A stretch of 64,000 nt of DNA from a bacterium (lineage in GTDB: Bacteria; Electryoneota; Electryoneia; Electryoneales; Electryoneaceae), in contig OY769902.1 of NCBI GenBank assembly GCA_963669175.1, positions 4,160,001 through 4,224,000 on the forward strand, given 5' to 3'. How positions within the stretch are numbered: position 1 is the stretch's first letter; each line of letters begins with the position of its first letter. The translations under genes and the position numbers were made by a program. The notes under the pieces are model-generated. The model saw only the letters and a list, made by a program, of their open reading frames with translations. It had not been told where the DNA came from and made no database searches. This document shows, in pieces, positions 1-64,000 of this stretch.

Positions 1-478
1 TTGAACGATTTTTACCGGAAAACACCGGATCAGGAGTTGAAACCATGGTTCCTTTGCCTTGGCAACGTGAAAAGACTGCGACCATAATGCTTGGACGGAA
101 ATAATGTAGTTCATTATCCAGTATGGAATAAACATCATTTCACTAAAATTACATAAAGGATTGCTGAAGTTAAGCCTCTCCTAACCTCAGACTAAGAGCT
201 GTTAGACCGGGAATTCACATGAAGAAAGCAGAAACAGAACCTGCATTTGTTTGGCTCGCTTATTTTTTTGTCATGGAGAACCCACTTTGTTATATTCTTC
301 ACTTGAGATTCCCTAACCGGTCGGTCGCCGATTCTGGTATTCGGGGGGGCGGGCCGCCGGAATGGTGGATACCAAGGCGCAGCCGGCCCGGACCGCATCT
401 TCGGACAGACTCACACTCGCCGTGCTGCTTTCCTTTGTTCTTCCTGTCAGTTGCCGCTATACCAACGAGGACCAGAGC

Positions 479-886
479 ATGCCTTACACCCTTTCTGATC
501 GCACCATCGACATGGATTTTATTGAGAAGGTCGAGTTTATCAGCGGCCAACCGCTCAAAAAATGCATGCAGTGCGGCACCTGTGCCGCAGTATGTCCCAT
601 GAATGAAACTACTCAGCTCACCCCCCGTCATGTGATTCATTTCACGCAGCTTGGACAGAAAGACGTTGTGCTGGCTAGTAACACTCACTGGGTTTGTGCT
701 TCCTGTCATACGTGCGAAGTTCGCTGCCCACGTGGGCTGGACATCCCCAAAATCATGGAAGCGCTCCGCCAGATTGTACTGCGGAGTAACAAGAACTTCG
801 TAGAACCAAACAAGATGACCAAGGAGCAGCTTGCGGAAGCTCCCCAGCTTGCCATGGTAAGCTCATTCCGGAAACATACGGCCTAA
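479..886 (+). CDS. hdrC: Heterodisulfide reductase subunit C-like 4Fe-4S protein
   Basis: CMQCGTCAAVCP and CASCHTCEVRCP ferredoxin motifs; GAGGA RBS before ATG 479 (ORF track starts at 362); adjacent to an HdrB-like gene. Confidence 0.85.
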   Translation: MPYTLSDRTIDMDFIEKVEFISGQPLKKCMQCGTCAAVCPMNETTQLTPRHVIHFTQLGQKDVVLASNTHWVCASCHTCEVRCPRGLDIPKIMEALRQIVLRSNKNFVEPNKMTKEQLAEAPQLAMVSSFRKHTA

Positions 887-905
887 CAGACATACAGGGA
901 TCATC

Positions 906-1784
906 ATGCAAATCGGCTACTACCCCGGTTGTACGCTGAAATCGAAGGCAAAAAACCTTGAAATCGCCGCCATTAAAGCGATGGAAACCCTTGGCGTTGA
1001 ACTTGTGGAACTGGATCGCTGGAACTGCTGCGGTGCGGTGTATTCCCTGGCCGATGACGACCTGGTACACCTGCTCGCTCCGGTACGCGATCTGATCCGC
1101 GCTCGTGACCAGGGCCATACCAAGGTGCTTGCCCTCTGTTCCATGTGTTACAACACGTTGGCAAGAGCGAACCAGGTAATGCGTGACGATGAGGAAAAGC
1201 GTGACGCACTCAACCGGTTCATGGAAGAGGAAAGCGACTATGCCGGTGAAGTGGAAGTTGTGCACATGCTCAATTTCCTTCGTGACGAAATCGGCTGGGA
1301 TAAGGTCAAAGAAGCGGTCAAGAAACCGCTGAATATGAAAGTGGCCCCGTATTACGGCTGCACCTTGACACGTCCGAAAAGTGTCAGCATCGATCCGGCG
1401 ATTGATCCGCCCGTGTTCAAGGATCTGATCACAGCGCTTGGCGGCGAGGTGGTGGAATACGGCGACAGCGAAGTCTGCTGCGGTTCCTACCAGATTATCG
1501 CCGACGCCCAGTCTGCCGGAAAAACGACGGCTGTCATCCTGAATTCGGCTGAGAAGAAAGGCGCGGAAGCGTTGGCCCTGAGCTGCCCGCTGTGCGAGTA
1601 CAATCTCGGACGCAAGCAGAATTTGGCAATTGAAGCCAATCCGGCCCTGAAACCACTTCCGACCTATTATTTCACCCAGCTCATGGCGGTTGCTTTTGGT
1701 CTGCCGGATGATATCAACCATTTCGAGCTGAACATGCCCGGCACCGTCGAGCTATTGAAAGAGAAGGGCTTGCTGGCATCCTGA
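906..1784 (+). CDS. hdrB: Heterodisulfide reductase subunit B-like protein (two CCG domains)
   Basis: YYPGC...NCCG...CSMC and YYGC...VCCG...CPLC motifs. Confidence 0.9.
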   Translation: MQIGYYPGCTLKSKAKNLEIAAIKAMETLGVELVELDRWNCCGAVYSLADDDLVHLLAPVRDLIRARDQGHTKVLALCSMCYNTLARANQVMRDDEEKRDALNRFMEEESDYAGEVEVVHMLNFLRDEIGWDKVKEAVKKPLNMKVAPYYGCTLTRPKSVSIDPAIDPPVFKDLITALGGEVVEYGDSEVCCGSYQIIADAQSAGKTTAVILNSAEKKGAEALALSCPLCEYNLGRKQNLAIEANPALKPLPTYYFTQLMAVAFGLPDDINHFELNMPGTVELLKEKGLLAS

Positions 1785-1840
1785 ATCGCCGGCGCTTTGA
1801 ACGACAACAACAATCTTCAGCATAACGGACGAGGTTCTCG

Positions 1841-2650
1841 ATGAGCGAAACCGCAGTCGTGGAAGAAAAAGAGGTAAAGGTAGAATCGAACCTGATCCCC
1901 ATCTTCATCATGGGGAAAAAGTACATGGTCCCGGACAGCCTGACCATCATGAAGGCTATGGAATACGCCGGGTACAAGTTTATCCGTGGCGCCGGTTGCC
2001 GTGGCGGCATCTGTGGCGCCTGCGCAACCGTGTACCGTAAACCGGGTGACTACCATATCCGTGTCGGCCTGGCCTGCCAGACCGTCGTTGAACCGGACAT
2101 GTACCTGACCCAGCTCCCCTTCTACCCCGCCAACCGTGCGACCTACGATTGGAATGAACTCAAGGGTGAAGCGGAAGAAGTGTACCAGGCCTATCCTGAA
2201 TTGTTCCGCTGCCTGGCTTGCAACGCCTGCACCAAGGTCTGCCCGATGGACGTCCCGGTAATGGACTACATCGCAGCCGTAAAACGTGGTGACCTGGAAA
2301 AAGCGGCCGAATTGTCATTCGACTGCATCCAGTGTGGTCTGTGCGCCACCCGTTGCATGGGTGAAATGGCCCAGTACCATATCGCCCAGATGGTCCGCCG
2401 TATCCGTGGGAAGTTCCTTACCCCGCACACGGACCACATCGGCAAGCAGGTGGACGCTATTGCGGATGGTTTCTATGAGAAGTTCATGGATGAAGTGAAA
2501 GCCCTGGGCACACTTGATCCATTCGACCAAAGCAATGTTTCCGAGGGTGTGGCGAAGCTGAAAGAGCTGTACAAGGCTCGTGAAGGCGAACCGCATACAA
2601 CCGATGAAACCTGGCGTCCCCAGAGCGATTACGCACTGTTGGGCGAGTAA
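1841..2650 (+). CDS. SdhB/FrdB-like iron-sulfur protein (2Fe-2S plus 2x4Fe-4S)
   Basis: GCRGGICGAC...LAC, CLACNACTKVCP and CIQCGLCATRC motifs. Confidence 0.85.
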   Translation: MSETAVVEEKEVKVESNLIPIFIMGKKYMVPDSLTIMKAMEYAGYKFIRGAGCRGGICGACATVYRKPGDYHIRVGLACQTVVEPDMYLTQLPFYPANRATYDWNELKGEAEEVYQAYPELFRCLACNACTKVCPMDVPVMDYIAAVKRGDLEKAAELSFDCIQCGLCATRCMGEMAQYHIAQMVRRIRGKFLTPHTDHIGKQVDAIADGFYEKFMDEVKALGTLDPFDQSNVSEGVAKLKELYKAREGEPHTTDETWRPQSDYALLGE

Positions 2651-2691
2651 TTGGCCGGACAAACGCACGACACAACAGACAGGGGGCAAAC

Positions 2692-4365
2692 GTGGGTTAC
2701 CCTGAAGGTCTAAAAGAATTGATGAAGAAGGTCGAAGCAACTCGGCCTGAGCGTGTAGAACAGAAGAAAACCGGGTATGAATTCCCGGCCCTGAGCCTCG
2801 AAGACCGTTCAAAGGTTCTCCATACATACCATCCGGACGTAAAAGAAGAAGGCCGCCGCGAAATCCAGATCGGCCCGAACAAGGGCTACCGGATCTGCCA
2901 TGAGATGGTGGATCTGCTGGAAGCGAAAAGCCGTGTCGAACCGGATAAGGTCGACCTGGGCAAAGCGGATTACGAGACGGACGTGCTCGTGATCGGTGGT
3001 GGCGGTGCAGGAACTGCCGCAGCTCTGATGGCGCAGGAACAGGGCGCCAAGGTCATCATCGCTACCAAGCTGCGTCACGGTGACGCCAACACCATGATGG
3101 CGGAAGGTGGCATCCAGGCCGCGACCAAGGGCTACAAAGACTCGCCCTACTACCATTATCTCGACATTATTGGCGGCGGTCACTTCACCAACAAGCCGGA
3201 ACTGGTGGCCACCCTGGCCAACGAAGCGCCGGGCGTGATCAACTGGCTGCTGGGCCTGGGCTGTAACTTCTCCAAGTGGGAAGATGGCACCTTGAAGACC
3301 ATGCATGGCGGCGGCACCTGCCGTAAACGCATGCACTTCGCCGCAGACATCACCGGCGCCGAAATGATGCGTACCGTGCGTGATGAAGCCCGTAACCGCG
3401 CCAATGACATCACCGTCATCGAGTTCTCCCCCGCCGTTGAGCTGTTGCTGAACGACAAGGGCCAGTGCGCCGGTGCAGTCCTGTACAACATGGAAACCGC
3501 TGAATACATCATCGTGAAGGCCAAATCGGTTGTCATGGCAACTGGTGGCAGCGGACGTTTGCATGTGCAGAACTTCATGACCACGAACCACTACGGCGCA
3601 ACCGGTGACGGTATCGTCATGGGCTACCGTGCCGGTGTCCCGGTCTGCTTCCTGCACACGATCCAATACCATCCGACCGGCGTGATCTTCCCGGAACAGG
3701 CGGAAGGTATCCTGATCACGGAGAAATTCCGTGGCGCAGGCGCCAACCTGGTCAATGTTGACGGTAACCAGTTCGTGTTCGAACGTGAACCGCGCGATAT
3801 CGAAGCCTCCTGCATCATCCGTGAATGCACGGATCGTGGCATGGGCGTCCCCACCCCGACCGGCAAGTTCGGGATCTGGCTGGACAGCCCGATGCTGGAT
3901 GTGATGTACGGCGAAGGTTACGTCAAGAAGGAATTCCCGGGCAAACACATCCTGTTCAGCCGTTTCGGTATCGATATCGGCAAAGAACCGATGCTGATCT
4001 ACCCGACGCTGCACTACCAGAATGGCGGCCTGGAATTCACCAGCGATGGCGCGACCCCGTTGAAGGGCCTGTACCTGGGCGGCGAAGTTGGTGGCGGCAC
4101 CCACGGCGAAAACCGCTTGATGGGCAACAGCCTGCTGGATATCATGGTGTACGGCCGTATCGCCGGAACCAACGCCGCGAAGTTCGCGCTGAACGATTCA
4201 CAGGATGGCGAGCTTACACTGGATCACGTCCGCAAGTACCACAAGGAACTCGAGGACGCCGGGATCGAAGACGCACGGATCGCCCCGATGCTGCTGCCGG
4301 ACTATACCGATGAACAGGTCAAGTCCAAGCAGCTCACTGCCAAGTATGAAGGCACCATGCGGTAA
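2692..4365 (+). CDS. Succinate dehydrogenase/fumarate reductase-family flavoprotein (TfrA/SdhA-like)
   Basis: GGGGAG FAD-binding motif, MAEGG, QYHPT, HYQNGG, HGENRLMGNSL; GTG start. Confidence 0.9.
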   Translation: MGYPEGLKELMKKVEATRPERVEQKKTGYEFPALSLEDRSKVLHTYHPDVKEEGRREIQIGPNKGYRICHEMVDLLEAKSRVEPDKVDLGKADYETDVLVIGGGGAGTAAALMAQEQGAKVIIATKLRHGDANTMMAEGGIQAATKGYKDSPYYHYLDIIGGGHFTNKPELVATLANEAPGVINWLLGLGCNFSKWEDGTLKTMHGGGTCRKRMHFAADITGAEMMRTVRDEARNRANDITVIEFSPAVELLLNDKGQCAGAVLYNMETAEYIIVKAKSVVMATGGSGRLHVQNFMTTNHYGATGDGIVMGYRAGVPVCFLHTIQYHPTGVIFPEQAEGILITEKFRGAGANLVNVDGNQFVFEREPRDIEASCIIRECTDRGMGVPTPTGKFGIWLDSPMLDVMYGEGYVKKEFPGKHILFSRFGIDIGKEPMLIYPTLHYQNGGLEFTSDGATPLKGLYLGGEVGGGTHGENRLMGNSLLDIMVYGRIAGTNAAKFALNDSQDGELTLDHVRKYHKELEDAGIEDARIAPMLLPDYTDEQVKSKQLTAKYEGTMR

Positions 4366-4404
4366 AGATTGATTCATGTGGGTCATTCCACAATTGCATT
4401 TCCC

Positions 4405-4435
4405 AACGGGATGGAGTTTTCCATCCCGTTTTTTT
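4405..4435 (+). terminator. Rho-independent terminator of the hdr/sdh operon
   Basis: AACGGGATGGA-gttt-TCCATCCCGTT hairpin followed by a T run. Confidence 0.85.
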
Positions 4436-4527
4436 GCATAGCACAATAATGTGACTTGAAACAATATCGAAGAAGTGATTACCTGTGAAGCACAGAGATT
4501 CGCTTCGTAGAATGGATAAGCGGGCGT

Positions 4528-4768
4528 AAAATAGGACTGTTACCTTTTTACGCTTTCGAATGCAGGACAGCTAAAGAAGTATTGATGAAAAGGTAACTGT
4601 ACCAAATTTTTCGCCTGCTCTGTAAGACAGTTTCGGTAGGGAAAATGCAGGGACAGCCACCATTTCGCACTATGTTATCCCACTAATCAATGATCTTAAG
4701 CAGAAATCACACATAATTAACAAGACTTGGCATATTCGCCAGCGAAAAGCGTGGCAGTCCCCATTTTC
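4528..4768. repeat. Intergenic repeat family A (GGGACAGCCACC / AAGGTAACTGTACC motifs), inverted relative to the copy at 12253-12820
   Basis: Reverse complement matches blocks at 12253-12285 and 12677-12820 (e.g. gcaggcgaaaaat.tggtacagttaccttttc). Confidence 0.75.
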
Positions 4769-4789
4769 CATCACGATGTACCGATTTCT

Positions 4790-6196
4790 TTAAAACCTGA
4801 TCCCCGCTCGAACAATCGGTAGTTGCGCACGTACGTCCGGCGAGAGGTCCGGCGATGAACTCAGCATATAATTCTCCGGGGAGATGGAAAACTCAATATC
4901 CGGCAGGCCATCATCGGAAGCCAGGTCATCCTCATAGGCGTCATTTTTCAGGGTGGCGTAGGTAATCCCCAGCCCAATAACAGCTCCAGCGCTCATCAGC
5001 ATTGTCCCTTCCCTGTCACCAAACGCGCTGACAGCGCCACCCAGCAGCGCACCGGCCCCAGTCCCGAGATCCATCATCAGGTTCTGTTTTTCGGTAAAAT
5101 CATACCCGCGTACCATCAGATCACCGATGAAGATACCCGCGCCCATCCCGATCATGGCGGCGGCCACCACTGGTTTCCCTTCGTCAACATCATTCTCCAG
5201 CATAGCCGCGACAGGGATGACGCCGCCAAGGAATCTCGTCGTCCTCATCACGCCCACATCACCAATCGAATACGAATCCCTGTATTTCATATGATGGCCC
5301 AGGTAAAAGCCCCCGATCGCCCCTCCCAGCCCGGCAATGGCGCCAACCCTGACGGCCTCATCATTCTCCACATCGTCGAACAGACCCATCGTGTAGGCCA
5401 ATCCAACGCCATACATGAGCCCGGTATCACTCATCATACCTGAAACTTCCGCTTCCCCGATGGAGATCCGCCTATTCTTTGCATAATGGTATAGCACAAC
5501 GGTTTCGATAATACTGGTTACTGTAGCTACAGAGAAATGGAACCGCATATCGTGATCATCACCCTCCCCGGCTGCCAGCAGGCCCAGGCCGAAACCGTGC
5601 GCCAACCCCGATTTCGCACCGAAACAACTCAACGCCGCCTCTGCCTCGGTGAATTCAATGTTCCTGGTCAGGAAAAGAGGCAGAAAGAAGGACGTACTGC
5701 TGGTTAACAACGACATCCCGGCAAACTGACCAGCATCCTCGATGCCAAGCATGAGAGGTACTGTCCAGCTATACACGCCGAGGGAAACGTACAGGCTGTT
5801 CCGCAGGAAACGTGCGCGTCCCTCCTGATCCAAACCGGCATTCGCCCCTCGCAAAGCAACACTGGTCTGCAGGACAGTCTCCACCTGCCCGCGTAACTCC
5901 TCCACTGCTTCCATGCTCAACGGCAGGTTCTTCCGCAGCAGGTCTGTTTCCGGCTTGAACATGATCTCAAGGAAATACCCGGAATCCTCAGAATGGTACA
6001 ACATGGCCTTCTGAAAACCGGGATAGTCGTCGAACAGGGCAATCCGCTTGGCGATGGCGGGGGTCAGAACAGTTGTATTTCCGGATTTATCCAGGGGGAC
6101 CAGGGTTTCCTGGGCCAGCACAGTGGAAGGCGCTAAGACTTGCGTACCGAGAAGCAGAATTAAAGCAAGGAGTAACGTAATTCGGATCACGGTCAC
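4790..6196 (-). CDS. Hypothetical exported/membrane protein with Gly-rich hydrophobic segments
   Basis: 468 aa ORF, N-terminal signal peptide, many GxxxG helices, C-terminal Phe. Confidence 0.75.
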   Translation of the reverse strand: MTVIRITLLLALILLLGTQVLAPSTVLAQETLVPLDKSGNTTVLTPAIAKRIALFDDYPGFQKAMLYHSEDSGYFLEIMFKPETDLLRKNLPLSMEAVEELRGQVETVLQTSVALRGANAGLDQEGRARFLRNSLYVSLGVYSWTVPLMLGIEDAGQFAGMSLLTSSTSFFLPLFLTRNIEFTEAEAALSCFGAKSGLAHGFGLGLLAAGEGDDHDMRFHFSVATVTSIIETVVLYHYAKNRRISIGEAEVSGMMSDTGLMYGVGLAYTMGLFDDVENDEAVRVGAIAGLGGAIGGFYLGHHMKYRDSYSIGDVGVMRTTRFLGGVIPVAAMLENDVDEGKPVVAAAMIGMGAGIFIGDLMVRGYDFTEKQNLMMDLGTGAGALLGGAVSAFGDREGTMLMSAGAVIGLGITYATLKNDAYEDDLASDDGLPDIEFSISPENYMLSSSPDLSPDVRAQLPIVRAGIRF

Positions 6197-6413
6197 CTCT
6201 GGCAGTGAAAGGTGTCAAGGAATAACCGGAAGCTTTCTTCCCATTAAACTAGCCAGAATTGTTAGCGGTTCCAAGGGATGGGGGAAGTTGGTGGTATACC
6301 TCTTATCGTTGTCAGACTGTCCATTTTTGCGTTAAAAGATAATCGCAGAAAATCGTAAATAATAGACCGCGCAGTAGAATTTGACATTCAATTCCTTCGG
6401 CTATTATTTTATT

Positions 6414-6621
6414 TTAGCAGGCTTTAGCCTGCTCTTCTTAGCACCCGGCTTTAGCCGGGGTGTCAAGGATAAAAAGAGAAATAATGAGCGCCCTTCAGGG
6501 TGCTTTCCAGCGAAAAGCTTGCTCACCTGAAAGCACGCTAAAGCGCGCTCCAACTTGTCTGGCATCCACTCCACCCCGGCTAAAGCCGGGTGCTAAAAAG
6601 AGCCTGCTGAAGAAGGCTGAA
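6414..6621. repeat. REP/REPIN-like palindromic element family B, copy 1
   Basis: Nested hairpins gcaggctttagcctgc, cccggctttagccggg ... cccggctaaagccggg, gcctgctgaag(c/a)aggc. Confidence 0.85.
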
Positions 6622-6986
6622 TTTGGGCGAAAGTTTCTATGCAAACGTGATACAGCTTCCACGCTCGTTGATTTTTGATACTTTCACTGAATTGCAAATT
6701 CAATCCAGTACTCAAGTGAGCATCGGGATACTGTTGCTTACTTGTACATAGTTACTGAGCTTTATCACAATCCAGACTCACTCATAGTTTCAACATGGAC
6801 CATACCTGCACCATTGTATCCCTGCAACATCAACATTGGCAGATTCATCACGTGTGAGTCGGGCCACCCGGCCCTTTATCGTTGTCAGACTGTCCATTTT
6901 TGCGTTAAAAGATAATCGCAGAAAATCGTAAATAATAGACCGCGCAGTAGAATTTGACATTCAATTCCTTCGGCTATTGTTTTATT

Positions 6987-7193
6987 TTAGCAGGCTTTAG
7001 CCTGCTCTTCTTAGCACCCGGCTTCAGCCGGGGTGTCAAGGATTAAAGAGAAATAATGAGCGCCCTTCAGGGTGCTTTCCAGCGAAAAGCTTGCTCACCT
7101 GAAAGCACGCTAAAGCGCGCTCCAACTTGTCTGGCATCCACTCCACCCCGGCTAAAGCCGGGTGCTAAAAAGAGCCTGCTGAAGCAGGCTGAA
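6987..7193. repeat. REP/REPIN-like palindromic element family B, copy 2
   Basis: Near-identical to 6414-6621. Confidence 0.85.
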
Positions 7194-7219
7194 TTTGGAA
7201 AAAATCACATCAACAACAG

Positions 7220-7464
7220 TCGGGTGGCTCGATGCGCACGTGATATAGCTTCCACTCTCGTAGAGTCTTAATACTTTCCCTGAATTGCAAATTCAATCCA
7301 GTACTCAAGAGAGCATCGGGATACTGTTGCCTACTTGTACATAGTTACTGAGCTTCATCACAATCCCGACTCACTTATAGTTTCAACATGAACCATACCT
7401 GAACCATAGTATCCATGCAACATCAATATTGGCAGATTCATCACGTGTGAGTCGGGCCACCCGG
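7220..7464. mobile_element. MITE-like element with imperfect 25-bp terminal inverted repeats
   Basis: tcgggtggctcgatgcgcacgtgat vs atcacgtgtgagtcgggccacccgg (20/25 complementary); left end decayed in the upstream duplicate. Confidence 0.5.
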
Positions 7465-7680
7465 CCCTTTATTAAGTATGATAAACCAAATTGGAATGTG
7501 TGTGTCTCGCAAGGAATTGTACGACTTATCCAAGGTCGACTATGAGGAGTCAACCTTCCTCACGGCGCTTACGCACCGCGCTAGACACATTCCGCCCCGC
7601 TGGGGCAGCTTTCTATTTAGCCAAAATAGATATGAGATTAGTAATACTAGTGGTCTAGTGGTGAAATCTAAAAAATTAAT

Positions 7681-8006
7681 GGCTGCTCACAAGAATCTGT
7701 GCATATTATCGACGAGCACGTTTCGTCAGGTCTTGACGTGATGCCTTGTTCTTCTCCGCAATTTCAGACACCTGTCCAACTTCACAGCTGCCATTTCGCA
7801 TGATAGATCGTCATCAGGCATCACATTGTGACCTGACGACAGCGAGAGTGCTGATACCGGTGGCAGGTCACAACGCGACTATAACAGGACGAGAGGTGGT
7901 TTCAGTATCATGTGCATTCAGAAATACATTGCGAAAGCCGAAAACGAAATGTCGCGTCAAGACCTGCCACAACTTTGCCCGGATGCACAAATTCTTGTGA
8001 GGAACC
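7681..8006. mobile_element. MITE (326 bp) with 24-bp TIRs and 8-bp target site duplication AAATTAAT
   Basis: GGCTGCTCACAAGAATCTGTGCAT / ATGCACAAATTCTTGTGAGGAACC (21/24); AAATTAAT at 7673-7680 and 8007-8014; subterminal IR caggtcttgacg/cgtcaagacctg. Confidence 0.85.
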
Positions 8007-8032
8007 AAATTAATAGTGACAAAAACTGATAC

Positions 8033-8566
8033 TTAATCTTCTAAAAACAAAGTGTCTTCAATGAATCTTTTGATTTCCTCCTCGGATTTATCTCCATATA
8101 TATACTTGTTACCAGCTATTTTCTTCATTTTTTTATTTAAGTATTCAAAATACTCATATAAAGTTTCATCGCCATCCCTCATTCTACTATCGTTAATTTT
8201 ATCTTTGAATAATAACCAAAAATATTCTATATAATAACCAAATTCATGATAAACATAATTTTTATCAACAACTTGATATTTTAATGACAAACCTAATGAT
8301 TCATAGAAATTCATTATTCTTGCTTCGTTCTTTGTCGTTGTTGTTGAATTAAATAGTTCTGAACTCTTACAACATTCTATTCTACTTTTTTCCATGGAAG
8401 AAGAATCCCATTCATTTCTATAATCTCTGATTGCATTTACTGTATTTGCTAATTTAGAAATCCATGTTTGTCTAATTATATAGATTAATGAGCCAATTAT
8501 CGCCAATGTCTGGAGTATTATCCAAAAATCGGCACTTTCTTTAAAAAGGTATATATTTGTTTCCAT
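8033..8566 (-). CDS. AT-rich hypothetical protein with N-terminal TM helix (DUF4760-like)
   Basis: 177 aa, GGAGG RBS, composition far more AT-rich than neighbours; family assignment tentative. Confidence 0.7.
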   Translation of the reverse strand: METNIYLFKESADFWIILQTLAIIGSLIYIIRQTWISKLANTVNAIRDYRNEWDSSSMEKSRIECCKSSELFNSTTTTKNEARIMNFYESLGLSLKYQVVDKNYVYHEFGYYIEYFWLLFKDKINDSRMRDGDETLYEYFEYLNKKMKKIAGNKYIYGDKSEEEIKRFIEDTLFLED

Positions 8567-8634
8567 GATTCACCTCCCATAACAATTTCTCCAAAATACA
8601 CTTGATTCTATCCTTGACAATTAGTAGTAACCTA

Positions 8635-9180
8635 TCACTCCACCTCAAACAGCACATGATTTTTTTCCACCGCGTCCCCTGCGGCGACATGGATCGCGGT
8701 GATGGTGCCGGTGATGGGCGATTTGATCTCGTTCTCCATTTTCATGGCTTCCATGATCATCACCCCATCGTCCTTCTCCACGGCATCCCCGACATTCAGG
8801 TTCGCCTGCACGATCAGGCCGGGCATGGGCGCTTTCACCTTGCCGACCTTTTTGCCACCGTCCGCGCCCTGGATGAACTTGCGCATGAAGGCCTCGCGTG
8901 CGGTCTGGACTTCCAGGTCGAAATCGTAGCCACCGGCATGGGCACGGTAGGTGCCGGGCTCATCGCTCTCCTCGGCCATCAGCGTGACCGATTTCCCGTC
9001 CAGCAGCACCGAGTAACGGTCGGGCTTGGCGCCGGGACGGATATCCACATGATGCTCCACCCCGTCGATCATCACGGTGCAACAATCCTGCTGGAACGCG
9101 ATGACGTAGGTCTTACCGTTGACTTCCACATGGTACGCGTCATCCTGTGGCTGTGTGGGGGTATCGTTTTTCGTGGTCAT
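8635..9180 (-). CDS. Biotin carboxyl carrier protein
   Basis: APMPG and EAMKMENE biotinylation motif. Confidence 0.92.
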   Translation of the reverse strand: MTTKNDTPTQPQDDAYHVEVNGKTYVIAFQQDCCTVMIDGVEHHVDIRPGAKPDRYSVLLDGKSVTLMAEESDEPGTYRAHAGGYDFDLEVQTAREAFMRKFIQGADGGKKVGKVKAPMPGLIVQANLNVGDAVEKDDGVMIMEAMKMENEIKSPITGTITAIHVAAGDAVEKNHVLFEVE

Positions 9181-10715
9181 CGCAGGGCGCTCCTCCGTCC
9201 GGCCTGTTTCCAGCCGCTACTTGTTTCGGTCCAACCGTTGGTCGATGGTTTGTGTCCGTTGCCGCTCGGGGTGCTCGCCAGGGTTACCCCTTGCAGCTTC
9301 ATCTCGTGACGTTTCCAGGCAACCGCCAGCGCGGCAACCTTCTCCCACCTGGCTTCCTTTTCACGCAATTCCGCGACATCCAGCTCTTTCTCCACAAACG
9401 AGGTATCGAATTCTCCGCGCTGGAATGCTTCATTCTCCATGACATAAATGCCGAACGGGATCGTGGTACGGACGCCCGTAATGTGGTACTCCATCAACGC
9501 GCGTTTCATGCGTTTGATAGCGGACGGCCTGTCGTTATCCCATGCGATCAATTTGCTGATCATGGGATCATAATGGATGGAAATCGATTCCGCTTCACGG
9601 ATGCCGCTATCCTCACGCAGGCCGAAACCATCCGGCGGGTGCAGGTACTGGATTTTGCCCGTGGTAGGCAGGAAATTGTTCAGGCTATCCTCGGAATAGA
9701 TACGGACCTCGATAGCATGTCCGTTCTGAACAATGTCTTCCTGTTTGTAGGGCAGCGCTTCCCCGGACGCGACCCGCATCTGCAACCTGCACAGGTCCAC
9801 CCCGGTAACCATTTCCGTGATCGGGTGTTCCACCTGCAAACGTGTGTTCATTTCAAGGAAATAGTAGTTCAGATCCTTATCGACGAGGAACTCAACCGTC
9901 CCGGCGTTCTGATACCCGCAGGCCCGCGCTGCTTCGACAGCAGAGGCGCCCATACGTTCACGCAATTCCGGGTTCATCACCGGGCTGGGCGATTCCTCGA
10001 TCACCTTCTGGTGACGGCGCTGGATGGAACATTCACGTTCGCCGAGATGAATCACATTGCCATGATGATCGGCAAACACCTGGAATTCGATATGACGCGG
10101 TTTTTCCACATATTTTTCGATGAACACGATAGGACTGGAAAAGGCAGACATGGACTCTCGTCGTGCCGCTTCCAGCGATTTGGCCAGATCTTTTTCCTCG
10201 TGGACAACCCTCATACCCTTGCCGCCACCGCCCATCGCCGCCTTGATCAGCACCGGGTAACCGATTTCACGAGCGTAGCGCTTGGCGATCTCCGGATTCT
10301 CGACACCGTCCGGAGTGCCCGGCACCACAGGAACACCGGCCTTCATCATGATCGAGCGAGCTTCCGTTTTACTGCCCATGGAGCGTATCGCGGCTGGAGG
10401 CGGCCCGATCCAGGTCATCCCGGCATCCATCACAGCCTGGGCGAATTCCGCGTTTTCGGACAGGAAACCATACCCGGGGTGTATCGCATCCGCTCCGCAT
10501 TGTTCCGCCACAGCGATAATCTTATCACCACGCAAATAGCTGTCTTTAGCCGGAGCCGGTCCTACCGGGTAGGCTTCATCAGCCAAGAGCACATGAGAAG
10601 CCAGACGGTCCGCATCAGAAAAGATGGCTACGGACTGGATATCCATTTCACGGCAGGCTCGGATAACTCGTACTGCGATTTCACCACGGTTGGCAACGAG
10701 GACTTTCTTGATCAA
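9177..10715 (-). CDS. accC: Acetyl/propionyl-CoA carboxylase biotin carboxylase subunit
   Basis: KVLVANRGEIA, HPGYGFLSEN, GGGGKGMR, RECSIQRRHQK, EMNTRLQVEH; TTG start at 10715 after GGAGG (track gives 10745). Confidence 0.92.
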   Translation of the reverse strand: MIKKVLVANRGEIAVRVIRACREMDIQSVAIFSDADRLASHVLLADEAYPVGPAPAKDSYLRGDKIIAVAEQCGADAIHPGYGFLSENAEFAQAVMDAGMTWIGPPPAAIRSMGSKTEARSIMMKAGVPVVPGTPDGVENPEIAKRYAREIGYPVLIKAAMGGGGKGMRVVHEEKDLAKSLEAARRESMSAFSSPIVFIEKYVEKPRHIEFQVFADHHGNVIHLGERECSIQRRHQKVIEESPSPVMNPELRERMGASAVEAARACGYQNAGTVEFLVDKDLNYYFLEMNTRLQVEHPITEMVTGVDLCRLQMRVASGEALPYKQEDIVQNGHAIEVRIYSEDSLNNFLPTTGKIQYLHPPDGFGLREDSGIREAESISIHYDPMISKLIAWDNDRPSAIKRMKRALMEYHITGVRTTIPFGIYVMENEAFQRGEFDTSFVEKELDVAELREKEARWEKVAALAVAWKRHEMKLQGVTLASTPSGNGHKPSTNGWTETSSGWKQAGRRSALR

Positions 10716-11085
10716 GAGGGCCTCCATCAGGAATTGGCTGGTCACCCGGAAACGATTGTTGGTATCCCTGGCGTGAAAGCTCCATCAAAGAGCTGTTATC
10801 ACCCGCTAACGCAAAAAGAGAACTTGCGGGTACTCTCAGGGCCGGGTTGTACAGATACCGTGGCAAAATAGAACCGGAGAAGGAACGAGTCAATGTGAGA
10901 AGGTCGTGAAATGCATGAACATTAACGGGAAGAGCGATTTGGAGACGATGGGCTACCACGATCAACTTGGCTGTAAGTCGAGGTGTGTTGCAGGATTTGG
11001 CGCAATTAACTTACCTTTATTGTCCAATCATGTCAGTTGGAATATTCGGTTGTTACGTTGAGGTGAGCAAGCAAAGGACTGTTTC

Positions 11086-12213
11086 ATGGCTACACATTTC
11101 GCCCCGGAAAATATGGCTTCGTTTGACGAATTGCGTCGCCAGCAGGATATCATGCATGATGTGCCGATGCTGGAGATCCTGTTAAACGCGGTTCCCATTT
11201 CCATACTGGTGTTGAACTCGAACCGCCAGATCATTTACGGGAACCTGCCATTCCTCCAGTTTATCGAAACGCTGGGCTCCAGTGATCCATTGGGACGACG
11301 TCCCGGCGATGTGCTGCGCTGTGTGAACGCTCAAGCTCCGGACGCTTGCGGGACAACAGAATTCTGCCTGGCCTGCGGTGCAGTGCGCGCCATCATGAAA
11401 GCCCAGGAAGGCATCAATTCTGTTGAGGAATGCCGTATTCAGGTCATGGAGGAGCTGGAAATAGACGCGCTGGATTTGCGTGTCTGGGCAACCCCCTTTG
11501 CGCAACACGGTGAGACCTTTACCATCTTCGCGGTGGTGGATATCAGCGATGAGAAACGGCGTGGGGTGCTGGAGAAGATATTCTTTCATGATGTGATGAA
11601 CCAGGCCGGCGCGGTTTTGGGATTCGCGGACTTGCTGGCCCTGGATGAGAAGCATAAGAATGATGAACGCACTGAACTGATGTTGCAGGCTGCGGAACGT
11701 CTGGTCGCAGAGATCCAGGCCCAACGTGACCTGACCTCGGCAGAACGTGGCGAGTTGACCGTGGCGAAGGCTGTGGTCAGCACCATCAATGTGATCGCGG
11801 ATATTGCGGGAACCTACGCTACGATACCGGAAGCCAAAGGACGGATTCTCCGTGTCGATCCCAAAACAGCCGACACACAAGTATTTACGGATGCAACCAT
11901 TCTCGCGCGTGTGCTGGGGAATATGGTGAAGAATGCCCTGGAAGCGACGCGAGTGGACGAAACCGTAACCATTGGCGTAAACCAGGAAGAAAACGCCCTT
12001 TGTTTCTGGGTGCATAATCCCGGTTTTATTCCACGGAAATACCAACTCGAACTGTTCAAACGGTCGTTCTCAACCAAGGGCAAAAATCGCGGCCTCGGTA
12101 CGTACAGCATCAAACTCCTGACAGAGAAATACCTGGGGGGTAAAGTCAGTTATTCATCTGTTATGGAAGAAGGGACCCGGTTTGAGGTGAGGATTCCGGT
12201 TACGTCGGAATGA
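11086..12213 (+). CDS. Cytoplasmic PAS-type sensor histidine kinase
   Basis: H-box FHDVMN, NMVKNALEA N-box, STKG...RGLGTY G-box; Cys cluster in the sensor part. Confidence 0.88.
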   Translation: MATHFAPENMASFDELRRQQDIMHDVPMLEILLNAVPISILVLNSNRQIIYGNLPFLQFIETLGSSDPLGRRPGDVLRCVNAQAPDACGTTEFCLACGAVRAIMKAQEGINSVEECRIQVMEELEIDALDLRVWATPFAQHGETFTIFAVVDISDEKRRGVLEKIFFHDVMNQAGAVLGFADLLALDEKHKNDERTELMLQAAERLVAEIQAQRDLTSAERGELTVAKAVVSTINVIADIAGTYATIPEAKGRILRVDPKTADTQVFTDATILARVLGNMVKNALEATRVDETVTIGVNQEENALCFWVHNPGFIPRKYQLELFKRSFSTKGKNRGLGTYSIKLLTEKYLGGKVSYSSVMEEGTRFEVRIPVTSE

Positions 12214-12252
12214 TGGCGGCGCAGTCCAGTAAGTAGAAACCAGGGATAGAAG

Positions 12253-12820
12253 GAAAATGGGGACTGCTACTCTATTTCGCCTGCTGAAATGCTGATGCCT
12301 GTTGATAGACTTCGATAAACATCCATGATGCTTAATTGCCGGGAAAACGTGTTGCGAAACAGGTAGCTTTCCCGACATTTTCCTGCCAAGAGTCGCCACG
12401 TGGCAGGAGGCGAAAAACTACCGTATGTCCCAAGTTCTACTTGTGAACATCCAGACCAATGTAGTATACTGCATGCATGCCAACCTCCTCGTGTAAGTAC
12501 TACGGGTAACGTCGTGTTACTCCTTTAACACAAGTTAGCCCGACAATGTGCTGCGTCGAGGTTGGCATCTTCTATTTATGCATTATCACAGCTTCTCGAT
12601 TTCGCCTTCTTAAATGTTGATGTCTGTTGATAGTGTTCCATAATCATACGTGATTCTTCATTGCCGGAAAACGTGTTGCGAAATTGGTGGCTGTCCCGAC
12701 ATTTTCCGGCCAGAGTCGCCACGTTTCAGCAGGCGAAAAATCTGGTACAGTTACCTTTTCCTTAACCCTGATCATACTATCATGCCTCCGCAACTGCGAA
12801 AAGGTAACAGTCCCATTTAG
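12253..12820. repeat. Intergenic repeat family A with internal duplication (12336-12420 vs 12660-12740)
   Basis: ttgccgg(g)aaaacgtgttgcgaaa...cccgacattttcc...agagtcgccacgt repeated; matches 4528-4768 inverted. Confidence 0.75.
12477..12568 (+). ncRNA. Candidate ~95 nt hairpin small RNA
   Basis: ATGCCAACCTC/GAGGTTGGCAT closing stem with inner stems; TTGTGA-N18-TATACT just upstream. Confidence 0.3.
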
Positions 12821-12839
12821 CCAGAGACCAGTTACCATA

Positions 12840-14096
12840 CTACTCCCACACTCCTGCAATCGGTGTCTTGCAATAGCTGCATTTACCATGATCCAGGTGC
12901 ATTTCGCTGACGAAGAATCCCTGCCGTTGGATCACAATCTCCCCGCAACCTGGGCAGTAGGTATGATTCCCCGGATGGCCCGGCACATTCCCGACAAACG
13001 GGTAGTGCATCCCTTCCTTCAGTGCGATATCACGTGCTCGTTCCAACGTGGCAATGGGTGTCGGCGGCAGATTCAGCAACTTGTAATCCGGGTGGAAACG
13101 TGTATAGTGAACCGGCACATCCGGCCCCAGCTCCCCCACCACCCATTTAGCCAGCTCGGTCAATAGCTCCTCGGAATCATTCAGCGTTGGCACGACGAGA
13201 TTGACAATTTCCAGATGTGTCCCACTGTCGTGAACCTGTTTAATACTACGGAGCACCGGTTTCAATTCAGCGTCACAAACATTTCGGTAAAACTCTTCGG
13301 AATAGCCTTTCAGGTCAATCTTGATCGCGTCCAGCCCTGCACATAACTCAGCGAGCGGCTCTTCGGTCATGAAGCCGCAACTGATGAGGACATTTCGCAA
13401 TTCTCGATTCCGTCCTTCACGCGCGATGTCAAGCATATATTCGGTAAATACAGTCGGCTCGTTGTAAGTGAATGCTATGACCGGCGCTTCACGTTGTTGG
13501 GCTGCCTGTGCAATCACATCCGGACCGTAGAACTGATCGGCGTAATCTTCCGGGCTGGCCTGCGAAATGGTCCAGTTCTGGCAGAAACGGCAATGCAACG
13601 GGCAACCGGACGTCGCCAGGGAAAAGGCTGTGCTTCCAGGCAGGAAATGATAGAACGGTTTCTTTTCGATCGGGTCAACATGGGTGGAAATCGGGTGCCC
13701 GTATACCAGGCTACGCAGTTCACCGTCCACGTTCATCCTGGCACGGCATCGCCCTCGTTTCCCTTCCCCGATGATACAACCATGCGCGCATAAGGTACAG
13801 CGGACATAGCGTTCGTCATGCACATGGTTCTGCGAAGGTTCAACCTCGCCCTTATCATGACACTCAAAGCAGGAAGCTGAACTCCCGTTGGCCGGCAGCC
13901 AGAATCGTGCTCGTGGCGATGCTGACGCCAGTTCCTTCAGACGATCACCGGCATACGCAGCGTGTTTATTCTCCTGATCGAGTAAATCCAGCCAGAACGG
14001 ACTGCTCAGAGCGATTCCCGTTCCCCCGGCTACGGTTCCATATCGCAGCAGGGATTGCAGGAAATAGCGACGGTTGCTGTCTGGCGTTCTGGCCAT
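12840..14096 (-). CDS. amrS: AmmeMemoRadiSam system radical SAM enzyme with Tat-like leader
   Basis: CPLHCRFCQN radical SAM motif, DPIEKKPFYHF, YNEP, RFHPDY, terminal CPGC/CSYC; N-terminal RRYFL plus hydrophobic stretch. Confidence 0.9.
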   Translation of the reverse strand: MARTPDSNRRYFLQSLLRYGTVAGGTGIALSSPFWLDLLDQENKHAAYAGDRLKELASASPRARFWLPANGSSASCFECHDKGEVEPSQNHVHDERYVRCTLCAHGCIIGEGKRGRCRARMNVDGELRSLVYGHPISTHVDPIEKKPFYHFLPGSTAFSLATSGCPLHCRFCQNWTISQASPEDYADQFYGPDVIAQAAQQREAPVIAFTYNEPTVFTEYMLDIAREGRNRELRNVLISCGFMTEEPLAELCAGLDAIKIDLKGYSEEFYRNVCDAELKPVLRSIKQVHDSGTHLEIVNLVVPTLNDSEELLTELAKWVVGELGPDVPVHYTRFHPDYKLLNLPPTPIATLERARDIALKEGMHYPFVGNVPGHPGNHTYCPGCGEIVIQRQGFFVSEMHLDHGKCSYCKTPIAGVWE

Positions 14097-14164
14097 TGTA
14101 CCTCACTGTTTCCCTCAAGATACTAGCCTGAATCCGTGACTTCAAACCTGGAGCCAGCCATATG

Positions 14165-14195
14165 AAAAAACCCCCAATCCAATGGATAGGGGGTT
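14165..14195 (-). terminator. Terminator downstream of the DHH-family gene
   Basis: AACCCCC...GGGGGTT stem; A run on + equals U tail on -. Confidence 0.7.
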
Positions 14196-14216
14196 GAACT
14201 GGCTTTTCGAGTAGTA

Positions 14217-15104
14217 TTATTGCTTCAGGGCGTTGATGACAGTTTCGAGACGTCCCTTCGGCTTCAGCGAGCTTGCCGGGCATGTGCCGGCGCCTTCCAG
14301 TCCGCCACCATCGTTCTCTTCCATCAATTTGCCGATGTTGATGGTACAAGTCTTGTTGAACGGGCTCTTGCTTGCGCTGATGAGAAGCTTCATCGGGTCA
14401 CGATGCTTGTCGATACGCACCCAGACGTTGCCTTCCGGGAACTTCAGGAATGGCAGGAAACGATTGCCGCGCGGCGGATCATCATATTCACGGAAGTCTG
14501 TGAGGATCACATTACCTTCCATGGTGGTATGTGCGGTCAATTCCTGCTTGAAGCGTTCCAGATCCTGGAAGTAACGGTCCACACGACTCTTCACATGTTC
14601 ACTCTGCAGGATTTCTTCCGGCTTTTTGCCAAGACGCATGCCCTGGAGAACCTCAACACCCGTGTCATGTGCCTGTGGGAAACGCGGATCCAGAACATAA
14701 TTAACCAGCATCCAGCCCTTGGGGCTGATAACATCTTCTTCGGCCAGTTTCACAGCGCCAATATTATTGGCAATCTCGACCAAAGGTTTAAACGCATCGA
14801 GGTCTGATGAAGCATAGAAATCGTAAACAAGCTGTGCAGTGCTAGGCGCAGGCCCCCATTTTCCACGAACATTCTCCAATTGCTGGGCAGGAATGTTCTC
14901 GAAATCATGATGATGGAACCAGAGACGGGTGAAGGGATGGAAAGGAAGATGCACAATGGCATCACCCAGCCCCGGGTCCAGATCAATTCGACCTTCTTCA
15001 ATGTCCTTCGGATTGGCAAACTGCAACTCTTCGATACGCTCCATTTTGTAAATCATGGCAGCGCAAACCAACCCATCAAAATCCAGCCTGGTAATCAACC
15101 GCAT
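14217..15104 (-). CDS. DHH-family exopolyphosphatase/nanoRNase-like protein
   Basis: MRLITRLDFDGLVCA N-terminus and GGG..GAGTC C-terminal motif; expected DHH reads HHH. Confidence 0.75.
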   Translation of the reverse strand: MRLITRLDFDGLVCAAMIYKMERIEELQFANPKDIEEGRIDLDPGLGDAIVHLPFHPFTRLWFHHHDFENIPAQQLENVRGKWGPAPSTAQLVYDFYASSDLDAFKPLVEIANNIGAVKLAEEDVISPKGWMLVNYVLDPRFPQAHDTGVEVLQGMRLGKKPEEILQSEHVKSRVDRYFQDLERFKQELTAHTTMEGNVILTDFREYDDPPRGNRFLPFLKFPEGNVWVRIDKHRDPMKLLISASKSPFNKTCTINIGKLMEENDGGGLEGAGTCPASSLKPKGRLETVINALKQ

Positions 15105-15354
15105 GGCGTGTCTCCTGAAAATATCGTACGGACTAACTTGTTGAATCCCGAGTTCGCAGAGTCAATTGTAACTCTGTATCCCCGACAATGCAAGTTGCAG
15201 TGACATTTTGACTGAACTCCCTGGTGCCCCATTTATCAGAGAAATCTCTTTCCCAACACTATCCCTTTTCATATCTATTCATTATATTTGCATCTGATAC
15301 AATACTGCTGACTAAGATATGTTGTTATAAGATATATTGTATTCGGAGTATACA

Positions 15355-16176
15355 ATGGTTGTAATTGATGATGAGTTCGTTCAGAAAATTGAACGAGTTA
15401 CAGGAACAATTATCGAGCGAATTGTTTCCTACCAAAGCAGACGCTTCTCTCGTCAGGATAATCCCCTTACGACATTTAATGGCGCTACGTGTCTGATCCG
15501 TCCGGCAGCGGCAGGTGTGAGCCGTATTCACGGGCTTGGCATTATGGAGCCGTGGGAAGATGGCATGTTGTATTCTCTGGAGGAGATACTTCGTGCTTCC
15601 GGGGCTTTATGTGAAGTCGCAATGAATCCCTATGCATCAACATCTCTCTCCCACGATCTGCTCACCAATCATTGGACGCTTGCCTACTGGATACAGGTGC
15701 TGGCAATAGATCTCGAAAACCGCCCGGTTGGTCCAGAATATCCCTCTTCGGCAACCATTCATGAAGTGGCAGGAAAAGAGGTGGCCCCCTGGTCAATCAT
15801 TCTGGCCCGGGGATTTGAAGACCACCCGATAAAAGCTCAAGCAGATCCTGCTACTCATCGCCGCGCGGCAAAGATGGTAGGCATGCATTGTTACCTGGCA
15901 AAACAGGGCGATACGCTTGTTGGAGCAGCCTCACTGAACATGGCAGACGATTTCGGGGTCATGTATGCTGGATCAACTCTCATCCCGCACAGACGAAAAG
16001 GTATCCATACGGCATTACTGGAACACAGGATACGGTATGCTGCCAAACTGGGCGCAAGATATGCCGTATTGATGACATTTCCCGGAAGCGGTTCTGAAAG
16101 GAATGCAAAACGATTGGGCTTTGAATCTGTCTACGTCCAACCTATCTATACAAAATCCTTTGCGGAACAGAACTGA
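15355..16176 (+). CDS. GNAT family N-acetyltransferase
   Basis: TLIPHRRKGIHTALL acetyl-CoA motif, SERNAKRLGF; GGAG RBS before ATG 15355. Confidence 0.85.
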   Translation: MVVIDDEFVQKIERVTGTIIERIVSYQSRRFSRQDNPLTTFNGATCLIRPAAAGVSRIHGLGIMEPWEDGMLYSLEEILRASGALCEVAMNPYASTSLSHDLLTNHWTLAYWIQVLAIDLENRPVGPEYPSSATIHEVAGKEVAPWSIILARGFEDHPIKAQADPATHRRAAKMVGMHCYLAKQGDTLVGAASLNMADDFGVMYAGSTLIPHRRKGIHTALLEHRIRYAAKLGARYAVLMTFPGSGSERNAKRLGFESVYVQPIYTKSFAEQN

Positions 16177-16187
16177 GTTTATTGGGA

Positions 16188-16877
16188 CTATGTCCTGATT
16201 TTCGACAGTTTCATAAAGAAAATCAGCAAACTTGCATACCCTGACAGGCTGATAAAAGGAACAATGATACGCATCGCTCCAACAAAGCCCGTGGTAGCCC
16301 CCATCATAAAATGCCTGACAAGAACTCCCGACAGCAGCGCAATGAACAGCAAGATCGTTCCGGCAATTGCCCAAACAGATCCCGTTGCCCTGTCTACACC
16401 AGCCTGATCCTTAACTTTTGCCGGAAACAGAATAAACACAACCGTCTGGGCAATTGCGGAAAGCATGATAAACAGCATAAAGCCAGATCTGACTTCTGTC
16501 AAATGATGCAGGATGGTCATTGAAGGCACAACCATCAGTTCATTCAACAGGATCGCAATAATTCCCAGGATGAAAACGACCCAAGGCAGCGCCTTCCACC
16601 TTGCCCAGAATGAGTAATATCCAAGATTCAGAAAGAACAGATAGAACAGCAGGAAACTTACCGATCCCAACTGTACCATCACCATCTTTCCCGGAAACAG
16701 GCCGAGTACATGCGCCTTGCCCAACGGCCCCAGAGTCAGCGTAACTATAGACAGGAGTGCATGATACCCAACGCCGATTATTGCCAGCGTTGTTGCCTGC
16801 CGAAGTGACATGAACGGGAGCTTTGTGCCTGCATTCAAGCCATCAGATTCTACCGATTCCATTATCTCTTTACTCAT
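16188..16877 (-). CDS. Hypothetical multi-pass membrane protein
   Basis: About six hydrophobic segments; overlaps upstream gene stop (ATGA coupling). Confidence 0.7.
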   Translation of the reverse strand: MSKEIMESVESDGLNAGTKLPFMSLRQATTLAIIGVGYHALLSIVTLTLGPLGKAHVLGLFPGKMVMVQLGSVSFLLFYLFFLNLGYYSFWARWKALPWVVFILGIIAILLNELMVVPSMTILHHLTEVRSGFMLFIMLSAIAQTVVFILFPAKVKDQAGVDRATGSVWAIAGTILLFIALLSGVLVRHFMMGATTGFVGAMRIIVPFISLSGYASLLIFFMKLSKIRT

Positions 16878-17380
16878 ACCGCCTCCGCCGATTCCACTCT
16901 TTCCGGTGGCGCCGGTGTTTCACGCCAAGCCAGGATAGCGCCCGGTAGAATATGTGCGACGTACAACAGCTCGAATGCAAGCAACTTGTCTGTTATGCGT
17001 ACAAAACTCATATGTGGTCCGAGCAAATCGGTTCGCGCAGCGATGAACACATACAACATGATCAAACACATTATGGCATAGATTCCGTACGCCTGCCCGG
17101 TAGCACGATGTGTTATTTGCAGCTCCCGCTCATCAAGAGTGTCTGTCCTGGCATGAGTCAGTTTCCAATGCCCGGAAAGACCGAATGCTACGATATGCGA
17201 ATAGACAAGCAGCGCCATAACGGCAAGTATCCCGGCCAGCCAGCCATAAGGGAATGATTCACGTGGTAACGAATCATTCGCACGTTCTGCGAAAAAGATC
17301 ACCGTGGGCAGTAACACACATCCCAGGAATGCACCAACAACACCAAGTCGTTGTCGCATGAGTTGTTTACTTCGATCCAT
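16874..17380 (-). CDS. Hypothetical membrane protein (LDERE motif)
   Basis: Four TM segments around LDERELQ; coupled to an XRE regulator. Confidence 0.75.
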   Translation of the reverse strand: MDRSKQLMRQRLGVVGAFLGCVLLPTVIFFAERANDSLPRESFPYGWLAGILAVMALLVYSHIVAFGLSGHWKLTHARTDTLDERELQITHRATGQAYGIYAIMCLIMLYVFIAARTDLLGPHMSFVRITDKLLAFELLYVAHILPGAILAWRETPAPPERVESAEAV

Positions 17381-17642
17381 AACCGGATCCTCCCTGCGCT
17401 TGCCGTTCCATGAGCACCTGGCTCAACGGCTTCATCGGCTCTGTGGAAAAAATGAAATCGACGGGCAATTCAAAAAACTCGCTGATCTTAAAGGCAAGAT
17501 CCAGGCTGGGATTGTATTCCCCTCTTTCCAGGTAACCAACCGTCTGGTAGTTTACCCCGATCACCTTGGCAAGCTCTTTCCGTGACACCCCTCGCTCTTC
17601 ACGTAGTACCGCAATGCGGTTGTACAGTTTTCTCGCTTTCAT
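17367..17642 (-). CDS. XRE-family HTH transcriptional regulator
   Basis: NRIAVLREERGVSRKELA...LERGEYNPSLDLAFKI. Confidence 0.92.
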   Translation of the reverse strand: MKARKLYNRIAVLREERGVSRKELAKVIGVNYQTVGYLERGEYNPSLDLAFKISEFFELPVDFIFSTEPMKPLSQVLMERQAQGGSGYGSK

Positions 17643-17727
17643 GGTGTAATTATACGCATTTTGTTGTATATTTACAACAGTTCTAATAATATTTCATACT
17701 ATTTGTCTCATAGAGCCAATACGTTTT

Positions 17728-17877
17728 TGGCGCCTCGCTGTTTCGTACAGGTAAAGAGGTTCACATCATGATGCGACACGACAATCGAATATCGAGTCGT
17801 TTCATTGGAATCAGTCAATGAGGTCTGGTTCCCTTGTTTGTCCACCGAAGGTGGACCACTTGAATAGCGAGGCGCCA
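17728..17877. repeat. Inverted-repeat-bounded REP-like element
   Basis: TGGCGCCTCGCT / AGCGAGGCGCCA ends; internal GTCCACCGAAGGTGGAC hairpin. Confidence 0.6.
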
Positions 17878-18023
17878 TTTTTAAGCGAACAACACTCATC
17901 ACTGGAGGAATATTTCGGTTGTGATCTGTGTGGTTGACAGCGTGAACATGACCCTGTAACTTGCTTTCACCTTTATCTGTAACGAGTTACAGGAACGAGA
18001 CCATTTCAGCCTGGGGGGCTGCC

Positions 18024-18569
18024 ATGTCGATGCTGTTAAGCTTTGCGCCGTGGATTGTGTTCTGGATTCTGGTGAGTAATAACTCTTTTGTCGAATCGGC
18101 CTGGATCGGCTTCGGGATTGCGTTTGTTCTGAACATTCGCAGTATTCTGAAGGGTACAGTCAAAGTATTGAACCTGGGCTCTACGATTTATTTCTTTCTC
18201 CTCGCCCTTGTTGCAATCTTCGTTCATGAGGGTTTTCTGGAAACGTATGGGTATATGACGGGTAACCTCGCTCTCACCCTTATTGTGCTGATATCCATCC
18301 TGATCAAGAAACCCTTCACCCTGCAATACGCGAAGGAACGTGTCCCGGAAGAATTGTGGGACAAACCCGGTTTTTACCATACCAACCTGATGATATCCTG
18401 GGTATGGTTTGCGGCGTTTGTATGCATGACCATCTCTTCCGCCCTGTTGGGAATTTTTGAGGAAAAAGAAACCCTCCTGAACTGGATTATTCCCAACATC
18501 TTCATGGTTTCCGCAATCAAGTTTACCGACTGGTACCCCAAGCATTTACAGAAGAAGACGGTAGCATAG
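18024..18569 (+). CDS. Hypothetical membrane protein
   Basis: LSFAPWIVFW...KPFTLQYAKE...WVW pattern, several TM helices. Confidence 0.8.
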   Translation: MSMLLSFAPWIVFWILVSNNSFVESAWIGFGIAFVLNIRSILKGTVKVLNLGSTIYFFLLALVAIFVHEGFLETYGYMTGNLALTLIVLISILIKKPFTLQYAKERVPEELWDKPGFYHTNLMISWVWFAAFVCMTISSALLGIFEEKETLLNWIIPNIFMVSAIKFTDWYPKHLQKKTVA

Positions 18570-18591
18570 CTGGACATGGTTGAACACTATC

Positions 18592-18694
18592 CAACCCCTC
18601 CAGGGTTGATATAATAGCTATTCTGATACCCCGGGTGCGTGCCAAACAGACGGCACGTACCCGGGGCTCACTTATCCAACTCCTGCGGAGTTGC
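18592..18694. repeat. REP-like family C (GCCAAACAGACGGC-loop hairpin)
   Basis: ccccgggtgcgtgccaaacagacggcacgtacccgggg plus caactcctgcggagttg; inverted homolog at 22809-22899. Confidence 0.8.
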
Positions 18695-18728
18695 ACCATG
18701 TCAAATCATTCCAGATAGTAAGCACGTA

Positions 18729-18845
18729 CCTTCTTTCCCTTCTTTCCCTTCTATACCTTCTATACCTTCTTTACTTTCTTTACCTTCTTTACCTTCTTTA
18801 CTTTCTTTACCTTTTTCACTTTTTTCACTGTCAACTTTTTTCACT
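18729..18845. repeat. Degenerate 9-mer pyrimidine tandem repeat (ccttcttta-like)
   Basis: Visible periodic C/T tract; similar tracts at 24265-24315 and, on the opposite strand, 30720-30790. Confidence 0.8.
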
Positions 18846-18849
18846 TAAC

Positions 18850-21297
18850 TTAGAACTCAAACCGCACTCCCCCGACAAAGAACAGGCTGAACTGATACGA
18901 GGTATTGATTTCGCCATCATCGGCATACGAATACATCGCCACATTTTTCTGGTCAAGCACATTTTGAACTTCCAGGTAGAAGATCAGCGATGTGCTTTTG
19001 AAATAATGCTTGTTGTCCACACGCACATCCCAGCGCGAATAGCGGGGATAATGTTCGTTGTTATGCCCCACGCTTTCCCAGTGCCCCTCGTAATAGGGTT
19101 CAGGTGAATCCATACCTTCCCCATACCAGACTTTACGGGTGTAGGGACGACCGGAGATGTAACGGTAGCGTGTTGAGAAAGTCAGCTCATCACCATTGAT
19201 AGGCAGGACCGTCAACCATTTCAGGTAAACCTTGTCCAGTAGGCTCCTGTACCAGTGTTGTTTGATCAGGCTGGTTTTATACCCGAGTACTACAGTCGCC
19301 ACATGCCGGAAATCATACTCGGCGGGATAATCTCCGTAAGCTGGCGAGGTCTCTTCGCTCTTACCGAAGGAATAGCTCAGGGTGCCGTACCAGTTCCGTT
19401 CCAACTTCTGGTGTGCGAAGAATTCAAAGCCCCACGCGGACTTCTCTTTTACCGGGAGCAGTATCTCGCTCCTGTAGGTCTGATCACCAGTCTGATGCCG
19501 AACGATGCGCCCCTTCGTTTCCAGTAGATCCTGGTATTCCTTGTAATACCCCTCAAGACTCAACATGGTGGAAGGACGTGGGACAAACTTCAGCCCGGCG
19601 ATGTATTGATCCGCACGTGAGTATGGCAGGTTGGCATTGGCCGGATCAGCATCATAAACATACCCGTAATTATATGAGAAAAACGGATGCGCCTGGTAAT
19701 AGGCGCCATAGGCAAGGCTGAACTGCCAGGCAGGGAGGAAATCATAACGGAAGGACAGACGTGGACCAACAGCATGTTGCTCCGCATATTTGAATCCATC
19801 ATAACGTAATCCTGCGATAATAGATACCGGGTTAAACGGACGCCATGTGTACTGAAGAAATGCGGATGTTTTTACGGTTGAAAACGACTTCTTGATATCC
19901 TGGTTGGCGAAGAGTGTATCATCGGGTTCACCATCCGGTGGGCCAAAGGTGCCATCATTGTACACAACCGTATCCGGTGCGATCCAGATGTATTCCTTTA
20001 CGTTTAAAGGCTTCAGGCCAAAACCGACTGACCATTCATCCTGTCCACGTGCACGTCCGTTCCAGCTAAGCGATATCTGGTAGTTGATCTCATCATGTGT
20101 GTTCTGGACATAGGGAGTTTCGATGTTATGACCAAGTGAATCTTCGTCAATCTCTTTGACATCGACTGTATAGAACGCGCTGGTCCTCGCCAGGATCAGC
20201 TCTGTATACCCCACTCCCCACAGGCTGCGAAGACGAAGACCACTGACAAACTTTCGATTCTTATTTTCAACGACTTCTGCACCACGACTGTAACTATCGT
20301 CATTATCATCGGATTCAATATCGATCCAGTCATCCGCGTACAGGGCATTCATGGTCAACTTGTGACGATCCGACAGATCATAGACAACTTTGCCCTGTGT
20401 GCTCCAGTATTGCGGAATGGATTCCAAACCGACTGCATCATGCATCAGGTCCAGGTAACTCCGATGTCCGGTAACAAGAAAACTGCCTTTCCCCTTGTGT
20501 ATAGGTCCCTCAATGTTGCCGCCCGATCCGGACATGTTCAGATCAAGACAACCTGCGTACTGTTGACGGCTGCCTTCACGCAATTCCAGGTCCAGGACAC
20601 TGGAAAGCTTGTCACCATAGCGTGCTGAGAAACCGCCGGAAGCAAAGGTGACCTCATTCAGAAATTCAGCGTTGATCGCATTGATCGGTCCACCACTGGC
20701 GCCAGGATAGCCGAAGTGATTGATATTTTCAACCTCGATTCCGTCCATGACGATCAGGTTTTCGTTAGGACTGCCGCCGCGTACCACGATCTCATTGTTC
20801 TGATCAGACTCGCCGGCCACCCCCGGCAAAGCCTGTATCATGCGCTGTACATCCTCAACAGCGCCCGGCGCTCGGCGGACTTCCTCATAACGTAAGGAAC
20901 GGGCAGACGTTGGCATGTCCACAGATGGTTGCTGGAAATACCCTGCGGTGAAAACGACTTCTTCGGATTGAATCGCCGTTGGTTGGAGTGTGAAATTGAC
21001 TTCGGCAGAACGATTGGGACGAACAACAATCTCCGCAATTGTCTTCGTTTCATACCCCAAAGCCGACGCCGTTACATGATACGTGCCCGGTTCAAGGGCG
21101 CTGATCTTATAATTACCATCCAGATCTGCCGCAGCCCCACGATTACTGCCGGATATCATTACATTCGCTGCCGGTATCGGTTCCATTGTGACTGCATTTA
21201 CAACCTCACCACGAATTGAACCATTCCCTGCAGCATAGGCTACCATGCTGAGTAAACAGCATGTGATCACCATTGTCAGCATCAATAACGCGCGCAT
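18850..21297 (-). CDS. TonB-dependent receptor with N-terminal carboxypeptidase-regulatory-like domain
   Basis: Signal peptide, plug motif LPGV...IVVRGG, GGFSARYGDKLSSVL, C-terminal VRFEF. Confidence 0.92.
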   Translation of the reverse strand: MRALLMLTMVITCCLLSMVAYAAGNGSIRGEVVNAVTMEPIPAANVMISGSNRGAAADLDGNYKISALEPGTYHVTASALGYETKTIAEIVVRPNRSAEVNFTLQPTAIQSEEVVFTAGYFQQPSVDMPTSARSLRYEEVRRAPGAVEDVQRMIQALPGVAGESDQNNEIVVRGGSPNENLIVMDGIEVENINHFGYPGASGGPINAINAEFLNEVTFASGGFSARYGDKLSSVLDLELREGSRQQYAGCLDLNMSGSGGNIEGPIHKGKGSFLVTGHRSYLDLMHDAVGLESIPQYWSTQGKVVYDLSDRHKLTMNALYADDWIDIESDDNDDSYSRGAEVVENKNRKFVSGLRLRSLWGVGYTELILARTSAFYTVDVKEIDEDSLGHNIETPYVQNTHDEINYQISLSWNGRARGQDEWSVGFGLKPLNVKEYIWIAPDTVVYNDGTFGPPDGEPDDTLFANQDIKKSFSTVKTSAFLQYTWRPFNPVSIIAGLRYDGFKYAEQHAVGPRLSFRYDFLPAWQFSLAYGAYYQAHPFFSYNYGYVYDADPANANLPYSRADQYIAGLKFVPRPSTMLSLEGYYKEYQDLLETKGRIVRHQTGDQTYRSEILLPVKEKSAWGFEFFAHQKLERNWYGTLSYSFGKSEETSPAYGDYPAEYDFRHVATVVLGYKTSLIKQHWYRSLLDKVYLKWLTVLPINGDELTFSTRYRYISGRPYTRKVWYGEGMDSPEPYYEGHWESVGHNNEHYPRYSRWDVRVDNKHYFKSTSLIFYLEVQNVLDQKNVAMYSYADDGEINTSYQFSLFFVGGVRFEF

Positions 21298-21381
21298 GTG
21301 CCTCCCCTTTCATGCGCCCACATATAAAATGGACGCTCGACTCCCGTTCAAGCGCCCACACTATAAATGTAGTATGTTTGG

Positions 21382-21840
21382 TCAATCTTCGTCAGGCTCT
21401 CCGAGTTCAACTCGTTCCCCATTCAAATCATAGAAATAGTGGAATTTCACCACGCCTTTCATGATGGCGGATACACCGCAATAACGTGTGCGGCTGAGAT
21501 TGATTGCCCGGGCCAGTTTCTTGGGATCGACATCACCAGTCACGTGAAACACCACATTGATCTCTTTCCAGTACTTCGGATATTCTTCGGTACGGTCCAC
21601 ACCTTCCACTTCTACTTCGTAGCTCTGGACATCCTGTTTCATCTTGCGCAGGATACTGATTGCGTCCATTCCGGTGCATCCGGCCAGTCCGACAAATGGC
21701 AGTTCGGCGGGACGTGCCGCGCTGTCATCTCCGCCCACATTCGGCATGCTGTCCATATAGACGGTATGCCCGCTTCCGGTGGTTGCGGCAAAGCGCATTT
21801 TACTGACGTCTTCCAGTTTTACTTTGGTTATGCTCTTCAT
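21382..21840 (-). CDS. OsmC/YhfA family protein
   Basis: PAELPFVGLAGCTGMD and YCGVS cysteine motifs; ATG 21840. Confidence 0.88.
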   Translation of the reverse strand: MKSITKVKLEDVSKMRFAATTGSGHTVYMDSMPNVGGDDSAARPAELPFVGLAGCTGMDAISILRKMKQDVQSYEVEVEGVDRTEEYPKYWKEINVVFHVTGDVDPKKLARAINLSRTRYCGVSAIMKGVVKFHYFYDLNGERVELGEPDED

Positions 21841-21981
21841 GGCATCTCCGGTTTCGTTGTTCGCTGTCGCTAAAATAGTCACGTTCACTATTGGATGCAC
21901 TTGTCACGTCCATGATCCATGCTATAAAAAAGCGGGACCGCCCCATTGCGAGCCAGTCCCGGATTTCGAACAAAACAGGTA

Positions 21982-22578
21982 TTACTTGGCAGCGTCAAAC
22001 CGTGCAGCCACATCATCCCAGTTGACCAGGTGATCCATGAAGGTCGCGGTCCAGTTCGGACGTACGTTCTGGTACTTCAGATAGTAGGCATGTTCCCAGA
22101 CATCGCATACCAGGATCGGAATGATTCCCTGTACGGTCAGGTTCTGGTGAATTTCCGCCTCAAGCACCAGCAGCTTGCCCAGATCCTTGTGCCAGCCGAG
22201 GATACCCCAACCGCTGCCTTCGACGGCGTTCGTCGCGGCCAGGAACTGCTTCTTGAAAGCATCGAAACTCCCGAAAGACGCTACGATCTCATCCATCAAC
22301 GCGCCCGTCGGCTCACCGCCACCGTTCGGCTTCATGTTGGTCCAGAAGATGGTATGCAGCATGTGGCCGCTGCCATGAAACGCCACTTCCTTGCTCAACG
22401 CCTTGGCCGCGGCAAAATCGCCCGCTTCACGCGCCTTCTCCAGCTTCTCCAGCGCGGCGTTCAATCCTGCCACGTACCCGGCATGATGCTTGTCGTGATG
22501 CAGGGTGACCGTTTCCTTGTCGTAATGCGGTTCCAACGCATCGTATGCGTAGGGCAGTTCCGGTAATGTGTAAGGCAT
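21982..22578 (-). CDS. sod: Fe/Mn superoxide dismutase 1
   Basis: LPELPYAYDALEP, HHDKHH, HMLH, GSGW, DVWEHAYY. Confidence 0.95.
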   Translation of the reverse strand: MPYTLPELPYAYDALEPHYDKETVTLHHDKHHAGYVAGLNAALEKLEKAREAGDFAAAKALSKEVAFHGSGHMLHTIFWTNMKPNGGGEPTGALMDEIVASFGSFDAFKKQFLAATNAVEGSGWGILGWHKDLGKLLVLEAEIHQNLTVQGIIPILVCDVWEHAYYLKYQNVRPNWTATFMDHLVNWDDVAARFDAAK

Positions 22579-22808
22579 GATCTTCTCCCGTTGTTTAGTG
22601 AATGTCGTCACTGGCTAAATATGCTTCACAAATATTGCGAAACAACAGCGATTCTGAAACGGAATTCCCTTCGAGAGACGGTGGGAGAATGAAATCCTTT
22701 CTAGTTGGCCCCGCCGGCTTGAAGCACGACGAAGCGAAGCGTAGAAGGCTGCCCGGCGGTGGTTTATACTAATTCAGAGAATCAAGTCCTTCGGTTTTCA
22801 ATACCGAG

Positions 22809-22899
22809 GCAACTCCGAAGGAGTTGGATAGGTGAGCCCTGGGCACGTGCCGTCTGTTTGGCACGTACCCAGGGCTCACCTATCTAATCCCTGCGGGAT
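22809..22899. repeat. REP-like family C copy, followed by a ~41 bp tandem duplication to 22970
   Basis: gataggtgagccctggg...gccgtctgtttggc...cccagggctcacctatc. Confidence 0.8.
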
Positions 22900-23090
22900 A
22901 CCTCCCTGCTTCCAACATCAGGCTTTCCGGATTTCGGGATACCTCCCTACTTCCGACATCAGGCTTTCCGGCCTTATGGGAAGCTAAAAGATTATGCAAT
23001 CAATCGGACGATTCTTTCGGGATAGCTTGGAAGGAAAAGTCTATTTATATAAACAGCACGCATACCTTGTTCCTATTGAAATATGACCTG

Positions 23091-23122
23091 AAAAAACCGG
23101 ACTGACAATCATCAGTCCGGTT
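23091..23122 (-). terminator. Rho-independent terminator
   Basis: AACCGGACTGA-caatca-TCAGTCCGGTT with A run on +. Confidence 0.75.
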
Positions 23123-23129
23123 AAATAAT

Positions 23130-23197
23130 CGCGGGGTGCAATGCCCGCCGGCACTCGTGGGGGGCGTTACGAAATGCCAGAGGCATACGAACCCCGC
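23130..23197 (-). ncRNA. Candidate structured RNA (~68 nt hairpin) upstream of a terminator
   Basis: GCGGGGT/ACCCCGC, ATGCC/GGCAT and GGCA.TCGT/ACGA.TGCC nested stems. Confidence 0.3.
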
Positions 23198-23238
23198 TTT
23201 CTGAAATCTCCTATATAAACTCAAAAAATCAAGACAAA

Positions 23239-23431
23239 TCTCATCCCAGCGAAGGCTGGGATCCAGGCAAATATCGACAAAATAACAACTTGGACACTTG
23301 AACGGCTCTCAATGTACCGCGTATCTTGACAACACTTAACCTCTTGTAATATCGCAACCTGACTGGATCCCAGCCTTCGCTGGAATGAGAGCATCAGTGA
23401 TTCTGAGACACCTTGCTTCGCTGGAATGAGA
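23239..23431. repeat. REP-like family D inverted pair plus partial third copy
   Basis: tctcatcccagcgaaggctgggatccag ... ctggatcccagccttcgctggaatgaga ... cttcgctggaatgaga. Confidence 0.8.
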
Positions 23432-23444
23432 ACTTCTCTCGTTT

Positions 23445-24053
23445 TTAAGCCGGATTCGCCTTCAAATACAGCTCGTTGATCTTTTCCCAGTTCAGGTTCT
23501 CGAGGAACGCGTCAACATACTTCCCGCGATCGGGCCCGTTGTCGTAGTAGTACGCATGCTCGAACACGTCGACCGGAACCAGTGGGGACGCGCCCCACAC
23601 GGCACCGTTGTTGTGCATGTCCACGAGGAAATTGTGCAACGCGCCATCGGTCGGATCAAAGCTCAGGATCGCCCAGCCCAGGCTGGCCATAGCCGTGGCC
23701 TTGAAGTCTGCCTTCCACGCATTAAAACTGCCGAAATCAGCTTCGATCTTCTTGATCACCGCAAGATCATTGCTGTAGCTGCCGTCACTACCCATGACAT
23801 CGTAGTAGATCTCATGCAGGATCTGGCCGGACGCGTTAAATGTCTCACGACGCTTCAACTCGCCAAACTCGCTGAAGTTAGCATTGGCGCCACTCTTGTC
23901 ACCAAACTCCTCCAACTTCTTCTCGATCTCGTTACGCTTTGCCACATACCCGGCATAATGCTTGTCATGATGCCACGTGTTGACCTGCTCGGAAATGCCA
24001 TTGAGTTTATCGTAAGCGTACGGTAACGGTTTTACCTGATGGTTGCCCTTCAT
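23445..24053 (-). CDS. sod: Fe/Mn superoxide dismutase 2 (divergent)
   Basis: KPLPYAY, HHDKHYAGYV, ILHE, DVFEHAYY; GGAGGA RBS before ATG 24053. Confidence 0.92.
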   Translation of the reverse strand: MKGNHQVKPLPYAYDKLNGISEQVNTWHHDKHYAGYVAKRNEIEKKLEEFGDKSGANANFSEFGELKRRETFNASGQILHEIYYDVMGSDGSYSNDLAVIKKIEADFGSFNAWKADFKATAMASLGWAILSFDPTDGALHNFLVDMHNNGAVWGASPLVPVDVFEHAYYYDNGPDRGKYVDAFLENLNWEKINELYLKANPA

Positions 24054-24090
24054 CTTCTCCTCCAGTGCTATGGTATGGTAGTTTGCTTCT

Positions 24091-24120
24091 CCTAACACTT
24101 GTTAGGTTAGCTAAACTTTC
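24091..24120. promoter_or_regulatory. Putative DtxR/MntR-type operator upstream of sod2
   Basis: CCTAACA-ct-TGTTAGG palindrome overlapping TTAGGTTAGCTAAACTTTC (14/19 to the DtxR consensus TTAGGTTAGCCTAACCTAA). Confidence 0.45.
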
Positions 24121-24196
24121 AGCGGAAAGCAAGCGGGGAAAAGAGGTCGGGGGGACTTGGAGAGCAGGGGTGGTTCACGGTGTCCCGCTATGAGCG

Positions 24197-24224
24197 AAAA
24201 AACCCGGCTGCTAACCAGCCGGGC
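24197..24224 (-). terminator. Terminator after the 1009 aa secreted protein gene
   Basis: CCCGGCTG-ctaac-CAGCCGGG with A run on +. Confidence 0.7.
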
Positions 24225-24315
24225 AAAAAATCAGAAACAGGAAACGCCCTATTCCTGGCATCATCCTTTTCAACTTTCTTAACCTTCTTTACTTCTTTAC
24301 CTTCTTCACCTTTTT

Positions 24316-27300
24316 TTACTTGACCAGCACCATCCGCTTCATATCGGTGAATGCTCCCGCCTCGATGCGGTAGAAATACATCCCGCTGGCAAGTTGGCTG
24401 GCATCGAAGGTCACGCTATGCGTACCCGCCTGCATTGGACGGTCCACCAACTTCGCCACTTCCTGCCCCATGATGTTGTACACCGACAGCTTGACCGTTT
24501 CAGGACGCACCAGGTCAAAGCTCAACGTGGTGGTCGGGTTGAATGGATTCGGAAAATTCTGGTGCAAGGAAAATTCTGTTGGGAGAGTTGTACCGTCAAG
24601 CTTACTGGTATGGTTCATCGATTCATGTAACGCAGCCCATTTCTGCTCAAAATCAGCCTCGTTTAGAGGAATGATTTCTTCGTTTACACCTAACTTCGGC
24701 AGGCCAAAAGCGGCGTATTCTTGGCTACCTGCCGAATTAGTTCCATATCCACCACCGCCACTGCTCAATGCCATCTGGTAATATGTGGTGAGTTGTCCGA
24801 TAAGACCACGTAGCGAATCCAACTCCGTTTCTGCATCTTCAATCATATCGTCAAACTGCTCAATGGAGCTTTCATAATCCGCTATCTGGTTTTGTAATAC
24901 AATCCTGGCCCAGAAAGCCGCACTTCCCAAATCAATATCGTCCAGATAATCCTCGAGATCCACGATCAGATCGCTTTCATCAGTGTCCAGATAAGACTCA
25001 CAACGAATCCAGCCACGAAGTGCTGCGGGATGCGGATTATCTGCAAGAGATGCAAGGTACAGCTCGGATGCGCTTGCATAATTTCCAGCATACTCTGCCT
25101 GACTGGCCAGTTGAAAGTATTCCGTTGTATATGCGGTTCTATTAGCGCTGGCATCTGCATCTGTAAGGTCTACACAATCTGCTGGATAAAACCAATCCGG
25201 TGAATTTGGGGAATAACCGATCCAGTAATTTCCTTTTCCATTATATGATGGTATAGTCCCATTATCATACAACAGATAAGGACGATCAGCGTAGGCAGAA
25301 CATACGAAATCGTTATGGCAATTCTTGAAATATGGCGTACTCGCATCAATCCGAATCTCGGCACGCTCTTTCTGATTATCAGCATCTTCACCATTCTCCT
25401 GGAAACGCGTCCCAAGATACGATCCCTCAACCCCCAACGTGACATCACTGCCACTGCCGCAGTAAATGCCGTTTTTGCCATTCTCAGCGACAGTATTTTC
25501 GCGAAAAGATGGCGTACTGTTATAAAGATAAATACCAATCCCACCATTTTCCGCAATAGTCGAACCTTTGACTTGCCCATCGCTGGTATTCAAATACCGG
25601 ATTCCACCTGTATTGTTATAGCGGATGGTACAATTCGCCATATCGAGTGAACCACCGCTATTATCGACTGCATATCCATCACAGTGCTCAATCGTGACAC
25701 AGTCCAGGGAAAGATCAACCCCTGAATAAAGCACAATGCCATCATCATCTGAGTAATAAATTTTCGCAGCTACAAAGTCGCCAGATGGGAGGAAATCGAA
25801 GAGATAAGGTGTGAATACGATACCATCCCACTTCTGCGCCTGGATGTAGGGTTTGAATTCGATCCACGAATTAGAATTCGCTGATCCGCCATCCACTTCC
25901 AGATCGCCTATAACATTGAGCTCGGTTCCAGGCATAAACTCAAGAACGATACTTGAAGTTCGGTCAAGTGCATTGGTAATTGCGAAATCATAACCATTGG
26001 GAACTGTCAGATCTGACACAACCCGGTATGGAGAATCATCAATAACATGTATAGAGCCACCATCGGGCAGTGTGCCACCTACAGCGACATAGTAATCGCC
26101 AGTTGCGCAATCACCACCACCGAAGGCTCCCATATCTGTAGTGGTACCGTTGAGGTTGTTGCCAACATCGTTATTGTTTCCTTCATGGAGGCAGACGGAG
26201 TTCCAGAGGAGGTGATAGTTGTAAGAATCTGTAGGATCGTTCACGCTACTGTTATCAATAGCAAATCCCGGATCACTGTTGTTTTGTATCCCGTTACCGT
26301 TGAATGTAACATTGCTGCCTTCCCTTGTCCCTCCGCGACCATAAACATAGTTGTAGTCTACAGTGATTGCAGCATCGGAGTAGATTCCATATTCATCCCC
26401 ACCTGAAGCATCATCATCGTAATCATAAATAATGTTGTTCTCAACGGTTGGATCATTACCGGCATTAGTGAGAAGATAGAAGCCTGCTTTTCTGACATGA
26501 GCTACAGTGTTGTTTACCAAATAGTCAAAATGTGTGGAATAGATACCGTGACCATCGCAGTTAATTATCGTATTGTTAGTTACCGCAAAGTCAGTGACAT
26601 CAACACCAAAATCGATGTAAATTCCATTCCCATCATTGCCATTATCAGCTCTGCTGACCATGCCGATAATCGTATTATTCGCGATAGTCTGCTGGATTGT
26701 AACTCCATGATCGCTGATCAGGATACCATTTTGACAATTATAGATCAGGTTTCCGATGGCATCAAGAGTATTAAAACCTGCTATAGTACTGTAATCAACG
26801 CCTATTCCTGATCCGTAGGAATCGCCAATCTCACAATCTGTCACAGTCACATCAGCATATTCGTACAATACAATCGGACCGGATATGTTTGTACTCTGAG
26901 ATTCCTCAATATCCCCACCGTACTGGATGATGCAGTTGTCAAACGTGCCAGTTGCCCTGTTTCCAGCGCCAGCAGCCCCCATGAACTTGATTGATCCCCA
27001 ATCATCGGCACCTGTTCCAGTACTACTGGTGAAAGTGATCGGGCTATTCGAAGTACCTGCAGCCGTTAGAGTTGCGCCGCCGTTGATGATAAGCGAGAAG
27101 TCGCCGTAGTTGTCGTTGAATTTTACTACGACACCGGGCTCGATGGTTAAAGTTCCAGACAAGAGAGTAATTGCACCAGGATTTGATATATTGCCATTTG
27201 GGTTCAGAATATATGGATTCCCACCAGTTGTCCAAGTTACCGAACCTGGAAGATCATCGTTTATATCTGTTGCACAAGCAACAGTGGCATACATCAATAT

Positions 27301-27345
27301 CTCAACTGTGACAAATACTAAGAGAATTGCGCTTTGCTTACTCAT
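24316..27345 (-). CDS. Secreted right-handed beta-helix repeat protein with T9SS type A-like C-terminal domain
   Basis: Signal peptide, TLTIEPGVVVKF, Asn/Gly-rich beta-helix repeats, LHQNFPNPFNPTT...LASGMYFYRI...KRMVLVK. Confidence 0.88.
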   Translation of the reverse strand: MSKQSAILLVFVTVEILMYATVACATDINDDLPGSVTWTTGGNPYILNPNGNISNPGAITLLSGTLTIEPGVVVKFNDNYGDFSLIINGGATLTAAGTSNSPITFTSSTGTGADDWGSIKFMGAAGAGNRATGTFDNCIIQYGGDIEESQSTNISGPIVLYEYADVTVTDCEIGDSYGSGIGVDYSTIAGFNTLDAIGNLIYNCQNGILISDHGVTIQQTIANNTIIGMVSRADNGNDGNGIYIDFGVDVTDFAVTNNTIINCDGHGIYSTHFDYLVNNTVAHVRKAGFYLLTNAGNDPTVENNIIYDYDDDASGGDEYGIYSDAAITVDYNYVYGRGGTREGSNVTFNGNGIQNNSDPGFAIDNSSVNDPTDSYNYHLLWNSVCLHEGNNNDVGNNLNGTTTDMGAFGGGDCATGDYYVAVGGTLPDGGSIHVIDDSPYRVVSDLTVPNGYDFAITNALDRTSSIVLEFMPGTELNVIGDLEVDGGSANSNSWIEFKPYIQAQKWDGIVFTPYLFDFLPSGDFVAAKIYYSDDDGIVLYSGVDLSLDCVTIEHCDGYAVDNSGGSLDMANCTIRYNNTGGIRYLNTSDGQVKGSTIAENGGIGIYLYNSTPSFRENTVAENGKNGIYCGSGSDVTLGVEGSYLGTRFQENGEDADNQKERAEIRIDASTPYFKNCHNDFVCSAYADRPYLLYDNGTIPSYNGKGNYWIGYSPNSPDWFYPADCVDLTDADASANRTAYTTEYFQLASQAEYAGNYASASELYLASLADNPHPAALRGWIRCESYLDTDESDLIVDLEDYLDDIDLGSAAFWARIVLQNQIADYESSIEQFDDMIEDAETELDSLRGLIGQLTTYYQMALSSGGGGYGTNSAGSQEYAAFGLPKLGVNEEIIPLNEADFEQKWAALHESMNHTSKLDGTTLPTEFSLHQNFPNPFNPTTTLSFDLVRPETVKLSVYNIMGQEVAKLVDRPMQAGTHSVTFDASQLASGMYFYRIEAGAFTDMKRMVLVK

Positions 27346-27400
27346 CGTAAACTCCTATATTACAAATGGACACAGTACTCCTGAAGTACTGTTTTTCTGC

Positions 27401-27446
27401 GCTGGACGGGTTCGTGGGCAAACGAGTCCCCGTCCAGCTTTTTTTT
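27401..27446. terminator. Strong intergenic hairpin (T tail on + strand)
   Basis: GCTGGACGGG...CCCGTCCAGC followed by T8. Confidence 0.55.
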
Positions 27447-30400
27447 CTACTTTAACAGAATGGCTTTTTGTCTTTCCACCTCCTTTCCAGCCTTGATTTC
27501 GATGATATACATACCGGAAGCAAGTGAAGCTGCCTCAAAGGTAATGCTATGTTTTCCAGCCAATTGCCTACTAGAAGGTAGAGCAAGAACTGTTTGGCCG
27601 ACTAGATTATAAATCCGTATGTCAACATCTATAACGCTTGGAATAGCGTAGGAGACAGTCACAAAAGAATTGAAAGGATTGGGATATGGAGAGAATACCT
27701 GAAACTCGGTAGGTAAATCCGATTTTGCTTCTTTTATCCAATCAGGGTATTCGTAAAGTTCTCCATAGGGACCTCCCCAACGACCGATATCGTTTCGGGT
27801 TCCGTCAAGATCAAAGAAACTGGAATCTGGATGACCAGCATCTATCAAGGGAGAATCCTCGTAAAGGTGACAAAGACTGTCTGCAAATCCCGGATTTACA
27901 AACAGGTTCGTCGAGTCCAATGGACAGCTAACCGCAAGGGTATCGTTACTCCAAAAACAGTTGTATTGAACCAGAAAATTGCGATTCAAATCCTCATTAT
28001 TTTGTATGCCAATAGAACAATCTTGGAATATATTGTTCATGATGACAGGAAAAAAAGAACCACCGGAATTATCAAAAAACCTTACAGCCCTATCATGCTC
28101 AATAAACACGTTATTGCGCGCGATATCCGTAGGAGAACTGAAAACAAGTGCGTTTTCAATAATACGTTCAGCCGCATAAAAAATATTATTTTCTATTGTT
28201 AATGAAGAATTATTTGATTCTGAAACACCAACACCATAAAAATAATTATTTCGAATATGGCCAACACTTTCATAGTTTAATGATATTCCCTTAGCTCTAT
28301 AAAAATGCGAATTACTAATATATAATTCTGAATATTCTACAGTTATTCCAGATGATCCAAATGTTTCCATCTCTACATCAATAAATATACAACTATCTAT
28401 CGATATAAAACTATTTCTCCCATAAATAAATCTGAATGGCCTATCTACGTCGGTGAAAAATCTACACTGTATGATTGATATGGTTGAATTTGAATTTATA
28501 TCTAATGTATAAAGCTCGCACTGTATAAAGCATGAATTAGCGATATTTATAATAGCCAATGAATCGGTAATTATGCAGCTTTGTCCGTAAGCAAACACCG
28601 TATACATAACACGACTTGTATCGCCATTTCCAACAACCTTAATACCTGCCCATCCACCAATAACAGCTTCTTCATTGTCCATAGTGAAACGAATGGAATC
28701 ACCTACCATACCTTCTGCGATAAGGGTACCATAACAATCTATTCCTATTTGCTGTTCTTCATCCTCCACATACCTGAACTGCAATTCACACCCCGGTTCG
28801 ATGACCAGGCTATCACCTTCGGGGACGACAATATCTTCCACCACGTAGAACGGGCTATCCTCCACACATAGCGTACCGCTGATTTCGCCACTTAGTAGAG
28901 TGCGCTGGTCCACATCCACCGTGACAATCGACGAATCGGTCTGTCCTTCGCCATCCTCCACGATCACCGTGAAACTGAAATCTTCCGCATCTTCTGGGAC
29001 GATTCCCGATACAGCAGTTGTATCGCCCACCCAGTCCAGCTCATCCTCCTCACTTAACCATTCCGGCAAGTCCGGGAAAGTGAAGCTGAAGGGGCCGTTG
29101 TCGTCGGTGGCAGTAATTTGAATGCGAAGCGGTAGGCCTGTTTGCGCAAAGACTTCTTCGGGGATGGTCTGGACCGGCGGGTTGTCGATGGATTGATCGT
29201 AGTAGAAACATCCGATATCAGCACGGGTGCCGTCCGGATCATCATCGCTGTCCGGATCACCGGCGTCAATACAGGGACTGTTAGCTTGTAAGGTGTAATC
29301 GAACGGATCACCGCCCGCCAGGAAAGGATTCTCAAAAAGGTTACCCTCGTCCAGCTCCACATCGCCCGTGATTTCTTCAAACTCATAGAAACTGTTGTAA
29401 CTGATACTGGCTGGCTGAAGTCCATTCACTGATCGTTCAATCGCTGTACAAGATCCCCCATCTCCAAGAAAGATATTGTTCTCGATGGTGGTTTCTACAT
29501 CCGTTCGAAGCCAGATACCTCGGTCCCCATTCACTTTAATTGTGTTGTTGCTGACAGTAATATTCCCACCCAGATCAAGACGAAAGTTATCTGCATAAGC
29601 ATCACCAGAAATCACATTGCGGTGTACCGTTCCGGTGCATGTATTCAATACAATCGTTGCGTGATGGGGAGTTCGGTCTGAAATGATGATGTTATCAAAG
29701 ATATTAACAGAAGAATCGTGAGCAAGCAGGTTTGGAAATGTATTGTTATGTACCATTGCTTCGGATTCTCTAAATGTAACACAACGTGCAATGTTGACTG
29801 AATCCTCAAGCCGCACCTGGTTATTATAGAAGTCAACATGACTGGTCTGAGCCAGGGGAGGAATCGTGCTGCAATTATAGAATTGATTATCATGAATGAT
29901 TGTTGTATCTGACCGAACGCTTAGCTGGCCTAAAAAATTGTGATGAACTGGATTGGAGTTCCCGTTCAATGCAACATTTCCCAATGGCGCAGTGTTATTG
30001 ATGAACGTGTAATCCTCGCCATAAAGGAGGGAAATGTTCATGAGAGGAAAACCGCTGTCCGGAAGGATTGAATTGAAATAACAATATTCGATGCTATCCG
30101 TATTAAACTCGCTCTTGAAAAAGCGATAAGAAGCAACTACTCGACTATGCTGCAGATGTGTGGAACCATAATAGAGGTCAAACCCCCACTGTACGGAATC
30201 TACCACACAATAGGACATCTCGATACGTGAGTCTTCTGAGTCCATGGGAGCCCTGAACCCACCGAAAGCGAAGTCCTCTGATACAAACAGAATCGAATCA
30301 CCAAGCGCACCATTCGCCAACAACGCTCCAAGGACAATGACGGGATACTTGAGCGAATCGGTCTGATCCTGAAATTCGACTATCACTCCCGGCTCAATCA

Positions 30401-30647
30401 GGAGCGTGTCGCCTCCGGGGACGATCAGGGTGTCGGTAACGAGATAGGGAGAGCCGTCCGTGTCCCACACGCCGGATACTTCACCTGAGACGAACGTCTC
30501 CGCGAGCAGGGTACTGACTGACAACACGAGGGTGAACATCAGACAGAGAAGGCGGGGAAAGCAGCTCCATCTGATCTCTTGTAGGCCGTTCCTAAGCACG
30601 TGAGCTGTATAACGCTTTCGTGCATACGTGTGACTCATTACAAACAT
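27447..30647 (-). CDS. Secreted two-module beta-helix protein with T9SS type A-like C-terminal domain
   Basis: Duplicated modules (SGEVSG..GSPY..IEPG / SGEISG..DSPF..IEPG; SPCIDAG..DGTRADIG / SPLIDAG..DGTRNDIG); PYPNPFN CTD. Confidence 0.88.
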   Translation of the reverse strand: MFVMSHTYARKRYTAHVLRNGLQEIRWSCFPRLLCLMFTLVLSVSTLLAETFVSGEVSGVWDTDGSPYLVTDTLIVPGGDTLLIEPGVIVEFQDQTDSLKYPVIVLGALLANGALGDSILFVSEDFAFGGFRAPMDSEDSRIEMSYCVVDSVQWGFDLYYGSTHLQHSRVVASYRFFKSEFNTDSIEYCYFNSILPDSGFPLMNISLLYGEDYTFINNTAPLGNVALNGNSNPVHHNFLGQLSVRSDTTIIHDNQFYNCSTIPPLAQTSHVDFYNNQVRLEDSVNIARCVTFRESEAMVHNNTFPNLLAHDSSVNIFDNIIISDRTPHHATIVLNTCTGTVHRNVISGDAYADNFRLDLGGNITVSNNTIKVNGDRGIWLRTDVETTIENNIFLGDGGSCTAIERSVNGLQPASISYNSFYEFEEITGDVELDEGNLFENPFLAGGDPFDYTLQANSPCIDAGDPDSDDDPDGTRADIGCFYYDQSIDNPPVQTIPEEVFAQTGLPLRIQITATDDNGPFSFTFPDLPEWLSEEDELDWVGDTTAVSGIVPEDAEDFSFTVIVEDGEGQTDSSIVTVDVDQRTLLSGEISGTLCVEDSPFYVVEDIVVPEGDSLVIEPGCELQFRYVEDEEQQIGIDCYGTLIAEGMVGDSIRFTMDNEEAVIGGWAGIKVVGNGDTSRVMYTVFAYGQSCIITDSLAIINIANSCFIQCELYTLDINSNSTISIIQCRFFTDVDRPFRFIYGRNSFISIDSCIFIDVEMETFGSSGITVEYSELYISNSHFYRAKGISLNYESVGHIRNNYFYGVGVSESNNSSLTIENNIFYAAERIIENALVFSSPTDIARNNVFIEHDRAVRFFDNSGGSFFPVIMNNIFQDCSIGIQNNEDLNRNFLVQYNCFWSNDTLAVSCPLDSTNLFVNPGFADSLCHLYEDSPLIDAGHPDSSFFDLDGTRNDIGRWGGPYGELYEYPDWIKEAKSDLPTEFQVFSPYPNPFNSFVTVSYAIPSVIDVDIRIYNLVGQTVLALPSSRQLAGKHSITFEAASLASGMYIIEIKAGKEVERQKAILLK

Positions 30648-31208
30648 GTCTCCTCCATAGGATGAGGATTATTAACTTAGTGATAGAGTCTGTGAAACGC
30701 AATCCCATGCTATGTATCGAAAAAAAAAAGATTTAGAAGTATAGATGTAAAGAAAGTAAAAAAACGAAAAAAAGGTAAAGAAGGAAACAGGACGCTGAAA
30801 AAATACAACCTTATATCATTCAATTATTTCCCTATCCTGATCATCGTTCACAATTCTGCACATCCTGTGAATCATTCAGAAGTTGTAAAGTTGTTGTTCG
30901 TTGTGTTTTGGCTATTCACGAGCACTGCGAGATCCCCGTCCCCGACTACACCATTCGGGGACAGACTCTGCGCTGGGGATGACATATGGAAGTGAAAAAT
31001 TGAAAAAGGAACAGCATCTCGCATGGCCCGATTTGCAGGGTGTGCTGGTGGACATGATCACAATGACAACAACACTCGCTACTCTTGCCCTCATGATCCT
31101 GCAATGAGCAAGTCGGGAATGGGAAATTGCTGGCGAGGATAGAGATCGGAGAAACGTTGCGAACAGGGTTGTTAGCAGCACTACAAACTGCAAAGCAAAG
31201 CTCGGATG

Positions 31209-32219
31209 CTAAGGGATTTGCTGCGCGGTCGTGTCTGTAGGTTCCAGCACCAGTTCAAGAATGCGTCGACTGTTAAAGGAACCGATGTGGGCGGCATCGT
31301 GGAAATCTTCGTTACGGCCTCCGAACTTCTCCGGGACTGAGAAATCGTAGAACCAGTACCCCTTTGCCTGGATATGCGACATTCGTTCGATCAGCGAAGT
31401 CTGCAGGCTGTCGAACTGTGTCCCCTCTGCCAGGAAAGCCTGCAATTCAGGATGAAGCGGGGTGATGAAGACACTGAGCCTGATGTTGTTGGCTGCGCAG
31501 AGATCGATCAGACGGTCCAGGTAGGAAAGGCGTGTTGAATCAAGTGCGGTAAAAGGCGCCAACATGGGCATATATTCCTTTTTAACACTCTCGATAAGAT
31601 TCTGGGTAATGGTACAGGCCGGCAAGGGTGTTGTCACCAGGTTGCCGTTTTCCACCACCATCTGCGAGTTTTTCCCTTTATTGATCCCCTTCAGGGAATA
31701 AACAAGCGAGCGTAATCCCATCCGGCAGTAAACCTGGACAATTCTCGCTGTCTGATCCTTTATCCCCGCACGATCTTTTTCATCCAGGTAACGGTTCAGA
31801 TTTGGCGTCGCCAATAGACGCCAATCCATATCACGTGTATTGTGCAGCATATCCGGATCAAGACCGAGTATTACGTGCTTGATAGGGATATTGTTGTGAT
31901 CCAGCAAAAAACGCATAATGCAGTATTCATCTTCCATGCGGCTGTTGAAGATGAAGAAATTGTAGCATGAATAGCCCAGGGAATCAGCGACTTTGGCATC
32001 GAAACGATCCACTCGACTGCTGCCCAGAATGAACGCGTCATAGTTGCGATCGGTACTGAGATAATTATCCGTTTTGATTTTTCGTGCGAATCTGCCGATT
32101 GGTGGTAGAGCCTGGATTGACGTGAAAAAGTCCATGGAATCCACCAGCACCATGATCCCTGCGAACAACCACAGGGGTATGGAGAATAAGAACAGTCGCA
32201 GTATGTAGCGTCGTATCAT
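31209..32219 (-). CDS. MBOAT-associated periplasmic SGNH/DltD-like protein
   Basis: N-terminal TM, ILGSSR, FHDAAH (DxxH); directly downstream of the MBOAT gene. Confidence 0.7.
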   Translation of the reverse strand: MIRRYILRLFLFSIPLWLFAGIMVLVDSMDFFTSIQALPPIGRFARKIKTDNYLSTDRNYDAFILGSSRVDRFDAKVADSLGYSCYNFFIFNSRMEDEYCIMRFLLDHNNIPIKHVILGLDPDMLHNTRDMDWRLLATPNLNRYLDEKDRAGIKDQTARIVQVYCRMGLRSLVYSLKGINKGKNSQMVVENGNLVTTPLPACTITQNLIESVKKEYMPMLAPFTALDSTRLSYLDRLIDLCAANNIRLSVFITPLHPELQAFLAEGTQFDSLQTSLIERMSHIQAKGYWFYDFSVPEKFGGRNEDFHDAAHIGSFNSRRILELVLEPTDTTAQQIP

Positions 32220-32220
32220 C

Positions 32221-33657
32221 TTAGAACTGGAAGTAAATGAATTCCTGTTCACCCGTCGCACCGTACAGCACGATCAACATGATAACCAGGTAGTACAATC
32301 CCCACCGTACCAGGAAAGGCCAGTGTGGGATATCCAAACCGTGCTGGCGTGAACGGTTCAGCCATTCAAAGGCCAGCAGCCCCAAACACCCGAGAATAGG
32401 AACAACATAGCCTGTATAAACCATTCCGCTCAAAACAGGTCGGCTCACGATCCCGTAAAGGAACAGGAAAGCGTCGGCGACACTGTCAGAACGGAAAAAC
32501 ACCCAGGCGATCAATGTTAAAAGAAACGTAACCGCGATTGCCCCGGCCTCGCCAAATGTTGGCAACAGGCGGCCTTTCGCGACCACGTCCGTATGTGCTT
32601 TCTGTTTCCCCTGAAGCATAAGCGGGATGTAATAGAGGCCGTTCAACAGCCCCCAGATGATGAACGTCCAGTTGGCGCCGTGCCAGAACCCGCTCACGGT
32701 GAAAGTGACAACAATATTGAAGATGCGGCGCGATGTGCTGGCGCGGCTCCCCCCCAACGGGATATAGACATAATCCCGGAACCAGGAGGAAAGCGAAATA
32801 TGCCACCGTCGCCAGAATTCCCCGATATCACGTGAGAAATAGGGATACGCAAAGTTGCGCATGAGCTGGAAACCGAACAGACGCGCTACACCGATAGCGA
32901 TATCCGAGTATCCCGAAAAATCACAGTAGATCTGGATGGCGAAGAAAAACACACCGATGAACAGGGTTACACCGTCATACGCCTGGTGATTGGAAAAGAT
33001 CGTATCGACATGCGGCGCGATATTATCCGCGACCACAACCTTCTTCAGGAAACCCCACAAAATCTGACGGGAACCGTCACGCGCGGCATCAAAATCAAAG
33101 CTTCTTTTCTTCGTGAACTGGGGTAGGAGATTGGAAGCTCGTTCGATAGGACCGGCGACAAGCTGGGGAAAGAAACTGACAAACGCGAAAAAGGCAACCG
33201 GATCGTGTGTCGGTTCAATCTTGCGACGATAAATATCAATGGAATAACTGAGAGTCTGAAAGGTATAAAAGCTGATGCCGACTGGGAGGATTACCTGCAA
33301 TGTCCATGGATTCACCTGCAATCCCAGCAGGGTAAGCAAGTCGGCAAAGGAATCAATAAAGAAATTGAAATACTTGAAAAATCCCAGCAAGCCCAGGTTG
33401 ACACCCAGGCTGACAAACAGCAGGATTTTGCGCGTCCGTTCAACACTCGAACGATGAAGCGCAGCGCCAACGAGAAAATCTACGACGGAACTGAAGAAAA
33501 TCAGGCTGAGAAAGCGCCAGTCCCACCAACCGTAGAAAACATAGCTGGCGATCAAAAGGAACAGGTTCTGCCACTTCAACCCGGCCCGCTGCAGCGCCCA
33601 GTAAAGGAGGAATGAAATCGGTAGAAAAAGAAAAAATGTGAGTGAATTGAATAGCAT
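32221..33657 (-). CDS. MBOAT family O-acyltransferase (AlgI/PatA-like)
   Basis: MLFNS, LPVGISFYTFQ, FPQLVAGPIER, DFSGYSDIA, FWRRWHISLS, GFWHGA, FIYFQF. Confidence 0.95.
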   Translation of the reverse strand: MLFNSLTFFLFLPISFLLYWALQRAGLKWQNLFLLIASYVFYGWWDWRFLSLIFFSSVVDFLVGAALHRSSVERTRKILLFVSLGVNLGLLGFFKYFNFFIDSFADLLTLLGLQVNPWTLQVILPVGISFYTFQTLSYSIDIYRRKIEPTHDPVAFFAFVSFFPQLVAGPIERASNLLPQFTKKRSFDFDAARDGSRQILWGFLKKVVVADNIAPHVDTIFSNHQAYDGVTLFIGVFFFAIQIYCDFSGYSDIAIGVARLFGFQLMRNFAYPYFSRDIGEFWRRWHISLSSWFRDYVYIPLGGSRASTSRRIFNIVVTFTVSGFWHGANWTFIIWGLLNGLYYIPLMLQGKQKAHTDVVAKGRLLPTFGEAGAIAVTFLLTLIAWVFFRSDSVADAFLFLYGIVSRPVLSGMVYTGYVVPILGCLGLLAFEWLNRSRQHGLDIPHWPFLVRWGLYYLVIMLIVLYGATGEQEFIYFQF

Positions 33658-34216
33658 CGAACCGTCAAGCTACAAACCGAACACGTCGGTCATTTATACC
33701 GGTATCTAAAGGATCGTAACCCCGAGCCGGGCACGTGAATAGAAAAACAATGAATGCCGCAGCCTCTCCCCACTCAACACAAATACGCTGCACAATATAG
33801 ATAATTCACCTATTAAGAAAAACAAGGGCAGGAGCGTTGATAGAAGTTCTGTAGATCAGGTACCGTCGGGATACCGTGAGTCAGTTTTACGCGATAGACT
33901 GCGAGTATCTTCAAGCAGCTACTGGTACCCGCTGTTTTCCAGGCCAAAAGAGGCCGCACCTGCATACCAGCATCTCCACTTCCGGTCCTATGATGTTCTG
34001 CACGGACAGATTGAACTTCTCCGTACGTATTAGATTATGGCAAAAGGTTGTGGTCGGGCTGCACGAATTTGGTAAGTTTTAAGGTTCATGCTCAAAACGA
34101 TAACGTGAGAATACAAGGGAAACCAAGGGCGGATGCTGATGATTGGCAATTCTTATAAAATAAATATGTTATCAGCATCAATAACTACCGTCTGTCCCTA
34201 GTTTCTGCTAGTTTCT

Positions 34217-34522
34217 GAACCGCAGAACCTCGGTGAACCTGTGAACTCGCCCTATGTTGAGGCAAGGCCCCTGATTGCACCTGACGAAAGCTACATCCTT
34301 TTTTCTTCAGACCGTCCCGGCGGCCTTCAGGAGGACATTGAGGGCTATATCTCGTTCAACAATTGGGATGGCACCTGGTCCGAACCAGTACCAATAGGTC
34401 CAGAAATGACGATACAAGGGATATCTGCTGACGGAAAGTTCTGGTTTTACACAAATGCTGAAGACGGTATGATCAACCACTACTGGGTTTCATCCAGCAT
34501 ACTTGAAAATCATCGAAGGTAG
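34217..34522 (+). pseudogene. C-terminal fragment of a PD40/TolB-like beta-propeller protein
   Basis: EPQNLGEPVNS...PLIAPDESYILFSSDRPGG; in-frame stop at 34199 and no credible start. Confidence 0.65.
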
Positions 34523-34602
34523 ACGGAATGAGCAGCTTTGGAAATGCCTTTGAGTTTATCGTAAGCGTGTGGTAACGGTTTTACCTTATGGTTGCCTCCC
34601 AT
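34510..34602 (-). pseudogene. Truncated relic of the sod2 5' end
   Basis: MGGNHKVKPLPHAYDKLKGIS vs sod2 MKGNHQVKPLPYAYDKLNGIS; DNA similarity 34540-34726 vs 23991-24182. Confidence 0.85.
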
Positions 34603-34856
34603 TTGTGCCACGGTCAAGTTGTTTGTCTGATATTCCTAACACATGTTAGGACAACTATACTTTTAGCGGAAAACAAGCAGGGAAAAGAGATCGGGGGGAC
34701 TTGGAGAGATTTTTCAATTCACGGTGAACACACTCTTCAAGTGACATGATAATTCATGATTTTATTTATAACTATTGACACTTCTATTTGAATTATACTT
34801 ATATTATTCGGGTCTATTTTTGTTACTACTGATATTCTATTTTGAAAGGACTACAC

Positions 34857-37097
34857 ATGGAAGACCTAATTCTTTATTGGGCTGGTGTGATAGATAAGGA
34901 TCTCTCTGGTTTCGCAGATCCTAGGACCAAAATTGATGTTGATATTGATAGTCGCTTTCTTAATGCAACCTGGATTGTCCGAGGCCATGAACGCAAAGCT
35001 TCTTTTCGTTTATCAACAGAAGGGGACTTTCGCTGGTTACCTAAAGGTGATACTAATTTAGTTGGAGAATCTTATCGGTCGTTCCTTGTTGCACAAGACA
35101 TGGCAGATTTCAATCAACTATGTAAGGCAATTGAAGGATCTTTCCAACCTGAACCTAGCTACGTCTCAACACAAGCAATGCTGGAAGGTGAAAATAAAGA
35201 AGCTATTTCTGATGACCTATTGTATAATATTGTTGACAAAGCATTATACGATTCATCAGGAAAGACCAAAATGCTCTTTGTCAAGGGTGATGCTGGTACT
35301 GGTAAAACTACTCTCTTACGTCACCTTACAGGACTTCAGGCTAGGAAGTACAAATCCAAACAAAGTGATTATCTTTTTTTATATGTTTCTGCGCAAGGCA
35401 GGTCACTTTCTAATCTTCGTGATGCTATTTCTGGTGTACTTGATGACCTTCGTGCAGGTTTTACAAGAGATGCTGTTTATCCTTTGGTTCGACATGGATT
35501 ATTAGTTCCTATTATAGATGGTTTTGATGAATTGCTTGGCGTTGCTGGATATGGTGATGCTTTTGGTTCATTACAGAATTTTTTATCGGAAGTAAAAGGA
35601 CGTGGTTCGATTATTGTATCTGCACGATCTGCATTTTATGATATTGAATTTATTGGTAAGAATACAGCTGATCATCTTCTAGATGCACACTATGATGTAG
35701 AACCAATCACTCTATTACCTTGGGGTGACAAAGAAATTCATAGATACTTAGCTTTAGCAAGAAATCTGACTACCCTCGATCATAAAGACCAATCAGCGTT
35801 AGATTCTATGGATGAAAAGGATCGCAGCCTTTTAAGCAAACCTTTCTTTGCAAGTCGATTTCCAGAATTTGTTGACATTCATAATGGTGATTATGGGAAT
35901 CAGTCACTTCTCGAATATTTAGTTGATGCGTATGTTAAAAGAGAATCAAGCAAAATTGTTGATAGAGATGGCAACCCATTGGTTCCCATTGATACTCATA
36001 GACAACTTTTTATAGAAGCTACCGAATATATGTGGCAATCGGAAAGCAGAGATCTAGGTGAAGATGAATTGAGAGCTTTAGCTGAGTTTGCAGCAGATGC
36101 AACAGATTTAATTGGTGACGCTGCACAACAATTTATCGCTAAAATTTCTAGTTATCATGGTTTTAGAACTGATAGTAGTGGTGGTCGTCGTCGTTTTCGG
36201 TTTGAACATGAAGTATACTTTGATTATTTTCTATCAAATGCATTAAGAGTAAAATTTACAAGTCCTATTAGCATGTCTACATTTATAGATCGTGGCATAA
36301 TACCTGATGAGATTATTGATTCAGCAATAGATATTAATAATGCGATATATTGTTTTGAATTATTAGATCACATAAAGCGTAATAGTGTATTACAAGAAAA
36401 TAGAAGACAAAATTTGGGATCGATTATTGCCACTGCTATTAAAATAGTTAAAAATATTGATAATATTAACCTGTCTTATTTATCTTTTATTAATGTAAGT
36501 TTTGAATTATCCATTTTTAATAATATCATATTCAACAATTGCAATTTCAATAATATTAATTTAAGTACCACAAAATTTTACAATTGCAAGATCGACAATT
36601 GCCTAATAACTCGTATTATAGTTTCTGACACAACCCATCTTGATATCAAGGGAATTATACCAGGTGGTAATCTTTCTTGTATTGTTAATATTAGTGGTGA
36701 AGGTGATACTTATGTGCCATCACGAATGTCAGAAATTTTGTCTCTGATAGGTACTCCTGATCAAACTCCTTCACTTCCTATATTATCAGATAGTGCTAAG
36801 AATGCAATTGAGTTATTGCAAAGAGTCGTTCAGAAATACAGACGAACAAATATATTATGTCTTGAAGATGATACAATGTTTTCTATTTTCAGGGATCCTT
36901 ATTGGGAAACTCTATTGGATCTATTAATAGAATATAACATTGTTAAAGAGGAAACTAGAGCAACATCAGGAACTACAAAACACTTTTTCAGGCCGCAAGT
37001 GGCGATAATTAACCTCTTAAAATATGAAACTGTAAGAAATGATGATCTACCTGATGATTCTATAGGAAACTTTTGGCGTTCCATGAGACTATTATGA
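34857..37097 (+). CDS. NACHT/STAND-like P-loop NTPase with pentapeptide-like repeats
   Basis: GDAGTGKTT Walker A, IIDGFDE Walker B, FRFEHEVYFDYF, C-terminal xxFxNxxF repeats; AT-rich. Confidence 0.85.
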   Translation: MEDLILYWAGVIDKDLSGFADPRTKIDVDIDSRFLNATWIVRGHERKASFRLSTEGDFRWLPKGDTNLVGESYRSFLVAQDMADFNQLCKAIEGSFQPEPSYVSTQAMLEGENKEAISDDLLYNIVDKALYDSSGKTKMLFVKGDAGTGKTTLLRHLTGLQARKYKSKQSDYLFLYVSAQGRSLSNLRDAISGVLDDLRAGFTRDAVYPLVRHGLLVPIIDGFDELLGVAGYGDAFGSLQNFLSEVKGRGSIIVSARSAFYDIEFIGKNTADHLLDAHYDVEPITLLPWGDKEIHRYLALARNLTTLDHKDQSALDSMDEKDRSLLSKPFFASRFPEFVDIHNGDYGNQSLLEYLVDAYVKRESSKIVDRDGNPLVPIDTHRQLFIEATEYMWQSESRDLGEDELRALAEFAADATDLIGDAAQQFIAKISSYHGFRTDSSGGRRRFRFEHEVYFDYFLSNALRVKFTSPISMSTFIDRGIIPDEIIDSAIDINNAIYCFELLDHIKRNSVLQENRRQNLGSIIATAIKIVKNIDNINLSYLSFINVSFELSIFNNIIFNNCNFNNINLSTTKFYNCKIDNCLITRIIVSDTTHLDIKGIIPGGNLSCIVNISGEGDTYVPSRMSEILSLIGTPDQTPSLPILSDSAKNAIELLQRVVQKYRRTNILCLEDDTMFSIFRDPYWETLLDLLIEYNIVKEETRATSGTTKHFFRPQVAIINLLKYETVRNDDLPDDSIGNFWRSMRLL

Positions 37098-37129
37098 TTT
37101 GAGGATTATAACAGTTTTTACATATTAGA

Positions 37130-37157
37130 GAAAAAAAGGGACGCTATTCGCGTCCCT
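37130..37157 (-). terminator. Terminator between convergent NTPase and sigma genes
   Basis: AGGGACGC-tattc-GCGTCCCT with A run. Confidence 0.75.
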
Positions 37158-37182
37158 GATATAACATCTCTGTCAACTTCTG

Positions 37183-38013
37183 TTACCCCAGGTACGTCCT
37201 CAGGGCTTTGCTACGGCTGGTGTGGCGCAGGCGACGGATCGCCTTTTCCTTGATCTGGCGGACACGTTCACGGGTCAGGCTGAACTTCTCGCCGATCTCT
37301 TCCAGTGTAAGCGGGTGTTCGATATTGAGCCCGAAATAGAGCCGGATGACTTCCGCTTCACGTGGGGATAGAGTGGCGAGCGCACGGTCCACTTCCTTTT
37401 TCAACGACTCGCTCATCAGGCTGTTATCAGGCTGAGGTTCGAGATCGTTGTGCAGGATGTCCAGCAGACGGTTGTCTTCACCCTGGTTGAACGGCGCGTC
37501 CATGGAGAGGTGACGTCCGCTCATCTTGAGCGTGTCGGTTACCTCGAACGGGGTCATGTCCAGCGCGTCTGCGATTTCTTCCGGGCTGGGTTCACGTTCG
37601 TAGGTCTGCTCCAGGTTGCTGTACGCCTTCCCGATTTTGTTCAGAGCGCCCACACGGTTCAACGGCAAGCGCACGACACGACTCTGCTCGGCCAACGCCT
37701 GCAGAATCGACTGACGGATCCACCATACCGCGTAACTGATGAATTTGAATCCACGGGTTTCATCAAACCGCTTGGCTGCCTTGATAAGGCCGAGGTTGCC
37801 CTCGTTAATCAAGTCCCCCAAGGAAAGGCCCTGGTTCTGGTACTGCTTGGCCACACTTACCACGAAGCGGAGGTTCGCCTTGGTTAATTTTTCAAGGGCC
37901 GTCTGTTCGCCCTTGCGTATCCGTCTGGCGAGATCAATCTCCTCTTCAGTTGTCAGCAGGTCAACTTCGCCGATTTCCTGGAGGTACTTTTCCAACGATT
38001 GGTCGGCACGCAC
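37183..38013 (-). CDS. RpoD/SigA-family sigma-70 factor lacking region 1.1 (Bacteroidota-type)
   Basis: [53 protein letters not shown]; GTG start with GGAG. Confidence 0.93.
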
Positions 38014-38312
38014 GATGTACGTCTCCGTTGTTGGTGAAACATGGTTACTCTATCAATGAGATGAACCCAAACCGAAAAGGTTTCGGATCACCTGTTTAGT
38101 TCTGGTGTTACACAAGTCCTGACATTGCAGAGATTCGGTTTCCCCTTGTCATTCCTTGTTTCTTCGTCTTTGCATCTTTTGTTATTTCTTTTTGCGTTCT
38201 TTTCTTTGCGACCTTTATGCATTTGCGTGCTTTTTTGCGTCTCCGCGTTCTTTTCTTTGCGTCTTTGCGTGAGACAAATCAGTTTGATTTCAGTATTCTC
38301 AATAATATCCTC

Positions 38313-38448
38313 GAGATCCCCGTTCAAGCCGGGGATGACATATCACCGGAGATGACATATCACCGGAGATGACATATCACCGGGGATGACATTTTTACCG
38401 GTGATGACATAGCACCGGGGATGACATATAGCCGGGGATGACATAGTA
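38313..38448. repeat. REP-like hairpin end followed by seven ~17-bp tandem units (ccggggatgacatatca)
   Basis: gagatccccgttcaagccggggatgaca then the array; related single element at 30929-30984. Confidence 0.85.
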
Positions 38449-38577
38449 TTGGGATAACATGTGTTGAAACTGGTGAAAATGAACAAGCCTGGTCCACAAT
38501 TGATATAAACACCCATACCCCAGCGAACGCCGGGGCATGGGAAAATCTTCTCTGGGAAAGAACTCGTGCCTGAATCT

Positions 38578-39795
38578 CTACATGATGGATTCAGCACGGT
38601 CGGCGAGAATGAAGGTCAGAACCTCCTTCTTGCCTTCACGCAGCACGGTCAGATTCAGCTCGTTGCCCGGTTTATGGTCGGCGATGCGGACACGGAAATC
38701 ATTTACTTCCGCAACCACCTTGCCGTCCACCTCCAGCACAACATCACCGGCGATCAGACCGCCCTTATCCGCGGGTGTGCCTTCCTGGACAAATCGGACA
38801 AAGACTCCCTCAATATCTTCGTCAATTCCCAGCGAACTCTTCACCTGTTCGTTCAGTTCATCCGGAACCATACCCAGGTAACCACGGGTGACATAGCCCT
38901 TGTCGAGCAATTCCTTGATCACGCCCTTGACCATATTGGACGGGATCGCGAAACCGATGTCGTTACCGGCGCTGTTAATCGCCGTGTTAATCCCGATGAT
39001 CTCGCCCTTGATATTGACCAACGGCCCACCGGAATTACCGTAATTGATAGACGCATCCGTCTGGATAAAGTCCTGAAACAGGGGTCCACGGCCTGCAATC
39101 TGCAGATCCTTACGTCCCTTGGCGCTGATCACGCCAACAGACAGGGTCCATTCCAGGCCCAACGGATGCCCCATGGCAATCGCCCAGTCGCCGATACGCA
39201 TGGCGTCGGAATCACCCAGGTACGCCACATGATCTGTATCCACATCACCGATATCCAGCAACGCCAGGTCGGTTTCCGGATCAGCGCCGATGACCTTGGC
39301 CGTACGTTCGCTGCCATCAGCCAGCTTGACGTTGATCTCACGTGCTTCGTCGATCACGTGGTTGTTCGTAAGCACATACCCGCGCTTGTCAATGATCACT
39401 CCAGTCCCGCTTCCCTTCACATGCGGCACTTTCGGGTGTTGAAACCCGAACTGACGGAAGAAATTATAGAGATCGTCATCGCCGGTTCCACCCAGCGACA
39501 TATCGCTCTCTTTTTCCACCCAGATGTGTACCACCGCCGGTTTTAACCTGTCAGCGACTACCACAAACGGGCTGGTAATCTGTCCGTCTTCTACTTCTGT
39601 TTGTCCAGGCAGATACGCAGCAGGCACCACCCCGCTGGTTTGATACTGTCCGCCTGTATTGGATGCTGTTTCCCAGGGCAGAGGCTCCTCATTTGGGCGC
39701 ATAACCTCCCAGAGCAGCGCGCCACTGACCATGAGCAACATCGCCGCAAGAACGGCGATTGTACCGTAAAGTATTGGTAAACGTGATCTGATCAT
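38578..39795 (-). CDS. HtrA/DegP-family serine protease with PDZ domain
   Basis: TNNHV, DLALL, IQTDASINYGNSGGPL triad; N-terminal TM. Confidence 0.93.
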   Translation of the reverse strand: MIRSRLPILYGTIAVLAAMLLMVSGALLWEVMRPNEEPLPWETASNTGGQYQTSGVVPAAYLPGQTEVEDGQITSPFVVVADRLKPAVVHIWVEKESDMSLGGTGDDDLYNFFRQFGFQHPKVPHVKGSGTGVIIDKRGYVLTNNHVIDEAREINVKLADGSERTAKVIGADPETDLALLDIGDVDTDHVAYLGDSDAMRIGDWAIAMGHPLGLEWTLSVGVISAKGRKDLQIAGRGPLFQDFIQTDASINYGNSGGPLVNIKGEIIGINTAINSAGNDIGFAIPSNMVKGVIKELLDKGYVTRGYLGMVPDELNEQVKSSLGIDEDIEGVFVRFVQEGTPADKGGLIAGDVVLEVDGKVVAEVNDFRVRIADHKPGNELNLTVLREGKKEVLTFILADRAESIM

Positions 39796-40091
39796 AGCAG
39801 ACCTCGCAAACTTTGAATGTAATGTGACTGTTACTTACTCGCAACTGAAATGTGAAAAACTTCGAAGGTTTTCAAAAATTGTACGGTCCTAATTATACAG
39901 GGGTTCCAAGGTTTTCTCCCTGAAACGGAGAACTGAGAAACCTACGAAATAAAGTGCTCCCTCCATCGGGCTTGGCTTCACCTCATTCTGAGCTTACTTT
40001 GCTTGTGGATATATTCACAAGAGTATCCCCTGGCGGCAAAAAAGACATGTAGTTCCACATACGAAGAATTCATCAACCCTGCGAGGCAAGA

Positions 40092-42314
40092 TTGACTTCG
40101 AATTCTTTACTCTATCGGTTGTTTCCTTTCCTGAGCTGGTTCAAAGGATACAACGGTGAAGCCCTCCGTGCAGACTTCATCTCGGGTTTGACTGTAGCGC
40201 TTGTTCTGGTTCCCCAATCCATGGCGTATGCGCAGTTGGCGGATCTGCCGGCGTATTATGGTTTGTACGCAGCGTTCCTGCCTCCGATGATCGCCGCCAT
40301 GTTCGGGTCCAGCCATCAGCTCGCTACCGGGCCGGTTGCCATCGTATCATTGATGACATCAACCGCCCTGGCGCCCCTGGCGACAGCAGGAAGCGAGTCT
40401 TTTATCGCGTATGCCATTATGCTGGCATTCCTGGTGGGTTTATTCCAGTTCTGCCTTGGTGTTTTCCGTTTGGGCATGGTTGTGAATTTTTTATCGCATC
40501 CGGTTGTCAACGGCTTCACCAATGCCGCAGCGCTCATCATTGCCACATCCCAGCTTTCCAAGCTGTTCGGCGTTACTGTCGATAAGGCTGAACATCATTA
40601 CCAGACGGTTTACCTGGTTGTGGTGGCAGCGTTGAAGCATACGCACTGGCCCACACTTGCCCTGGCATTCCTGGCGTTTGCCATTATGATCACGCTGAAG
40701 CGTATCAACCCACGCATTCCCAACGTGCTGGTGGCTGTAGTCGTTACAACCCTTATCTCCTGGGCCATCGGCTTTGAGAAGAACCAGACCACCACTTTGG
40801 ACAACATCATTGAGCCGGAAGTCCACAAGCTGGCCAGTGAGTATAATGCGACCCTGGTCCAGATCGATTCCCTGATGAATCTTCGTATCGAAGCAGGCAA
40901 CAAGGCCAAGGACGCTGTTCACGAGTACGGCGCTCATTCAGTGGAAGCCATCAGCCTCGAAGCGCAGGAAGCTGAACTGGAAGTCATCATCGAGAAATTA
41001 AAGCATCGCGCTTCCCACTTCCGAACAGAATTGCGCGAATACCGCTTTGCCTGCATTCAATCCGGACACGGAACAGGGGTGTTTGTCCCGCCTGAGAATG
41101 TTGAAGATGAAGAAGAGGTGAACGGCAAGCAATGGAAACTGCGTCTCGGCAATCGTCAAATTGATCCCGGACAGATTACTTTAGCAGGTGGAGGTGCTGT
41201 AGTAGGTGTTATCCCGCGTGGTTTACCCTCGATTTCGGTTCCCAAGTTCAACTTATCCATTCTGTTCGAATTGCTTCCCATGGCAATCATCATTTCCCTT
41301 CTGGGATTCATGGAAGCAATCTCAATTGCCAAGGCTATGGCAGCACGTACCGGGCAACGTCTCGATCCAAACCGTGAACTGATCGGGCAGGGCCTGGGCA
41401 ACATGGTTGGTTGCCTCTCGCAGAGTTACCCGGTATCAGGTTCATTTTCACGTTCCGCAGTCAACCTTCAAGCGGGGGCGGTTACCGGTTTGTCCAGCGC
41501 CTTCAGCAGCCTGATCGTATTGCTGACACTGCTGTTCTTTACTCCCCTGCTTTATCATCTTCCCCAGGCTGTACTGGCTTCGGTTATCATGATGGCTGTG
41601 ATTGGCCTGGTTAATGTCAGCGGTTTTATCCATGCCTGGAAAGCACAAAAATATGACGGCATTATTTCCGTACTGACATTTGTTTGTACCTTATATTTTG
41701 CGCCGCATCTGGACAAGGGAATTATCATCGGCGTCCTTTTGTCGCTGGCATTGTTCCTGCTGAGAAACATGAAACCCCAGATGGCGGTTCTATCACGTAC
41801 CCCTGACGGCCATTATCGTAACGCGGATCGCTGGGGACTTGTCACCTGCGAACACATGTCCGTGGTCAGGTTCAACAACTCCCTTTTCTTTGCCAATGTG
41901 AATTACCTTGAAGATGAAATATTGCGGGAAGTTGCGTCCATGCCTAACCTTCGTCATGTATTAATTGTGGGCAATGGCATGAACGAGCTGGACGCATCAG
42001 GTGAAGTATTGCTTTCACAATTAGTTACACGACTACGTGAGGCAGGCCATGATATCTCATTCTCCGGTTTGAACGATCATGTTATTGATGTGATGAAACG
42101 AACACATCTGTATGAGAAAATTGGCGAGGATCATTTCTATTTCAGTATCCGACAGGCAGTTGAAACCATACACAAGGGAACCTGCCTGAAGAAGAAGGAC
42201 AAGACCTGTCCGTTGCTGGTTTGCCAGTTCAAAAACGCGAAACCGGGCTGGCATGCCGAGCTGGAGATGCAGGTCAATGAGGACATCCCCAAGAAAGTTC
42301 GTGCGGATACATGA
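40092..42314 (+). CDS. SulP/SLC26 anion transporter with STAS domain and extra loop insertion
   Basis: ADFISGLTVALVLVPQSMAYA, NRELIGQG, GSFSRSA, LFFAN...DASG. Confidence 0.93.
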   Translation: MTSNSLLYRLFPFLSWFKGYNGEALRADFISGLTVALVLVPQSMAYAQLADLPAYYGLYAAFLPPMIAAMFGSSHQLATGPVAIVSLMTSTALAPLATAGSESFIAYAIMLAFLVGLFQFCLGVFRLGMVVNFLSHPVVNGFTNAAALIIATSQLSKLFGVTVDKAEHHYQTVYLVVVAALKHTHWPTLALAFLAFAIMITLKRINPRIPNVLVAVVVTTLISWAIGFEKNQTTTLDNIIEPEVHKLASEYNATLVQIDSLMNLRIEAGNKAKDAVHEYGAHSVEAISLEAQEAELEVIIEKLKHRASHFRTELREYRFACIQSGHGTGVFVPPENVEDEEEVNGKQWKLRLGNRQIDPGQITLAGGGAVVGVIPRGLPSISVPKFNLSILFELLPMAIIISLLGFMEAISIAKAMAARTGQRLDPNRELIGQGLGNMVGCLSQSYPVSGSFSRSAVNLQAGAVTGLSSAFSSLIVLLTLLFFTPLLYHLPQAVLASVIMMAVIGLVNVSGFIHAWKAQKYDGIISVLTFVCTLYFAPHLDKGIIIGVLLSLALFLLRNMKPQMAVLSRTPDGHYRNADRWGLVTCEHMSVVRFNNSLFFANVNYLEDEILREVASMPNLRHVLIVGNGMNELDASGEVLLSQLVTRLREAGHDISFSGLNDHVIDVMKRTHLYEKIGEDHFYFSIRQAVETIHKGTCLKKKDKTCPLLVCQFKNAKPGWHAELEMQVNEDIPKKVRADT

Positions 42315-42387
42315 TCCGGTTATAAAGTTGTGATCTGATTGCAGCTTGTAGATACCTGTACAACGTTAAACGATGCAGGATTGTGCG

Positions 42388-43602
42388 ATGGCGATAATTA
42401 CGTTATTCAGTGGACCTTATTGTTCCGGTGATGAGGTCGCCCAGGGCGTTGCCGATCACCTCGGGTACCAGCGTGTTGACGAAGAAGTTTTAGTGGAAGC
42501 AGCCAAACGATCCAAGCTGACGGTTGACAAGCTGAAGCGATCGCTTTCCGGAAGCCCGGGATTCCTGGGAAAGTTCACCAAAGAACATGAACGTGCTCTT
42601 GCCTATTTACGTGCGGCCCTTGCAGATATGCTGCATCGGGACAACCTTGTTCTGCACGGCTACGTCACGCATTTGATTCCTCTTTCGATTACCCATGTGC
42701 TGAAGATATGCCTGATCGCCAATACGGACTATCGTGTTGAGGCAGCCATGAAAGCTGAGGGCATCTCGAAAGACAAGGCGCTGAAGAAAGTCCATGAAGG
42801 CGATAACGAACGAGGCGCCTGGACTCATCGCGTACGAAGCAATGATCCATACGACGACGCCCTCTATGATATCGTTTTAGCCATGCAGTCAACCAGTATT
42901 GAACAGGCCATTGATTCTATTTGCAGCGGTGTATCGATTGACACATTGAATAGAACACCGGAAGATGAGCAGGCGATGGCGGACTTCGCCCTTGCTTCAG
43001 AAGTCAATATCGCACTCGCAGAGAAAGGCTATGAGATTGATGTAAAAGCAGACAACGGAAATGTTCAGATATTCCTGAACAAGTATACTTCCCGGTTGGA
43101 ACATACCCAGAAGAAGATCGAAGAAATCGCAGTTGCTGTGGCGGGGGTTCAGTCAGCAGCATGTAGCCCTGGCATACACTTTACTCCCCCATCCCTGATG
43201 CCAACACCGGAGTTGAATATGCCTTCACGAATCCTCCTGGTAGACGACGAGAAAGAATTTGTACATACCTTGTCCGAACGATTGCTTACACGGGATCTTG
43301 AATCGGCCGTTGTATATGATGGTGAAGAGGCGCTGGACTTTGTCGCCAACGAACCACCGGACGTCATGGTGCTGGACCTGAAGATGCCGGGCATTGACGG
43401 CATTGAAGTGCTGCGACGTGTAAAACAGAGCCACCCGGATATCGAGGTGATTATCCTTACCGGACACGGGTCAGACCGGGAACGTGATATCGCGCTTGAC
43501 CTTGGCGCGTTCGCCTATTTACAGAAACCCGTGAACATCGATGTGCTGGCGACGAAAATGAAGGAAGCACAAGCAGCCATAAACGAGAAAAAGCACTCGT
43601 AA
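42388..43602 (+). CDS. Cytidylate-kinase-like domain fused to a receiver domain
   Basis: IITLFSGPYCSGDEVA N-terminus, YDIVL motif, C-terminal ILLVDDE..VLDLKMPG..LTGHG..KP. Confidence 0.85.
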   Translation: MAIITLFSGPYCSGDEVAQGVADHLGYQRVDEEVLVEAAKRSKLTVDKLKRSLSGSPGFLGKFTKEHERALAYLRAALADMLHRDNLVLHGYVTHLIPLSITHVLKICLIANTDYRVEAAMKAEGISKDKALKKVHEGDNERGAWTHRVRSNDPYDDALYDIVLAMQSTSIEQAIDSICSGVSIDTLNRTPEDEQAMADFALASEVNIALAEKGYEIDVKADNGNVQIFLNKYTSRLEHTQKKIEEIAVAVAGVQSAACSPGIHFTPPSLMPTPELNMPSRILLVDDEKEFVHTLSERLLTRDLESAVVYDGEEALDFVANEPPDVMVLDLKMPGIDGIEVLRRVKQSHPDIEVIILTGHGSDRERDIALDLGAFAYLQKPVNIDVLATKMKEAQAAINEKKHS

Positions 43603-43640
43603 ACAACCGGCAATCTCTATCGTTAAGCAGTGAGTAGCCC

Positions 43641-45380
43641 GTGGACACTACCCTGCATCTTCAGTTCTTCAAACAGATGTTTCTTCCTCGCCGATTTCTG
43701 AAATCGGCGGATAAGACAGAAGATTTGCGCCGTTACCGCAGATTATGGTGGTACTCGGTCTTATTAACTCTTATTGTGGCACAGGCGCCCCTGATCATCA
43801 TGGCCGGGGTCAATTATTTCATGTTCCAGGAAACCATGCAATCCGACCTGCGTTATGACCTTTCACGCAACCTGGTCGGCATTTCACGATCCCTGCAAAC
43901 GATTATCGAAGAACGCCTGGCAGCGCTGCGTTTCACAGTCAAGGATAAAACAACAGAAGAATTATACGATCCGGCAGAATTGGCAATCACCTCTCAGAAC
44001 CTGAAGAACACATTCGGCGGTTTTGTTGATCTTGGTGTGATCAGTTCTGACGGTATCCAGTTGAATTATGTCGGACCATATGACCTTGCAGGTGCTGACT
44101 ATTCGGACCAGAGCGCGTTTCACGAAGTTGTAATCCGTGGCACCCATGTCAGCGACGTCTTCATGGGCCATCGTCATTTCCCGCATTTTGTCATTGCCGT
44201 AAAGCACGAGACAGGCAACAACGATTTTTACATCCTCCGTGCGACGGTGGATATGGAATCGCTTAACCGGCTTATTTATATCCCGGATTCAGATGAAGTG
44301 GATGACGTCTTCATTGTCAGCCGTGATGGTATTCTGCAAACCCCCTCGCGATCACATGGCGAATTGCTGGAAAAGGCAACCTTGCCGATTCCCGAATACA
44401 CACCGAATTTATCGGTAATAGAACGTATCCGTGATGAACAACTGCCATGTTACCTGGGCTACAGCTTTATTGACAACACCCCTTTTATCCTGATGGTGAC
44501 AAAGACCAGGCCGCATATGGTACATGCCTGGATCAGCAAGCAGTCAGATATGATCGTATTCCTCATCTTGAGCCTGATTCTGATTTTTATCGTGGTATTA
44601 TGGAGTTCAACAAAGTTGATGATGCACATTCGTCAGGCAGACCAGCATCGGACTCAACTCCTGTTGAACGTGGAATACACTAATAAAATGGCGACTATCG
44701 GACGCCTGGCTGCCGGTGTAGCCCACGAAATCAACAATCCGCTTGCTATCATCAACGAGAAGGCGGGATTGCTGACCGACCTTGCCACACTTTCCGAGGA
44801 GTATCCCTACAAGGACAAAACCCTCAAAGCCCTGGATACGATTGTAAAATCTGTTGAACGGTGCAGTGGTGTTACGCATCGGTTGCTCGGCTTTACACGA
44901 AAGATGCAGACCCGTTCGGAACCTATCAAACTCGACCACCTCCTTGACGAAGTGGTGGGATTCCTGGAAAGGGAAGCTCGCCATCGCAACATCAAGATAT
45001 ACAGGGATTACGATGTTGATATACCGTTGATTGAAAGTGACAAAGGCCAGCTTCAACAAGTGTTCCTCAATATTCTGAACAATGCTTTTGCGGCCGTGGA
45101 AAACGGTGGTAAAATCAACATGATGGTCGAGCCCAAAAACGGCCAGAAGGTATTTGTAACTATTCGTGATAACGGGGTTGGTATTTCAGAAGAAAATCTC
45201 ACCCATATCTTTGAACCGTTTTTCTCTACCAAGGGTGACTTTGGGACCGGTCTGGGACTGTCCATAACGTACGGGCTTGTACAGAAACTGGGCGGGACAA
45301 TTGAAATCGAGAGTGAAGTTGGCGTAGGGACAGCGTTTCTTGTGACCCTTCCATTAAAACACGAAATCGTTGCGGAGTAA
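43641..45380 (+). CDS. Membrane sensor histidine kinase with Cache-like periplasmic domain
   Basis: Two TMs, GVAHEINNPL, QVFLNILNNA, DNGVGI, FFSTK..GTGLGL. Confidence 0.92.
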   Translation: MDTTLHLQFFKQMFLPRRFLKSADKTEDLRRYRRLWWYSVLLTLIVAQAPLIIMAGVNYFMFQETMQSDLRYDLSRNLVGISRSLQTIIEERLAALRFTVKDKTTEELYDPAELAITSQNLKNTFGGFVDLGVISSDGIQLNYVGPYDLAGADYSDQSAFHEVVIRGTHVSDVFMGHRHFPHFVIAVKHETGNNDFYILRATVDMESLNRLIYIPDSDEVDDVFIVSRDGILQTPSRSHGELLEKATLPIPEYTPNLSVIERIRDEQLPCYLGYSFIDNTPFILMVTKTRPHMVHAWISKQSDMIVFLILSLILIFIVVLWSSTKLMMHIRQADQHRTQLLLNVEYTNKMATIGRLAAGVAHEINNPLAIINEKAGLLTDLATLSEEYPYKDKTLKALDTIVKSVERCSGVTHRLLGFTRKMQTRSEPIKLDHLLDEVVGFLEREARHRNIKIYRDYDVDIPLIESDKGQLQQVFLNILNNAFAAVENGGKINMMVEPKNGQKVFVTIRDNGVGISEENLTHIFEPFFSTKGDFGTGLGLSITYGLVQKLGGTIEIESEVGVGTAFLVTLPLKHEIVAE

Positions 45381-45383
45381 AAC

Positions 45384-45773
45384 ATGGAAAATTGTCGCAT
45401 ATTGCTGATTGATGACGAACTGGAGCTGGTTTCCACCCTGGTGGAACGGCTGGAAATACGTGGTATCTGCGCGGACGCTGTCACCAATGGGCACGACGCC
45501 TTGGAGCGTATGCGCGATATGCCCTATGATGTCATCGTCGCTGATTTGAAAATGCCCGGTCTGAGTGGAAAAGAGGTTATCGAAATCACTCGCGCCCGAT
45601 ATCCTGAAACAAAAATCCTGTTGATAACCGGGCATGGCCGTTCCTCCCATGACGAAATGGAGAAAAACATTCCCGGCGTGTTTGAAATCCTGATGAAGCC
45701 ATTCAACATCAATCAGCTTATCTCGTCTATCCAGAGAGCTGTTGAGAACCCGAATCCTGAGAAAAACGAGTAG
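45384..45773 (+). CDS. Single-domain response regulator
   Basis: ILLIDDE, DLKMPG, ITGH, KPF. Confidence 0.9.
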   Translation: MENCRILLIDDELELVSTLVERLEIRGICADAVTNGHDALERMRDMPYDVIVADLKMPGLSGKEVIEITRARYPETKILLITGHGRSSHDEMEKNIPGVFEILMKPFNINQLISSIQRAVENPNPEKNE

Positions 45774-45777
45774 TACG

Positions 45778-46437
45778 ATGTCCGATAGAGAAAAAACGAG
45801 CAACGAGCTGGAATTTTTCGGCCGGATTACCGCCAGCGTTTCTCACGAGATGAACAACGTGATCTCGATTATCGACCAGGTCTCCGGCCTGCTCGAAGAT
45901 CACCTCGCCGCAGCGGAATCCGGAATGGAGATCAAACCGGAGCAGCTCGCACGTGTCCATGGAAAAATCCAGGCTCAAACGGCTCGTGGTGTTGAGATCA
46001 TTCGACGTCTGAACAAGTTCGCTCACAGTGTTGATGATCCGGTCTGTGATTTTGACTTGAACGTAGTGTTGGAGAACCTGGCCGGGATATGTGATCGCTT
46101 TGCCACGCTGAACCGTGTAGTTCTGCTTCGGGAATGGTCACCACAGGAAATCCCGATGACAAATTCGCCATTCCTTGTCCAGCAGGCTGTTTACTACCTG
46201 CTTCGCTACACATTCGAGATAACGGATAATCAGGCAGAGATTACCATTTCTACGGCTATTGAGGATGCAAAGCCCTGTATTGAGATTGCCTATCCCAAAA
46301 GTACCAGCAGCGATACAGAAACGCCGGACAACAACTGGATAGAAAAAGCGCAGACGGTTTGTGCCCTGATTTCCTGTTCCATTGAGTATGCAAATGTAGG
46401 TGCAGAGACAGAAATTATTCGTATTTTGTTTCTATAG
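45778..46437 (+). CDS. HisKA protein with degenerate ATPase domain (possible phosphotransferase)
   Basis: SVSHEMNNV H-box; no N/G1/G2 boxes. Confidence 0.75.
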   Translation: MSDREKTSNELEFFGRITASVSHEMNNVISIIDQVSGLLEDHLAAAESGMEIKPEQLARVHGKIQAQTARGVEIIRRLNKFAHSVDDPVCDFDLNVVLENLAGICDRFATLNRVVLLREWSPQEIPMTNSPFLVQQAVYYLLRYTFEITDNQAEITISTAIEDAKPCIEIAYPKSTSSDTETPDNNWIEKAQTVCALISCSIEYANVGAETEIIRILFL

Positions 46438-46512
46438 GGATCAACCTGTACAACAGATTGTTTCAACCGATAATCCTGTTGATCGTTCGAAAGAAAAGCG
46501 GAGGATTCATAG

Positions 46513-46944
46513 ATGACACCCATTCGTGTACTGCTCGTGGATGATGAACAGGATTTCACCGAGATCCTGTCGGAACGGTTGATCACGCGTGGCATGCTGG
46601 TTGATGTTGCCAATGAAGGTCAGGAAGCGTTAAAACTCGCGGGGGAACGTACCTATGACGCGGTCGTCCTCGATCTGCAAATGCCCGGCATGGACGGCAT
46701 CGAGACGCTGAAACGTATGGTTCGACTCAACAGCGACCTTCAGGTGATCCTCCTGACCGGACACGGCACCCTGGACAAGAGTGTTGAGGCCATGAAATCT
46801 GGTGCGATGGAATTCCTCGAGAAACCACCGGACATGAATATCCTGATCCAACGCTTGAGCGAAGCCAAAACCACACATCGTGAGCTTTCCGAGAAACGCA
46901 TGGAAGACACTCTCGGCGGTATCATGAAAAAAATGGGGTGGTAG
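46513..46944 (+). CDS. Single-domain response regulator
   Basis: VLLVDDE, DLQMPG, LTGHG, EKP. Confidence 0.92.
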   Translation: MTPIRVLLVDDEQDFTEILSERLITRGMLVDVANEGQEALKLAGERTYDAVVLDLQMPGMDGIETLKRMVRLNSDLQVILLTGHGTLDKSVEAMKSGAMEFLEKPPDMNILIQRLSEAKTTHRELSEKRMEDTLGGIMKKMGW

Positions 46945-47223
46945 CTCTCGCAAGTTTGAAAGTTGGAAAGTTACAAAGTTGTAAAGTTGAAAAGTTATCG
47001 GGTTGCCTGGTATCAGCTAGCATTGGCAAGAGTGTTCTGGGGAGCAGATACGCCTAGGCGCACTATCCAAGGATTGTTGAAGAATTGATCACGGACTTAT
47101 CGAAATTTGAATACAGTAAAACATGCGACACTATTGTCGTTCCTGAAAGTCTTTATCGTTTCATGTTGGCGGCAGCTTCTTTCGGACACTGGACATTTAT
47201 CTTTTCTAGGGTCTGCTTCGCCC

Positions 47224-47327
47224 TGATTGCACCTCCTGATTGCACCTCCTGATTGCACTCTTTGATTGCACCTCCTGATTGCACCTCCTGATTGTACTCT
47301 TTGATTGTACTCTTTGATTGCACTCTT
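47224..47327. repeat. Eight 13-bp tandem units (tgattgcacctcc / tgattgyactctt)
   Basis: Directly visible. Confidence 0.9.
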
Positions 47328-47350
47328 TCGAAAGTATATATTTATTTGTT

Positions 47351-47964
47351 TTAGCAGGCTTTAGCCTGCTCCTCTTAGCCCCCGGCTTTAGCCCTGTCTC
47401 TTGCTCACATCTTCGTGTTTCTGCCACCCCAGAGGGGGTGGTATATTTTTTCGTAGGGTTGACGCTGTCTGTTTAGCGTCTACCCTACGAAAAAGATCAA
47501 ACCTTATCTCAACCCTGGAAGGGTTGCATAACGTATAATTTACACCCAATTGGTTTGTATAGAATATAAAATGCGTTATTTCCTGTATTTATTGAACGTA
47601 CTAATATGAATCGCGTATTATGCAACCCTTCCAGGGTTGATTATTCGTTAGAATACCTGACATAGTGTACAGGCCAAACAGACGGCCTGTACACTATGCT
47701 AAAATAGGGAATCCCGCCGGGATTCTAAAAATGCTATGTCCACAACTCTTTTACTGATACAGCTTTCAGAAGATGTGGGTAAGAGACAGGGCTTTAGCCG
47801 GGGGAACAAGGACAACAACGACTCGAGCGCCCTTCAGGGTGCTTTCCTGATTCGTATGGATTCTATGACGTTAAAGCACGCTAAAGCGCGCTCATAGCTT
47901 TTGTTATATCCATCCACCCGGCTAAAGCCGGGTGCTAAGAGGAGCCTGCTGAAGCAGGCTAAAA
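47351..47964. repeat. REP-like family B copy 3, interrupted by a MITE
   Basis: Same hairpins as 6414-6621 once 47394-47799 is removed. Confidence 0.85.
47394..47789. mobile_element. 396-bp MITE with IS50/Tn5-like 19-bp ends and duplicated target GGCTTTAGCC
   Basis: CTGTCTCTTGCTCACATCT ... AGATGTGGGTAAGAGACAG; GGCTTTAGCC at 47384-47393 and 47790-47799. Confidence 0.85.
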
Positions 47965-48113
47965 ACTTTTGAATCAGTAAAACTTTTGAATCAGCAAAAA
48001 CTTATGAATCAGCAAATACTTATGAATCAGTAAAAACTTTCGAATCAGCAAAAACTTTTGAATCAGCAAATACTATCGAATCAGCAAAAACCTTCGAATC
48101 AGTAAAAACCTTC
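47961..48113. repeat. About 8.5 tandem 17-18 bp units (aaaaacttttgaatcagc)
   Basis: Directly visible; begins at the REP right end. Confidence 0.9.
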
Positions 48114-48275
48114 GAGACCCCATATTTTTTCAAGAAACAGTATCTCAGAAACAGTATCTCAGAAACCCTTTGTTCCTGTCACGAAAATCCAACCATCTCC
48201 AACTCAACCCTTGTCCCTTCCGGCTGAACATGCTACGTTTCGCAAGGTCCGAAATCCTTGTGAGGAATAGCCCGC

Positions 48276-51200
48276 ATGAAACGATTCGCGTTCATCCTGT
48301 TGCTTGCTTATTGTATTCCTTTATTGGCGGCGGATACGAAGTATCCAGTGACGTATTATCGTGCCGTTGATTCGCTACGCACCAATCTTGTCGCGGATTC
48401 CCTGTACCGTTACGCTGACTATGATCAGCAGATGAAACACTGGGAACGTGCGGACACGCTGGCGCAAAAAGGCCTGGCAACGCTCGATACGCTGCAGAAC
48501 CTGCTGGACTGGACTTACCGTGGCAGCGATGAAGCGATTGCTGCGGCCATGTTGGGCATGCGTGTCGCGGTAATAACCCGTCCCATGGGGAAACCGGAAC
48601 TGAACAGAATCGAGTTTCACAATCCTGCGACCGATGAATTACTGATTGTTTACGATCCGGCGCCCTGGCTGGTTGATGAGACCATCGGCTTTGTACAAAC
48701 TGATAAAAACACGACCATCTTTGAAACCTGGCCCAAGGTTGACGGCTACCGCGTTACTACGTTTTCCCATTCACGTCTGGATGGCGGTTTCCAGGTAATT
48801 CGTGAAGGTCGCACCATCATCCGTGCCCTTCCGGACAAACGTGACCGCATCTGGCTACTCGAATATGACGCTGACCAGACTGTACATCTGGTACTATATA
48901 ACGCAGACTCAAAACGCTTCGCCCAGGTCAAGACATTCCATGAATACAGCCCGTTAGCTTTCAAACCGCCATCACGCGCTTATAATGACGGCTGGGTGTT
49001 GATTGACATGGATGAGCTGTATTTCCTCGACCCGCTTGCCGGACGTTGTGACAAGCTGATGAATCTGCCCTTTATCGCTGTGAGCGAAGATCAGTTTTCC
49101 GGCTGGACCTTCAGCGCCATGCGTGACAACGATTTGCACCTGCTGAAGTTCAAACCGCGTCCCCCGGTGTATAAACATGTCATCTTGCCAGACGCTATCC
49201 CTGCGGAACGAAACGGCCTTTCCGCCAAGGTCAATGACTTCGGCGCCTACCTTGCCAATGTGCAGGATGACAGTCTTTCGCTGTACAACATTCTGGGCGA
49301 TGAAGCTTCGCTGGAATCTCGTCATTCCGCGTTACGACGTCATGGTTTCATGCTGCTTGACGGGCTTGAGTGGTTCGGACACCTGCTGCTCCATTACGGA
49401 CGTAATGGTCTCCGGGTTTACAACGGCAGCAACCTGATTTTCGCGGATAGTGCCAACGGGGATCAGGTTGGTGTCATTGAACCGTTGGAAGGAATGCTGT
49501 GGGCGCATCGAGCGCCGGATTTCCTGTACTGTGTGGACTTGAACACAAAAGACACGCTGTGGCATTCCTCGCTGAAGCTCTCCCCCGCACGCCACATGGC
49601 CCGGCTGAATGATGGCTGGCTGGCGCTGAATAACAACTATCTCGATTACCGGGTGGTTGATTTCGCCAACGGAAACGAACTGTTACGTCAACCTGTACCC
49701 GGCCCGATGGTGTTTTCCTATCTGCCACTGGATGAAAGTGTGCTTTTGAATGGTCCGGGTGGCGCTTTCCTGCGGTATTTGCCGATCAGACGTGATCTTC
49801 GCGCTGACCTTGTGGAACTGCGCGCACGTGGGCTCAATGTCCTCGGTGACACCACGCAGGCGCTGGACCTCGCTACTCAAGCCTTCATCCTGGGTGAACC
49901 GTTGAAGGAATGGGCTCACAACGGTCTGCTGAAACGCTACAAAGGGCAACGCCTGACTCGTGAAAGTCTGCAATTTGTGGGTCAGGCAGCAATCCGTACC
50001 GGTGATCCCGGCTGGACAAAAATTCTGAACCGTGGCGGGGCGGAGTTCTTCTCTCCTGCGGTTTTGAGTGGGTTCAATCATTTGATCCCCACGGGCAAAG
50101 GTGTGATGGCCATGCCTTCCCTGACGCCGAAAGATTACCTGACCGGCGAATATGGCTGGCATGCTTCGTTTGTCCTTGGTCCGAAATTTGACAGCTATGG
50201 CGAATTACAGCAGCGTTTCCTGACCAGCTATGCCATCCAGATTCCTGATGGATATATCCTGTTCTCTTTCGAACGTCGCAGCCAGAACCGTCCGGTTTAT
50301 GATGGTCTGGCGTGGTTGTTGAACTCATCCGGCTCAATCAAACCACTGGGCAAGCTGGACATTGCCGCCTTGTCCGAACAATTCCCCCCCAGCAGTGACA
50401 TGGTCGCCGGGGGAATTGTGCCCACATTGTCCAATCCCGATGGGGACAAGATCCTGGTCAACTTCTGGCGTTTCGGCTTCAGTGAAGATGTCCATCCCCT
50501 GTTCACAGCGTGCATCGACCTGACCGGCGGCGGGAAGAACTGGACGGATACGACCTCCGTATCACCGGTGTTTGCCGGAGGACAATGGTACGCTCATGAG
50601 ATCAGCGGTGAAGAAATTGTGTACGTAGCACCGCATGGTCAGGCAGCCCGGGCGGACATGAGAACCGGCGATATTATCCGTTCGGTCAACGGATACCCTG
50701 TCATGGCCTGTCAGCGATACAGCGACCTGATCGCAACTCTACCGCGCGGCGCAACCTACACTGTTCAGGTTGAATCACCCAAGGGTGAGCAATACACCGC
50801 AGAGTTGGTGAAGAGTTATACCGGCTTTGAGTCGCTGCCAGAACAGACACTGGTTGAATTAAACCAGAAAAATGCTACCCATTCCAATCCGATGAAACTG
50901 CCTGCCGGATACCTGTTGATGGCAGCCAACGAAGATGGCCACCTGGTGTACAAGTACCAGGACAGCCTGCTGTTCGTTGATCCGGTAGCGCAGTCCATGC
51001 AACGAGTGACTCTACCGGGTATCTCAGACACGGACCTCCTGACAAGTCCGGGCATGTATGATATCGCTGTGTTCGGGAATCCATCAGCGGGACGCTTCCT
51101 TGGTATCAACCTCGCTGCCAGCGCTGTGGATTCACAACGAGTTGTCTGGCGGAAAACATTTGGACCGTTGCGTAATCTACCCCCGCTAAATGAAGCGGCA

Positions 51201-51476
51201 GATCGTTTCCCGGTATTGCTGAACGATGGTACCCTCCTGCTGATCAATCCTGTGGACGGCGCAGAAGTAAACCGTACTCAGCTTCCCTTCGCGGCATGGA
51301 TCGACCGGACAGCATTGCTTGGAAATACGTTCTACGGATCCATCGAAGGTCGCATCCTCGGCTGGAACATCGCATCCGGTTCCGCCGCTTCTCCGGTCCT
51401 GTTCCTGCTGATTGGCGCTGGTGGTATGCTGGCGCTTTGCCTGGTGGGGATGGTGCTGATGCGGAAACGGGGGTAA
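48276..51476 (+). CDS. Large exported protein with PQQ-like beta-propeller segments, PDZ-like domain and C-terminal TM anchor
   Basis: Signal peptide; AARADMRTGDIIRSVNG PDZ pattern; hydrophobic tail plus RKRG. Confidence 0.75.
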   Translation: MKRFAFILLLAYCIPLLAADTKYPVTYYRAVDSLRTNLVADSLYRYADYDQQMKHWERADTLAQKGLATLDTLQNLLDWTYRGSDEAIAAAMLGMRVAVITRPMGKPELNRIEFHNPATDELLIVYDPAPWLVDETIGFVQTDKNTTIFETWPKVDGYRVTTFSHSRLDGGFQVIREGRTIIRALPDKRDRIWLLEYDADQTVHLVLYNADSKRFAQVKTFHEYSPLAFKPPSRAYNDGWVLIDMDELYFLDPLAGRCDKLMNLPFIAVSEDQFSGWTFSAMRDNDLHLLKFKPRPPVYKHVILPDAIPAERNGLSAKVNDFGAYLANVQDDSLSLYNILGDEASLESRHSALRRHGFMLLDGLEWFGHLLLHYGRNGLRVYNGSNLIFADSANGDQVGVIEPLEGMLWAHRAPDFLYCVDLNTKDTLWHSSLKLSPARHMARLNDGWLALNNNYLDYRVVDFANGNELLRQPVPGPMVFSYLPLDESVLLNGPGGAFLRYLPIRRDLRADLVELRARGLNVLGDTTQALDLATQAFILGEPLKEWAHNGLLKRYKGQRLTRESLQFVGQAAIRTGDPGWTKILNRGGAEFFSPAVLSGFNHLIPTGKGVMAMPSLTPKDYLTGEYGWHASFVLGPKFDSYGELQQRFLTSYAIQIPDGYILFSFERRSQNRPVYDGLAWLLNSSGSIKPLGKLDIAALSEQFPPSSDMVAGGIVPTLSNPDGDKILVNFWRFGFSEDVHPLFTACIDLTGGGKNWTDTTSVSPVFAGGQWYAHEISGEEIVYVAPHGQAARADMRTGDIIRSVNGYPVMACQRYSDLIATLPRGATYTVQVESPKGEQYTAELVKSYTGFESLPEQTLVELNQKNATHSNPMKLPAGYLLMAANEDGHLVYKYQDSLLFVDPVAQSMQRVTLPGISDTDLLTSPGMYDIAVFGNPSAGRFLGINLAASAVDSQRVVWRKTFGPLRNLPPLNEAADRFPVLLNDGTLLLINPVDGAEVNRTQLPFAAWIDRTALLGNTFYGSIEGRILGWNIASGSAASPVLFLLIGAGGMLALCLVGMVLMRKRG

Positions 51477-51535
51477 GAAATAGTCTGACTTCAATAAGTC
51501 GGATATGACGCATAACTTTGTTATGAATGAATCCC

Positions 51536-51752
51536 ATCCCCCCGAAGGGGTATAACAAGAATAGCGCGGATCGTCAGCCCCGGGAAAGAAATGTTGCCCT
51601 CCTTTATCGATCCTGAAGGGATCGCACATTTTTCCTAATAATAGTTGTAATCACTGTTATAGATGTGTGTACCCTTCGGGGACAAGAAAATGTCGTATCA
51701 CATTTCCCCGGCACTTACGTACCGCGCTATTCAAATGGTTCACCTGCGGTGA
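51536..51752. repeat. REP-like palindromic cluster
   Basis: ccccgaagggg, gaatagcgcgg...ccgcgctattc, gatcctgaagggatc, cccttcgggg. Confidence 0.7.
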
Positions 51753-51920
51753 ACTTCAGTCGTTATCTGGCTAATATTGTAAGACATTTACAATAGAATC
51801 ATGGATATTCATTGATCCGGAACCGCTCAAGGGATCCTATTATAAATCTGCAAATCGCCTCAAACACATTGTCTTTTCAGGGTGTATCCCCTCTTGCCGC
51901 TTTGAGATCGACGGTTTACA

Positions 51921-54900
51921 TTGTGTAAACTTCGTTGCAGAACCGGAGGGGCGGTGGATTCGGAAACTCGCAGTACGCCTGAAAAGGATATAATCATACA
52001 GGGAAAGAGCAAACCGGTACGGAATATCCTCCTCCCTGCGATTCCGTTTCTGCTGGCGTTTCAGGTAGCAGTGTTCATCGTCCTTGCCAACCTGGATAAG
52101 CTGGTAACTCTTTCACCGGACACATATCCGCATATCCTGCATCCTGTTTCCAGCGATTTTCCCTGTGACACTCTGCTAAGTGACGTCCGTTTTCTCGAAG
52201 ACTCGAGCTACAGTTATATCAGCGTATACCGTGAATTCAGTACCGAATGCCTGGTGCTTGACCCGTTTTTTGACGTCCAAAGTCATCTGGACCTGGGGCA
52301 ACAGGTACCCTGGAAAAGTGTATCCAGCGTGGACAGTGATGGTGACGGCCTCGATGAACTGGTATACGCGAAAATCTTCACCGAATCCTCGCAAGCTGAT
52401 CCGTTTTCCAGCAATATCGACAGTGTGCAGTTATGCGCGATGGATGCAACCGGTAAACTGGTCATCTTTGACCGTCTACGACCGGAACGTATCGAAGGAT
52501 TCCCACGCAACACGAACAAGTCCTTCCGTAGTCTCAACCTGTTCTGGCCGACTCAACCGGATGGGATTCACCCTGCTCAATCAGCTGACTATTTCATCCT
52601 TTCCTCAGGTGATGATGCCTCGGAAGAACCCTTTCGTCAACTACGAATCTATCGCAAAGGGACACCCCCTCGACTGGCCGCTGTGGTTCGTGTGCCCATG
52701 ACTGTACGTTCAGGAAAATGGCAGCGTCTCCCGGATGGACGCAGCCTCTTCACCTGTACTGGGATACCGCTCGCGTTTGGAACCACTGTCCCGGTAAAAT
52801 TTCTTTCACCGGACGGCGTATCTCACGAGACAATCCTGTCCGATGCCAACAGCTACACAATGCAGATCGATGATCATGGCAATATGCTCTGGGCGCGTGA
52901 GCTCGGCGTTGCTATCGGGGAAAGCAGGCTGTTGCCGCAGGCTGACGATGTCAACACGATACAAATTGCCTGGCAGACACTGGAACCACGCTCTTCTCCT
53001 GCGCCTGTATCATGTCTGTATACGATGGACTGGCTGACCGGTGTGGTGCGCGATTCCTTGAATTCCGATCATAGCCTGTTGCCTGTTGCCGGATGGACCT
53101 TGTCAGCTCCGCCGGTCTCATTATACCAGTCACAAACGGAAGTAATCATTCAACCGGAATACGCTTCGGGAAAGGAACCGGTATCACTGCCAATCTCCGT
53201 CCAACCGCCTGTACTACTTTCGGGTACGGATCGGGATCACCCGCTGTTCATTCTGAACGGGACTGACAAGCGGATTCGTTTGGTGAGCACAGACGGTATT
53301 GAGCAGGCATGCCAGGATGGTGGACGGGCATTCACGCCTCTCCCCTTCGCTCATCGCATTCAACCAACCAATGATATTCCGGTGGTTTCTGACAGCCGCA
53401 TTCAGCTTCATCGCCTTTCTCCAAATCCATCCTCGCTGTGGATGTGGAAACGGTATCAGTGGGCAATTCTACTGCTAATCCCGACTCCGTTGATCCTGCT
53501 GGGGGTGTATTTCTTTATCCGCTATCGTGCAGAGCGAAGCAAGGTCAAGAAGCAGAAGGAAGTTTATTACCAGACACTCGAACTCAGGGTAAAACTGCGC
53601 ACCCATGAGCTGGAAGACGCCAACGAGAAGCTCTACGCTGAAATCGATGCCCGGAAGATCGCCGAAGATACGGTCCTGGCCCAGCATGAGCACCTGGAAT
53701 CCATCTTTCACGGTGTCCAGTATGGCCTGCTTACCGTAGATCGTGACATGAAGGTGAATAAGGTGAACCAGGCGTTTTCCGAGATGCATGGCAAGCCGGT
53801 TTCATCTCTGGAAAACCTGGTTCTTACCGATATCCTGACCGGGCATGACAAGGCATTGTCCCACCTGGTTAAAAATGCCTTCAACGGGAAACAGGCGCAG
53901 GTAACTGATTTTGAACTGGAAGTCGATCTCCCTGCCGGCGATAATCGTCTGCTCCAGGTTCACCCGACAGTACTCAAAGACAGTAAGGGTGCGGTGTCTG
54001 AGTTGCTGCTGACCATGCGTGATGTCACTCATTTGCATCGTTTGCAGCAGATCGTCGAAGAGCGTTATCAGTATCGAAATATCATCGGACATTCCTCACG
54101 GATGCAGGAAGTATTTCAACTGCTGGAAGACCTTTCCAATTCACTCTCAACTGTGCTGATCACCGGGGACAGCGGCACAGGGAAAGAACTGGTCGCCTCC
54201 GCCCTGCATTACGGCTCGAAGCGATCTGAAGGCCCCTTTGTGAAAGTGAATTGTTCGGCGCTGTCAGAAACACTACTGGAAAGCGAATTGTTCGGGCATA
54301 TCAAGGGCGCTTTTACCGGCGCGACTCGTGACAAGGCAGGGCTTTTCCAGGTGGCGCGCGGTGGCACCATCTTCCTCGATGAAATAGGCGACATCTCGCC
54401 CAAGATGCAGGTCAGCCTGTTGCGCGTATTGCAGGAAGGTGAATTTCAACGGGTTGGCGATACCAAGACGTTGAAAACAGATGCCCGCATCATTGCAGCC
54501 ACCAACCGTAACCTGAAAAAGAAAATTCAGGACGAAACCTTCCGGGAAGATTTGTACTACCGTCTGAATGTCGTAGCGATTGAACTTCCACCCCTGCGTG
54601 AACGACGTGAAGATATCCCTCTGCTGGTTGAGCATTATATGCTTCATTTCAACCGTCAGATGCAGCGCAGTATCAAGGGCATAGACGATGACGCGCTGGA
54701 ATTGCTGATGCAACACGACTGGCCGGGAAACATACGTGAGCTGCAAAATATTCTCGAAAGAGCGTATATCGTATGCCGTAGTGATATGCTGCGTATCGCT
54801 CATTTCCCGGCGGAACTGAGGGCGGAACCTCTCCTGCGCGGTACAACAGGCCATGATATCGGACGTAGAGCAGCGGGGCCGGATCCGGACGAACTGGACG

Positions 54901-55034
54901 ATGAAGCGGCCTATATTCTCGAGATACTTGAAGCCTGCGTCTGGAACGTATCTGAGGCCGCACGCAGGCTCGATATCAGCCGTCAGGCGCTTCATAAGAA
55001 AATGAAGAAGTACAACCTGCAACGCCCTGTATAG
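51921..55034 (+). CDS. Membrane-anchored sigma-54 enhancer-binding protein (extracytoplasmic domain-TM-PAS-AAA+-Fis HTH)
   Basis: GDSGTGKE, ESELFGHIKGAFTGA, FLDEIGD, WPGNIREL, C-terminal HTH; two TM segments; start uncertain. Confidence 0.9.
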   Translation: MCKLRCRTGGAVDSETRSTPEKDIIIQGKSKPVRNILLPAIPFLLAFQVAVFIVLANLDKLVTLSPDTYPHILHPVSSDFPCDTLLSDVRFLEDSSYSYISVYREFSTECLVLDPFFDVQSHLDLGQQVPWKSVSSVDSDGDGLDELVYAKIFTESSQADPFSSNIDSVQLCAMDATGKLVIFDRLRPERIEGFPRNTNKSFRSLNLFWPTQPDGIHPAQSADYFILSSGDDASEEPFRQLRIYRKGTPPRLAAVVRVPMTVRSGKWQRLPDGRSLFTCTGIPLAFGTTVPVKFLSPDGVSHETILSDANSYTMQIDDHGNMLWARELGVAIGESRLLPQADDVNTIQIAWQTLEPRSSPAPVSCLYTMDWLTGVVRDSLNSDHSLLPVAGWTLSAPPVSLYQSQTEVIIQPEYASGKEPVSLPISVQPPVLLSGTDRDHPLFILNGTDKRIRLVSTDGIEQACQDGGRAFTPLPFAHRIQPTNDIPVVSDSRIQLHRLSPNPSSLWMWKRYQWAILLLIPTPLILLGVYFFIRYRAERSKVKKQKEVYYQTLELRVKLRTHELEDANEKLYAEIDARKIAEDTVLAQHEHLESIFHGVQYGLLTVDRDMKVNKVNQAFSEMHGKPVSSLENLVLTDILTGHDKALSHLVKNAFNGKQAQVTDFELEVDLPAGDNRLLQVHPTVLKDSKGAVSELLLTMRDVTHLHRLQQIVEERYQYRNIIGHSSRMQEVFQLLEDLSNSLSTVLITGDSGTGKELVASALHYGSKRSEGPFVKVNCSALSETLLESELFGHIKGAFTGATRDKAGLFQVARGGTIFLDEIGDISPKMQVSLLRVLQEGEFQRVGDTKTLKTDARIIAATNRNLKKKIQDETFREDLYYRLNVVAIELPPLRERREDIPLLVEHYMLHFNRQMQRSIKGIDDDALELLMQHDWPGNIRELQNILERAYIVCRSDMLRIAHFPAELRAEPLLRGTTGHDIGRRAAGPDPDELDDEAAYILEILEACVWNVSEAARRLDISRQALHKKMKKYNLQRPV

Positions 55035-55160
55035 AAGCCAAATCCGGTTGACAACCTGTAAACTTACCCGCTTGTTCCTCTTCTTCAGTTGACAGTTCAA
55101 GGCGATCCATTCTATCCGTAAGATTTTATTTTTCTAACACATACTCGCATCATAGAGGAC

Positions 55161-55176
55161 TGGCCTACAGCTTGCT
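55161..55176 (+). promoter_or_regulatory. Sigma-54 (-24/-12) promoter
   Basis: TGGCCTACAGCTTGCT gives GG-N10-GC, about 70 bp upstream of ATG 55248. Confidence 0.7.
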
Positions 55177-55247
55177 TTTTCCCTTCCAAAGACCAAATCC
55201 ATTTTGCGTACTCGCATATGGTAACTGTTTCAAGGAAGGAGGCAACC

Positions 55248-56237
55248 ATGTCTTCAGCAATTGCGGGATTTCCCAGGGAGCTGCAGGCACATCTGACTGA
55301 CAGGCTTGACGCAACATACTGGATCACATTTGCGATCAATTTTATCCTGTTCTTCGGTTTGTTCGGCTATCTTCAATCCGTCCCCCCAAAACCGATGTCC
55401 GAGGCTGATCTGAGGAGGTACATGCAGGCTTTATACCGTGTCACTCCGTCAGCCCCGCAGCCCCAGACAACAGAGACACTGGCCGAAAGCGGCGCGGCGA
55501 TGGACGAGCCGGTTGCGGATGATATGCCTGATGCGGATGAATTACGGAGAATGACCGCGGCTGCGGCGCAGGAACGTATGGAAAGAATCTCGCAGGAACG
55601 TGCCGCCCGCATTCAGCAGGCCCAGGCTCAGGCGCGTGAACACGCCATCTTTGCTCATGCAGCAGGTGTGGGACGTGGCAATGCAGGCGCACGTGGTCAT
55701 GCGGCGCGTCAGCTTTCCGGTGGTGGCGTTCGTGGGGTTAGTTTGCAGAACATGCGTGGGGTAGCCGCGAACAACCGTCAGATCGAAGCGGTGAACACTT
55801 TGCGTGCCGGTGGCGCCTTGACTGAAGGCGCTGCGGGACCGGCTGGCGGCGAGCTGGACCTGGTGGAAATCGAACGCATTCTCAGCGCGGCGGGAATTGA
55901 ACTGGATGCACCTCCGGAAGTGGCCTCTGCCAAGGGCGGAGTATCATCGCGCAGTTCCGAGGAAATCCGTTCCCAAGTGCAAAATAATTCGGCTGCGATG
56001 CGAAACTGCTACATCAACCAGAAGCGTTCTGATCCACGTTTGACCGGACGTGTTACAGTACAATACCAGATCCGTGCCGATGGTTCCGTGGGTAATATCC
56101 GCTGTGCAAACCAGCGCTGGTCCAATCCGGGTCTGGGAAAGCTTGTGGAAAACTGCCTGAGAAGCCAGATCAGCCGCTGGCACTTCTCCCCGTCCAGTGA
56201 GACCACAGAAGCATCGTTCTCGCTGAATTTCATTTGA
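55248..56237 (+). CDS. AgmX/PglI (TonB C-terminal-like) domain membrane protein
   Basis: AAGGAGG RBS; single TM, Gly/Ala-rich linker, MRNCY...DPRLTGRVTVQYQIRADGSV...C..SQISRWHF. Confidence 0.8.
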   Translation: MSSAIAGFPRELQAHLTDRLDATYWITFAINFILFFGLFGYLQSVPPKPMSEADLRRYMQALYRVTPSAPQPQTTETLAESGAAMDEPVADDMPDADELRRMTAAAAQERMERISQERAARIQQAQAQAREHAIFAHAAGVGRGNAGARGHAARQLSGGGVRGVSLQNMRGVAANNRQIEAVNTLRAGGALTEGAAGPAGGELDLVEIERILSAAGIELDAPPEVASAKGGVSSRSSEEIRSQVQNNSAAMRNCYINQKRSDPRLTGRVTVQYQIRADGSVGNIRCANQRWSNPGLGKLVENCLRSQISRWHFSPSSETTEASFSLNFI

Positions 56238-56264
56238 GTGGTACTGGTAGGATGTATTAGAAAG

Positions 56265-56430
56265 ACTCGCTTGGCCCGACTGCTTGCTGTCGGGAATTAC
56301 GATAGGCATGTCAAGTTTCTCCGGCCAAACATGGCCGGGCTACTCGCTTGGCCCGACTGCTTGCAGTCGGAAATCACGATTGGCATGTCACGTTTCCCCG
56401 GCCAAGCATGGCCGGGCTACTCGCTTGGTC
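56265..56430. repeat. 77-bp tandem repeat (just over two copies) with internal hairpins
   Basis: actcgcttgg at 56265, 56342 and 56419; ccggcca..catggccgg and ccgactgcttgcagtcgg. Confidence 0.85.
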
Positions 56431-56538
56431 GGGAATCCATACCGCCTAAAAGTGCACGATGCGAAACAGGGACAGCCCGCCTCGGATTTGTCCCTGTTTT
56501 TTTATCAAAAAATTTGTTTCACTACATGGAAGTTCCAA

Positions 56539-57339
56539 CTACTTCAGAATAATCATCTGTTTCACTGCGGGTTGATTATCCCCGGCCTGCAAGGACAGGT
56601 AATAGGAACCACTGGCAACCGGGACACCGGAATCGGATTTCCCATCCCAGAATAACTGGTGAGTTCCTGCAGTATAAGTCTGGTTCGCCAGGTCACGGAC
56701 CAAGCGTCCCTCAATGGAATACACCTGCAACTTTACATTCATCGGGGATTCCAGAGAAAAAGATACTCGTCCTCCGGCATTGGTCGGGTTCGGCCAGGGC
56801 GCGGCAAGGTTTACGGCGTCTGGTAGCGTGTATGAACCGGACTCGGCCAGGGCTGTGCTTCCATCCGTGCTGTAGACATAGTGAACCTGATCACCGTCTA
56901 CGAAAGCCTCGACATCCATCTCCAGTTCGCCATCTGAATCAAAATCCGCAACCCACATGTAATAGGATGACGCCTGTGGATCAGACAGTGCGAAATAGAC
57001 TTCACCATTTGACATGTCAATAATGTCAAGATGAGCTTCATTATTCACACTATAGCAGAGATAGATATCACACAAATTGTCCCCTGTGACATCATACCAG
57101 GTGCTGTAATGGCGGCAGTCGTTACTTACTGGTATGGACCAGACCGGGGTATCACCAAAGGTGGCATCCATAACGGATAACACTCCCGTTTCGATACACG
57201 ACCATCGGTATTCAGTCTCCGTGTATCGCAAGAATTTTCCGCCATTATCATAATCTGCAGAGGTCCAGATAAGCTCTGGCTGGGCAAGAACTATAAGCGG
57301 AAAAAGCAGAATAAAGAGCATGTATGCGCATCGTTTCAT
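56539..57339 (-). CDS. Secreted protein with FlgD-Ig/T9SS-like C-terminal domain
   Basis: Signal peptide, DxDxDG motifs, PWPNP...WDGKSDSGVPVASGSYY. Confidence 0.85.
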   Translation of the reverse strand: MKRCAYMLFILLFPLIVLAQPELIWTSADYDNGGKFLRYTETEYRWSCIETGVLSVMDATFGDTPVWSIPVSNDCRHYSTWYDVTGDNLCDIYLCYSVNNEAHLDIIDMSNGEVYFALSDPQASSYYMWVADFDSDGELEMDVEAFVDGDQVHYVYSTDGSTALAESGSYTLPDAVNLAAPWPNPTNAGGRVSFSLESPMNVKLQVYSIEGRLVRDLANQTYTAGTHQLFWDGKSDSGVPVASGSYYLSLQAGDNQPAVKQMIILK

Positions 57340-57342
57340 GGT

Positions 57343-57996
57343 TCACCTCTGGGAATATGAGTTGGGTGCAGGAGTACAGAAAAAACAGGTCGTGGGAATG
57401 CCTTGAGCATCAAACATGGTATAGGATTCAAAGACTGGTTTGCTGTCCACTATGCCATATGCGACACCAGCAGCTAGTGTTTCAACCGTTACACCATCTT
57501 CAACAACACGATATACGCGAGTGAATCCTATCCCAGTCATGGGATTTTGGAAAGACACATAGATTTCGTTCAAGCCATCGTCATCAATATCAGCGATATT
57601 CAGGTCTTCAGTATTGATCACCATACCATTTTCTGATGCTGTTAAGTATTCAAAATGGTTTTGCATCGACATAAAACGAATACCCACTAAATTATAGTCA
57701 TCATCAACAGCTCCAAGCAAAATATCTCTAATACCATCATTATTTCCGTCATTCATTCCAATCCATGTGTACCTTTCATCTATTTCGGACGGGATTGTAT
57801 TTTCGACTGTTGTACCATAAGCCTGATCCATGACATAAATATTATCAGAATCCGTATATATGAGACGGTATTCTTCGCTTGAATACTGTGCAAAGGATGA
57901 AGGCCCAGGCATGGATGTGTATTCAAGTTCTGGTTGCGGGAGAACATTGCTGATGAAAAGAATCAGCAGGGCTATAACAGGCAGGATACGTCGCAT
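57343..57996 (-). CDS. Secreted protein, paralog of the downstream gene lacking the CTD
   Basis: QPELEYTS vs QPELIWTS, IADIDDDGLNE vs VADFDSDGELE; GGAGG before ATG 57996. Confidence 0.75.
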   Translation of the reverse strand: MRRILPVIALLILFISNVLPQPELEYTSMPGPSSFAQYSSEEYRLIYTDSDNIYVMDQAYGTTVENTIPSEIDERYTWIGMNDGNNDGIRDILLGAVDDDYNLVGIRFMSMQNHFEYLTASENGMVINTEDLNIADIDDDGLNEIYVSFQNPMTGIGFTRVYRVVEDGVTVETLAAGVAYGIVDSKPVFESYTMFDAQGIPTTCFFCTPAPNSYSQR

Positions 57997-58050
57997 TGGC
58001 ACCTCCATTGTTGGGTATGATTTTGAAAAGTAAGAAGCATCGTTCTGATT

Positions 58051-59353
58051 CACTGCTGTCCGGTTAATTGAGCATTGTTCTTGATTGCTGTTTTCGTTTT
58101 TGTTTTTCGATATCGCTTGTTCTTTGAAAGTCTTGCCACGCTTTGGCTACAGGGATACAGATCAGCAGATGTGTGCTGATAAATACCAAGAGTTGATGAG
58201 TAGTGATTGCCTCGTCGGCGTTCTTTTGCAACACTCTTAGCAGGAGAAAGACGATCATGGCAACCCAGATTTGCGACATCACTGCATTTTCGGATGTCCC
58301 CAGAAAAGACTTGATTTTCAGGTTCTGTTTCACCCATTTGAAGAACAGTTCAATCTGCCAGCGTTGCTTGTAGAGCTGCGCAATGGTCAACGCGTCTATT
58401 TCCAACAAGTTTGTCAGAAACCACAATTCCTTTTTTGTTTCCGGATCGGTGAAGTGTACCAGGCGCAAGGGATCAGGATAGTGGTCTGCCGGGGTTCCGT
58501 CAAAATGACCAATCCAGTCACCACGGACACCTGTTCCGGCTTCCACCTTTCGTTTTTCGGTCCATTCAAAGCCGACGTTGCTTTTCATGCGTGTGACGAA
58601 AAAGGCCTGGTTGCGATTGATCCTGGCAAACCAGGCGCTGTCGAAGTAGCCACGGTCAACCAGATAGGTTGTGCCTGACGTAATGGGCATGGTTCGCGCC
58701 GCCCCGATATCGCTGACCTTGCCGTCGGTGATGACAATGTCTTGTGGAATAAGCCCGTCATGATCCAGTAGGGTGTGCAGTTTCAGAGCACCTTTTGTTG
58801 TGCGGTATTTTGCCCAGGGCAACCGTTCCAGGCATACCGGAATCAGCGTGCTGTCAAGCGAAAGAAGTTTACCGGGAACGGGAAAATCATGCTTGGAAAA
58901 CCTGTCACAGAAAAGGGCGAATAATGCCTGAAACAGTTCGTAGTAAAATCGCCAGTTAATCCGCTTGTTCGCTTCTGCCAGGGTCGACTTCTTTACATTG
59001 ACCAAGGGGTCCATTGAGAACAGGGATGCCGTTGCATGCTGAATATCGCGTGTCGACTTCAATCCCGCCAACTGTGCGAACATCAGAACCGCAAAATGGG
59101 TGGATGCCGTAAACACAGAGGCATATTTATCAACATGATACTTCGTGGCAAGCTTGTCAAAGAGCTCGTTGGGTACAAGCTTTTGTATCTGCATCAATAC
59201 GGTTGTAGATTGAGCCATGACTTGCATCCTCCGTTGATGAGAATGTGTGTGCAAACTCAATCTTACCAACGGTACCTTGTGATGCAAGTCTTTATTATTA
59301 TACAATCTCCGGGATAGTTACACGAAATCGTGATAACCTACCGGACAGCAGTG
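58051..59353. mobile_element. IS4-family insertion sequence, 1303 bp
   Basis: 14-bp perfect IR CACTGCTGTCCGGT; 9-bp TSD GTTCTGATT at 58042-58050 and 59354-59362. Confidence 0.95.
58064..59218 (-). CDS. IS4 family DDE transposase (DUF4372-like N-terminus)
   Basis: LDST, KLHTL, VDRGY, YKQRWQIELFFKWVKQ (YREK motif). Confidence 0.95.
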   Translation of the reverse strand: MAQSTTVLMQIQKLVPNELFDKLATKYHVDKYASVFTASTHFAVLMFAQLAGLKSTRDIQHATASLFSMDPLVNVKKSTLAEANKRINWRFYYELFQALFALFCDRFSKHDFPVPGKLLSLDSTLIPVCLERLPWAKYRTTKGALKLHTLLDHDGLIPQDIVITDGKVSDIGAARTMPITSGTTYLVDRGYFDSAWFARINRNQAFFVTRMKSNVGFEWTEKRKVEAGTGVRGDWIGHFDGTPADHYPDPLRLVHFTDPETKKELWFLTNLLEIDALTIAQLYKQRWQIELFFKWVKQNLKIKSFLGTSENAVMSQIWVAMIVFLLLRVLQKNADEAITTHQLLVFISTHLLICIPVAKAWQDFQRTSDIEKQKRKQQSRTMLN

Positions 59354-59473
59354 GTTCTGATTACAAACACACAGAGAGTCGAAATATTTATTCCATTACG
59401 TTTGTAAAAAACCCGGAAAAGATCGTACTCGATCAATCCCGGGCTGAGAATACAAAACATCGCAAAAAAGACA

Positions 59474-62400
59474 CTACCTGCGAATCGGTCCCTTAGACGG
59501 GCGTTTCGGCAGATCTTTCGGGTCTTCCGATATCTGTTTCAGCAACAGTTGAATCGCGTAATCAAGCTGGTGGTCTTTGCCACGCATTTCACTACCGGGA
59601 TCGTTGATCACTTCGATTTCCGGCGCAACCCCCGGCCCTTCAATAATCCAGTCGCCGTGCATGCCCCAACCACCAAACTCGGGTACGGACATACCGCCGT
59701 TATCCACACTGGGCCAACGTCCCCAGATCCAGATCCAACCACCCCAGGTACGTTCACCGATCAGGCTGCCGAAGCCCAGTTCCTTGGTGGCATAGGCAAA
59801 GGTTTCACCATCTGAAGCGGTCTTACCGTTGATCAATACCGCTACATGGCCATTGTACACCCCATGCGGTTTGGTCTCGATGCCGCTGTAACGGCTGGAC
59901 TGCACAGCGATCATGGGACAGGTCAGTTCCTTGATGAAATACTCGCTGGTGTTGCCGCCGCCGTTGTAACGATCATCCACGATCAGACCGGGCAGGGAAC
60001 GCTGCGGATAATAGTCACGTCCCCATTTTTCTATCCCTTCACCTGCCATATCCGGGAGGAACACATACCCTAGTTTACCGTCCGACTTATCCTGGACATA
60101 CTCACGCTGCTGTTTGATCCAGTCGAACAGACGCAGGGCATATTCTCCGGACATGCAGCGGATGTTTACCTTGCGGGCATTGTCGAACGTCGGTTTTTCG
60201 TTCAGGGTCAGCTCAACCACCTCGCCTGCCTTGTTGCGCAGGAGTCGGTTGATGTTGGTGCGGGCATCGGTTCTGATACCGTTAATCGCGAGAAGGTATG
60301 TGCCTGCCCCGGTCTGCGGATCGGCGTAATGCAATGGTGACGCGCCATCGGGTGTTCCGGGTTCGGGTGCAATCACACGGGTGATACGATAGTAGCCACT
60401 CTTCGAATCGGCTTCCATATCCACACCCAGCATTCCAACCGGTTCCGAATTGATATCCGGTTCTTCACCGCCCCAGACATAAGCATGTCCGGCATGCAGC
60501 TCGGCCAGGATTTCACGCAACAGGTCTTGCAGATCATCACGTGTAGTCACTCGGTCCAGCAGGGCTCCGTAACGCGCCAGCACATCATCCCAATCGCCGC
60601 CGTGATAGCCGTCTTCATAGAAGAAATCACGCTGCAACCGCCAGGACTCGCGTAGGATCTGCTCCCATTCCTCGCGCGGGGTAACTTCCAGCTCCCAACC
60701 ATCGGTCGATACCTGGTGATCGCCATCCAGGGACAAGGGCGCTATTCCCGGTGTACCAAAGTACCAGGCCCCTCCCATGCGCAGCACGATAGTCTCACCA
60801 TCGTTTGAGATCCTGTACGAGGAAACTCCCTCGGCCACCATATCTGCAGATTGAGCAACCAGATCGTAAAGCTTCAGCGAAGAACCACCGTTATGTTCAA
60901 CAAAGTAAACCTGGTCGCCGGTTGCACCTAACCGGCCAAAATCACCGGCATGATACGGGAAGGATTCAATCCGTTCCGCGATACCGGCAAAATCAATAAC
61001 AACCGGTTCCGGCTCTCTGTTTTCCTCATCTTCATCATCCTTTTCCTCTTCTTCGACACCATCCAACCAGGGCGCTTGCGGAAGTTCGCCCTGCTTCGGG
61101 GCATCACCATGTGCGATGAAGGGTGAAGGGACATCGGGACGCAGACGGATCAGCATCAGTTTTTCAAGATTGTTATAGGTGAACAGGCCACGGTTATAAT
61201 CCTGGTTATAATCGAAATTCCGTTCAGAAATACAGTACAGATAACGTCCCTTTGGATCCCACGCCGGGGTATTTGTGCTGAAATGCGGATTGCTTACCAG
61301 GGTTGATGTATTGGATTCGGTATCGTAGATGTAGACAGCCTCTCTGTCAGCACGGATGCTCTTTGTATACGCCAGCCAGCGTGAATCAGGTGACCAGGAA
61401 TAATTATAAAACTCCCAGTCTCCGGTAGCGATTTCCCTGCATTTTCCGGTTTCCACATTGACCACTTGCAGGGTTTGGCCATAGTCGCCATAGGCCGCCC
61501 ATTTTCCGTCCGGGCTTACCCTGACGTTATACTTCCAGCCTGGGCGTATCGATTTTTCAACAGCAACGATCTTTTCGCCCGGCGCATTGATACGACTGAT
61601 CGCTTCTTCCCCGGTCGCATCGCTGATCACCAGCAATCCCTCATTATCAGGCAGAAAATGCGGAGCCTTTTCACGGCTGATTCCGGAAAACGTCCATTGA
61701 CGTATCAAACCCGCCTGGCATACTGGCAGGGTGAACACTTCACCACGTGCGGAGACGGCCAGCTGACGTCCGTCCGGGCTAAGGTTCCAGTCTTCCAGGT
61801 AATTACCCGGTTCGATAAATTTGGTACGGCTGGAGTACAGATCGGACGGCACCAGGATCTCAGGTATAATCACCTGATCAGTGTCGATATCGTAAATACA
61901 AATATCCGCGCCAAGCTGGAAGATGATGCGGCGGTCATCCAGTTTCGGCCAGCGGACATCGTAAGAATCGAAAACGGTATGCTGTTTGACATCCTGCCCA
62001 TTCGGAAGCATGGACCAGATATTTTCCCGTCCGGTTGAATCGCACACGAAATAAATGCGTCCGTCATCAGCCCACATCGGGTGGCTCTGGTTGCCGGGGT
62101 AATCGAAGGGACGGTCATATTCAGCCGTTTCCGGATTCCCCACCCAGATCTGTTCCGCGTTGCCGCCCTGGTAACGATTCCAGGTATGGAAATCGAGGTT
62201 GTACACGACCATCGCCTCACCGGGACCGTCCGGTTGATACGTTACCGTAGATCCGCGAAGATAGGGCAGTCGTACAGGGTAGCCGCCATCGATATCAACT
62301 TTGTACAGGGACCAGGTACGGTGTGGCATGGTACGGTTGCGTGACTTGAATACAATGTTGCCATCTTCATCCCAGCCAACCACCCAGTCACGTGCTGCGT

Positions 62401-62737
62401 GATAGGTCAACTGAATCGGCTGCCCGCCTGTAGCAGGAATGATATAGACGTCATCATTGCCTGCATATTGTCCGGTGAATGCGATCCATTTCCCGTCCGG
62501 GCTGAACGACGGGAATTGTTCAATACCTTCGTGTGAAGTCAAACGAATGGCGTTCCCACCCTCAACCGTAGTCAACCAGAGATCACCGGATGAGCTGAAG
62601 ACAATTTTATCGCCGTTCATGTCCGGATAACGCAGGAAACCGTGAGTTTCAGCCTCTAGGGCCAGGGCGGGAACAGTAAAAGCAAAGGAAACAATCAGTA
62701 AAGCTAAGAGCAGGACTCGCGAAAAACCGTATCGCAT
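59474..62737 (-). CDS. Tricorn protease homolog (S41) with PD40 propellers and PDZ domain
   Basis: FSPDGKWIAF repeats, GHAY, DDRYNGGG, TASDGETF, GERTWGG, IEGPGVAP. Confidence 0.93.
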   Translation of the reverse strand: MRYGFSRVLLLALLIVSFAFTVPALALEAETHGFLRYPDMNGDKIVFSSSGDLWLTTVEGGNAIRLTSHEGIEQFPSFSPDGKWIAFTGQYAGNDDVYIIPATGGQPIQLTYHAARDWVVGWDEDGNIVFKSRNRTMPHRTWSLYKVDIDGGYPVRLPYLRGSTVTYQPDGPGEAMVVYNLDFHTWNRYQGGNAEQIWVGNPETAEYDRPFDYPGNQSHPMWADDGRIYFVCDSTGRENIWSMLPNGQDVKQHTVFDSYDVRWPKLDDRRIIFQLGADICIYDIDTDQVIIPEILVPSDLYSSRTKFIEPGNYLEDWNLSPDGRQLAVSARGEVFTLPVCQAGLIRQWTFSGISREKAPHFLPDNEGLLVISDATGEEAISRINAPGEKIVAVEKSIRPGWKYNVRVSPDGKWAAYGDYGQTLQVVNVETGKCREIATGDWEFYNYSWSPDSRWLAYTKSIRADREAVYIYDTESNTSTLVSNPHFSTNTPAWDPKGRYLYCISERNFDYNQDYNRGLFTYNNLEKLMLIRLRPDVPSPFIAHGDAPKQGELPQAPWLDGVEEEEKDDEDEENREPEPVVIDFAGIAERIESFPYHAGDFGRLGATGDQVYFVEHNGGSSLKLYDLVAQSADMVAEGVSSYRISNDGETIVLRMGGAWYFGTPGIAPLSLDGDHQVSTDGWELEVTPREEWEQILRESWRLQRDFFYEDGYHGGDWDDVLARYGALLDRVTTRDDLQDLLREILAELHAGHAYVWGGEEPDINSEPVGMLGVDMEADSKSGYYRITRVIAPEPGTPDGASPLHYADPQTGAGTYLLAINGIRTDARTNINRLLRNKAGEVVELTLNEKPTFDNARKVNIRCMSGEYALRLFDWIKQQREYVQDKSDGKLGYVFLPDMAGEGIEKWGRDYYPQRSLPGLIVDDRYNGGGNTSEYFIKELTCPMIAVQSSRYSGIETKPHGVYNGHVAVLINGKTASDGETFAYATKELGFGSLIGERTWGGWIWIWGRWPSVDNGGMSVPEFGGWGMHGDWIIEGPGVAPEIEVINDPGSEMRGKDHQLDYAIQLLLKQISEDPKDLPKRPSKGPIRR

Positions 62738-62844
62738 GCATGCCTCCATTCAGGTTCAAAGCAGGAAACGAGATTGCTGAAGATAATACCGGAAGCGGGG
62801 CAATGCATATCACGAGGAGTGGAAAGTGAACCAACATAGAAAAA

Positions 62845-62872
62845 TCGGGGCAACCGCATTACAGTTGCCCCG
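62845..62872 (-). terminator. Hairpin between the lipoprotein and tricorn genes
   Basis: CGGGGCAAC...GTTGCCCCG with upstream A run. Confidence 0.6.
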
Positions 62873-62900
62873 TTTCCAAGGAAAAGCTATTCCGAACTAT

Positions 62901-63788
62901 CTATTCAACCGGTTCCGTAACCACCATGATCCAGTAGGAATCTTCGACAATCACATCATCCCAGCCGATAATTCGCTCTCCGCCGGTTTCGCCATGACCG
63001 GGCACATCATCGCTGATGTAAGTATCATACCCGTCCGTTTCGCTCAGGATGCGATCGGCAACTGCAATATGCTCCTGGCTGAAGAGATCTTCATTGTTGA
63101 AGTATTCGCCGTAGAATTCTCCATCCTCATCATAGATGATCCGGCCATCCGGCTCCAGGATGAGAACGCATTCATCTTCATGTGACTGCTGCGAATGATA
63201 GGCAAATGTTCTTCGCATCAGGGTATCAAAGCTTGCCTCCGCCAGCAGTACACTTTCCAGGCTCTGTCCGGGAATCACAGGACGCATGTAATGAAAACAC
63301 CACCCGTTTTGATTGTGATAAACTGGCCCGATCGACGGAATCAGGTTCGCAGAGACATTGACAAATGCTGTAGCGCTGCTAAGATCCGTACCGGTGTTCA
63401 CAGTATCCCATTCTGCCGGCGCAGAACGACGAAGGATGCCAGCCGGACCAACCGTCGATACATAATGAGCATATTCATTGACTGTGGTATAAAGATGATC
63501 CAGCGTATCAAATGCAGCATCAGAGGTGATGTCGATTCCTTCAAGCTCTGTTTGTCCGGATAGCATGCGAAGCCGGAAAACATTCCAGAGGGTCATGATT
63601 TGCTGATCATAGGCGGAAGCGAGATCACGCACGACACGTCCCCGCTCTGCGGGCACATCGTCATCATCATCGTCGTCGTCATCATCATCCCCGCCACATC
63701 CGATAAACACCATACCGGTCAGGGGAATAGCAAGAATCAGCAGAAACAGAAAGATGCGTAACCAACGGCTTGAAAGCATGTGCTGCAT
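62901..63788 (-). CDS. Putative lipoprotein with poly-Asp tract and Cache-like domain
   Basis: Lipobox FIGC, ten Asp residues, ILEPDGRIIYD...YWIMVV. Confidence 0.7.
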   Translation of the reverse strand: MQHMLSSRWLRIFLFLLILAIPLTGMVFIGCGGDDDDDDDDDDDVPAERGRVVRDLASAYDQQIMTLWNVFRLRMLSGQTELEGIDITSDAAFDTLDHLYTTVNEYAHYVSTVGPAGILRRSAPAEWDTVNTGTDLSSATAFVNVSANLIPSIGPVYHNQNGWCFHYMRPVIPGQSLESVLLAEASFDTLMRRTFAYHSQQSHEDECVLILEPDGRIIYDEDGEFYGEYFNNEDLFSQEHIAVADRILSETDGYDTYISDDVPGHGETGGERIIGWDDVIVEDSYWIMVVTEPVE

Positions 63789-64000
63789 TGGAAACTCCCG
63801 TCTAAAACAGGCCAAACTTCACAGCGATATACCCAATATAGGAAATCAGGAGTAGAAAACCAGCTATACGTGGAATTTTGGACCAAATTGCCAACAGTGC
63901 AAGCGGGAACAAAGTCAATCCACTATAAAGCAACAAATCCAGGTGAATCTGTTCTTCAACCTTGATCGGGGTAAGGGTTGCACCGGTCCCCAGGACAAAC

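Follow-up and report, generated by a model that had tools for sequence, protein, structure and literature searches.

A MITE with IS50-type ends at the hairpin tips of REPINs in a bacterial genome

The stretch of DNA analysed here (the window, 64,000 nucleotides) contains a gene-less element of 396 bp that interrupts a hairpin of a REPIN family denoted B. The element is a MITE derived from the IS50 subgroup of the IS4 family and not a member IS: it lacks the length of 1350-1550 bp and the DDE/YREK transposase of the subgroup, and is therefore a derivative. It is likely that a Tn5-like DDE transposase moved this MITE in trans, and likely also that this enzyme reads a palindromic GC-rich target that the tips of family-B hairpins match best. 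The genome containing the window (G000) is a single contig (C1) of 5.45 Mb that is 95.9% complete.

The element spans 47394-47789 and is a non-coding unit of subfamily 1, recognised by its paired ends and its copies in the genome. Its 19-bp terminal inverted repeats, located by sequence match, lie at 47394-47412 (forward strand) and 47771-47789 (reverse strand), and the window holds two matches to the 19-mers against 0.01 expected. The first-pass annotation had placed both 19-mers correctly, and we confirmed its 396-bp span and the identities it gave to the Tn5 mosaic end as quoted (16/19 and 17/19). The 10-bp direct repeat GGCTTTAGCC is found on the forward strand at 47384-47393, which is the axis of the family-B inner hairpin, and at 47790-47799. 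ORFs entirely within the element reach at most 45 amino acids, in agreement with the earlier description of an interior free of ORFs, and those overlapping it at most 73. That the interior consists of REP-type hairpins was likewise borne out, and hairpins with a AAACAGAC loop do stand elsewhere in the window, at 18640 and 22850. As a single strand the element folds at z = -13. An Rfam scan returned six matches, every one far under the gathering threshold, and scans for promoters (4 against 1.9 expected) and terminators (3 against 1.0 expected) showed weak excesses.

Inside the left end, a GC-rich hairpin followed by a T run (47424-47441, forward strand) is terminator-like by pattern only and is present also in a relic at C1:518119. 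It is followed by the cargo, a putative REPIN of family C (47442-47726, the left boundary being approximate), which was delimited by its fold and by alignment to arms near a Y1_Tnp gene at C1:2672007. The left arm of the cargo has hairpins at about 47452-47489 and 47509-47531 and then an AT-rich spacer, and the inverted right arm has hairpins at about 47618-47640, 47661-47698 and 47709-47725. The right subterminal shell (47727-47770) shows a weak likeness to the shells of mini-elements in two other genomes, G007 and G005 (z 3.9 and 3.6). Two substitutions at 47450-47451 are private to the window copy when it is compared with the majority haplotype of 13 copies, and may be an assembly error. 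They lengthen the adjoining stem, as a template switch would, and the contigs of runs X1/X2 list the majority letters only.

The search for further copies with paired ends and duplications that the first-pass annotation had proposed was productive: matching the ends at up to three mismatches and then pairing them yielded 44 copies in the genome. The target duplication is exactly 10 bp in 36 of these and exact at another length in none; the remaining eight mismatch at 1-3 bases, and one of them fits 9 bp with one mismatch. As some copies have duplications that are not palindromic, the duplication can be fixed at 10 bp and the terminal repeat at 19 bp, so that of the two lengths offered previously, 10 bp or 8 bp, the former stands and the latter falls. 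The uninterrupted family-B hairpins at 6414 and 6987, cited as the empty site, do exist but are paralogues and not an empty allele of the locus. A 151-base record from run X4 that spans the site without the insert was also considered as an empty allele and dropped, as the same flank is common to paralogous empty REPINs. The element has terminal inverted repeats, is short, and occurs in many dispersed copies with identical boundaries, as is characteristic of MITEs; the earlier view that it is non-autonomous holds, with paired ends and duplications at many loci and no transposase inside.

The 42 copies of standard length form 27 haplotypes, 13 copies being identical, whereas two longer copies hold later insertions. 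A second subfamily (n=13, mosaics included) differs at about 40 positions. Mosaics between the subfamilies, at C1:2877998 and C1:3737714, show that copies have recombined, which accounts for most of the unequal duplications, as is proposed for ISRm22 in the available part of PMC1525189. None of the 44 copies interrupts an ORF of at least 150 amino acids. The depth ratio in runs X1/X2 corresponds to about 29 and 11 copies of the two subfamilies, a consistency check and not independent support, since these runs may stem from the source sample; the loose ends among the matches listed in them map to known loci. Unpaired IS50-type ends were noticed at C1:518119, 2154927, 4882417, 1393000 and 140818. 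Four of them adjoin family-C-type hairpins, and they are apparently older relics.

Both ends of the element fit the end pattern of the IS50 subgroup, CW------Y---CA-A--W-, as compared by eye with Table 1 of PMC2266710. Natural ends of the subgroup differ from the left end of the MITE by only 1-2 bases, and the likeness to the mosaic end is hence ordinary IS50 kinship. The Tn5 mosaic end is itself a hybrid of the two ends of IS50. The pattern was found in 6 of 15 genomes of the same family against 1 of 63 others, with none for the reversed control, and the Pfam model of the Tn5 dimerisation domain matched 2 of 79 genomes. A side observation concerns L055:696 (genome G075), where an IS50-like end lies just after a reverse-transcriptase gene, in sequence resembling the 3' end of a group II intron.

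A transposase gene bounded by the same ends, the partner that the first-pass annotation suggested looking for, was not found in the genome: profile searches for an IS50-type transposase with PF14706, PF02281 and NF033590 identified none, and neither did tblastn searches in which two IS50-type proteins served as queries (best E 0.62). The MITE is thus an orphan in this assembly. The enzyme could be encoded on a replicon missing from the assembly, which comprises one contig and is 95.9% complete. Among metagenome contigs, 53 stretches carry the exact end pattern, many of them as single chance-like matches, and none has a transposase match at E 1e-4; viral contigs gave no match to the pattern. 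A similar-ended autonomous element was found in another genome of the same family, G009, which has two nearly identical elements of 1476 bp (L056 and L057) with ends three mismatches from those of the MITE and with an exact duplication of 10 bp on the axis of a palindrome. Their transposase matches Tn5 structures at E 8e-89, scores above the NF033590 cut-off and has the YREK motif, so that in length (1350-1550 bp) and in their single DDE/YREK transposase these elements belong to the IS50 subgroup. The closest named relative of this enzyme, 54% identical, is from Ca. Electryonea clarkiae (L060), and the left end of that element lies within the same family-B hairpin. By this relationship the host probably belongs to that lineage as well. 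In a tree of 15 of the 20 intended proteins the two enzymes group at 91/84, under the support mark of the tool. An IS50-like mover, as proposed earlier, agrees with the type of the ends and with the presence of this element in a related bacterium, and an IS50-type enzyme, missing from the assembly, likely mobilised the MITE. Because the enzyme is found neither in the genome nor beside the 53 metagenome matches, its link to the G009 enzyme is drawn from the 16/19 likeness of the ends.

We then turn to the sites chosen by the MITE. Family-B hairpins hold 24 of the 44 copies, 21 at the inner tip and three at the outer tip, where the sites 3926219 and 4781297 were counted as outer-hairpin by eye and census. 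Sixteen further copies lie in five other repeat types and four in sequence without an assigned type. The first-pass annotation had the element target one REP family. A preference for REP targets among the other copies did emerge, in that most of those outside family B also lie in repeats, but it is not confined to one family, and several copies are off the hairpin axis. A REP-specific IS in the strict sense of PMC1525189 (type 1 of Tobes and Pareja) would have every copy at one position of one REP family; here 21 of 44 share the inner B tip, and the MITE is not such an element.

The targets, of which 34 distinct ones were reconstituted, share a palindromic consensus. In the 36 clean targets a mean of 6.8 of 12 symmetric pairs is found, where random DNA gives 3.0 and a displaced centre 2.3-3.6, and the genome repeats 38 of the 44 target windows at least twice, against 84 of 400 random non-coding sites. 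These figures are what would be expected if the IS50-type mover recognised an extruded hairpin (cruciform) or a REP-bound protein and not duplex sequence alone, an explanation that we regard as rather unlikely as a whole. Shuffling of half-sites favours some role for structure, as the observed pairing of 229 exceeds the permuted 199.5 +/- 9.6 (highest of 2000 shuffles 233), with the caveat that sites within a repeat family are not independent. The occupancy of the hairpins argues the other way: inner B hairpins are occupied in 21 of 98 cases, whereas the perfect outer hairpins of the same REPINs are used seldom when they have the same core with other arms (3/45, p 0.03) and never when they have another core (0/53, p 9e-5). 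Moreover, although 24 of 44 targets have at least 8 of 12 pairs on the axis, 16 have no centre that reaches 8/12 and another four are best paired off-axis. The 17 targets without the B core keep the consensus, 25 of their 34 half-sites having G at +2 and 32 having W at +5. The data are best read as a preference for a palindromic sequence which REP tips match and whose outcome selection has filtered, the insertion sites seen being the survivors of selection. The idea that the length of the duplication follows the parity of the loop was discarded; it fits C1:1655576 (9 bp, one mismatch) and fails at C1:2552806.

Beyond this genome, autonomous relatives, ISEc13 of E. coli among them, likewise insert in GC-rich palindromes. 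Fifty loci are related to the G009 enzyme, and 17 of them have an exact duplication; once a truncated copy, a duplicate site and a contig end had been set aside, 14 insertions were left. In ten of the 14 at least 8 of the 12 possible pairs form, and the duplication, of 8, 9 or 10 bp, has the axis at its centre, a result that could equally be quoted for recognition of a cruciform. ISEc13, a listed member of the IS50 subgroup, speaks against it. Exact duplications were found at 8 of 8 ISEc13 sites in one E. coli genome and at 27 of 28 full-length sites examined in E2348/69, where the lengths are 8 bp (11), 9 bp (9) and 10 bp (7); some sites are common to both strains, and the length is that of the longest exact repeat. 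C occupies -4 in 16/16 and 54/54 half-sites of the two genomes, and -2 in 16/16 and 50/54. In E2348/69 strong pairing is seen at 11 of 27 sites and fewer than 8 of 12 pairs at the other 16, yet all have C at -4. With duplications of 10 bp at 7 of these 27 sites, ISEc13 shows that the range of 8-9 bp published for the subgroup (PMC2266710, Table 1) is too narrow. The preference of ISEc13 lies in arms outside the duplication and that of the MITE mostly in the core inside it, pointing to related but different specificities. The ISEc13 sites (L197-L204, L206-L233) often lie in palindromes that are terminator-like or BoxC-like. Near-full copies of ISEc13 are present in 874 E. coli genomes.

The MITE of the window is the centre of a nest. 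Its host, a family-B REPIN of 208 bp without the insert (47351-47964), is made up of two arms in inverted orientation that each comprise an inner and an outer hairpin, and lies between a tandem array of about eight 13-bp units on its left (47222-47328, forward strand) and another of about eight 18-bp units on its right (47961-48109, forward strand). An outer repeated envelope with degenerate inverted ends (47136-48120) is mostly TA-flanked in its other copies and surrounds many family-B REPINs; with the tandem arrays and the envelope enclosing the host REPIN, the nest has four layers. A REPIN-free copy of the envelope, of about 150 bp, was found near C1:3734660. The envelope is possibly another MITE, for which no partner was found, and by its TA habit it would be IS630-like. 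On either side lie a gene with a response-regulator receiver domain (46513-46944, forward strand) and a gene for 1066 amino acids with a weak PDZ match (48276-51476, forward strand). Short tandem arrays (units of 8-24 bp in the window, also at 46952-46997) repeatedly abut REPIN or RAYT ends, and are likewise found beside the Y1_Tnp genes at C1:2672007, 1503039 and 5361186. A putative IS110-like element encoding 378 amino acids has 12 copies in C1 (e.g. 3525640-3527030) flanked by TATAG-type motifs, and some of these lie in the envelope end of family-B REPINs.

The family-B preference would be inflated if most copies arose by hitch-hiking, in which a RAYT-moved REPIN, the envelope or gene conversion copied the MITE together with its host. 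The copies at C1:4233277 and 4482758 have in common one substitution in the MITE and three in the host, to either side of the insertion, so one composite was likely co-copied. Furthermore, four of the five hosts closest to the REPIN of the window have an insert at the same tip, both orientations being represented, and six of nine paired envelopes contain the MITE. The other B hosts are at least 24 bases apart, whereas their MITEs are near-identical and sit in both arms and both orientations; together with the 20 copies outside family B, this leaves hitch-hiking to explain about 1-3 copies. It is refuted as the main route and, as a general account, improbable.

Host and cargo are both inverted hairpin doublets with matching arms beside a RAYT-like gene and on this ground are REPINs, the Y1_Tnp genes being called RAYT-like from Pfam PF01797 and their flanks. 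Their feet do not read GTAG or CGTC; in families B, C and D the foot is TTAG, a tag absent from the main text of PMC3733652. Of the ten Y1_Tnp genes in the genome, most have hairpin arms of their own, to which dispersed repeat families correspond. Family-B arms flank those at C1:1503039 and C1:5361186, one of which has the MITE in an arm, and one arm of family C is adjacent to its Y1_Tnp gene with the second about 700 bp away. About 285 of the 396 bases of the MITE resemble the arms beside the gene at C1:2672007, by which the cargo appears to be a captured family-C REPIN. Hairpins of the cargo-loop type lie inside MITE copies in 86 of 150 cases, and the exact cargo subtype occurs outside them as two partial relics only. 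From this near confinement to MITE copies it follows that the MITE has amplified the subtype. Other subtypes of the cargo doublet follow three left ends that lack a partner, and no empty shell without cargo was found in the genome. Ten paired mini-elements from other genomes were compared: those of G005 (3), those of G003 (2) and L157 carry doublets unlike this cargo, that of G003 being family-B-like, and the other four carry no doublet, one being an internal deletion of a G009-like element. The G005 cargo is found free in at least five places and the G003 cargo in one. With different REPIN cargos in related mini-elements, capture looks recurrent, as judged from these sequences. Three insertions were noted in passing: a 1312-bp IS4_1-type element that interrupts a hairpin of MITE cargo and has a 9-bp duplication (C1:4494613-4496329), a 474-bp hairpin-rich element in the cargo hairpin loop of another MITE copy (C1:847595-848464), and, in the window, an IS4-family element at 58050-59353 with three near-identical genome copies and ends unrelated to the MITE.

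The resemblance of the cargo to RAYT arms, the ten Y1_Tnp genes and the IS4_1-type DDE genes of the genome might suggest that the MITE is moved by an IS4-family transposase of this genome or by a RAYT that acts on its cargo. This is very improbable: the boundaries of the unit are the 19-bp repeats and not the REPIN arms, those multi-copy DDE elements that were examined end in unrelated sequences and duplicate fewer bases, and their proteins reach about 20-24 bits with the IS50 model, for which the cut-off is 160. An origin of the ends as Nextera adapter remnants or by mis-assembly, suggested by their likeness of 16-17/19 to the mosaic end and by junctions unbridged in the contigs compared, can be dismissed, since the ends are never the exact mosaic end, form inverted pairs 396 bp apart with site-specific duplications that an adapter artefact cannot produce, and occur in other genomes and, as diverged variants, in run X5 of another study.

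Movement by an IS50-type enzyme could be pictured as follows. A short IS50 shell would have taken up a family-C REPIN, probably via RAYT-driven insertion. The IS50 enzyme, possibly of the G009 type, would then have excised the unit at its 19-bp repeats and joined it to target DNA cut with a stagger of 10 bp, in line with the cut-and-paste transposition of IS4-family elements by DDE enzymes (PMC2266710, in the part available). A transposase dimer would read a symmetric site made of an S-rich arm, a GGYTW/WARCC core and a second S-rich arm. REP tips would be hit because no other perfect matches are so common between genes, and insertions within genes would have been lost to selection. Two waves, matching subfamilies about 10% apart, may have preceded the loss of the autonomous element; copies are gained through repair of the donor. 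Gene conversion between copies could have produced the mosaics, the unequal duplications and at least one co-copied unit of MITE plus host.

The main interest lies in the target choice of natural Tn5 relatives and in the recurrent capture of REPINs. Tn5 is the standard near-random transposase. We raise, as a tentative proposal, that its relatives include a broad, overlooked and strongly site-selective branch, with symmetric GC-rich arms, a flexible spacer of 8-10 bp and insertion at REP or terminator tips, whose mini-elements might repeatedly capture REPINs that replace the broken hairpins. If so, REPINs would gain a second, RAYT-independent route of spread. The nest also shows REPINs that spread on board a DDE element, in contrast to the usual view that RAYTs alone spread them. 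Natural Tn5 relatives with sharp symmetric targets and other staggers would offer a direct handle on target selection by this fold, and ISEc13 makes the question testable in E. coli.

Among known systems, of which the sources cited here were available in part, the closest is the IS50 subgroup (IS50R/Tn5, ISEc13), with direct repeats of 8-9 bp and a length of 1350-1550 bp (De Palmenaer et al. 2008, PMC2266710). The MITE shares its 5'-CT ends that fit the pattern, has in L056 a relative with a YREK/DDE enzyme and duplicates about one helical turn, but differs in its lack of a transposase, its 10-bp duplication, its strong preference for palindromic repeats and its REPIN cargo. In the open literature we found no paper on REP targeting by the IS50 subgroup, on IS50-derived MITEs or on the target choice of ISEc13, although ISfinder may record ISEc13 sites. 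Like the prokaryotic MITEs described in PMC10969869, PMC3184786 and PMC3733652, the element is short, non-coding, intergenic, multi-copy and strongly folding, with inverted repeats. At 396 bp it is longer than the 70-300 bp quoted in PMC3733652, and the available parts of these three papers name no IS50-derived or REPIN-carrying MITE. The doublets resemble the REPINs and RAYT REPtrons of Bertels and Rainey (2011, PMC3337134) and Di Nocera et al. (2013, PMC3733652) in their inverted arrangement and in arms flanking Y1_Tnp genes. They differ in having two or three hairpins per arm, closer to the long TIR-type arms of PMC3733652, in their TTAG feet instead of GTAG/CGTC, and in a cargo subtype spread inside a DDE element. 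ISRm22, an autonomous IS4-family element of subgroup IS4Sa with 6-bp repeats and all copies in REPs (Tobes and Pareja 2006, PMC1525189), likewise inserts at the axis of REP palindromes and has some unequal direct repeats ascribed to recombination, whereas the MITE is non-autonomous, derives from the IS50 subgroup, duplicates 10 bp and has 24 of 44 copies in its main family. With ISRm22, REP targeting by IS4-family elements is already published, and each ingredient of the nest has a precedent.
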